Assembly (NCBI GenBank): GCA_047495785.1
Contig: JBLDXI010000009.1
Span: 62,001-126,000, forward strand
Reading direction: 5' to 3'
Length of the DNA: 64,000 nt
From: Lepidodermella squamata
Lineage: Eukaryota; Animalia; Gastrotricha
Part shown: one piece after another, positions 1 to 64,000 of the stretch
Layout: each line of letters opens with the position of its first letter
Numbering within the stretch: the stretch's first letter is position 1
Program-made: the position numbers and the translations under genes
Notes under the pieces: generated by a model
Told to the model about the DNA's origin: nothing
Seen by the model: only the letters and a program-made list of their open reading frames with translations
The model's database searches: none

Positions 1-1289
1 TTCCGTTTTCCCACATTTTCCTCAAACCAAATGGTCATCTCGTCCTATATGCGGCAGCAGATGACTATGCACGCAGGATGATCTTCTCGAGCGAAAATCA
101 ATCGAAATATTTCACTATGTTCCACGCGTTCCAAAGCCTGGTTGATTAAATCATGCAACCCCTTGCAAAATGAGTAAACTCTTCAGTCATAATAAATGCA
201 TGAGAAAATCAGATCTTCACTACCGGATGGGTTGGGTGGACAATTTAAGGTATCATTCTAAATGAAAAATTATTAACCCTTGTATATTGGAGAAGAATTA
301 TCGCCCGAATCAGGGAATTTTACATCTAATAATGCAGGTCGACCTCATTTTATCTGGAGTGGAATATCGGCGGCGTCAAGCATTCACCATCCGAAGCTTT
401 CGAGCTATTTTTAGGTAGAATAGCTCTTTGACTTGCCGACAGTTCAAACTGTTAAATCTGTCAAACAGTATAAGTCGGCGTTATTGTTCAAAGAGCATCG
501 ACGTATTCATCGAATATCGATGTATTTGAAACTATACATTCAAAAATAATTAATAGTAATGTTTTTATTTATCCTCTCTCTTAGACTTTTGCTTCTATAT
601 CATTTCCGGTTTTGGAGAGGTCGAAGTCAAGCGAAAGATGGAAATCACCCACCCCCACCGCTGAATATCTTCCTCTTCCCAAGAATTCGTATTTATCAAG
701 CGAGTTGACAATCGTGCGCCATTCGTATCGGTCAAACGATAATAATTCTGTCAATGGAAAATCAGAAATAATTTTGATTTGGAATTCATGTTTTTCACCG
801 TGTTTTTTTCTTTTTAACCGGTTTTTTATCTTTTTGTTTTTGGGTTACCTTTTCTTCGGCGAACCTCCTTAACAATGCCAAGAACCTTGTGTAGACTTCT
901 CTTGGTACAGTCTATCCACCTGGTTCGGGGTCTGCCTTTTGGGGCAAACCATCCGAACGGAGGAGACCATTTTGTCACTTTTTGTTTCCGCTCTGCGGTG
1001 TTATTCTTCATTTTCGATCCTCATCATCGTTCTCGATACACACGAATAATAAAATGCGTGTTTATTATAGGTACGCTTTTGAGATTCCCGTGCTGTGCGC
1101 ACGCGTGAACAGCAACTAACATCGACTTATTGCGCCTTCTTGAGTAATGCACGCACACACAGTATATTCAAAAAGGAATAAAACATGAATAAAAAATGCA
1201 CCTTAATAATTTTCAAATTGAAATTTGTCGAAAGCTTATTGGCTCGTCAGTGACTCTAAAAGCCAGAAATTAGTCTATAAAAGGGAAAA

Positions 1290-1395
1290 AATGGAAGAGC
1301 TAAGGAAGAAGAGGTGGAAGACAGAAGGAAGAAGGAAGAAGAAGGGAAGAGCAGAGAGATGGAAGAAAGGAAGAATAAGAGAAGGAAGAGGAAGA
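1290..1395 (+). repeat. GA-rich low-complexity tract
   Basis: Degenerate GAAG/GGAAGA purine run upstream of Lhx1/5. Confidence 0.7.
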
Positions 1396-2067
1396 GCGTC
1401 GTTGCCAAGGATTACGGATTACTCTCAACTCTCAACGCTGAATGACTTCGTCTCGCCAATTCTTTAAGCTTCTATTTTGAATATCTCCGGTCCGTGGGTT
1501 AATATTTATGTAACAATAAACAGAGAAGGAATAGATGTTGCCGTTTGAGGAATAGAGGATGACATGAGGTCCTAATCGTTTTCGCGAGTCGCACGTTGAT
1601 GTACATGGCGCTAATAAAATAGCATCAGATCTAGCGAATAATTTCACAGCTCGTGTAATTGTTGTTTGATAAACTGCGGCTCTGGTGATGGTGATGGTTG
1701 CAGTAAGGTTTTATTCAAGCCCACGTATTCGACGTCAAGTAGGATAGCTAATAAGCCAGCTAGCTACAAGAAAGCGCAGCCACGGCGAAAGCTACTGGTG
1801 TTGAGTTGGCCGGAGAGCACGCGGAGCGTTGTGTTGCCCGAGCGCGTTGTCCCTCGACGCCGGTGGCTGGCAAGACGACAGTCTTTTTTACGTTCGCGAG
1901 GCTCTTTTCAAGCCTGCGCTCGTTTATGCATCAACGGCGGTGCTGGCACATCACAACACTACGCGCTGCGAGTAATAATAATAATAATAAATAATATGAG
2001 CGCGTAGGCACTGCGCCTCAATAGTACAGCGCTAAGCCGCTACAATGACAAGTAGCGCACTCGAAAG

Positions 2068-2104
2068 CAGCCAATCAGCGTCGAGCTCGGCTAAGCTCCG
2101 CCCC
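2068..2104 (+). promoter_or_regulatory. Candidate Lhx1/5 proximal promoter (CCAAT box plus GC box)
   Basis: AGCCAATCAG followed by CTCCGCCCC, ~500 bp upstream of the ATG. Confidence 0.4.
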
Positions 2105-2599
2105 TCGCCATTGAGCACTACATACTAAAACCGACTACATACTTAGCTACTATATACTACTCGCGCAGCAACGAAGAAGAAGAAGAGGCGAGACATTTAC
2201 GCTTAATCGAAAATGATTTCGATCAGTGTGTTGCCGAGCTGGCATGCGACTGATACGTCAGGGAGCGAGCGCGGCTGATTTCGCGGCCGCATTATTCCGC
2301 TGCGCTGCCTGTTGCCATCCGTCGACAGCTGGCCGCCGCGCCGCGCCCAGTTCGTCGCCTGGCCCGCTTTGTCGGCTCGACGAAACTAATTAAGTTTCAG
2401 CGTCACGGTTTTCCATCTTTTCACGCCGTCAACTTGTTCAACATCATCACTATCTTTGACTACAATAGCTTCATACACTGTCAAACACCAAAACCTACCA
2501 GTTTCACGACCTAATTCATATTATTATTAATTATTTTTTAGGCGTTTAGAAGTAGGCAATTGAAAGTAGTTCGAGAGCTAGTTTGCCGTTAGTGGCGAC

Positions 2600-5500
2600 A
2601 TGATCGGAAACGAACTGGTAGCCGTCTCGACACAATCTCCCGCCACTCACCAACAGCCGAACAAGATGGCACCCATGCAGCAGCAGCAAACCGCAGCACC
2701 GCCGCAATCGCCCGCGCCAACTTCGTCGGCGACTGCGCCAGCCTGCGATGCCTGCCAGAAGGTCATCCTCGACCGCTTCATTTGCTTCGTCATGTCTCGT
2801 CCCTATCATCCCCGCTGCTTGGCTTGCTCCGACTGCGGGGCTCAACTCGTCGACCGTTGCTTCGCCAAGTCCGGCAGGCTTTATTGCCGCACCGACTTTC
2901 TCAAGTAAGTGATGCTGCTAACAAGAATTATCTACCCGTTATCATTGCTATATCAAACCTTGATCGATTTCTTTATTTTACCTATTTTTTTCTTGTTACT
3001 TTGCAGACGCTTCGGCGCACGCTGCGGTGCCTGCAGTCAAGCGATCGCGCCGAACGAGCTCGTTCAGCGGACACGAAGCCGAGTTTATCACCTGCCTTGC
3101 TTCGCATGCTGCGTCTGTCACCGGCCTCTTGCAACTGGTGATGAGTTGTACATGGCCGATGAAAACAGATTCGTGTGCCGGGCCGATTTTTTGTCCTCTC
3201 TCGGCCCTAACGCCCCGCCTGGTAGCCACTTGTCAGCCGTTCCACCCGATGGTCAAGCCGATGCTTCCGCGCTCAACGGCGACGATGGTGCTTACCACCG
3301 CAAATTGACAGCCGGTCCGGCAGTGGTCGACGCGAACGGAAATCTGCTGTCGATGGCTCCAGGTTTGTTTATTTTCCCGAGTTTCGTTCTTGTGTTTTTG
3401 TTTCTTCATCATTCTCCCAGAAATATTACCATGAAGATACTTAGGTTGAATACTTATTATTTTAGATACGCATCAGACTTATGTAGGTATACCGTGGCCT
3501 GGCCCATTGGCCTGTTATGAGTAGGATGAGTTCGCAAAGATGAGATATCGATACACGATACACTTTGGATACACTTAATTGGCTCGCGCGTGTTAATTAG
3601 AAGTGGGCGAGGTCGCAGCGCGTTAAACTTGGCCGAGCGCATGCGCTGCGCTGGCTCGGCGCCGGTTCACGGGCAAATAACAACACGGCGGGCGCTGCTT
3701 ATCGCATTATGTGGCGCGAGGCGGATCCGTGTCCCGATCGATGCGCGCTTGTTGGGCGGCGGCAGAAAGCCGGTCGGCAAGCCAGCATATGCCCACAGAC
3801 AACTGTTCATCGGGCGTGTTTACAAGCAGCAACTTTCCATTTCAAGTAGCGGCATCGTCGCAGCTGCTGGCTAAACGCGATCCGATCTACATTCTAATGT
3901 TATCATCGTCGTCGCCACGAGCGCCATCGATGCGATAATGCTGCGCCGGCGCCAGTCGATTGTCGTCGCTCGCTGTAATTGAATCAATCGATAATGGAAA
4001 TCGGCCCGTTTGCAATTAGTTTTTTTGGTCGCGGCGCCACCAGCGATGTCATCTCAAGCCCGTCTCGGCGCCCTGCCGCGCGCGCCGCCGGACGTGCCCG
4101 GCAGCGCCCGGGCCCCCCTTGCGCCTGTCAGCTTAGCGGCCATGAGCCGGCTCAGGCTCGATTAGCCACTCGCAGCCACATAACTGTTTTCCTTGCGAGT
4201 GTTTTTGCAGCCAGGCGTCGAGCGCGGCCACGTCGTCGATGGCCGGTTGTTCGGTGCGCCGCTAATCAGCACGCCGTGAACTCGGCCGCGCTAGGAAAAC
4301 AAAAACACGCGTCCCCAACAACAACAACGTAGGCCGCGAACGTGCTGTCGCTGCTCGCTCGCAGGCGACACTTCAAACATCGCGCGATCGGCCGGCGGTC
4401 AAACGCCCGATCACCGGTCTGCGCCATTATTTTTAGAATTTCATCATTTCATCCGTTCAAGTTCCCTGATGGTGTGGTACAACGTATAGTCAGTCGCTGC
4501 TTCGATCATCAGCTCGCTGTGGCGGTTAATGGTTCATCAAGTGCCCTCGTGCGACAGGTGCTGTAATTGCGGCCGGCCACCACCGGCAGTCGTTGGGCCC
4601 CTCTCGAGCGAGTGGCGATTTAGCGCACGAGCTCGCGCGCGCATAAGCGCCCGTCATCACCGGTCGGCAACGCTGCCACTCAGATGGCCATCAACGCGTC
4701 AAGCTGCGCGCTGAAAGAAAAAAGCGCGTCGACGTGCGTGGCCGGCTCGTGACCCGCGCGCTTTCCGCCTGCCACTCGCGACAGCCGTTCACGCGCCATT
4801 CACGCAGCCCGGTCGAGCGCGCGCCACTCGACGCCTGACTATTTGTCAACCACGTAGGTGCGAAGCGCTTCAAGTGCCCCGCCTTGTTCGCACGAGTTCA
4901 CGACGGTCGGGCGATTGCGCGCGCGCGAGAGAGAGAGAAAGATAGATGGCTAGGCAGCGCGGGCTAAAAAAATCCGTTCTATCGATTTTATGACACGCTG
5001 CCTTGCCCTAATCCGTGCCTGGCAGCTGCCGCGAGCCAGGCGGGGCTTCATGGCGCTGTCAAGGCTCGATTACAAGCTCACTCGTATTTATGACTAGTTC
5101 AGTGTCAAGCGCCGACCGACGGCGCCGATCAGCGCGTGATGGATTATTGATGCGCGGCAGGCTCTATAACCACTCAATTTGCAAGCGATTCGCGCCGTGA
5201 TCGGGCGCTGCTGTTGGTGAGAAGAGCTGTTAAGAGCGCAGCAATCGTATCGTCTTCATCAACTCAGCGTCTTGGCAGGGCTGCTAGCAAGGCGCGCAAT
5301 TACGGCGCGGATTTACACCACCCCGCTTCTTCATTTACACATCGCCGGCTGCAGCTTGCCTGCCTGCCTGCCTGCTTGCCTACCTATTGCTCCGGCTGTT
5401 TACTGCTTGCTGCAGAGCAGCGGGCGGTGCTCGTGTCTGCGCCTGCCTCTCCTAGCAAGCAACAGTAGCAGTATCGGCCGATTTTTCTCGTCGGCTGCGC

Positions 5501-7472
5501 ACTCGATTGGCGAACGCGCCTGCGCTACTGCGCTGTTGATGTGTAAATTTATTGTAGGCGCATTCAACAGGAAAACCGCACCGCGCCGCCTTCGAGGTGC
5601 GATCTCGGCCCGTTGAGCGAAAATCGCCGCTGAGCATGCCGTCATCGATCTGCCGTTGCTGGCATCGCGCGGCTGTTCCGTTTCCGGCCGCCTATCGGCG
5701 CTTCCGGCGTGCGGGCGCCGCGCTCACCTTCGCGCAATGTTCTCAGGCTCACACGCGCGCGCCCGCGTTCCTGCCACCTTATTAGACCAAGTTCCGTTCC
5801 TCTTCGCACACGACAAGAGGCCTGAGCGTGTGGACGCTAAGTTCACACAAGATTTCAAAGCGATAGTAAAGACGAGAAAAGAGAGTAAAAGTAACAAGAA
5901 AATCTTCGAAATGTCTCAATTAAGCAGTGAGATGATTTCGATTAAAACAAATTATTAAAAGGACCAATTTGAAGCTAATTTGAAAGTAAAAATAAGAGAA
6001 AAGGGTGATTGAATAGTCGAGAAAGCATAAAATAATATAGCAGCTGACAAAAAAGCCTAATAACGAATTTTGTTTAAACAGGAATCGAAAATGGACCCAT
6101 GCTGCAATGTGATTTTCCGGGTGCTGCGCCACATCACCACGGGGGCTTCATGGTCGGAAACGCTGAAATAGCATCAGATGCCGTCATGGCCATGGGCGGA
6201 CTCGGGCAGCGCCATTCAGACTCGATGGGAATGTTCACTGGCGGCAATGGAGGCCCAACCCCTGGCAGTGACATGTTTAACGCCGCGAATCAACCCGACT
6301 TTTCCTCGACACAGGCACCACCTCAAGCGCAACCACAAGCCGCGCCGAATCCTCCCAACACCCGGCCAGGGGGTGGGGCGCGACGCAACAATTCAAGTCA
6401 TAGTAGCAAGCAGAAAAACGGCGGATTGGCGTTGAGCAACAGCAATAATGGAGATGACAGTCATCAGGCGCCAAGTCAGCCGGCGAAGCCAGCGCGTTGT
6501 TTGCCGGCCGGAAAAGCTGCCAAGGAGCAAGAACCCAGCCACCAAAGGCACCAAGATCTCGATTTAGATGGAGGCGCTGATGATTTGGCGGGTTTTAGTG
6601 ATGACGACTCGCTGTCATCCTCAGCCCTAATGGGTGAAGGTTCGTTGGACTCGGACGGCGAGTCGATCGACGGCGACGGCGCCATCTCGCCAAAAGCGCG
6701 CAAAAGCCGCACTCGCTCAAAACCTTCACTTGATGACTCCAATAACATGGGAGATTCGTCTGGTGCCCTCGAAGCCGGGCTAAACCGGCAGTCTTCGTCA
6801 GCCTCCGGATCAGGCACGCCTGGCGTTACGACCGGAAAGGACGGCAAGCGTCGGGGACCACGTACTACAATCAAAGCGAAACAACTCGAAATGCTCAAAT
6901 CGGCGTTCGCGGCGACGCCGAAACCGACACGCCACATCCGTGAGCAGCTGGCTGCCGAAACTGGTCTCAATATGCGGGTCATCCAAGTATGGTTTCAAAA
7001 TCGCCGATCCAAGGAGCGGCGCATGAAGCAGTTGTCAGCCATGGGAGCGCGGCGAGTATTCCTGCGCAACCAGCGCCGGCCTCGACCGTTCGCCGCCGGG
7101 GCAGCCGACGCAGCCGAAATGATGCAGCATGCAGGCGGTGTCGGTCCGGGCGGGGCGCTAGCTTACTACCCGGACGGTTCGGCTGCCGATTTCTACGCGG
7201 CGTCCGTTGCTGCTGCCTATCAGCAACAGCACGGCGCGCCACCGCCCGGCGCCCTCGACCCCTCTGCCATGTATTTTGGTAACCAACAAGCGGGCGTCGT
7301 CATCGGAGAGCCTGTCGGTCCAGGGTTCAGTGGACTCGGCTCGCCTCCGGGTTTGCCAGGTCAACCAGGCGGTAATGCGCCCGACTACGATCCAGTTTTG
7401 CACTACGGCCAAGGAGTCATGGGAGTCATGGGCCAGGAACCATCGCCTGCTAACGCCCTTGCTTGGTCTTGA
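2600..7472 (+). CDS. Lhx1/5: LIM homeobox protein Lhx1/5 (Lim1); exons 2600-2904, 3007-3362, 6082-7472
   Basis: Two LIM domains (CDAC...[10 protein letters not shown]; CGAC...[10 protein letters not shown]) and homeodomain [59 protein letters not shown], typical of Lhx1/5. GT-AG junctions keep the frame. The exact start Met is uncertain. Confidence 0.95.
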
Positions 7473-8357
7473 GCCGCCATTTTGCTTGTGCGCAACAGTA
7501 TTACGAAGCGCCCTCGCTCCCAAGCATTGTCGCTACAACGGGGGTATGCGGAAAGAACCTCTTTGTGATAAAACGACGAGAGAAAAACTTTGAATATCAT
7601 CGACATCAAAATAGATATTTGTTGATTTATATAAGTGGAAGTGACTTATTTTATAGCGGAGCCTTCAGTAATGCCTCAGCTGTTAGGTTCACAGTCGCTT
7701 TGGACAATCTTTACGATTAGCGATCTAGCGATGACACCAAACGCAGTATAGAATGACGCGACTCTCCTCGTTCTTTTTTCACGTAGCTCGATTAGATTTT
7801 CGAAAGTTACCTAATCGTAATTTATCTCGCGATGATGGCCTTCATTTTTATATAATATTATAAACAAGGAACAGGTTTAGCTATTGAATCATTTATTGAA
7901 ATGCCGTTCTTCTTGCCAAAGAAACGAACATGCTTTTGCAATATTCCATGTTTTTACTTGAATTTTTAACAATCGACATATCATGATCATTTATTATACC
8001 GTTATCATATACATTGTTTATAAATACCGATCTTATTGCTGTCTTTTATATTGTTATACTTATTATTATTAAATCTTTATTTTGCGGATTGATTTCCACC
8101 CCTTATAATAGTGTCCTCCGACGGGTTTTACCTCTCTCATTATTGCTGTACCTTCCCGTTCGTTTCTTCTTGCGACCACTGAAAAATCTTCCACCAATTT
8201 CAAGGGTTCGAAGTTTGAAAGCCGTCGGAATGATCATGAAAATGCGGCGGTTTTATGTGTTTTTGCGGTAATACATAAAATAATAGCTTATTCGGAAAGC
8301 TTGCGATCCCACACCATTTACTGTGTCATCGTCGTCGTAGCTGGATGTGTCGGATTT

Positions 8358-8953
8358 AAAAAATGTTCTTCGGAGTTTCAATGAGAAAATAACAATAAAA
8401 TCATTTTAATGATTACAAAAGATAATGCAACGTGTATGTGTTTTGCATAGACAAATAATAAGAGACTGGACACTCACGCTTATTTAATACTGCCGAAATA
8501 AAAAAATTATCAAAAGGTATCAAAAGAAAGCTCATAAAATTCTGCATCGATCCCATTAGTACCATTCTGGAATCTGAGGTGGGGCAAATTGCAAGGCAGG
8601 CTCTCAAAGTTTTTAAAGCCCTGATTTATGACGAAATCTTTATGATACAGCTTCCAAATTTATATGGTTGAATAGAGCGTGAGCTACTGCCTTTTATGGC
8701 CACGGCTCGTCCACAGCCGATGAAAACTGTCGTTGCAACGCCAGGATATAGTGAGGGCTGAAATTCGTAAATTTCCTTAAAAATGTGCTTAAGGAGGAAT
8801 TTTAAATTGTAAATTCGAATAATTTCGGCAGTATTGCAAAGGCATGAGTGTCCAGTCTCTTATTATTTGTCTATGGTGTTGTGCATACTTCCTTTTAGAT
8901 TTCAGCAAAATAATGTGTCATATAAGTCAGCTCAACTTTTGAATCCAACACAA
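8358..8953 (-). pseudogene. Duplicated 3' end (last codons CVGFKS* plus 3'UTR) of the neighbouring membrane-protein gene, interrupted by a MITE
   Basis: 8358-8445 plus 8876-8953 are near-identical to 9171-9330. Confidence 0.85.
8446..8875. mobile_element. 430-bp non-autonomous DNA transposon (MITE), probably hAT-type
   Basis: 31-bp perfect TIR CATAGACAAATAATAAGAGACTGGACACTCA, extending to 54 bp with 5 mismatches (8446-8499 / 8822-8875). 8-bp TSD GTGTTTTG (8438-8445) / GTGTTGTG (8876-8883). Empty site at ~9253-9260. Confidence 0.88.
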
Positions 8954-9308
8954 ACGGTTTGCCGCCGCGAAAATTCAATTTCTGCCATTCACTTTTGTTT
9001 CTGCTCATACCTAATTTACAGAAATAAATTTCCAATTATTTTTCTTTCATATTTCTGTACATGACATAAATTTCGAATTTCTTCAACCAGAAATCCCAAA
9101 CCGGCGCAGAATTCTAAAGAAGAAGAAGAATCCGCTTTCGGAGCGCACGTGAAAGAAGAAAGAATAAAGAAAAAAATGTTCTTCGGAGTTTCAATGAGAA
9201 AATAACAATAAAATCATTTTAATGATTACAAAAGATAATGCAATGTGTATATCTGTTTTGCATACTTCCTTTTTAGATTTCAGCAAAATATAATGTCTCA
9301 TAATCAGC

Positions 9309-10412
9309 TCAACTTTTGAATCCAACACAAGTTGAAAATATCCACAAAACCTTTGGGTCTCTATGCAAAATTGCCAACATGGTCGTAATGACTACAAGCA
9401 GCAGCGTGCAAAGCTCAGATCCCATTGATGCAATGTAAAGTACAGCTCGTATTTTCACATCTAGAAGTTCTTTTTTAAGGAGTATACCTTGCACGAAGAA
9501 GAGCCCGCCGAAGCATATCAGGGTTAGGGTAGCTAAGCCGCGGAAAACGAACAGATGTTCATCGTCATCGCGCATTATCCCCCATGAAAACAGCATGTTT
9601 GACACCGTCAATTCTACCATGCAATACATCGATGAGCACTGAATGATATACACACGAGAGGATGATCAATAATTCAGGAAAAAATTATGGAAAAAACAGA
9701 CCAGGTGCACGTATTTGGAGATAGTTCGAGGTATGCACGTGTTGAATCCAAACCACGTGAGACGATCTTCGAGCTCGACTGTTTTGTACACGATAACAGT
9801 TGTATACCTCAGGCAGCCGGTTTCATCATGGATGTGGGTTCTTTCGGTTTTGCCGTACTTGAAACGCGTCGTTTCTCCGTGAGTAGGGAATAAGCCTGGT
9901 AAAAATTAAAAAAATTCGTCGATAATGATAAATGATGTGAAAAAGCTATAACCGATGAAGGCGAAAGAAATTGCAGATAACAGATCACAAATCCACCATG
10001 TTAATTCTGCGGCACTGGCATGGCGATATGAAAATTCCCTGGATAACAAAATGACGAGACCAATGGAAAACAGTATGCTACAAGCAAGGAGAAATCTGAA
10101 TTGGTTAGCCGAAGTATCTGAGCAATGCAAACTGATAGTGTCATTTTTCCATTCATATATTCCTCCTTCTTCCCGTATGTCTCCAACGACATCGTAAACG
10201 TATAGACCAATGATAACAATTAGGGCTACGACAATCATGAAAACGGGCACGTATGTTATGCTGAAAGTCGATTCGCGAATCGTGACGTCCACAGGAATAC
10301 TTTGGTTGTGGAGCCGGTCTTTTAACTCTTCAAATGTTTCGTTGCCGAGTCGCATTTCCACCCGAGGTATGATCACACCAGCCAGAATAACGAAAATCGC
10401 TAGCGAGGTCAT
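9309..10412 (-). CDS. Uncharacterised multi-pass membrane protein, paralog A; exons 10412-9953, 9895-9702, 9638-9309
   Basis: Signal-like N-terminus, about 6 hydrophobic helices, frame-preserving GT-AG introns, strong similarity to paralog B (ESTFS.TYVPVF, DTISLHCSDTS.NQFRFLLA, G.FPTHG, AILHRDPKVLWIFSTCVGFK). Confidence 0.85.
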
Positions 10413-11206
10413 TTCTCCTAATAATTTCGCTGCTCAACCGCAGCCAGTGTGTATCTATCCGCGTCTTATATTACAATATTATAATATAGGCGGAAAGCAG
10501 GATGGCCGAGAGGATCAGCCAAGGATTTTCGTGACTCGAGCTTAGCCGTAGGAATGCAATAAAAATTCAATACCTGTATATTTTATTAAACTCCGCTAGA
10601 AAATCGATTGACTAGCGAATATAGGAAATGATAGGAAATAACACGTATTTGTATTTGAGTGCTCATTATTTCACCTCACACGGTTCCAACGCGCTCATAT
10701 AACCATGTCTATAAAATTTATGAATGAAACAAACATAACAATTTTGAATAATACGATTGGCTGTTTGATCCTTTATTATATCGATATCTTTTGCAGAAAT
10801 AACGAAATAACAGAAAAGCTAAACATGAATAAATTTTGCGCATTATTTTGTGCAAGCCCAACTGTCTCCTCTATTATAAGTCACCGTTCGCAATGAAAAC
10901 TGGAACCAGGGCCATCAGTGAGCATTGTCTGACGGCTGAAGCTTGGTAGTAGCAAAAATACCAGTAATATTAAGCAATGAGTAATTCCAAATTTCCAAAG
11001 CTCAGGCCATCAAGAAAATATATCACTCTCATAAGCATGGCATAAATTTGCATCAAGACCAGTGAAAAACATGTCATCTAAAATGTTAAAATTAGTTCTA
11101 GGAGATATGACGGGCTTGGATGGATTTGCTGGGTACGATGCTGGGTTGGAAGAGTATAAACTGCATTGAAGCTGAGCGAAACAAGCTGTTGTCTTATCCT
11201 GCGTAT

Positions 11207-12352
11207 TCAGGTTTTGAAACCAACGCAGGTCGAGAAGATCCATAAAACTTTCGGATCGCGATGGAGAATCGCTATCATAGTAACAATGACTGCACTGAGC
11301 AAAGTAGCCAGCTCGGAACCCATGGATAGCAAGTATAGAATTGCTCGGAGTTTCGCTGGAATCATCTCGCGTTTCATTAAAATGCCCTGAATGAAAAACA
11401 GCGAGCAGAGTGCCACGAGCGTGAAGGTACTGAAGCCACGGAACAACACAATGTGATCGTCATCGGGCTTCATCGATAGCCAGCTGAACACCATGTTTGA
11501 TGCAGTAAGTTCGATCATGCAGTACATCGCCGTGACCATGTGTATCCACTTCGAAACAGTTCGCGGTACGCACGTTTTCCAGCAAAACAGCTTCAAATGA
11601 TCATCAGGGACAACAGTCTTATATATGATGACTGTGCTACAACGAGTACATCCTGAATCATTGTCAGGACATTGACTTCGCTGTACTTTGCCGACTTGGT
11701 GCCGTGTTGTATCGCCATGAGTTGGGAAAATTCCTAAACATCAGAGTTATCATTCTCAAGTTTTGTCTTCAACTATGTGAACTAACCAATAAATGCGAAT
11801 GACACAGCTGCGATTAAATCGCATACCCACCAAAAGGTTTCGATGGGAGACTTGTATCGATACTTGGATTCACGGGCTAGCAAAATGATGAGGCCAACGC
11901 TGAAGAAATAACAGCTGATAAAATAACAGAAAAGCTAAACATGAATAAAGGAACCTGAAGAAAATACTCGCCGCCAGCAGAAATCTGAATTGGTTAGTCG
12001 ATGTATCTGAGCAATGCAAGCTGATAGTGTCATTTGTCCAACTATAGACCCCACCCTCGTCGATAATATCGCTGAAAACGTCGTAGACATACAAGCCGAT
12101 GATGATAATCAAGGCGACGACAATCAAGAATACTGGAACGTAGGTTACACTGAAGGTCGACTCGCGAGCATCATTTGGGTCGACAGCCAGAGCTGAACTA
12201 TTGATCTTCAGCGGTAGCACTTGTTTCAGTACTTCGACGGTGGCATTTTTCAGTCGCTTTTTGGCTACCGAATCCTCGACAGTTTCACTGAAGGCACCGG
12301 AGGCGATTGATATAAATACAAATAACGTTAGCAGTAAATACCGCCTGCCCAT
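11207..12352 (-). CDS. Uncharacterised multi-pass membrane protein, paralog B; exons 12352-11955, 11899-11787, 11733-11207
   Basis: Signal peptide MGRRYLLLTLFVFISIASGA, same motif blocks as paralog A, frame-preserving introns. Confidence 0.87.
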
Positions 12353-13514
12353 CTAATTATTAGGAAAACACATGGCAAGTTTAAGCATTTGGCAACAGGT
12401 AAAAAAATGGCTGGCGTAAGTTGAAGACGAATCGCTGATCTTTCTTATTCCCATTATACACTGCGTCGCGATCTTGATGACGCAGTAATCAGAGGGATTT
12501 GGGCTTTTACCCAACTTAGATCTCTGAGTCGCTCTGGAGCTCTGGGAAATCATGAGATTATGAAAAAAGGAACGCCTGTGGTTTGTAATTATGAACAGCA
12601 AAGGATTCATCTCGCCTGCTGCTGATGATGTATAGGCATTCATGAGCGTATATCATTTAAAGTGAATACTCATACAAAGATAGGCGTGCATTTACCATAG
12701 TATTACAAGTACTAATATCAATAGAATGCTTCGTTGCTCCTTCGTCTCAGCAATGCATACCTAGATGTTTTTTATGTAAAAACTGTAAAAAAAAAAGAGT
12801 AAAGACTGCTGGCCGCTCACTCCCGTGCGCGCTTGCTCACTCTATCGGCGGCGAAACCACCACGAAAATAAATAGGTGCACAGAGTTTTTTACAGCAGCT
12901 GCATTATATACCATGAGGCATACATCATGACCGGCGTAGGCATCATCTACAGAATACTTCAACAGAAGTCAGCTACCTCGCTACATCTATGGGTCATCGT
13001 CCCTCGCTCCTTTAAACATTCATAATTGATTACAGTTTGATTTAATTAATACCTCCGACTAGATAAGTTTCGCAGAGAGCTTATTCCACTTGCGGCCCAC
13101 CATAAAATCGCGACATGTGGATCGTGAAACGCATCGAAGAAATTTTCTGAAAATATATGCATCTAGCGATCCGTGTAGTTGGTGAATTAGCCATAAAATC
13201 TGATGCAGATGCATTTTCCGCCTTTACCAGTTTCAACTATGAAGAATGAATTGGGGTTTACTTATCTTCGGCTAAGACATCAGAAGAAACTATAAGTAGC
13301 GAATCCCAAAGCCCTATTAGCTGTTATATATTGTACAATTTTATTACGAGCTCTTTTCGCAATCGGTGTTGGGAATTCCAGTTTGTGATACGATTAAAAA
13401 AGGAAGCGATCATTACAGTGGCATATCGGATTCATGAAAATAACTGCAAAGTTTGCCGAAAAGCCGTGCCTGAGGCGTTTCAAAATAACATATGTTCAGC
13501 CAGAAGGGATAGCA

Positions 13515-15496
13515 TCAAGCAGATGCTTGATATTCATCTGGTTCCACCTCAATTTGCAGAGTCAAATCATTGATGCCATATTTTTTGCGGATAAGCTTCC
13601 GGCATTCTTTCAGAACGCTTCCATAATCGGATCCCGTGTAATCGATGTGAGCCGCCATCGCTATCTTTGAAGCTATAAAAATCAGCGCATAAAAAAGTAT
13701 TGAGATACTCAAGATCATCTTACAAGTCAGTGCCCAAATTCGAACGTGGTGAACAGACATGATGCCAGGAATCTGCGGGATGAAATCGAAGAATTGTCAG
13801 GAACAATGATTATTAAACGGTATAAATTATCATACCTTAAGCAAATCCTCTTTCATGTTCTCATAGTCAATATTACCAGGTGCTCCTTCCATTAATATGT
13901 AGAATACATCCTTCACAATAGTAATTGTGGTGATCAAAACGAGAGCAGAAAACAAAAATGTGCAAATTGGGTCTGCAACCTTGTACTCGGGTTGAAAATA
14001 GATAATAAGAGATGCAATCATGACACCAACACTTTGACACAGGTCACCTAGCATATTCATTACAGCAGCTCGAATATTCATCTGGTCATGCGTTGACGCT
14101 GGCGCGCTGTGGGCGTGACCGTGACCGTGACTACTAGTCGATTCCTGATTGTTTGGCGACGATGTTGCGCCATAATTGTTTCCCATATTAGCTTGCGAGT
14201 TGATGTTCTGTTCCTCGTCTCGTCGTTTGGGTTTATTTGGAGGAGGAACTCCATGACTGTGACCATGGCCGTGCCCATCGTTACCATGTTGCAGTTGAAC
14301 GCCCATGAACAGATTAATACCAACTCCAAGGCTTGATGTGATGAGCATTACTTTTGCATCGATTTCAAAATCCATGCTGCTGATTCGTTGTACTGCTAGC
14401 AGAAATAGAATCGCCGTTATCGCCCATACTAAGATTACCGAAATTAAAGCCCCTAAAATTTCTGCTCGATACCATCCAAATGTAAGCTTCCTGCTAGCTG
14501 GTCTCTTCGATAGTGAAATGGCGGCGATACTAATGCCGAATCCAACAAGATCAGTCAGCAAATGCAACGCGTCCGTCATGATAGCCAAACTTCCACTAAC
14601 GATTCCACCGACAATTTCGGCAGACATGAATACGAAAATCAGGCAACAAGCAATGATGAGCTTCTTCCGAGCCAAACTTGACGCGTCATGTTCATCGCTT
14701 TCTGTTGTAATAATGACAACAGAGTATTTTTTCATAGGTTCTCAGGCAATTTTCTCAAGGTCTGTGGCGGTATGCTTGCTAACATGCCACCCATAGATAT
14801 TATTTGATGAATAAGCGATGATTAAGCATATAATCTTGAGAATTGGCAAAGTTTTGATCTTCCTGATAAATGTTAGCGCTCATTCGATTATCGTAAAATG
14901 CGACTTAGGTACTAAAATCCCTTGGAACAAGCAAGTTTTGGAAAGAAAGACCATCTTGAATTTCTCGGGTTCAATCGCGCATCCTTTTTGGGAGATTTTT
15001 CCACTTTTTAAGGAAATAACATGCAAAGATGCTGGAAAATTCACCTAATCGCATGCTTCAGCAATTTTTAGCCCACCCAATAGCTGTACCGTGGATTCGA
15101 TGGTTCCACCAATAAATGCGCGCGAAGCAATGGCTAGCATACCCGGGCGAATGCCATATTGAGTAAGAGTCCTACACGTTCCTATAGTCTATCGAGTTTT
15201 CCCGCGCTTGTGATTTTTTGAACCAGCTTGTGTTAGAAGTCTGCATTGTGCGATGCTCTTCGACGCACAAAGCTGGGTTCAGTTTAACCACAGCTAAGTC
15301 GGGCGAACTGATCTAATTTGAAGTTGTACCTATGTGCTTTTTTCGCCCAGAACTCACCATCATCCGAAGCGACAGATGTGCTGTCTAGAGAAAGCCGACG
15401 TGGGCGCCTGTTTACAATGTTTACTACGTCATCGTCATCGTCACCGGTCGGCTCTTCTTCTCGCTGAAATCTGACGGCATCGCTGCTTTCAGGCAT
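13515..15496 (-). CDS. SLC30A: CDF/SLC30 zinc transporter (ZnT2/3/4/8-like); probable exons 15496-15358, 14701-13836, 13772-13724, 13672-13515
   Basis: GGIVSGSLAIMTDALHLLTD, TFGWYRAEILGAL, His-rich loop, ADPICTFLFS, ILMEGAP, TLQIE. The first exon is inferred from a phase-1 match (DDG|GTGAGT...ACAG|AA) and is less certain. Confidence 0.92.
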
Positions 15497-18400
15497 TTCC
15501 GGTTGAGAAATAAAAAAGAATCCGCAGACTTGAATGAACAATCTATATCAGTCTGATGTATCGGCAATAATAAAGAAGCTGAGAGGATAATCTTTAAGAG
15601 TTTGAAGTTATAAAAGATTACATCTGAACTTTCGACAATCACCTACTATAGTGTGTGTTGTTATCAATTTAAGGTTGAAAATGTGCTCACAAAACCCCCA
15701 ACCCAGCACCATGATTAGATAAGTCTTGCAGCTCACGAGCCCTCTGTTTTAGTTTCAAATTCCCAAAATAATCTACGCCCTTTATCTTTTATTATTTAGT
15801 ATCTTTCGTTATTTAGTACGAAGTAACTCGATCGTCATAAGAACGTTTTGCTTTCCAAGTCTCCACTATACGAAAATTTATATATGGAGACATGTTATGA
15901 CAGAATAACTAGCCACGTATCTTTCTTCCCATATTCTTCCACTCTTCTTCCAATATATCCTGCTTCGCTTTCAATCAAGTATATTTTTACAATGTTCCTA
16001 GTCGCATGAAATTGTGGGAGGAGGGATTTTTAAGTGTTGGTAGCTTCTTTTTGTTAGACGGAGTCTCAACATGTAGAAGGGCGAACATTAGCGTCTCCTA
16101 GAACCAAGTCTCAATATGATCATCAGACCTTGCAATTAACGATTCAGTCATGCCGGGAAAACTTTGTGAAATCTGGTCATCGTCCAGAGCGTTATATTTT
16201 CAAGTACAAGCCGTAACATTTGCCATCCGCCATTGACTGCGTTGGTTCATTGTCTCAATTATATTTTCTGTCGTCATTATTAATCGCAAAACCTTTTGCT
16301 ATTCTGGAAAAGACCGATTTTTTGTGCTTCACGTTGTTTAACTAGCGTTTTGCAGTGCACCGAGCTAAGGAGCTTCCTTTTTTTCAAGAAGGCATACCCA
16401 GAACGATTAGTTTGGTATAGGAAGCCCATCTCATGCAACAAGACGTCGCTATAACACACGCTCTTTTTAATAGCAATATAGTTGTTAAGGTTCAAAGTAC
16501 ATCAATCAAAGCCGAGATAAATAGGCAGCGTTTGTACGTTTCACTTGGGCGATGCATTATAGTTTTAAACAATGGTGGCAGCCTCGCGCGAGCCCGCTGC
16601 CGGCATCAGCATCCGCACCGCCACCATCGCTGTGCGATTCGCTTTGTTCGAACGTTATTACGCTGTGAAGAGCCTGCAACGTCTTGCTCAAACTGTTATC
16701 TTGAAGGCTGACGTCAGGCGCGGCGAACAATGCATTTTTTATAGAGAATGGCACGGTTTGCGGCTCGGTGTATTTATTTTTTGCGCCTCTTGGCGTGTAT
16801 GTCGGCTGTCTGACGCAATATATTAGGAGCAGGGTCAAATAGGCGCCGGTAAATGCCGGTTTTGTATAGGAATAATAAATCATAAGTCTTATGATGTGTA
16901 TAATATGGACCACCATCAAAGTCGAGATTATTATTCAGGCTGTTTATGCAGAAGCTGCGCCACGCAAAAAAACGGCCGGTAAAAAAGGCGCTTCGGCGTG
17001 TTTTTGGTAAACAATCGACGAGCAATGGTTATACCAGCGCTTCCGCCCATGTGTCAGAGTGCTTCATTTTTTGCCCAGCATGAAACGCCCGGTACTACGC
17101 TCCAACGCAGTAGCATACTAAAAAAACGCGGCCCAGATGGACTTGGATAGGCGCGCAAACGTTCCGCGGCTCAAGTAGTGCTCCGACGGCGCAGCTAACC
17201 GCGGGCGCGCATGTAGAAGCGCGAGCAGGTCGCTAATTATATCGCGCGCTTCTGCCGCTGCTGGGCATTGGCGGCTGTATTTTTTCTGGAGGCAAAAAAT
17301 ACCCACATAGGTATCATGAGAGCGCAACTGTCGAATGCGCGCCGGCGTATTAGCTTTAATATTAGCGTTGATTATAGTGATGATGATAACAACGCCAGCT
17401 CGAGGAAGCACTGCTTCCTTTATAACATCAATATAACCGAACGGGCCTTTCAGCACATCCTAGCGCTCGCATGTTTCTGCTCGGAAAAGGTGCGCCTGCC
17501 GCTACGACTACGCTTCGATGTTATTATCGCCGGCGTAAAAGCGCTCGGACCCGCAATCGCGTAAAAACTAGATTGGCTAGAACTGAAGCCATATGGAATA
17601 AATGACTGGTATACAAAGCGCTCGTGTTCTATGTCTGAGAAAAGCAGTGATAATAGAGCCTGGAATGGTAGGGCTTGATATTTGCGTAGAGTCACACATG
17701 CGAGCTAGCGCAGACCATACGTCAGCCGAAGAGTATATCCAGGCCTATCGGAACCAGCGCCGCGCGCCGTTTGCATTCAATTTCTGCCTGAAACATTTCA
17801 TAACACATCTCTGCAGCCGCGGCAGCGCCGACAATTGCCCGCTACATGAACGCGCCTTATGAGGAAAATTGTGTATTTTACAAGCTCGGCAGGCACATAA
17901 AACCGCTCACTATTCGCTAATACCTAGATTCAATTGCGCCTTGTAAATCGCAGCGTATTATACACCCGCCTAGCTATTATTTATATGGCGTCCGCGAAGG
18001 AAAGAATACCTTTTGTATAAAACTTCTACCAAGCAACCTAGTGCAAGCGGGCCTCCTACTACTGTTAATATTGATATTACTGCCTGTCTTCAAGATGAAC
18101 AGTTCCATATACTTTGCCAGCTCGGCAGCTGCCGCCTGATCCGTACCATAACGATTCCACTGGTTATTTCTCGTCTGATGCTAGACGTAAAAACTAAACA
18201 GCGCATTTGCACTGCCTATCCTGCATATATCACCAAGCTGTAGAAACAATGAAAAGCGACCGTAGATTGCTCGGCGAGAAAGGTATGGCTAAGGCGAAAT
18301 ATATATCAGCGAAGGAACTGGCGCGCCATAGTATCAGACCATTCGTCTTTAAAATAATATTGATAATAATAATAGTTCTTCGCTTCCGTTTCACTGCTAG

Positions 18401-19501
18401 CATTGTACGCCGGAAATATATGTCGAAGCTGATATGTATACACGAATTGTCTGTTCGCTATACCATGAGACCGTTGCACTGCAGCACTGTTCAGAGCTGT
18501 TTAGAGCGAAATATATAATCATTATTATTATTACCATTACTATTTAGAACACCGTCTGCAGGCCGGCCTGAACAGGATTTTTTTCCATCGTCATATTTAT
18601 ACCTATCTTTGATCAAACCACCGAAACCATTATAGCATTTAAGACCTATGGATCCCACATTGAAGATACCATGCCTATCATGATGTATAAAATGAGCGAA
18701 GAGACGGTTTGTATTGCGATGTGCGGACCGCTTATGTCCCTTAATAGATACGATGGATGTACATTCCTTCAACTCTCATGCAAACCTAATACTCAATGCT
18801 TTTCTCCTGGTCGGTTATTTTCCGGTGCAAAATATGGTTTTTAATAACTTACTCGGCAAATCGAATTCGCTCGAACTAAGCACAAGAGCTATGTGTTGAA
18901 ATAATACATTGAATTGCATTCACATTACTTCTTTAGAATTTTCCTATTCGATGCCGACTTGGTTAATGGTTATTAACTTTGTCTTCAAATGTGCAACCTG
19001 ATTTTGTCTAAAATTAGCTTTCTTGTATATATGCTTCTCATTGTCCTCGGCTAATCGTTTATTTTCACAATGAAGTCGGCTTAATCGACATGGATTCTGG
19101 TTTGTTTGAAACTTGGAACCTCTCAACTCAAAAGAGCCCCTCCCGCGATTCTTTCTTAGGTTCTCAATTGAAATCACTTGCTTCCGTGGATCATAAACGC
19201 CGCTCAGGTGGCTTTCATTTAATACTCTCGTTCTAAAGGATAGCTGAAGCTTTCTTATTTATTGTGTACAGCGCCGTACACCCTAACCATTGCAAGCGCC
19301 TAGCACCTAGCACCTTGCGCCCAGCATCAATCGTACAATTGCCATATTTACATGCGACAATAATATTAAATTAACCTAGTCAATACTTTGACGATTGCCA
19401 TAATTTTTTTAATTTTTACTGAAAAACTATTTGTTTTAATGTGATTTTATATATTTGTGGAGTTTTTATTTGCTTCGTTTCTCTTTCGTTTGAGTGAATG
19501 C

Positions 19502-19511
19502 CTATTTTTAG
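19502..19511 (+). promoter_or_regulatory. MEF2 consensus site upstream of SERCA
   Basis: CTATTTTTAG matches CTA(A/T)4TAG, ~350 bp before the ATG. A single motif in AT-rich DNA, so weak. Confidence 0.3.
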
Positions 19512-19753
19512 CTCGGGCGATAGTACTTCGCATTGACACGTCGTCAATCGGGTTTTTCGCTTCTTGAATTTTCTCCAGTATTTGTGCTACAAGCTGCGAG
19601 CTGTGGCTCCTCAGAACCAAGTCTTTTGCCCCACTTGAGCATGTTTTGGGTTATTTTGACTATAGCTAAACGAGGACAGTTGCTTAACAAAAGACAAAAG
19701 AACAGTTGCAAGATGCGCTTTTCTCTTTGCTAACAGTCGTGTACGAAACTTGA

Positions 19754-27291
<7,538 letters not shown>

Positions 27292-30200
27292 TCTGTGAGC
27301 GGTTCAAAAATGCCAAAAATTATTGTTGATTAATGGAAGTCGCTGGAGGAGAAGTGGAAGAGGATAAAGAAGAAGACATGAAAAAACACATGTTCTGATG
27401 ATAAAAAAATGAACGTCTTACTGTCTTTTATGTGCTTTATTTTGCGTAACATATATGATATCAATAATCTATTCGTATGCGTTGAGCCTCGCGTAGCTGA
27501 AATTATACAGGATTTTCACTTATCGTATTTTAAGCTAGTTTTAAACTGAGGACACAGCACTGGTAATACTCGTTCTGTTATTCACGCGTTCTGTCGTCGA
27601 CGTTGCTGAGCAAGTGCAGCTTCACTGGATCGTTATGTGTTCTTGCTTTAAAACCACGTCATTTTAATCACTCTTTGTTAAACCGTTGACATCATTCTCT
27701 CACGATTGACTGACTGGTACTCGACTCATTTTTCACCTGGTTGCAATACGCCTGTTGTCCGCCGTGTTAGGCGGGCAGCAGGTTGTTGCAAAAAATGACT
27801 AATTTATCTCACTCGTTATTTATTGTATAAAGTAGTGGCAAACAATAAATAAAACCTCGAGAAAACAGAAAATGACAAATATACAGTAGCATTTCTAAAA
27901 ATCCTAGTCGATCAGTTGCCTCGCGGAAGGAGCAGGCAGTCGAAGTAGCAATTTGGCAGTTTCCAGCACAGCCGCAGTTTATGTCTAGTTGTTTCGCATG
28001 AATTTTAGACGACTTTAGGCCGGCGATCTGTAAAAAAGGGCTGCCAGCAACAGTCCAGCACTTCGGCCGGTCGAGTTGTAGTTAACGTGATTTTTGTCAA
28101 CGCTTCCAACATCCGCGTGCCTGTCCTCTTCTGATACCCGTGTTTGGGCAACGATTTCAGCAATTGGCCTTTCTATTAGAGGACTCTTGTAAACACTATA
28201 GTTGAGTAGCGCGGAACCTCCTAGTATATTGGATTCACTCAATATCATAATAAAACGATGTGTTGCGATGTTATGTCGTATTGCCTGAACCTCATCATTC
28301 TCATTCTTTCTTAATATTTCTTACCTACTACGTCATAAATTTAATGGAAATTTTGGATATTCATTACATATTTGAAAACTTAGCTGAATCTAACTCCACC
28401 CTTTAATAGCACAACGACCTTTTGGAGCTGAACAAGATTGAAACTGTAGATATCCGCTATTGTTTTCGAACCTTCCTAACGCGAATGTAACACATATCGG
28501 TTGCTTTAACATTTCATGTTTCTTTCTGTCGGCAGGTGTCATCCCATCTTTTAACCCATTCAGTATGTATGTATGTATGTACCTGCCCGTCACATCCGCT
28601 TATGTTTCTTGTAAAATGTTACACTAATCATTAATTTGAAAAATAAAATAATCTACAAATTTATCACAAAAAAAACGGAATTATAATGGTTAATTTTTTA
28701 TGACCGTCTTGACGGCAAAACTCGTACTACTTCCAAGGAACTAGTTTAAAAACTGCCGATGTTCAGCAGATACAAACGTGGAATAGAGATTTCGAGTTTC
28801 CATGAGAAGAAAGCTGAATCCCTACAGTCAGCGAACGGAGCGAGCCAACATTTGGTTATTATAGTGTGAAATGTACTACTACAAATCTCTAAAAATACAT
28901 GGAAATCACAGTTAATTTTTCTGGAAATTTCGTACGCGTTTTCCAAGATCCAATGGACCTACTCTTCAATCAAGTGTATTCCAAATTAAAAAATTTAAAC
29001 CTCCTTTGGTTTCGGTAGTAATCAACGCATTTCGCGACGTGAAGTACGAGAGAATGGCTGTCTGGTTCTGTTCATTTTGCTCTAAAAAGCCCGAAAATTT
29101 AGATTTTGAGCCAATTTCGGTGACGTCATTGAAAACAGAAGGTATTCTCCATGGCTGATGTAAACCGTCTAACGTAAGGTCGTCAAGTCGCAAAAGTTTA
29201 CGCCGAAAATGTATCCCTATCCATTTTGTCAACAGTTCTCAACGGTGACGAATATTGTTTGGTGCCTGTTACTACGAACTACGAAGTTACGAGTGTGGCC
29301 CAGACTGCCTTGGAAGACTGCCTTGTAAATTCAAGGGACGGCATGAGCTCACCCGATGTGTTCCATAAACGAAAAAAGAATAAATTGACTCACAAATTCT
29401 CACAAATTGACTCCGATATCGAGATAAGTTTTTTAGTTATTACCACAACGTGATCGGGGTCTCCACCTATTTGTAAATTTTCTTAAAATTTCAGCACTGA
29501 TTTCTCGATTAAGCTCCGCTATTCGGTTCTTGGTCACGAATCGCACGAGTCAGCACTATACCTGAACACAATACCTTGAGTTTTTCTTATAATACCTATG
29601 TTTGATTCCATATAGCCCAGCACCGAGTAGTTCTAATTGACTCGAGTGCGTTGTCGAGTTAAATAACCCAGTACTGATGTTGTTGTTGTTGCTGCTGCTG
29701 ATATATAGAAGGTGTCATGACCGTGGCAGCCGCACGAGAGCCAATTTTTGTGGGGCAATGGCTGGCTCGTGTCGAGTGAAGACGACGCGCGCGGCGCCGC
29801 TGCGGCATCAAAGCTGATGCGCCGCAACGCGTTGGACACGCTTATCTTCCCGACATCTTCCCGAGCAGTGTACGTTCAAAGCAGGCACCGGTGGTACCGC
29901 CTCGTATCCGGCCGTAATCGCCGGCCAAACAACAGATAATCGTACGGCGACGTACGCAGCAAACAGGTGCTATGAAGCGCGCTCGTGTCGCGATATATAC
30001 CTGCTCGCTCGATGCGATGACAATCTGAACACTCACGCGAGCGGTTCATTTAGACATTGACACCTCGGCCGAACTGTGATTCCCACCACCAGCAGCCAAA
30101 ACATGAACCGCCACTGTGTTGTTGTTGTTGTTGAGCCTGCGCGCACAAGCGCGGCAATAAACGCAGGTAATCGATGCGAGCTGCGAGCGCGTACACGACA

Positions 30201-30984
30201 CGCGACTCGAGGCGTTGAAAAGACGACAATAAAACGTATCGAGGCGACGAAACTGCGCCGTGCTAAAGTGATCTTTCAGCGGCCTAGGTGTCGGACGAAC
30301 TTGAAATTGGCGCAGGTCAATAAAATTCAAATTTTATCCTCCACTTCAAATCCGCACGCCAACGAACGAAAATACTTCTAGCTAAAAAGTGAACATATGC
30401 GCGTTTATGTTGAGACACTCTCTTTCAACTTCGAAATGCCGGTTCTGTTGCGCGGTTGAATGCTCAAGGCGCGGTGCCGCGCGGGAACAGACGGCGGGGC
30501 CGGCGCTCACTCACTTGATATCGATGGGAAGCGCTAGATCTTGAATCGGCGCGGCGCGCATCCCATATAACGGTCGTCTTGTTCATTAACACCTGACTTG
30601 GCGAACATGTTTAGTGCACGCCAAAGATCGCCAATTAACAGATTTGCTCACCGGCGCTGCGCGCGCCTCAAAGCGCAGTTGCGCAACTATCGGTCTGTCG
30701 CGATGCGCGCGCCTTTGACGCTGCCAACACTTGGACGTCTGTCGCCGATGCCACGGCGTTATCATTAATTGACAATAATAATTTAATCGCTATATTCGCT
30801 CCTTCGCCGCTCCCCAAATTGATGACGCACCGATAATCCAGCGCACTTGGCAGTTGGGCTCGATCTGATATATACAAAATTGCAATACTTTCTGTGATAA
30901 ACCCACACCACCGTTTTATGTCGGACGGCTCACTTGTAACATGCCGTAATGTTGTCGGGCACGCTCTCACCTGCGGCGCACGCT

Positions 30985-31147
30985 GATTGGCCGGCGCGCC
31001 AGCCAATCGCAGCGCGCGTAGCACGGGCAATTGTGGCAAAAACAGCGGCGCTATTAGCGCCTCAAATGCCGCATTCATATTTGATACCATTACTACTCTT
31101 AACTATGTTGGGCTCGTGCTGTGATTTGCGTCTTTTGCTCATAAATA
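30985..31147 (+). promoter_or_regulatory. Candidate Fezf promoter: inverted CCAAT pair and TATA-like box
   Basis: GATTGGCCGGCGCGCCAGCCAATC (near-palindrome with two opposed CCAAT boxes) and ATAAATA at 31141. Confidence 0.4.
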
Positions 31148-31278
31148 GCTAACGAAAAAACCGCTGTGCCCCTTTCTTTGTTTCCGCGCTGTGCACTTGT
31201 TAACCACGTCGTTTCTTATCGAAATGTTGTTTTTTATAGTTAAAAATTATCAACGTAGCCGAGCGGTGTTCAAGAGTC

Positions 31279-33704
31279 ATGCTTACAGCGTCATCGGCGG
31301 CAAATTCGTCGAACGACGCTGTGCACCCGACGGCGCGCATTTCAGCCTCGCGCAGCTCCGGCGGCGGCGACAACAGCAACGACGCGCCGTCGGACGATAA
31401 CGGCCCGCCGCCTCTGGTCAGCGCCACCCCAACTGCCGGCGCTTCGCTCGCCTTCTCCATTGAAAACCTCTTGCTGGCGCGGCAATCGCTCGACGCCAAC
31501 AGCTCCTCGCTGCCGACAGATGACAACGCTTCCACGGCATCGTCGGCCAGCCCGCGGCAACGGCATCGCCGGGCGCATCCTAACCCCCTCTCGGTGCTAG
31601 CCGACATGCGATCTGCTCACGTCCAACAACAGCAGCATCAGCAGCAACAGCATCAGCAGCAAATGATCAACCAAAGTCGCCGCCACCAAAGCGCCCCGAT
31701 TGACGCGGCTGTTGAATTGCAGGCGCGTCTCGCGGCGGCGAGCCAAGCTGCGCAGTTGTTGCGATCGAAGCAAATTTTCGACGCGGCTATGGCTCCCCAA
31801 CTGCCCAACAATGCCGACACCCATCAACAGCTCCTATCCAACTTCCTTGCCATGGCCAGTAGCCCTGTTAATTCGAATCCTATTTTCGGTCAGCTTAACG
31901 TCGCCGGTGAGTCATTTTAAAGAAGTCCTATGGACCAGTTGTAATAATCTTGTGTAAAATTTTCAGCTGCAATCCAGCAGCAACTGATTCGAAATGCCTT
32001 GCCTTCACTCGCTCATCAACAACAACAGCAACAGCAACAGCAACAACAGCAACTAGCCGCTAGTATGCTGCTGGAGCAGTTGATGGCCAATAATGCTGGT
32101 AGCATGCTAAGACCTCCTCGACCTCCAGCCTTGGTAACCCCGCCCCTCCAGCAGCCAACTTCGATTCCTCATCAGCCATTAATCAACGATCAGAGCCGAA
32201 TCGCTAATTGGCTGATGCTTCTCCAACAACAGCAGCAACACCAACAAATGATGACGCCGAATGTCGACGCCATCGAGGTTGCTCCTCTTTCGCCAACAAA
32301 AATCGTCGACCAACCTTCTCGTGGTCGGAAGCGCGTTTCTGCGCCAGAGGAACTCGACTTGAGCTTGAAGAAGCAACAGAGACCGTGCCGTGATAACAAC
32401 CGTAACGCATCGCCTGTGCTACTTCAGCGCAACTCACCGCCTTCGATCTCGCCCGAAATGGACGTTGACGTGATGAGTTCGGCGAGCAAGTCGACGCCGC
32501 CCGAAAGCGGCAAGGTCAAGGCGAGCTCGTCGCCCATGTCATCGTCGACTGGCAAAGCACAAACAACTGTGGGCACTGGCAGCAACCCGAGCAGTCGAGC
32601 CAACTCCAGCTCCAACAACGCATCGGCGCCTGGCGCCAATGCCGGCAAGACCTACGAGTGCCCTGAATGTGGGAAGCAGTTCAACGCCCATTACAACCTT
32701 ACCCGTCACATGTAATTTCTTAGATAATGTCTGTTGGCCTTCATAATTTTGGTTATTTTTTTATCCAGGCCAGTTCATACTGGAGCACGGCCATTCGTGT
32801 GCCGAGTTTGCGGGAAGGGTTTCCGCCAGGCTTCGACGCTTTGCCGCCATAAAATCATCCACACGTCTGATCGGCCCCACAAATGCAAAACCTGCGGCAA
32901 GGCGTTCAACCGTTCGTCTACACTGAACACTCATCAGAGAATCCACCAAGGATACAAGCCTTTCGTCTGTGAATATTGTGGCAAGGGCTTTCACCAGAAA
33001 GGAAACTACAAAAATCACTGCCTCACTCATAGCGATGAAAAACGTAAGTTTATTCCAGCGACTTTGTAACTTGTAACCTAATATTTTTTTATCATATCCC
33101 AGGTTACCGCTGTAATTTATGCAACAAAGCCTTCCACCAAGTTTACAACCTCACTTTCCACTTACACACCCATAGCGAAACGGTAATTTAGAAATTTTCC
33201 CTGAGAGATTTTATTTTTCATCCAATTTTCATTTCCCGAATTTAGAAACCATTCTCATGCGCAATTTGTGGCAAAGGATTCTGCCGCAATTTTGACTTGA
33301 AGAAGCATATTCGAAAGATGCACAACGCAGCATCTCCGACTGTGCTCGCGACGCTGAATTCGCCAAACGCAAGCAGCGCTATTCTAGCTGGTGGCGGCAA
33401 GCTCGAGCCGGTCGACTTGGCGACGAAGCCGGCGAATGGCGCATCGGCGGCGCAGCGCACGCCTGCGCGGCGCTCGCTACCCGTTACTAATCAGACAGCC
33501 AGTCGCAAGGCAGACGCTGGCGACAACTCGACGGAACTCGACGATGAAGAAGACGACATGATGATGGATGAAGATGACATGGACGATGACATGGACGATG
33601 AAGATGAGGAGCTGATGGACGAAGAAGTCGACATCACCGACGACGACGACGACAACAGCAACAACAACAATAACGAGGAAAAGATCAAAAAACCCCTGCC
33701 GTGA
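31279..33704 (+). CDS. Fezf: Fez-family C2H2 zinc-finger transcription factor (earmuff-like); exons 31279-31906, 31967-32711, 32769-33043, 33103-33182, 33246-33704
   Basis: eh1 motif [10 protein letters not shown]; six fingers including [84 protein letters not shown]. Confidence 0.96.
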
Positions 33705-36168
33705 TCCGTGATGAGCATCAAATCGTCAGCGCAGCGAACGCGCCTTTATACACCTGAAATTTATGATTAGTATAACTAGTTACCTGTTTTTGTACAAAAG
33801 TCTCCGGAAAAAACGTATAACTAGCTTATCGTCTTCATTATTGGTGCGGCTTCTATGTTATGACTGATACTATGTTATAGTTGAAGAATCGATTTACTGC
33901 GATTTGCGCGTGCAATACTAATTATTAAATTGTAGCGGCGGCGGTTGTAGACGGCGTGCTGGTGCTCCTGCGTGATCTGCAGTGGCTGCCGTCTTGACCC
34001 ACGCATGATATCTCTGAGAACTGAACATTATTATTGTTAATTATTTCTTTCTTTTATTAGAGTCTCTTTCTCACTACTAGTTGTGCAATGAATGCATTTT
34101 TTGCGTCTATCAGTCGTGCAATAGCTGTTGTGCATTTCAATTCCTGTTAACTTTAACATGATGGCTTCAACGCTTTGTTCGTCTATTTTACGATTGTAGA
34201 AGAGATTTATTGTGGCGAATAAACGTGTCGTCGTGGACTCATCCCTGTTCTTGGTTCATACTCATCGTCAGTGTATTTCAACTTTGTCGTCGTCGGCAGT
34301 AGTGTCTCGGGCCCCGGGCATCGGCAAACAACGCAGCGCGCCACTTGCGGCCGTCGGCGGGCTGGAACGCCGTCGATTAGGCGGCAATTAGCGGCGATGT
34401 TGTGCTGCTCGAGCGCGTCGATCGTGCTGAATTTTGCATGAACAGCCCCGTCGCCGTTTAGCTCGCGGCAACTACGGCTGCGGCTGGCCTTCTCGACTGG
34501 CGTTACGGGTTTTATTTTCCGACTCGCGTAATAATATATTATTACCGACGAATGGGTAATGCTATAAATATTTGAGCAGTTGACAACGGTGATTAGTGCA
34601 CGTCAGGCAGCTCGAGCGCGCTCTAATGGCCACGTCGCGTACCTTTTATTGTTGAATCGTCAATGCAGCTACTAATGAAGCGATCTTATACCCCTACGCG
34701 CTGTTTTTGCCACCTCGACCAGCCTTTTATTTTGCTGCTGCCGCTGCGCCAACGCCGCCGATGCGCACATTTTCACGTGTCGAGGTGTGATGAGGCTCGC
34801 CAGCGAGCGCTGCCATACCGCAGCCACGCTCGATACTTACTTCGGGCTCGCGTTCCAGTACGAAAGGCAGCCTCGCTTTGCTTCATTTTATTTTCTCATC
34901 GCATACCTATTAGCCATTAACGCCGCCACCGCGCGCTGCGCCGACAAGGGCCCACCTGTGTTGACGCGAGCTGATTGCAACAAAGCAGCGTCGACAGCAA
35001 TCGCTGTGTTAGGGATTTTTTCTAATCGCTAGTAATACCGATACCTTGTTTCGAACATCCAGATACTTACTCATACACTGCGCACTTGTTTCGCACTCGG
35101 CATTTCGGAAATTGGTGGCGATCGCGACAATTTCCTTCGCGCGGCCAAGTGGCTTGTTTGGCATACGTTTTCGAACTAATGACGTTAAAAGAGCGCTGAT
35201 TGCAATTTCCGCCGGAAGGCTGCGGCCCGCGCGTCGACGAGATGCCGCTGCTGTGCGGAGGCGCGCAACGCTGAGCGAGCGAAAAGCGCGCGATTTTTGC
35301 GGGCCGCCAGGTCACGACTGGGTGATATTCTCAGCAGATCGCACCAGGCGATTACGCGATTTATTAAGTCTCGTGTTTGCTCTACCCGTGTAATAATTAA
35401 TCAACACGCCACCTGAGATGCTTAGGTGCGACGTTTAGCCGGATCAATCCTCGTGGGCACGTAGTTGTAGCAATAATAGACGACATCGCTTGAAAAGGTG
35501 CCATCTTGTGTCGACAAAATGCTGATTTTATTTATTAAATATCCATCATACACGTCGGCAGTATATGGTGATGAAACGATTTGTTTTATCAAAAGCGATA
35601 TGACAATATTGCCAATAGCTAAATTTAAATAATTTACAGCGCCACGAGGTCGGCTCTCGCTAATGAGATGATCAATTAAATAACAATCAATTGAACAGAG
35701 TGAGTGATCACTGAAAGTGTAGAGTGTGAAAAGTGCGGCGCCGATTCCCGGACGGCCGATAAAGCGGCAAGCTATGCGCTCGTGGTTTGTTTTGCTCAGA
35801 GGTAATCGTCATTAGATGATGAAGCGACAGCGTAAGCGACAAGTAGTAGCGTCAATGAACACTCTAAACACGATTTTCATCACATCAGTGAAATGCTCAC
35901 GAATCAGATTACTCGATTGAAAAAAATAGTTAAAAAAATAATATTCGGTCAAATTAGCGCAAGACGAAGACGACATTTGTGGCATGACGGCAAGAGATTT
36001 GGCACATATACTTTTGACACATACATTTTTGACATAAAAATGTGAAATAAAGAATATAGAAATATATATATCATCTCTCACGTAGTGACCAGTGCAAGCG
36101 GCTCATCACCTGGTCGAGATCGGTGGGTGGGATATTTCACGGCTGGGATTTTCATCTCTCTTTCAAAG

Positions 36169-38843
36169 TCAAGGCCGAGGCCATTTGTAGTAAAAATCGT
36201 AGTTGCTGATAGCTGCCGGAATAGGATCATCACAACGGCTCCTGGTTTTCAGGTAGCAAGCGCGGGGCGGCATTGGCGCCGGTGATGGCGGCAACGGCGC
36301 TGGCGATGGTGGTAGAGGGGCAGGTGATGGTGGGAGCGGCGCGGGTGAGGGCGGCAGCGGTGCTGGCGATGGGGGCATCTCATGCGAATGCCAGTGGTGG
36401 TGATGGTGGCCGTGGTGATGGCCGTGGCGGCGAGGCGGCGGGAGCATATCCCATGGCGGAACACGGCTGTCGTCGATCTCGATGACGTGGTGCGCATGAT
36501 GAGCCGGATGACGCCGGGGCGGAGGCAGATCGACCAGTTTCGGCCACCACACGGAACGATCTTCATCTGAATCGATTGGGACTGCGTATTTGCCCAATAT
36601 CATGTTAGCACTCTGGGGCAGCTCTTCTTCCAAGAATGGACCGCGGGTTCCGTCCTTCAAATACGCGACAGCTGAAACGAAAACGTTAAGAAACTACATC
36701 AAAAGGCTTGACTTATAAATTAGTAGTCTTACAAAGGCAAGCAGGTCCACGGTCGTTACAAAGTTGCTGGCACGTCGCAAGAGAGCAAACATCACATCCT
36801 TCAGTCAAAACAGAAAAGTTAAATTTAAAATCAAAGTGAAAAGTAGTTATATAACAACCTTCTGGTTCTCCCTTGGAGTTGGCAAGGAAGCCGCCGCCGC
36901 AGTTGCCAGCCGGCAAAAATCGGTACGATGGAGGACCTATTAAACGAATGGCAATAATTCGGCTGTGTAGGGCGTGAAATCTTCAACTCACCAGGAACAG
37001 GTATCGGAACAGGAACTGGGACTGGGAAGCCAGGACCGCCAGGAAAGCCAGGAACACCAGGGCCGCCAGGGCCACCAGGGAATCCCGGGAAACCTCCTGG
37101 GCCACCAGGGAATCCAGGGCCACCGGGGCCGCCAGGTCCACCTGGGAAGCTGCCAGGTCCACCCGGGCCGCCGGGGAAACCACCAGGGCCTCCGGGATAG
37201 CCAGGACCTCCAGGCGCACCGGGCGCTCCTGGGAAACCACCAGGTCCCCCTGGGCCACCAGGGAAGCCGGGAGCACCACCAGGTCCACCCGGGAATCCTG
37301 GTCCGCCGGGACCTCCTGGAAATCCACCCGGACCTCCAGGAAACGACCCAGGTCCACCTGGAAAACCGGGCCCGCCGGGTCCGCTTGGGAAGCCACCTGG
37401 TCCACCAGGGAATCCAGGAATCGCAGGGCCACCTGGAACAGGAACCGGAACCGGAGCTGGTGGTCGGAATGGCGGCGCGATGGTCGGCTGAGTATAGCTG
37501 GGAATGACAACTCGCGGGTCTCGAGTGAACATAGTGTACCTGAAACCGCCAAAACGGTAATATGTTTACATGAGTAATGAGTAATAAGAACTTACGTGGC
37601 ATCTCCTGGTGGCTTGTACTTGTAGTCGCACGTGTACTTTGACTTGAGGAAGCAGAAAGGCGGATTTGGAGGGCGTTCGTGGCTGTGGCTGCCATGACGA
37701 TGACGTTCCATTATTTTGTGCCAGCTTTCACTTTCGTCCTCGCATGACTCGCTCTCGTGGCTATCAATGAAGTACCAGCCGCGCATCATAGACTTCTTGT
37801 TGTTATCAACTGCTGCTTTCGGGCGCACCTTCTTCGTCGCGTTAGTTGACTGCTTCGGGTCGAGAGTTGCCGCGGTTGGGAAAGTAACATTGCCAAGCTT
37901 GCGTTGAACAGCCTTCACCCTGAGTTGTTGGCTGCTTTCGACTAGTCGCTCATTACTGTACGAAACAGCTGTTATGGGAATGAAAAATAATCAGATTAAT
38001 AAATATCGAACAAAAATGCAGAAAATATTACCAATGCAGCTCTGGAACTTGAGACAGTAGTCGATACAGGCGTGAAGTGAGCACCACGGGCACGAAAGAG
38101 CCTTGCCGTTACCGTCTGTCATGAAGCCGCCCTCGCAGTTGCCGTTCTGTTGAGCAAAACCTTTCAGCGACTGCGGCGGAAGGACGGGTACCATGCCGTA
38201 GCCACCTGGCGCGGTCAGGTACGGCATGTAGCTGTCTCGAGCCGATCGTGGCACCGGAGACAACGCCGGCACAGTATTGCTCGTGTTGACTGCACTGCTG
38301 TACGGGCATACTCCGGTGGTGAGCCACGAGCCATCAGGCGTGCAGAGAACCAAAACTTGGACGTCGCGGTTTCGGCGGCATCGGTAAACGACGCCGTCGC
38401 CTGCTTTCACTCGCTCGGGATCTTCACCAGCCGACGGACGCAGCTTGAAGCTCATTGCCGTTACGTCAGCATTCGCCACAGGCGGAAATCGTCTGGGACA
38501 ACCTTCGCCAGCGTTCATAAGAACGTCTGTTTCGCCGCCATTGACGACAGGTTCTTTCGAAAAACAAAATTCATGTTATAGGAGTAAAGAAAATGGTACT
38601 AATTGAGGTACTTTTCGTCATCAGGTAAGACAGCTCGGCTCGTGATATGTAATCGGAACCAGGTGTTGTACCTAGATGTTCGAAAAAATGTGTCGTTTTT
38701 GTCTGGCTGAGAAAATCGGCTTTTCTTGACAAACCCAGTTCAGCGATTGTGGTGGATGTAACTGACCAGGCGCTGGCGACTAATGTACACCACACGATAG
38801 CACGTAGGGAGTTACGCCCGAAGCCGTTCCTCGATCGGGCCAT
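36169..38843 (-). CDS. Secreted modular protein: signal peptide, Sushi/CCP, PAN/apple-like domain 1, GPGG repeat block, PAN/apple-like domain 2 with His/Pro-rich insert (about 7 exons)
   Basis: The ORF pieces join by GT-AG introns in frame. CCP pattern CP...YRC...C..DGSW....C; two modules GNC.GGF...C..CSL..C...C...C.(A/S)V.Y...C(F/Y)LK...C. The first splice donor is ambiguous. Confidence 0.8.
36266..36375 (-). repeat. Five ~21-bp coding repeats (PPSPAP[L/M])
   Basis: MPPSPAPLPPSPAPLPPSPAPLPPSPAPMPP, with synonymous variation between copies. Confidence 0.9.
36995..37460 (-). repeat. Coding Gly/Pro repeat block (GGPG, GFPGGPG) bracketed by PVPVPVP
   Basis: About 150 aa almost entirely G, P, F, with degenerate third positions. 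Confidence 0.92.
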
Positions 38844-39950
38844 TCGCAGTAAACGCTTTAAATGGCGGGGGAGGAAGGCGGATTGAGAGATAAAATTGCC
38901 GGATCAAAGCAGATTGTTAAAAGCGGAAATCTGATAAAAAGAATTTACTCGTTTATTTGAAGCAAAAAAGGAGCAAATGAAGCTGAGGTCAAATTAAAGG
39001 GTGGTTTTTAAGGCGCCTCCTTGCGCGAAAAAGCGCCCGCGCACGTCGGCTGTGATAACAGCGCGGACATTTGTTGATGTGAGGCGAGCGTGTTTGCCGA
39101 GGCATGTGCGACACCGTGTCGCCACGGCGATCCGAACAACACTCGCCGTCGCGAGCATCACGATTCTGGTCACGCTTGTATTTGTTTTCCGAGCAATCTC
39201 ATCCCCCAACACGGCAGCTCCAGCAATTACGACGGACACGCGAGTCTGTTTGTTGCTGGCTCTGTTTACGCTGGCGCCGCCGTCGTCGTCGCTGCCGCCC
39301 ATCCGCTCGCGCTCACACTCGTTTTTGTTGTCGCTGTTGTGCCTGAAAAAAACTGCGGCCTCGTTTGCACATCTTTCTTTGAACACACAACGACGCCCCA
39401 TGATCCGGCGCTCGCCTGCTCGCCGGCGAACACCACTGTGCAAACAGCGCACTTTTTCTGCTCATTTCGCGCCGGCTCACAGTACCCTTAAAAAACGCGG
39501 GCAAAAAGAGGCTCAGTTTTCACGTATCAGAGTTTATTTGTTCTTCGTATTTGCCGCGCACCATCAGATGCGTGATTAGCGCGACGGAAGTACCCAACTT
39601 GTACCAGGCGTAGGGAAGATTCACGCGGCAAATAACACACCGCGAAATATTTTCAACCTAAATCTTGTTATTGTTTTCGATGAAAACGACAAAAATGAAG
39701 ACGACGATGATGATGACGGCAAACAAACCGTGAGCTAATCGACACGGCAAACACGGCGCGAATCAAGGAATCAGTGGCCGCAAAACAAGTCAGCAAGAGC
39801 GCACCAGGTGCACTTGACACCGTCAAACAACAATAATTAGAACGATAGAAAAAGACACGTTTCATTGTTGCAAGTTCACGTAAGTAGCAATAATAACAGT
39901 AGAAGAAGATGAAAGTTTTGTAAGAATAGTCGTAGAAAGCCCGCACAGTT

Positions 39951-42571
39951 TTAAGCACATTCCATGGCGGTAGCAGCCAATCCGGCCTCAGAGACCACCT
40001 GTTGCACATCAGCCTGGAGCACGCGAGCGAAAACGAAACGCAGACAGCCGATTTCGACGACAGAGCCGTGCCGGAGTGGCGCCGGGCCGTCGAACGAGTA
40101 GTCGGAGCCGCCCGATGGCGAGCAGCGGCAGCTATGGCTCGAGGCAGTCGATTTGGCCGCGTGGGGCGGGCTTTCAACTGCCACCCTCTGCGAGGTGTCC
40201 ACCGACGTGATGGCTGACCCGACTCCGTACCGAACGCCGTCGACGACAGCGCAATGTTCGGAGTACACGAGTAACTCGTAGGCGTCGCTCAGTTCGTCGT
40301 AAGTGATGACGCCGTGCTGGGGCGAGACGCGCGAGCAGTTGCAGGCTTGCGCAGCTCGGCTGAGATTGACGGCGCATTTCGGTGAAGTTCCGACCGAGAC
40401 GCAGCGCGAATAAATGGGCAACGTGCCTTGCTGTGCCGCCAGGCCGTGGTCCACAGTAACAAGCAGGGCACGAGCCGACGCCGATTTGCAAGACTTCAGC
40501 GCCTGTTTGACGCGTTCCTCTGCCGATGTTTCACCGGAAAGCTCAAGAAGCGCTTTTAGAGCAACAGATGACGCTGAATCTTTGCCAGCATCTGAGTTAA
40601 AAAACGCAGTTTAACAGAGACATCTTACGAGAAAGCAACTCTCACCTTGGGACGGCATTGGCGCCAACTGCTCCAACCGTTGTCGAGCCAGCTCGACCAG
40701 TGTTTGCGAATCCAACTGTTTCGCGATATCGGCCGGCAGAGCCTTGCCTTCCACGACGCTCATGATAGCTTCAACAACAGATGGCAAGATTTTGGCATCT
40801 TTCCGATCGTTTCTCGGTTTCTCGCTATTGCCAGCAAGAAAAATGCTATTGAACGAGTGCAAAGATTTCGATTCCTCAACTTGACGCGGCTCCTCTTTCG
40901 CGTTAATTTCACCGGTGAAAATCGCCGAATCAACGCCAGCCTTGTAAGCCTCCTTAACGGCGATTGGGACGTGAGCGAAAGCGGTCGCATTTCCAACAGG
41001 TATCACGCTGCCCTGGCTGCGATGCGGCGGGGCAGGTCGATGCAATTTATCGAGAAAGCGCAATTTTATCGCATTGAAATCGAGATTCACGTCTTTTGAA
41101 TAATGTCGCCATAATTTTATGCGTTTCGAAAGACTCTGACGAGATTCAGGCGCGAAAGCCACATCGAGATAATGTTCTGGGTGCTGGAAAACGATTGTAA
41201 AATAAAATATCGTACCTATTTTATTTCGCAAAAAACGTACGTTTGGGCACATCCATGGTGATGATGGAAAGGTCGACAATGGCGTGTCCAGGCAATCGAG
41301 GTGAAAAGCCAGCGGGCAGAAATCGCACTGCAGCAGAGGTGCCGAGCGACAGGATCGGTTGCAAACGTAGCATAGAATGAGCGGCTGAAGACTGACGACG
41401 TTGCCATCAGCTTGCAGTATCGGCTTTTTGGCAGGCGGTGGACCCGATGAATGGTAAACAGCCAACTGGTGCTCGTAGTTCGTTCCGGAAGATTGCGCTG
41501 CATTCGGCATATTGGACCTTCGGCGAGCCGTGTTGCTACCACCAGGCGTTGACCCACCTCCTGTGCTAGCGTTTGGTGGTCCCATGTTGGCACTATTCGC
41601 AGCGGCAGAACTTGTGCTCGCAGCTATAGTCGCAGCATACGTAGATATCCGCATTCGTTTATTGTTACTTGATGTGATATTCATGGGCCCGTCAGCCGTG
41701 GGCGGGCGAGCAACTTCATTTCCGATGGGGGCTGTGGGCTCAAGATCGTTCGGAACAAGGCAAATCGGCAAGGAAAATTCCCGGGGATTTAAATTTTTCC
41801 AGTCTTTGGCCAAACGCGTCAAAGGATGATGATTAGCATTAGCATTGTCCTCTGAACTAGGGGGTTCTATCTTCTGAACAACCGACGTGTCGGGTGTTGC
41901 TCGACCAGCAGCAACTGCAGTAGTGTTCGCCGCTTTCTGTTAACGAGTAGCATTCGACTGAAGTCCGTCATAAATATCTGAATCCTACCTTTCTGCCACC
42001 GCGCTGTTTGGGATGATTGGATGCTACAGAACTTGATCGATTAGATCTGCTACTCGTTGTTGATTGAGCATCATCCGGAGGAGTCGATGTAATCCCAGAA
42101 AAGCCGCTTTTGGACTGAACAGAAAATATGTGAATAAATCCATAATTCGCCAATTAAATGTATAATTGCTTACGGAACGGCATTGGCGGCATAGCCATTC
42201 ACCAAAAGGTACGTCATCTTCATTCAATGGAGGATCGCTAGAGCAAAATAATCAACAGGTGGTTTTCGAAACAAAATATTTTAAAGCAGCTCACTGGCAT
42301 AACAGGTGAAAAGCTGCAAAACACTTGTCACAGCAGAGCAGATCGCCGCCTTCACCACAGGAATCGCAAGCTTCTTTTGACACAACACGACCACCGCGGC
42401 GGGCTTCCTTTTCCACGCTCTTTTTCTTGGATTCCTCAGGAGGGCTGATCAACTTCTGAATTTGCTAAAATATGCAAATAATTATTTAGCTTATAATTAG
42501 ATTATCAGTCAGCAGAAACTTACATCCATTAGGCCTCCAGACGTGTCAATGTCGTATGTGACTTTTGCCAT
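39951..42571 (-). CDS. PHF12: PHD finger protein 12 (Pf1): two PHD fingers plus C-terminal FHA-like domain, multi-exon
   Basis: [16 protein letters not shown]|QIQKLISPP; [29 protein letters not shown]; NPREFSLP; [34 protein letters not shown]; [18 protein letters not shown]. Confidence 0.93.
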
Positions 42572-43480
42572 GGTTGTCTAAATTCAAGCTAAGTCACTTT
42601 CTATAATAAAACAGTTGAAATTTCATGAAACGCTGAATTCCACCAATCACACAAGCATGCCTTCACATTAAGGCCTCACTATTAGCGGTGGAGCTTAAAT
42701 ATCTCTACAATTCATACTTTGATGATGTGAGAACCAATTTACGTAGTTATGGTATAAGTCACTGCAGAAAGAAAATGTTGAAGGGCTATGCGAACTACAT
42801 ACGAAATCTCTAGGAATAATATCAAGGCAGACTCAAAATTTCATCGTGAACGGAAAGACTGATGATATACAAGAATATTACAACATTTTAATGTGCATGG
42901 CGAATCATTTGTAAAGCTGTTGTTTATCGCGTCCCCTTATTGGTAGGAATCAAGGTAAGGTAAACAATCAGCCACCACCCCGACTCCACCAGGCTTTTCT
43001 TGGACTCGAGTGTAGAAATATTGCTTCTTCATCGTATCACTAGTTTTCAAAATTATGTAACGATACGCTTTCTCAATGAGCAAGTTGCAGCTTGTCTTTC
43101 CGGTGGCAGGCTACAAAGATTCAGCTCGATTTAAATCGATGCAGGTCGACAAGAAGCCTCAAATTATAATATTTTCTACGTGTTGCCTGCTCGGTTCGTT
43201 ACTATAAACCAGCAATAGTATATTTGTTACACAACAAAATTCAGTCGATTTTCTTTCCCTCAAATGTTGACGATAAGTCGCATGCGAAGTAAAAAGGTGT
43301 TCCGCTGACAAGAGCTCAAATCCTAGCGAAACGTATCATCAAGCGCTTCTGCAATATATCGAGAATTCGCGATGAGGAAAAAAGCCTAATAGGTTACGAT
43401 ACTTTTGTCAATCTAGGTCAGGATTTGTTAGCCTATTTGATAGATTTGCGAAGCCAGTTATGACCGGATCCTAAAGCAAG

Positions 43481-43720
43481 CCAACGCTCTTGCCTAACAG
43501 CAAAGCATGAAACATGGCAGCTCTCTACATTGATGGAACAGAAGCTTGATACTCGACTCTCATCACAGGGATCAAAGATCAAATGCGCAAGATCCCCGGT
43601 ATGACCTACCATGAAATGATTTCCAACGAAGACCTGTATGACAAAGCCAAGAAGAACTGCTGTGTGACCATCAAGCGCTCAACCCATCCGGGTTGCCATT
43701 GTTGAAGACTTAGAAAAACA
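43481..43720 (+). mobile_element. Decayed non-LTR retrotransposon (RTE-like) ORF2 C-terminal fragment
   Basis: Frameshifted pieces PTLL..., ETWQLSTLMEQKLDT and MRKIPGMTYHEMISNEDLYDKAK...CHC*R resemble the LINE post-RT consensus (LLY..ETW.L...E.KLD...LRKI..ISW.D.ISNE.LY...GH..R). Confidence 0.5.
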
Positions 43721-44920
43721 GGCCAACTGTTCCCAGGCGATGTCTCATTATCCTGCAGAATGTGCTCGCAAATGGTCTTCACAAGGAGTTGAAAAGCATC
43801 CACAGTCAAGGAAGGCATCCGTTTGCTCCCAACACCAAGAGTTCCAAATGCCAAGTTACAAGTTCCCTACCTTTTGTGATCTAGTTTTTTGCGGGCCCTT
43901 TCATTGGCTGAGAATGCCGACTTCACATGAAGGTCTTATCAGGACTAAGAAGTACTTCGCTGGCAAGAAGCTGATCCGTATTGGGAAACTTCCACTGCAC
44001 ATTCCAACTCTTACACTCTCGCAATTGTTCTAACTTCTCAACGGTCGAACTGGAGATGGAATGTCGGCTTCTAAACAGAATAGTGTTCAAGCATTGTCAA
44101 GCTGCGGGCTCCTCGCTTGTCGCGGCTGATGTTGTCGGAGGAGGTTCTCTCGTGAGAGGCGATTTTGTCGCGGTCGGCCAACATTTGAAAATTTTCCCGC
44201 CATTCGGATTATTAGTGTCTATTTTGATTTTATATGTATATTTCTTTGTAATTTCGAAAACATGAATGTTAAATGGGTCAAGATCACTAAGGCTAAAGTT
44301 GAATTACGTAATATAATATTTGCATATTCTGCATTCTCGACCTCTTCTTATCAGTTTACAGTGGTTTGTGGGTTGATTTATGCTTCTGAATGCTACCAGA
44401 TTCTTTAGTTAGAGGCGCAACTAGAAGGTCTTAGTGAAGTTCATTTTCGTAAATATAATATCAAACATTCGTCTTATAGATCTCGTTTTCTCCTTCTTCC
44501 TCCTTACTATTATTGTCTTAGGCTATTACAGTCAAAGGATGGAGGTAGAATCGCATCGGTAGAACGCTTAGTTTGTTGGTAGAACGTAGAACGGCGCATT
44601 TAGATAAGGCTTATCGCCCTATTACTCTAAACCTCTAAGAGGAAGCTGTCTGATGTCAAAAAAGCGCGATTCTACCGACGAAATTGAAAACGTCTAGCAG
44701 GTCGTCATCTCCGTCCTGCGTTGCGCTGAAGATGTATTATGGGTTCTAATCTTTTGATTCGTGTTTTGTTTTCGGCGCCCTTTTCGTAACGCGTTACTGG
44801 ATGCAGAAGTTATGTATTGTATGATTTATTTGGTAGATATTAGCTATTGTGCTATAGTTCACTGCTTCGCAGCTCCGAAAATAGGCCATTTACCCTTAAC
44901 GTTGTTTATCTTGAGGCAGT

Positions 44921-45443
44921 ATGCAGGTTCGCCTGATTATTTGCCGTAAAGTTATCAGGTCTCTTGTGAGTTACCGAGTACCTAGAAATTCGGTATGGAG
45001 CGACAAAAAAGATCATCTATCGGTGAGATTTTAACATAAATGCGAGGCGTTCTATTGAGCCGACCCGTGAACAGGCGTTTAATTCATCGGTGCCGATATC
45101 AGTTGAGCTGGTTAACAAATTAGAGCGACTCGCTCTAGTTGACTTTGGCAGTCAAAGAGGCGTGGACGTTTTGATAGCTGCTGTTCGCCTCGCTGACAAG
45201 TTGCGACTTGTTGATCATAGTTCTGAAGCCAAACCTTGTGTTTACATTCAAGATTTAATTTCCCAAGGTTCCAATCAGAATTTAGTGCTGAGGGACGATG
45301 AAATGTGTCAGAATGAGCCTAGAGCTGACATTATATCAAATGCATCAAAAATTGTCGAAAACTACTTTGTTTCACCCGTTGGCAACATAGCATTGCAACA
45401 AGAGAGCGACAAGTACGGCCTGAATGAACGAAATGGGAAATGA
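44921..45443 (+). CDS. GATC: Mitochondrial Glu-tRNA(Gln) amidotransferase subunit C; exons 44921-45022, 45075-45443
   Basis: LERLALVDF, LRDD, NASKIVENYFVSPVGNI; basic N-terminus consistent with a transit peptide. Confidence 0.85.
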
Positions 45444-45485
45444 TTTAATCGATTTAAATGCCATTTTAGAGGTTTATAAAACTCA

Positions 45486-46345
45486 ATGTCGTCCCGCCGT
45501 TGTACTGTGTTCGTTGGAAACTTGCCACCTAACGTTCAAAGGCAAGACGTCGAAGATGTGTTCCAAAAGTATGGACCAATTACGCGCATCGATTTGAAAG
45601 CCAACGGCCCTGATGCTCCAATTGCATTTGTCGAGTATGGAGATCCCCGTGATTGCGAGGATGCTATTCGTGGGCGTGATGGCTACGATATGGACGGCTA
45701 TCGCCTGCGGTGCGATATGTCTAATCGCGGGGAACGAGGTGGTGGCCGCGAAAGTTCCCGCAATGGCAGCGGCAGCGACCGCCACGAACGCAATATTCGA
45801 GGCTCGCGCCCGCCTGGCCCACCATCTCGCCGCACCGACTGGCGAGTACGTATATCTGGACTACCTAAGTCCGGAAGTTGGCAAGACCTAAAGGATCATA
45901 TGCGTTCTGCCGGGGATGTCTGTTTCTCAGAGGTTTACGGCGACGGGACTGGCACTGTTGAATACTCAAATTATGAGGATATGCGAACAGCAATTAAGAA
46001 ACTTGATGACACCAAATTCAAGTCTCACGAGGTAAGGTCTTTTGTTGTCTTGTTGTCAAGTATTTACGGATTTTTTTAATTTAGGGTGATACATCCTACA
46101 TAACTGTCGAGGAGGACCGTGGAAGCGCGAAAACTGCAGGTATTCCCCGCGGAGGCGGTCGTATCCGCGATCGCTCACCTGGCCGTGGTAGCAATGGCGG
46201 GCGTATGCGCCGTTCGCCGTCGTACTCGCCACCTGCTCACAAGAAAGGCGGCTCTCGCTCCAGCCCGTCCTACCGTTCGAGGTCACGTTCGCCGCGCCGC
46301 CACTCCCGTTCACCTTCACCGGTGCGTCGTGGTGGCTACAGCTAA
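45486..46345 (+). CDS. SRSF1: SR splicing factor SRSF1/9 (SF2/ASF); exons 45486-46031, 46085-46345
   Basis: RRM1 VFVGNLPP; pseudo-RRM SGLPKSGSWQDLKDHMR; KLDDTKFKSHE|GDTSYI; RS/SP tail. Confidence 0.95.
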
Positions 46346-47080
46346 TCTTGCCACATTCAGATGTTCTCAATGAATTCCATGTTTCGGCAATGACTTGTGT
46401 GTTGTGGTCCGGCATTTTCTTGTACATTGTTTCCACCACTCTTGTCTTATGTCTCGTTGGTGGTGGCTAATGAGGCCAGGTCACTTTTTGTACCTGTTCG
46501 TTTTCTTTTCAGTGCATTCCACTGTTCGTAGTCGTTTGTTTTAACGATTATACATATTCTAGGTTGTTGCTCACGTGATTTTTTGCTGCTGATTTTGTGA
46601 CTTGAGATGAGCTGGTGATGATGACGCTGATTGTCCAAACTGATGTTCTAGATCATTTGCTAGCCTATTGACTATTGATGTTGTTCTCCCACCCTCATTT
46701 ATTTGAACCACCTTCATCTTCTGCTTCGTCATAGCTTGCCGAAACGAATACATTGTTTATTGGAAGAAAACAAACGCAACAAGGAAAATTACAGCTGCAT
46801 TCGTCTTTTGTTTGTTGGAGTTGGAAAGGATGTGTAAGGAGAGGACATTGTAGGCTGGATGAGGACAGGAAGGAAGGAACCCCCCAAGAGGATGGATGAA
46901 ATTAAGCAAAGGAAAGGGAAATAACCAAGTTTGCCCTTTTTCATTGTTAACTCATATTTTTCTGGCCTTGTCTGTCTTTTTTCAGGCGGATTTGACTTGG
47001 ACCACCAAATTTGAAGTACCTCTCCAAAGTGGATGTTTGACATTATTCTATTCCACACACTAGGTTTTAGTTATTGTAAA

Positions 47081-47705
47081 ATGCCTTTCAAGTCTGACGT
47101 CATTGAGTCTGATGGGTCCAGTGATGACGACGCGGGGCACGAGGATCAGGACGATGTGCCGGTTTTGGATGACGACGAAGAACCGTCGACATCGGCGCGT
47201 CGGGGCAGGGGACGGGATGACGACGAAGAAGACGACGAAGATGAAGGCGCCAGAGCAGCGGAAAGTGCCATTGATCGTTCCAACTTCATCCCGTCTTCGG
47301 TGGTGCCGGCTTCGCTCCGCGGACTGCGCGCCTGCCTGCTATGCGCCCTCGTCAAAACGGCTGATCAGTTCGAAAGCAGCGGGTTTGTGTAGCAGCAATA
47401 ATGTTCAAAGTAGAAAAAATTGAATGGTTTCTCATTTTGCTAGGTGCGACAATTGTGAGCGGTTCTTGCAGCTGCGTGGCAATCGAGCTGCCGTTCTCGA
47501 GTGCACGTCGTCGTCTTTCGACGGTCTTGTCATGCTGATGTCTCCCTCCGAGTCGTGGGTCGCTAAATGGCTGCGATGGGATCGTGGCTGCGTGCCCGGC
47601 GCTTACGCTGTTTCCGTCAGCGGTCAGCTGCCGCCGGAAATCATTAGCGAACTCGAAGAGCACGGCTATCGCTATGTCTCGCGAGACACCAGCCTCCGTG
47701 CTTGA
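47081..47705 (+). CDS. SUPT4H1: Transcription elongation factor Spt4 with an acidic N-terminal extension; exons 47081-47382, 47444-47705
   Basis: [55 protein letters not shown], YVSRD. Confidence 0.95.
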
Positions 47706-48162
47706 GTAACCTTTGTTCAACCTCTACACTTCGTTTCTTTCGAATGGCTGTTTTGTACTGCATTGAATCTGGAAAATGATGATGAATAAAACATTTTATC
47801 TTACAAGTGATCTTTTGTAATCCTCGATTGGCGACAGGCAATGTTGTCTGAATTCTGAAATTTTGAAATTGCCTGTCAAAACGCGTCCCTTCTCTTCCTG
47901 TTAAGGGCGTCCGATTTATACGAGAATTTTATTCTTTTCATAACTAAAAATATAGCAATTAACGATTCTTGTAGAATCATGCGTATCATTCTTCAATTCA
48001 GGTATTGTAGTTATATAAGAAAGCGTGATTCGACTCGCATTAAACGAGATCGTAGAGAGGTACGTCAAAAAACGGGCAAAGTTTTGGGTTAGCAAGCGGG
48101 ATAAAATGGAGTGAAACGCAGCACACAGAAAGTTAGTTCCAAGACGTTTTATTGACTTCATA

Positions 48163-49927
48163 TTACGAAGATATGCGTTCGACCAAATGATGGCGGGATC
48201 TGTTTCGAGAGCGGCGCACCATCATCGAATAGACAGCCACGCCGGCTACTACAACGGCGATGAAGGCCACTGCGCCGACAACTGCGAAGACGATGTCGAT
48301 GCATTCGATCCAGCCGCACGACGGCGCTGAAGCCGATGCCGCTAGCGCTCCGCGTCGCCTTCCACTCGACGCATCAAGATCGCCTGTCAACTCGTTGTCC
48401 TCGCTGCCGTCTTCATGCTGGCTTATTAACGAGTCCGACTCATCGCTGACTGACTGTCCCTTGGACGCTCCGGCGATGAACACCTGTTGCTGATCATCAA
48501 ATGAATCATCGTAAGAATGATGTTGAAACGCAGGTGAGCCAGTTGAACTAGCGACTCTCTGAGGCTGGCGCCGGTTGTCGCCTTGCCACGAGGGATGAGA
48601 ACTGGAAATTAAAGCAAGATATAATTAGGCATTAGGCTTCAGTAAAACGCAGAAAGCATTACCTGAGAAGGTCCTCTGGGAAAGGAGTGGATTGCGTCGT
48701 GCGCTGACGGAACGGGAAACGGTCGGTGCGAGACTGCGTCGCTAGGGCGCTGCCACTTACAGCTTGGTTGGCGCCACCGCTAAGCTGCATCATCTGTTTC
48801 TGTTGTTGCTGCTGAAGCAAAATTGATTGTGTTAGGGTATGCTCGGCAGCGAATAGTTCGTGGAATTTAGCCAAAAGTTCTTGGCATGTTTTGGGATCGC
48901 GAGGACCAAGTAAGCCCTCGCAGGTTTCGTACTTGTCCATCTCCTCGTAAGAGACATCGCTTATCGGTCGACCCTTCAGCGGCCGCGGCCCACCTTCGCA
49001 CGTCGGCGGAAAAGCACCGACAATTTTGTCCGGCAGTTGATCGAGAGTCAAACGCAGAAATAGACTAAGCCAGCGCCCAGGCTTCGCACAGCACCAAGTG
49101 TTGTTGTTCATCGACAGTCGACCGAGCTGGCAGAAGACTGGTATGAGATCTGACGACAGCGTGTGCAGCCGATTGTAGGAAATGTCAAGTGAAGTCAGCG
49201 AGGCCGCAATAGGCGCCAAGACGGCAGTAGGAAGTGCCGATAACGAGGTGTTGCGCAGAATCAACGATCGAACAGCTCTAGCGTCCTGAAACGTACCCGG
49301 CGATATCTTTTGGTGATAATACAGCCGATTGTTGGACAAGTCCAGCGTATCGAGGTCCAGATACGCGAATGCGCCGCTCTCGATGCGCTGAACTTTGGAG
49401 TTGACGATTTCGATATGCTTCAAGCGATTACGGCTAGGCAGGAATGCGCTGTAGTTGATTATGTTGATAGATGTCGAGTTGATGATTCGCAGCGCAGTGA
49501 GTTGGCGAAAGTCAGTGAAGTTGTTGGCGTCGAGGCGCACGGCCACACCCGCCCTGGACGCCTTGAACGTCACGTTGTAAAGGGTCAAATTTTCGATGCG
49601 ATTCGGACACGCGAACTCATCTTGCAGCGAGCCGAAATCTTCGAGATGTGCGCACGTGACAATTTCAAGTCGATCACCTTGGCAACGACATCGACGGGCG
49701 CATACATCGGACATGTCTTTGCTGCCAGGACCAGTGTTAGGCCGGCGCGACACGCCTGCTACGGCTGCATCATCGTTTAGATTCGAGAAGTCTTCTTGCC
49801 AAGATGGTCGAAACGGGTCGCCCTGCTGGCCGCCGGCACGTAGGAAGACCTCACTCGTTCGAGCAAGCTGGGGCAGTGAGCAGCACACCAAGGCTGTTAT
49901 GACGGCCGTTGTGACTCTGATCGGCAT
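48163..49927 (-). CDS. Single-pass leucine-rich-repeat cell-surface protein; exons 49927-48663, 48601-48163
   Basis: Signal peptide, LRRNT (CARRCRC), LRRs (LDTLDLSNNRL, LTSLDISYNRL), LRRCT (NNTWCC...C..P..LKG), TM helix followed by RRSR. Confidence 0.88.
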
Positions 49928-50357
49928 TATGACGTAAACACTTGTAGATAGTGCTGACCTCCTATATCACCATTTATTTTTCAGAGCTAATACTGAAAAA
50001 ATGTGATGTCTCGAGGTCGCTAATTTTGATTTGCGGCACCTAATGCGCTCATCGGCTACGCAGCGATCGGCAACGCGCCTGTTTCCACGGGCGCGAGCAA
50101 TCGAGCGCGCGATTCAGCTAATAGCAAGTAGGCGTATCGCGACGCTTTTAATGAAGCGGATTGTTGTTGTTATTATTTACAAGAAATAATCAAGACGCAT
50201 GCTGTTTATGTGCTGCTTTAAACATCATTTCACCCGTTACCGCGGTCGGAAAAGCGGTCTCAGTTACATGGCAAATAGGCGAAAGAATATTCTTTATGCT
50301 TGGCACGAGAAATGCTTCCAACAAACAACATTTATTTACAAATTTCATCAAGCCTCG

Positions 50358-51421
50358 TCAAAATCGACCATAGCTATTTCGATTATTTTGCGTTTGATTA
50401 TCGGCGACTCTGCGTTCGTGGGCTGCATAGATCGATTTGTCGATGATTGCGGCCTCGGTCAGAGCAATGTCCACCGTGACACCGCTAGCCTGCTGCATTG
50501 CAGCGTTATTCGAGGCCTGCAGTAGATTCGCCTGCGACGAGGCGTGGGCTGAGTGCGGCTGTGTGACTGTAGCACTGTGAGAGCCATGTCCGCCGTGCCC
50601 ACCTTGCAACGGTGCGTACCGGTCGGCAACATACTGTTGTAAAGATGTTTTAGTTGTCATAATCTCAAAGTTCAGAGTCTTTCCCTACTTGAAGCAAGTG
50701 TTTCAGTCGACCCGCTTCTCCTGTGGTGCGGACAATTGAGCCAACGTTATGTATATCCACCAATTGCCGAGGCACTGTGATGAGCTATACAAAATCAATG
50801 CGATAAAAAGTTAAAAATTCCAAGGGTTTTGATGCTAACATAGGTGAACTCGTTTGTGGTCGGGTCAAAAGCGACGCCCGTAGGTGGCAAATTAGCTTTA
50901 GCCGAGCTGGGCGGAGGAAGGGTCTGCTCTCCTGCAGAAAATTAGTAGTGAAAGTATGTTTGCAAAAGTGATATTCGGCTACAAAACATACCTGGTTTTT
51001 GCTTCAAATTAGCAGTTGCTTTCCCGCTGGAAGCTGAAGAGGTTTTCGACGAGCTTGACGCGTCGTCGATGATACTAGTTTTCTGTTTTGTCAAAGTAAC
51101 TTCAACCACGTCTTCAACAACAGCAGCAGCGGCTGCTCCTCGCGCTACTGCCGGCGCTGGCTGTTCAAAGGCTACAAGTACTCGCGCTTCCTGCGTCTCG
51201 ACAACTTCGGTTGTGCCGGTATGCTTCATGTCACTGCTGGTTGTCGTTATTATTTCTGTCGAAGTCAGCTCGCTTTCGAACCGCTCAACCTTGTTAGTAT
51301 TCGGGTTTTCGGCTGCTACAATCAGCTTGTTGGTTACTGTGGTGACAACACGCGGGCTCATGCTGGTCTTGCTGTTCGGTCGCACTCCAAATTCAGACGC
51401 CGAGGATTGCGATCTTATCAT
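50358..51421 (-). CDS. Orphan Ser/Thr/Ala-rich protein, at least 4 exons; a further 5' exon from ~51546 is possible
   Basis: ORF pieces join by three short frame-preserving GT-AG introns (KPG|EQTLPP...EFTY|LITVPRQLVDIHNVG...HLLQ|YVADRY...YGRF*). No recognisable domain. Confidence 0.65.
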
Positions 51422-52437
51422 TGCTGTGCTAGCTAGGATTCATAAAAGTTTAATGAGCGATAAAGCGGCGTCGTGTCACAGAGATAGGTATCCTACGGTA
51501 ATCTTCAGCTGAGAGAACGTTGGATTTTCGCACGCTGCCTGACATGGGGCAAATGAAGGTAACCCTGTTGTTGCATAGACTGTGCTATTTCCACGATCGG
51601 CTGCTACCCAATTATTAATACACGGTGGTAGCGCAAGCTCGAGCCCTCACCATCGCAACTGGCCGGCAGCACACGAGACGCAGGAAATCGACGCACGTAC
51701 GAGAGGTCGATAGGAAATGAGTCGATACACGCAGCGCGCGATAACACCCGATTTTGTTGAAAGGTTATGCAAAAGGCAGACGGCTCAAAAAGTTCGCTTT
51801 TATTATCGTTAATTTTTGTACATAAAACAAAGCAGGCGTTCATGCTCCCAGTGCGGAACATCGATATAAATAATTATATTATATCATCAACGCCGAGATG
51901 GCCGACGTGGTTAACAACGGAGACAGTCGCGCAAATATAAAATACAAGGTACAGGCAGAACCAGACACAACACAACGCTGGAGAGGATGATGGTGTGCAT
52001 TTTCCAACCAAGCAGGTTTCAACGAACAGACGATACGCTCTTATCAAACACAGCATACACAGAAGCTTCCAGTTTCACCAAGATAGATAGAGCCTCGCCG
52101 GCATAGTAATCACCTCAAGCACCGATGCTTTGAATGTTTAACGCGGGTATTGATGCCGCGATGACGACGCAATACAAAAAATCAACCCTAGTCGCAGTTG
52201 TCTTCAGCTTCAAGCTCGATGTCTAACGTCATGGAAAGGAAGCAGAGTCGTTCTTAATACATACTTAGAGCCTTGCATGTTGTGCGAATATTGCAATTTT
52301 CATGTATAAAAAAATTATGTCATCCTGATGTGACTTGCGCAAATTACAGACTGACTCACAAAACGACGATGAGCTCTCGGGTAAAAAAACACAGGCGTGG
52401 TTCGAGTGAATGCGTTGTAATGTGGCACAGGTAACGA

Positions 52438-55400
52438 TTAGCGTGGAGTGCTGCCGCCGCTAGAGCCGAACGCCGAGCTGGTCATGCGCGCTTGAGGCAC
52501 GCCGATCGAAGACATGCGTTGCTGACCCCCATCGCGACCGCCCGCCATCGAACCGGAAGTGGCCGAGGCAGATATCGACGAGGCGATCGATGGAACGGAC
52601 GCCAGGCTGAGAGTGCTGGCGCTCACTGCTAGCAACTGCAGTTCAGCGTCATCGGTCGGCTGTTGAGAAGCTGCGGCTACAGCGCCGCAATCCAGACCCA
52701 GCGACGTCGTCTGCGAGTCAAACATGTCGAGATCTCGCCGATGGCGGTCGCGCAACGCAGCGAGGCGTTCTTTGCGGTCGGCGGCTAACCGGTCCGATTC
52801 ATTGTCCATTCGCTGTTCAAGAATGCCGAGCCGCAGTGAAACCTTGTGCTCGAGCCCGTCGCGCTCGCGCCGTTGCTGGGCAATCAGCGCCAGGCGAGCG
52901 CCTTCCTGCCATTGCACGAGCAGGGCCATTTCGTGGTCAAGCTCGGCGTCAAGTTGCGCCAGTTCTGCCCGCTGTGCGTCGGTCAGCTCAAGCGTCGCCG
53001 ATTCGCGTTCCGACAGAATGCGCTGTTCGTACTCGGCTGAGATGCGCCAGATGCGCTCGCGGCCTTCGTTCGTCTGCTGCATTTCTGGCGGGATACTTTC
53101 GATCGCTGCGCGAAGTTCACGCTTCAACTGTTTTTCGCGCCGCTGGAGATCACGAGGCAGCTGCTTCGTCTCGGCGGCCTGCTTCTTCTTCAGATCCGAT
53201 CTTCGCCGATCGGTATACTGGCACTGATTGGTGACTTCGAGCTGATGCTGTTCGGTCAATTGCTTTGACCTAAGCGCGTGCAGAGCATTCATATGCCGCA
53301 TTTCTATGTCCCGCTGGAGAACGAAAATATCGCAATTATAAAATTGCCCACCTTAATAAAATTCAGAAACTCACAAGAGTATCATGTTGTCGCATGAGTG
53401 TGTTATGCAATCTTTCCAGTTGCTCTTGCCTACTGTCCATATGTCTACAGACTAGATCCAACTCGACGCGCTGGTAACGGAGAAGCAAGCTCCTCGCCAG
53501 ACGCCGCTTCTCGAACGCCGCGACGGCCATTTGCCGCTCGGCTAATCTCGCCATTTCATTGATGCCATTATTTTTCCACTCGGTTTTCAACGACTTGACC
53601 CGCTTTTCGCGCTCCCCGCGTGCCAAGTCATTCAACTGCTTCTTCAGCTCGGCAACACGTTGTTTCCGCTCCTTTTTCTCCGTTGCCTCAAACCGCTTCC
53701 GTTCGTTCTCCTGTTCCAGAGAAATGCGACGGCTGACTTTCTTCTCGGCAGCAGCTGCCAGGCGCTGCTCGTTTTCCAGCTTGCGGCGGTCGGAAGTTAT
53801 CGCCTCGGCGAGTTCGCGCTCAACAACTTGCCGCAACTGCTCGTACTCGCGGTCGGCACGCGCTTTCTCGGCGTCGAGTTCGGTTTTACACCGCTGCTCC
53901 AACTGCGTCAGTTCACGCGCGTGTATCTGGCGTTGGCGCTTGTAGTTGTGCATATCCTCGTGCCAGTTACTATTGCCCAACTGCGCGTCTTGAATCTGCC
54001 GCCGCTGGGTGCGGATAGTCGCAACGCGGTCGCTGCCGAAATTACCACCATTAGCGAGAACCGACGCTCCAGCCAAGCCCGCCATCTGATTCGAAGCCTG
54101 TTGCTGCGCGTGATGCTGCTGCATCGCCTGATGGTAGGCGGCGATTTGCTGAGATGTCGGTTGTTGAAGTTGAGAATGGTGACTTTGCTGATGCTGTTGC
54201 TGTTGTTGCTGCTGCTGATAATGGTGACCGTGCTGGCCGTGATGGCCTCCCGGGGTCGGGGTACCAGGCACTTTCGGCGTTTCACTGCCACTCGACGCAG
54301 AACTTCGAGGCAAGTTGGCGCCCAATAACGCCGCTTGCTGGTGACCTGCCTTGTTGTGCTGCATAGCAGGCGAAGGTGGGACGCTGCTAGACAACGCGCT
54401 GCTTGCTTGCGGCTGCTGAGGCGGGTACTGCGAAAGGCGCCGACCCGCCACTGCACTACTGCCGCCATTCGCTGCTCCGGATGACTTCTGCTGGACCTGC
54501 GCAGACATCGGCCGCACCTGAGGCACCGTCTGTGGCTGTTGAACCTGTTGTTGCTGTTGATGGCTGCTCGCCGAACTAATATTACTATTACTAGCAATAC
54601 TGGAGCCATTGCTTAGAAGACTAGATGAGAGACCAGTTTGCGACGGCGTCCGAGTGCCTGATTCCGTGTCACCATCACGCTCTTCGCCGTGCTTCTCGTC
54701 ATTGCTGATGAACTTTCGCATGCGTCGCAATTCCAGATTGTTGAGTTGTCGAACTTGATTTTTCGTTCGCTCGAGCAAGTCTCGCAAATCACTCGACGCC
54801 GTCGAAATGTGGGAGGCGATGAAAGGCAGAGAAGTCAAGGCAGACGCCGACGGTCGGGAAGCCGGGTTCTTTTCGAGACAAAGCGCGATAAAATTTCGTA
54901 TTTCGTCGCTCCAAAACGGAGCAGTGTCACTGGAAGATTTATTCGACCCATCATTCTCGTTATTGGCCGGCGGTCGGTTTGATAGACGGGGCGGGTCGTT
55001 CTGCGGAATGTGGTACAAAGCCGCCATGGCATTCATGTGGAAGAGAGGGGGCTTCCGTTCCGCAAGTTCGATACACGTGATGCCCAAACTCCAAATGTCG
55101 ACTTTATGGTCATATTCGCCTGTATCCATCGCGACGATCATTTCTGGAGCCATCCAATACGGCTGAATAAGGTTACGATTTATCAGAGAAATGTGTTGAT
55201 TTATCACTTACAGTTCCAACGAAGCTGTTGGCGGGTGAGTGGAGCGATGCCGAACCGAAATCGCCTAGTTTCACGACCGCGTCGCTGGTCAACAAAATAT
55301 TGCCAGCTTTGACATCACGATGGATGATATCGTGGCTGTGAAGGAAAGCCAGAGCCAGAGCGACGGACATGGCTAGCCCAGCAATTTCACTCTCTCGCAG

Positions 55401-55826
55401 CGAATCTTTGGTGACTTCCAAGATGTCGGCGGCACTGCCGAGGCAATATTCCATGACCACCCAACAAGTATTCTGGCGCATGTAGGCTCCCCGAAGCTCG
55501 ACACAGTGCCGATGATGGATTCGCGACAATATTTCCACTTCTCGCCGAATGTCCGACCACTTTTCAGCCGACTTTTTACCTGAGAACTGCATCTTCTTAA
55601 TGGCAACGATTTCATGCGTCTGGCTATGCTCAGCCTAAAGTGTAACAAATTGTAAAAATCCAAGTGAAAATCAATGACGGAAGAATCAAACCGCATAGAC
55701 AGCTCCAAAGTTGCCATGGCCAATCTCTGAGAAATTCACGAACAAGCGTTCAGGATCATCCGTTGAAAACAAGGCCAAAGTCGGATCGGCATTCTTTGAT
55801 GATGACTGAAACAAGTTTTTAGCCAT
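52438..55826 (-). CDS. TAOK: TAO (STE20 family) Ser/Thr kinase, 4 exons
   Basis: [59 protein letters not shown]|[29 protein letters not shown], long coiled-coil tail. Confidence 0.96.
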
Positions 55827-56516
55827 ACGCAACTTCCAGTTGCGCTATGGCTACAGAGCCAACTTATTTAATAACAACTAAAGTGAGAAAAAGAGGATCA
55901 TTGATGACACTTTATCGCATTATTTTTTGATGAAATTATTATGCACTTGAAATAAGTAACGATATTGTTAATAAGAATGTTTCGAGATAGTAGAATTCGA
56001 GCGTGGTAACCAAAAATTATTACCGACACGTTCGATATGTGCACCCATAACCATGCAAACTAGATTTGACGAGCGCGGAAAATCAGACCATCGAAAGCCA
56101 TGCAGGAGAAAAAACCGATCTGGGATCACATAAGACGACAGTTATAATTAAATAAAGCTTTTCGTCAATTAACAAAATAAATTCAACTTCATAATATCCA
56201 CCACCATAGAACCGGAACGATAATTCCAATATACAAACATCTTGCGAGAAACTAAGGCAGGATCACAACATTATTGCGAAGCACAGCGATTTTGACCGAA
56301 AAAGACCGAGGTACACGATTAACAAAAGCGACGCCAAAAATAGCTGTGCAAAGTCAACTAGATGCCAAGATAACACGATGCGCATGGCTTCGTGGAAGAC
56401 CAACCGGAAGTAGAACAAAATTTTCTTGACAAATTTAGATAAGAAATGTTGGTCGAAAGATGAGTTGAAGCCGTCGAAAAAATATCCAAAATACGCCGAA
56501 TAGAATAGAGAATAAA

Positions 56517-58281
56517 CTATACGCTAGGAATGACTATATCCTCGTTCCCCCAATGAGATCTGACGTTGATCAAGTTGCTGTTTTGTGATGATAGCTTGCG
56601 CCGGCCTTTTGCAGCTGCGTCGCTTCTACGCCTTCCGAAAGTCGGCGAATAGCGCTGTTGTTGTTGCTGTTGCTGCAGCAGTTCGTCGAGAAGCCCTACG
56701 GCTTGCACAACACGCTCGGGCGATGCGCGAATCGGAGCCCAAGAAGAATGGGTCGCGCGTAATAGTCTGCGGCATGATGCTATAGCCCTCAACCAAACCA
56801 CTAAGGGGAAGCCACAATTGCCACCAGCGCCGGCTTCTGATGGAGACGGTTTCATCAACCCGAGACGGACGAATCTCGCCCAAGAATGTATGCCGATGGT
56901 AATATTGCTATCTGAACTTATCAATTGAGTAGATTTACTCCTCGGACTAGTAGCATCGCCTTCTTCTTCAACAGTAACCCTATTTATGGCCCCTAACAGA
57001 AGAGTGATGACATCGGACGTCGATTTCTGCCTCAAGCGTCCGTTTTCGACTACAGGTTCTGGCACTCCGAATGATGCACGTAACCTTGCAGCGCTGGCTT
57101 CAGTTGAAGGCGGACCACCCTGTAAAACGAAAAGATTAAATGTTAAGAACTAAAATATCTTCGTTAGTAGGTATACAAACCTGAGAGTCATATATGAATT
57201 TTAATAAGTTCCAACAGCAAGCCGCAACGGGAATTGCTGTCGGTCGAGAATTCTTCTGCGAAGATTTCGAATTATTGTAGCTAAAAATGCGATCTTTTCT
57301 CATTCCATGGGTCAGAGAAACAGCTAAGGAATACGCCAATGCTTCAATCCGCGACTCAATCTCAGGTTCCGGAGCACCGACAAAAGCTCGAACAGTGGTT
57401 TCGAGCAATATAATCACACTATCGGTATCCTCGTCACAGCCATCTGCAATGGCGTGTTTGCTTGAAGAGGGTTGCCGCTGAACGATTCTTGAATTCGATT
57501 CGTTATCAGAAAAATCTGATGCATCGCTGTCATTGGTTGCCACGCGCTGGCGTGATCGTCCACAAGCAAGAGATTGCCACAAGCGGCGATGAAGAGGTAC
57601 TGCAGAAGAATCATCATCGGACTCATTGGAATAACCCCTGGGGTTCAGATCCAAAGGTTTCATATTATCGGATTCTCTCCGCGAAGCATCTCCCTTGCCA
57701 ACGGAACTTTTGCTGTGGTTAAGAAGGCTAGTACCCTCGCTAACACTGCCAGTGGGGCTTTTGCTTTCGTTTTGCTGTAAATAAACAACGAATCTTTCCA
57801 AATCAGTCACTTGTGTTTTCAAATGCTCCAGCATCCTGGTTGGTACAACAGAATTTGCCGATGAAACAGAACCTCCTGGTCCGTCTAATCCTTCAATCAG
57901 AGGAGGTTCGATACCCGCCCCAACAAAATCGATAGGTTTGCTCGCATATTCAGCTAATTCGGTCAGCAACTTGTCACGATGCGCAGATGGAGCGGCAAGA
58001 ACTTGGTGAAGCCTAAACTGCAAATGAGCGCAATGGGTTGCCAAGGCTTGAAGCGATGCAGCCAGTATTGCAGATGTACCATCAGATGCCGTAGCTAATC
58101 CATTCGAATCATCAAAAAATGTATTGTTGCCACCGCTACTAGAAAATCCATTGGATGAAATGTCGCTAATTTTGCCAATGCTTTTCTTCGAATCCTGTGA
58201 ATTTCCCACAAAACGGCCTCCAGATGACTCGAAATCTACCAGATCTGGAGGGAGTTGATCAGGAGTGGACATAAAACTCAT
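56517..58281 (-). CDS. RUNDC1: Divergent RUN domain-containing protein 1; exons 58281-57181, 57119-56517
   Basis: SLQALATHCAHLQFRLHQV and EHLKTQVTDLERFVVYLQ match RUNDC1 N-terminal blocks; RUN-like core (LTHGM...CWNL...FVRLGL). Confidence 0.75.
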
Positions 58282-59914
58282 TCTAAAACCGAAGGTAACA
58301 TGTTAATGATAAGTAAAATAACGGAATTTCGTCAAAAGCAAGAATGAATGAATCTAAAAAACAAATTGCTATATTCATTGATCTACAAGTTATGCAGTTA
58401 ACGATGTAAGGATGATGGATAAATATGTAATGAATGAGCCCACAGGCAAATTTCTCTACGATATTCGGCCTCTGCTTTGAAGATTTCAAGCCACAGTCGC
58501 AGCAATTTTATGATGAGAAAACCAAGTTTGCGAGACGTGGCATCTGATTCCCTTCCTCTCAAAAAAATGGGTGTTTACGCAGCAATGAGCGTGTCTCAGC
58601 TCGCGAAGCACTCGTTTGATGCTAAAAAAAGATAGGACCGAATCACTTGCCACGTATCACATGGTCAGTTAGCAATTGGTCAAGGTTTCTTCCATCTTCC
58701 GCGTAGATGGACCAATAACCAAGAACCCTCGAGTTAACTAAAATACAACTCGAAATAAAGTGATCTACATATATACTGCGAAATTGATGACAGGGATAGA
58801 TTATATCCCACCTCCACTTCTGGCGAACAGGGCGTGAGGTAGATCTCAGGAACCTGCCACCGATAAGCTCAAACGATTTAAAAGGATGTTTTCGTTGTGC
58901 GTGAGCGTTGCCCACCCCGCCGACCGCCGAGTTCAGACGATAGAAAATAGTAATTGCGTCACGTCAGACAAACATCTTAAGCTAGAAAACGCCGGAATCG
59001 AGCCCCGTCAATGCACTTTCAACCTCAACTGCGGCTGATCTGAAGCACCAAGTGAGCGCAGCCAAATGCGTCAACTTTCAAAAACGTTTTTTTTGCCTTA
59101 GGGGATTTTAAAAAAATTTTTAGTTGGAGGCATTTCGGAAAAAGAGATGAGCAATTGCGATGATATATAATAGAGAATTTAATAAAAATAAAATAATTTT
59201 GGCGACCTTGAGTTGCGGCGGGAATACCAACGTTTTTGTCTTCGGCGTTCGGCGCCGCCGCGGCCCAAACCCGCGCGCCCTTGGCACTTTTTGGCATTCG
59301 CTGGATAAGACGTAACTGAACTCTGAACTGCTGTTCGATATCTCCGGAGATGTGTGCTTGGAATGCAGAGTGCACGACAAGCAGCTGCTTTCCTCGCCGT
59401 AGAAATGTCATTGTTGGCTGCGATCGAAAGATGACTGGTGGAAAGAAAATCGTTTACTTGGATTTCATTAAGTAAACGCATTAAACCTTTTGATTCACCA
59501 CTTGCAACATCCCGTATGTCATGTGGCCACTCGCCAAGCCACCTTGCCGAGTTTACCAAATAGCAACTGGATCAATGGATCGAATTAGAGCCCCAGATTT
59601 TTTACTCGCTGTTCTTTACCGAAAGCTCCCATGAAAACCATGACTTGTGATAAACGGGATGCTCTTACACCTTCATCTTCTGCATTTGGTCCAATAGTGC
59701 TACCAGAAATGAGGACTGGCTCTGACTCCATTCGTCAAGCCATAGCAATAAGGTTGTCATGGGACCAAAACTCAGGAGATTCCTACAAAAAGGCAGCTCT
59801 TCCCATCTATACAGCCATCTTGTATAATCGCCTATTATGTGCATCTTTAATCGAATCCATTTCTTTTAGTTCGAAGTGTTCAACTAGTAATGTTTCTAAT
59901 TGTTTAGGTTTAAT

Positions 59915-62900
59915 ATGGCAGATAATCGATCACCTTGCGATGACAGTGATGATGAAGTGTTGAGCCCTTATGTTGGCAAGAGATTAAAGCTGGAACCCAC
60001 TTCATCTGCCTCGACTGATAGTGCTTGGGTTGAAAACGGACCCTTTACAGAATTTCTTCGCAGAGAAGAACAAAATTTGCAAACTCAGTGCAAAAACTGT
60101 TTGGCTGAGTTATTTTTCTTCGAGAATGGAAATATTCTCGATTTTATTTCTTGGCAAGAGGTATGGATGGCTGTTATCAACTGAATATGTTTTTACTGGT
60201 GAGAATTTAGAATGATTCCGATAATGCTGCTCTTCAAAAAGTCATTGAGGACTTCGCTCGCTCCTTATCAGACCAGCCGGTTAAACTGGAGACAGATCTG
60301 CTGAACGTTGCTCAAGTTCCCAGTTCGAATGGTATAATATTTTGGTATTGTTGGCATTAAATTTTGAATATTTTTTGACAACATAGTGAGGGCAGCGAAT
60401 TCTTCAGCTCAGAGACCTGCCAATATTTCAGTATCTGAAATGTCACCTAGAAGTAGCGGGGTGAGCCCTGTCGCTACGCGCAACCGACTGTTGTCTCCAG
60501 TCTCGGCAGTCTCACTGACCGGTTCTCAGCATGGAGGTTCTCCGTCACGCGGGTCCTGTTCTCCGTTATCGCCAAGCCGTAGGACGAGACACGGAACCTC
60601 AGAGCCCTCAGCTGTCGAAGTGCAACCTGAACAGTCAAATAATGCCAGCATGCAATCTTCGCTGGTTACTACAACGCCACAGCCGACTCATAGTCCCATT
60701 CCGCAGAGTATTCTTGCGTTAAAGGAATCTCAAGAAAATGCAGCTGAACGTGCTAAGCATGTGAGTATATTTGAAGAAATAGACATTTCCAATGCATAAA
60801 CCGATGTTATTTAGGAAGCTGAAATTTTGCGGCGTGTTGCCGAGTTGCAGCGTGAAGGTCTTTGGTCTGCAAGACGTTTACCGCGCTGTGCGGAGGTAAC
60901 CACACTTCACTTGAATTTATTCTAAAGCTATCCATTATTTTCATTCTGAAGCCCCCTCGACCAAAATGTCACTGGGACAGTTTGCTTGAAGAAATGGTGT
61001 GGATGTCCACCGATTTTGCGGAAGAAAAGAAGTGGAAAAAAGCGGTTGCCAAAAAGGTATGAACTTGAATTTTTCAGCTGAACTCGTACTTGAAATGTTC
61101 CATTTTGCATGAAGATTGCTCAAGCTGTTGTGAAACATGTAACTGAAACAGGCCTCCACGTCACACTTGGATGCGATGAAGTTTCGAACGAAGCTAGCGT
61201 TGTTGCCGAAGAAGATGTCGCAGTAAAAACTTGTCGGTCGATTGCTCTAATGGTCGAAGAATTTTGGAGCCAAATGCTGCGAATCGCATCTTGGCGGCTA
61301 GAAACCAGAGAGGCCGAGAAACACAAACGAGAACGAGACATGCACCTTGATTTTATCGTTGGCCAGACTGAAAAATTCAGTAATTGGTTGAGTGAAGGCT
61401 TGCTCCAGTCTAAACCAGCCGAAGATGAAGCTTCAGAGAAAATGGACGAGGACGACGATGATCAAAAGGAATTTGACGACGAAGCCAACGATGACGAATT
61501 TGTGCCGCAGAATGCTGCGAATGACGAAATGGATGACGAAGAAACTATTGCTAGGGAAGAAGCCGAAAATGGCGAACAGGCCGAGGCGGAGGTAGATGCC
61601 CTCAAGGCTGAGGCGGTAATGGGCGTAGATGATTTGCTGGCGAGCTTGCCTCCTGAATACCTAAGCCAATTAGGCTTGAAAGACGCTGTACTCACTAGCG
61701 CATCTGAAGGTTCGTCTTCTCGAAGGAGGAGAAGAGGCGAGCCGCTAGTTCAAGACAATCCACCTACAGCAGAGGCACCCGCCATTTCAAGCGATGTCAA
61801 AGAGCCAGAAGTTACGGTCATCAGTGAGCCGACTGATAGTTCAGGCCGTCGGGAACGTCTCGACAAACTTGCTGAAGTCGCTTCGAGTATGCAGCCTGGT
61901 ACTGCCAATGAAGCAACGCGCACCCCAATTCCGTTTTTGTTACGTGGTGGTGATTTGCGTGAATACCAACGTGTCGGACTCGACTGGCTTGTGATGCTGC
62001 ACGAGAAGAATATTAATGGCATCCTCGCTGACGAAATGGGCCTCGGAAAAACCATTCAAACCATCTCACTTCTCGCTCACCTTGCTTGCGCGAAGGGTGT
62101 ATGGGGTCCTCATATTATTATTGTGCCCGCATCCGTACTTCTCAACTGGGAAATGGAATTCAAACGCTGGCTACCAGCATTCAAGGTAAGATCACGAAAA
62201 CGTGCGATTAACTTTTGCAAAAATTTTATTTTTAAAGGTGCTCACTTATTATGGATCGGTGAAAGATCGCAAGGAAAAACGGCGCGGTTGGACTGATCCG
62301 AATGCATTCCATGTTTGTATTACAAGTTATCAGCTGGCAGTTATTGACCAAGGTGTGCTTCGCCGGCGAAGGTGGCACTATATGATTTTGGACGAAGCGC
62401 AAAACATCAAGAACTTTCGATCTCGCCGCTGGCAGGCGTTGTTGTCAATGCAAAGCATGCACCGGTTGCTATTGACCGGCACGCCGTTGCAGAACAGCCT
62501 CATGGAACTGTGGTCGCTGATGCACTTTTTGATGCCACAGCTGTTTCAGTCAAGTGATGATTTCCGTGACTGGTTCGCCAACCCGCTCGCTTCGATGGTC
62601 GAGGGCGATCGCGAGTTCTCGGAGAATCTCATCGTTCGTCTTCACAAAGTTCTTCGGCCGTTCTTGTTGCGGCGTCTTAAAAAAGACGTCGAACGGCAGC
62701 TGCCCTCTAAAGAGGAGCACATTGTGCCGTGTCGGCTGTCTCGCCGCCAAAGATTCCTTTATGACGACTTCATGTCCCGAGCCAGCACCCGCGCCGTTCT
62801 CCAGGGCGGCCAGTTTGTCTCCGTGCTTGGCGTGCTCGTGCAGTTGCGAAAGGTCTGCAACCACCCTGATCTCTTCGAGCCGCGGCCTGTCAACTCGCCG

Positions 62901-64000
62901 TTCGTCTTGCCGGACCCGATCGTGTACACATCACCAGCCCTTCTAGCCGACATCCCGGTGAAAAACAACCAGGCTCTGGAGTGGCTTATTGGTGAATATG
63001 TACAACAGCCAACTCTTACCGGTTTTGATTTCGATCGTCGTGCTGAGCTTTGCCCGTCTAAGCGGCTGTTTTATGACACTTATGTCAATCCCGCCACTGA
63101 AGTATCGACAAAACACGACGTGATGACAGCTCTCGTGCAGCGTCGCGTTCGTCTCCAGGCTTTCCGAGCGCTGGCCGGAAACTCGGCCGTGCCGACTGAC
63201 GTCGAAACTCACGGTGCTGATTTAGCGAACGGAAAATCAGTTGGACGGCTGGCCGGTTCTTCGATGTTGAAACCGCCTGGTATTGTTTATCCGTTGAAAT
63301 GGGACAAAGATCAGGCCGGAGTTTCAAACGGCAGCAGTTCAGAATCCAGCAATGGTCAGGCTCAGAAGCCATTCGTTGAGATTTGCCAGAGACTGGAAGT
63401 GTCCGATCCAAACGCCATCGCAATACCTCCCACAGATGTCGTACTGCGTGTTTGCGCGGAGGAGAACGAAACAGCTAGTTTTCTCGCAGTGCTGAATGAG
63501 CAGCGCTGCAGGACCCTGGCATCGCGGCCCCTCTTTGGCCCTGATCTTCTTCGATTAGTATCAACGTCTGAGCACGTCCGACGGTCGTGGCGCGACTCGT
63601 GTGACAGCGTTGAAAATCTGAATTTATGCAGTGACGAAACCGCCTTATCGCCAATTCTACAAACTTTCGCTATTGCCCTGTACCCAGTCGTGGGCAAACG
63701 ACCAGTGTTCTACTCTTCGATTCGAAGCTCGAAACGATTTGCTGAGGATTTGACTCTGGTAAAACCGAGCAATGCGCCGTCGATGAATCGAATGGAGCAT
63801 TTGGTTCATGTTCGGAAGTTGCTCAACTTTCCAGAATTACGGCTCATTCAATACGATTGCGGGAAACTGCAAGCTCTTGCAGAGTTGCTGCGAGCTCTTC
63901 GAACTGACGGCCATCGCGTTCTCGTTTTCACGCAAATGTCTCGCATGTTGGACGTTCTCGAGCAGTTTTTGTCATTCCATGGCTTTGCTTACCTGCGTTT
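59915..64000 (+). CDS. SRCAP: SRCAP/domino/EP400 SWR1-type chromatin remodeler, 3'-truncated by the window edge (7 exons visible)
   Basis: [12 protein letters not shown] domain [81 protein letters not shown]. Confidence 0.96.

Follow-up and report, generated by a model that had tools for sequence, protein, structure and literature searches.

A candidate leader-resolved operon of GatC and an SRSF1/9-type gene in the gastrotrich Lepidodermella squamata

Three unrelated housekeeping genes, encoding GatC, an SR protein of the SRSF1/9 type and SPT4, lie head to tail on the plus strand at 44921-47705 of the window, the 64,000-nt stretch of the Lepidodermella squamata genome analysed here (contig JBLDXI010000009.1, positions 62,001 to 126,000). 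We suggest, with a probability of about 0.55, that GatC and the SR gene form an operon whose transcript would be resolved by addition of a spliced leader (SL). The suggestion draws on the very short gap between the two genes, on an acceptor-like site in that gap whose position is kept in a diverged relative, and on SL-RNA-like genes elsewhere in the genome. The original prediction was of a polycistronic transcript of all three genes, resolved by leader trans-splicing. An operon with a spliced leader is still the best fit, but the place of SPT4 as a third member of the transcription unit is doubtful, because it sits 735 nt downstream of the SR gene.

Three genes and the gap between the first two

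The genes were modelled with searches made exon by exon, each exon being queried separately. The features of the cluster are as follows.

44921..45022, plus strand: GatC exon 1, 34 codons, followed by a GTGAGA donor at 45023; called from the sequence
45023..45074, plus strand: GatC intron, 52 nt, GTGAGA...AACAG; the frame runs on in phase 0 into 45075
45075..45443, plus strand: GatC exon 2, with the stop TGA at 45441-45443
45423..45428, plus strand: AATGAA, a variant poly(A) signal that GatC might use, lying in the last part of its coding sequence; from a motif scan
45444..45485, plus strand: GatC-SR gap, 42 nt, between the GatC stop TGA (45441-45443) and the SR ATG (45486-45488)
45464..45469, plus strand: TTTTAG, the candidate spliced-leader acceptor and sole YAG in the gap; the exon would begin at 45470
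45486..46031, plus strand: exon 1 of the SRSF1/9-type gene, with two RRMs (Pfam RRM_1, 1.5e-29)
46032..46084, plus strand: SR gene intron, 53 nt, GTAAGG...TTTAG, from sequence and frame
46085..46345, plus strand: SR gene exon 2, an open frame with an Arg/Ser-rich tail and the stop TAA at 46343-46345; the relative described below has a like structure
46346..47080, plus strand: SR-SPT4 spacer, 735 nt, presumably the SR 3'UTR; contains no AATAAA
47065..47070, plus strand: TTTTAG, a candidate leader acceptor for SPT4, 10 nt before the SPT4 ATG
47081..47382, plus strand: SPT4 exon 1, encoding an acidic extension at the N-terminus and the first part of the zinc finger (Pfam Spt4 positions 1-18, E=0.013)
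47383..47443, plus strand: SPT4 intron, 61 nt, GTTTGT...GCTAG, from sequence and frame
47444..47705, plus strand: SPT4 exon 2 including the stop (Pfam Spt4, PF06093, 2.3e-18, model positions 21-77)
47785..47790, plus strand: AATAAA, the sole canonical one of the cluster, 80 nt past the SPT4 stop

GatC exon 2 matches Pfam GatC (PF02686) with E=6e-4 and 20.3 bits, under the cut-off of 23, and a PDB profile match to Aquifex GatC is weak (E=0.36). The protein has 49% identity (tblastn 6e-26) to an ORF on an intronless contig of another organism, L009, and that ORF matches Pfam GatC at 8e-13 with 48.8 bits. Exon 1 carries an [IV]PxxSxW motif, in the form VPRxSxW, that is common to two other GatC sequences, one on L009 and one in the diverged relative (L001:307-408). 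We accept membership of the GatC family, by transitivity through the L009 ORF, because the sub-threshold Pfam match, the identity to a Pfam-positive ORF and the motif common to three sequences all indicate it. The N-terminus encoded by exon 1 is basic and resembles a mitochondrial presequence, and an AG at 44918-44919, 1 nt 5' of the ATG, is a possible acceptor.

The second gene is of the SRSF1/9 type: it has two RRM stretches (E=1.5e-29) and an RS-rich exon 2, and the closest named matches of its exon 1 are animal SRSF9 and SRSF1, at 52-58% identity. The GatC-SR-SPT4 locus is single copy, and no retrocopy or second copy was found in the genome.

GatC and the SR gene are distinct, complete genes of different families on the same strand, and they have the very short spacer expected of neighbours in an operon. 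The original prediction had put the GatC stop 42 nt from the SR ATG, and the positions of the two codons (45441-45443 and 45486) agree. The acceptor that it placed in the gap is likewise there in the sequence: CATTTTAG terminates at 45469, 26 nt past the GatC stop, and a trans-spliced SR exon starting at 45470 would have a 16-nt 5'UTR. Between the acceptor and the SR ATG stands an in-frame TAA (45477-45479), so no fusion reading frame runs through the acceptor. A motif scan of the 42-nt gap found no AATAAA, as had been claimed. The further claim that the gap lacks a GT donor stands in part: there is no good donor, but a GT is present at 45472-45473 (context GAG/GTTTAT).

How far a TTTTAG in this place exceeds chance can be gauged from its frequency. 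The motif is not enriched across the window: both strands together have 43 against 42.8 expected, about one every 2,900 nt of either strand. When the 42-nt gap was shuffled with its composition kept, TTTTAG appeared in 4% of cases and a pyrimidine-rich YAG in 18%, and a YAG fell within 1 nt of an equal offset in both species in 5%. The acceptor signal in the gap, though a short motif, modestly exceeds chance, its presence and its offset each having p~0.04-0.05.

In the reading that we favour, a single precursor would cover GatC and the SR gene. Its promoter would lie 5' of GatC, in the divergent region that GatC has in common with a minus-strand PHD-finger gene. The precursor would be resolved through spliced-leader trans-splicing at the AG at 45468-45469, which would give the SR mRNA a leader of ~31 nt ahead of its 16-nt 5'UTR. 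The 3' end of GatC would form within the 26-nt spacer between stop and acceptor. Confinement to these 26 nt implies that the signal would lie at or before the stop codon, where the AATGAA at 45423 is a candidate. GatC 3'-end formation would be tightly coupled to trans-splicing, as in tunicate operons. SPT4 might be a third cistron, with its acceptor at 47070 or 46985, or might have its own start. What is observed are the gene models, the gap, its kept layout and the SL-RNA-like genes; that a leader is joined at 45470 (or 47071), that the genes are transcribed together and where the GatC mRNA ends are inferred. The gene content, which spans mitochondrial translation, splicing and transcription elongation, would suit an animal operon; such content is typical of animal operons, as in C. 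elegans.

Comparison with a diverged relative and other organisms

The best protein match to the SR exon, at 72% identity, identified a diverged relative. Four ENA metagenome contigs (L001, L002, L007 and L008) stand for it; being identical across the gap, they were taken as one lineage. The relative carries a PHD-finger gene on the minus strand, then GatC, the SR gene and SPT4 on the plus strand, then an LRR gene on the minus strand. The window is alike, with a minus-strand PHD-finger gene upstream of GatC and a minus-strand LRR gene downstream of SPT4. Identity to the relative is 45% for the GatC protein and 57% between SPT4 exon 1 and the relative's SPT4 exon-1 ORF, P0121. The spacings compare as follows.

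GatC stop to SR ATG: window 42 nt, relative 44 nt
GatC stop to the single YAG: window 26 nt, relative 27 nt (TATAG)
YAG to SR ATG: window 16 nt, relative 17 nt
SR stop to SPT4 ATG: window 735 nt, relative 759 nt
SPT4 stop to next gene: window 954 nt, relative 171 nt

Window and relative have no common non-coding k-mer blocks or promoter motifs, save in the region of the SPT4 AATAAA. Non-coding sequence is saturated, yet the 42-44-nt spacing is kept, which suggests that processing constrains the gap. The relative's GatC has an extra intron ~40 nt before its stop, and the gap layout is nonetheless kept. An AATAAT that overlaps the relative's GatC stop is a candidate 3'-end signal. Conserved gene order alone shows no operon constraint, because the flanking genes are collinear in the relative too. 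An operon's arrangement should be kept in relatives, and the one diverged relative agrees in gene order, in the length of the gap and in the offset of the acceptor. This kept junction geometry, drawn from one other lineage, is the strongest locus-specific argument pointing to a processing constraint.

The SPT4 side of the cluster is kept in part. The SR-SPT4 spacer is of similar length in the two species (735 vs 759 nt), and its sequence is not conserved. A TTTTAG had been noted just before the SPT4 ATG. The motif is present at 47065-47070, but the ATG is at 47081 and not at 47082. The distance from acceptor to ATG is not conserved, being 10 nt here vs 38 nt in the relative. The spacer also holds a strong acceptor-like TTTTTTCAG that ends at 46985. 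The relative's AATAAA, at L001:3212, falls within the 11-mer TGAATAAAACA, which is common to both species. In both, the canonical AATAAA is found solely after SPT4, a pattern not unusual by chance alone.

The comparison also bears on two other accounts of the gap. The SR gene might have its own promoter and start inside GatC, the two being overlapping independent units and the TTTTAG being unused or taking a leader onto a short monocistronic outron. We regard this as unlikely but as an alternative to be taken seriously: a promoter inside GatC is possible, the acceptor statistics are modest, and general collinearity explains the conserved order. As general background, SR genes are strongly expressed and GatC usually weakly. 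However, the promoter would need to sit within the GatC coding sequence in both species, the gap layout is kept despite the relative's extra GatC intron close to the stop, and the spacing has held at 42-44 nt while other non-coding sequence became saturated.

A second account, offered as an alternative in the original prediction and in our view decidedly improbable, places GatC inside an intron of the SR 5'UTR. An upstream non-coding SR exon would be cis-spliced to 45469, and alternative mRNAs would come from one promoter. As this account requires, no cis donor is visible near the acceptor, and GatC lies on the same strand as the SR gene with one obvious upstream promoter region. But the intron would have to exceed 550 nt, vs 52-61 nt for the known introns at the locus, and comparison of the two species found no conserved exon upstream. 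Joining GatC exon 1 to 45470, moreover, does not keep the frame of the SR ATG, a point made in the original prediction, and yields an upstream ORF that overlaps this ATG.

Beyond the relative, a metagenome scan with a GatC profile had L009 as its sole match. On that contig an MBD2/3 gene lies 125 nt after GatC, and no counterpart of this second ORF was found beyond the contig. L009 suggests that, outside the present genome too, GatC is an upstream cistron. SRSF1 homologues in Lingula, Styela and Elysia showed no GatC within 10 kb.

Spliced-leader-RNA-like genes and transcript searches

The proposed operon would depend on a leader, and a genome search for SL RNA genes had been put forward as a check. 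Carried out on the assembly (121.2 Mb, 151 contigs), the search found two paralogous SL-RNA-like genes that adjoin 5S in every 8.46-kb rDNA repeat. Both paralogues start ATATCTGCG and have an exon of ~31 nt, ending ...TTTTCTGAG or ...ATTCTAAG, which is followed by a GT donor, an Sm-like site and a terminal 3' hairpin. The two SL exon ends found in the genome are ...AAATTTTCTGAG and ...CGAATTCTAAG, and the first SL exon together with its donor has 455 genomic copies. By this architecture the genome contains SL-RNA-like genes, with a putative leader function. Their predicted RNA fold energies are no better than those of shuffles. The Rfam SL1/SL2 models had no match on the genome, although they are uninformative as a test, and an Rfam scan of the window was also empty.

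Copies of the SL exons that lack the donor offer a further view of these genes. There are 27 and 28 of them, fused exactly at the last base of the exon to LINE-like 5' ends; many different LINE-like elements are involved, at dispersed sites. One LINE-like element, at least 99.5% identical over 1.4 kb, stands behind either SL exon, with unrelated upstream flanks. An A directly follows the SL exon in 49 of the 55 donor-less copies, which fits site-specific insertion too. A search for element-intron junctions gave 0 matches; a target-site duplication would hide such junctions. We had considered these fusions as DNA-level proof of trans-splicing followed by retroposition, and downgraded them since site-specific insertion at the SL donor fits as well. 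They could be a trace of either process, and they would support the identity of the SL genes, not the use of the leader. The SL exons had no match among viral contigs.

The SL-RNA-like genes also weigh on the least probable of the accounts considered here, a bicistronic mature mRNA in which the gap is left unprocessed and the SR protein is made by reinitiation or leaky scanning after GatC: 42 nt would allow reinitiation, and on the intronless contig L009, from another organism, a second ORF accompanies GatC, but an abundant essential splicing factor is unlikely to be placed behind a 156-codon ORF, the conserved acceptor position is left unexplained, and the SL-RNA-like genes give a simpler route.

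Neither SR exon 1, nor GatC exon 2, nor the SPT4 exon-1 ORF returned a same-species transcript product in word searches. Exact look-ups of 13 ORFs from the window or its neighbourhood (that of the SR gene, two others of the window, and ten that look single-exon) had no match. A crude survey of stop-to-ATG junctions over 264 kb gave 63 candidates vs 7 in the reversed sequence, with no sharp peak in spacing. The survey was dropped as operon support, since it mixes cis introns with gene junctions (for example in the kinase gene at 55173).

Known operons and the gastrotrich candidate

Operons resolved by a leader are known from nematodes, tunicates, flatworms and rotifers, and the GatC-SR locus is a further candidate for this mechanism among animal operons. 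A close likeness is to tunicates. In Ciona and Oikopleura, as here, same-strand housekeeping genes lie tens of bases apart, the acceptor stands just before the downstream ATG, and the upstream 3'-end signal has to lie within or right at the upstream gene's end. Tunicate operons are resolved by a single spliced leader, whereas leader use and a joint precursor are presumed here, and the tunicate leader genes differ in sequence from those of the gastrotrich. With almost no intercistronic region, the GatC-SR unit would, by analogy, resemble tunicate operons more than nematode SL2 operons.

SL2-type operons of C. elegans also cluster unrelated mitochondrial and RNA-processing genes and have a TTTTAG-like acceptor, and the SL RNA genes of nematode SL1 are, as here, linked to 5S rDNA. 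However, the intercistronic region in SL2 operons is ~100 nt and contains a U-rich element, for which the 26 nt from stop to acceptor here is too short. C. elegans SL2 is a specialised downstream leader; none is evident here, where the Rfam SL1/SL2 models are without a match. Flatworms and bdelloid rotifers, spiralian relatives of gastrotrichs, resemble the proposed system in that their short leader comes from a small RNA that is multicopy and has a donor as well as an Sm-like site. Their leader sequences are unrelated to those here as far as tested, and operons are, to our knowledge, few or poorly documented in both groups.

Should it be confirmed, the GatC-SR pair would be a clean and small example of a leader-resolved operon in Gastrotricha, and its near-zero spacer would offer a useful case for asking how leader addition is coupled to formation of the 3' end. 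Because gastrotrichs are allied to flatworms, a gastrotrich leader system bears on whether trans-splicing is ancestral in that animal branch or arose repeatedly. A broader proposal, which we hold only tentatively and think rather doubtful, is that gastrotrich operons have ultra-short, length-constrained stop-to-acceptor spacers of 26-27 nt that diverged lineages have in common, a 3'-end signal in the upstream coding end, and polyadenylation coupled to leader addition. Full-text literature searches returned no paper on spliced leaders, trans-splicing or operons in Gastrotricha, and operons and trans-splicing are unmentioned in the Lepidodermella squamata genome paper (PMC11660948).

The pairing of the two genes has a possible parallel in human, where GATC and SRSF9 are convergent and separately transcribed. 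As in the gastrotrich, human 12q24.31 has GATC and an SRSF1/9-family gene within one small region: the gene list for chr12:120.35-120.67 Mb comprises MSI1, COX6A1, GATC, TRIAP1, SRSF9, DYNLL1 and COQ5 (PMC11061283). The linkage in human may be coincidence, or the GatC-SR pairing could be the remnant of an old animal linkage that is still visible at 12q24.31.

Same-strand gene pairs and GatC in other lineages

A GatC ORF is also the upstream member of a pair in another organism, on the metagenome contig JGI Ga0307384_10022243 (L009, 1-1962):

L009:36-482, GatC ORF (Pfam GatC, 8e-13)
L009:608-1201, MBD2/3-type ORF, starting 125 nt after the GatC ORF

This contig lacks introns and is probably a transcript. 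The arrangement appears bicistronic, which would make GatC a possible upstream cistron in further lineages, with the partner gene differing.

Human GATC and SRSF9 lie within one small region, 12q24.31, and GatC and the SR gene are together at 44921-46345 of the window. The published gene list for the human region comprises MSI1, COX6A1, GATC, TRIAP1, SRSF9, DYNLL1 and COQ5 (PMC11061283). In Lingula (L031), two SRSF1B genes adjoin a UbiE/COQ5-type gene, and the COQ5-like gene of L. squamata shares a contig with the GatC/SR locus, at a distance of 1.75 Mb. These associations may reflect old linkage or may be coincidence.

Besides GatC and the SR gene, the window holds a further tight same-strand junction:

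Window 52438-55600, minus strand, kinase gene followed by a 287-aa ORF

In the kinase gene, two ORFs are separated by a very short gap at 55173, an intron. The 287-aa ORF, which has no family match, starts 61 nt after the kinase-gene stop (53363) on the same strand, and TTCTCCAG stands 12 nt ahead of its ATG.

Motifs upstream of GatC and the SPT4 extension

An E2F-like TTTC(C/G)GCGC-type motif occurs 130-200 nt upstream of GatC in both L. squamata and its relative, a diverged lineage known from metagenome contigs. GTAGAAC occurs three times in 35 nt (window 44559-44593), ~330-360 nt before the GatC start codon; in the relative, none was seen ahead of GatC.

SPT4 carries an acidic N-terminal extension of ~65 residues (window 47081-47280) ahead of the zinc finger. 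The human SPT4 protein is short and is not known to have such an extension; that of the relative (P0121, its SPT4 exon-1 ORF) has it too.

SL-RNA-like genes and LINE-like elements

The 8.46-kb rDNA repeat (L003) includes:

L003:1784-2345, minus strand, two SL-RNA-like genes; each rDNA repeat has such a pair next to its 5S gene
L003:1650-1680 and L003:2170-2200, minus strand, shared motif of ~24 nt, CGCCAATGACCAYGTGCATGTGGT

One copy of the motif precedes the 5S gene by ~40 nt and another lies upstream in the spacer; the motif is a possible promoter element common to these small RNAs. At 55 dispersed sites the exons of the two SL-RNA-like genes are also joined, precisely at their donor, to many LINE-like elements, at the 5' ends of the latter. 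These junctions (L010-L029) are either retrocopies of trans-spliced RNA or products of donor-site-specific insertion, and the same LINE-like element is seen behind either of the two SL exons.
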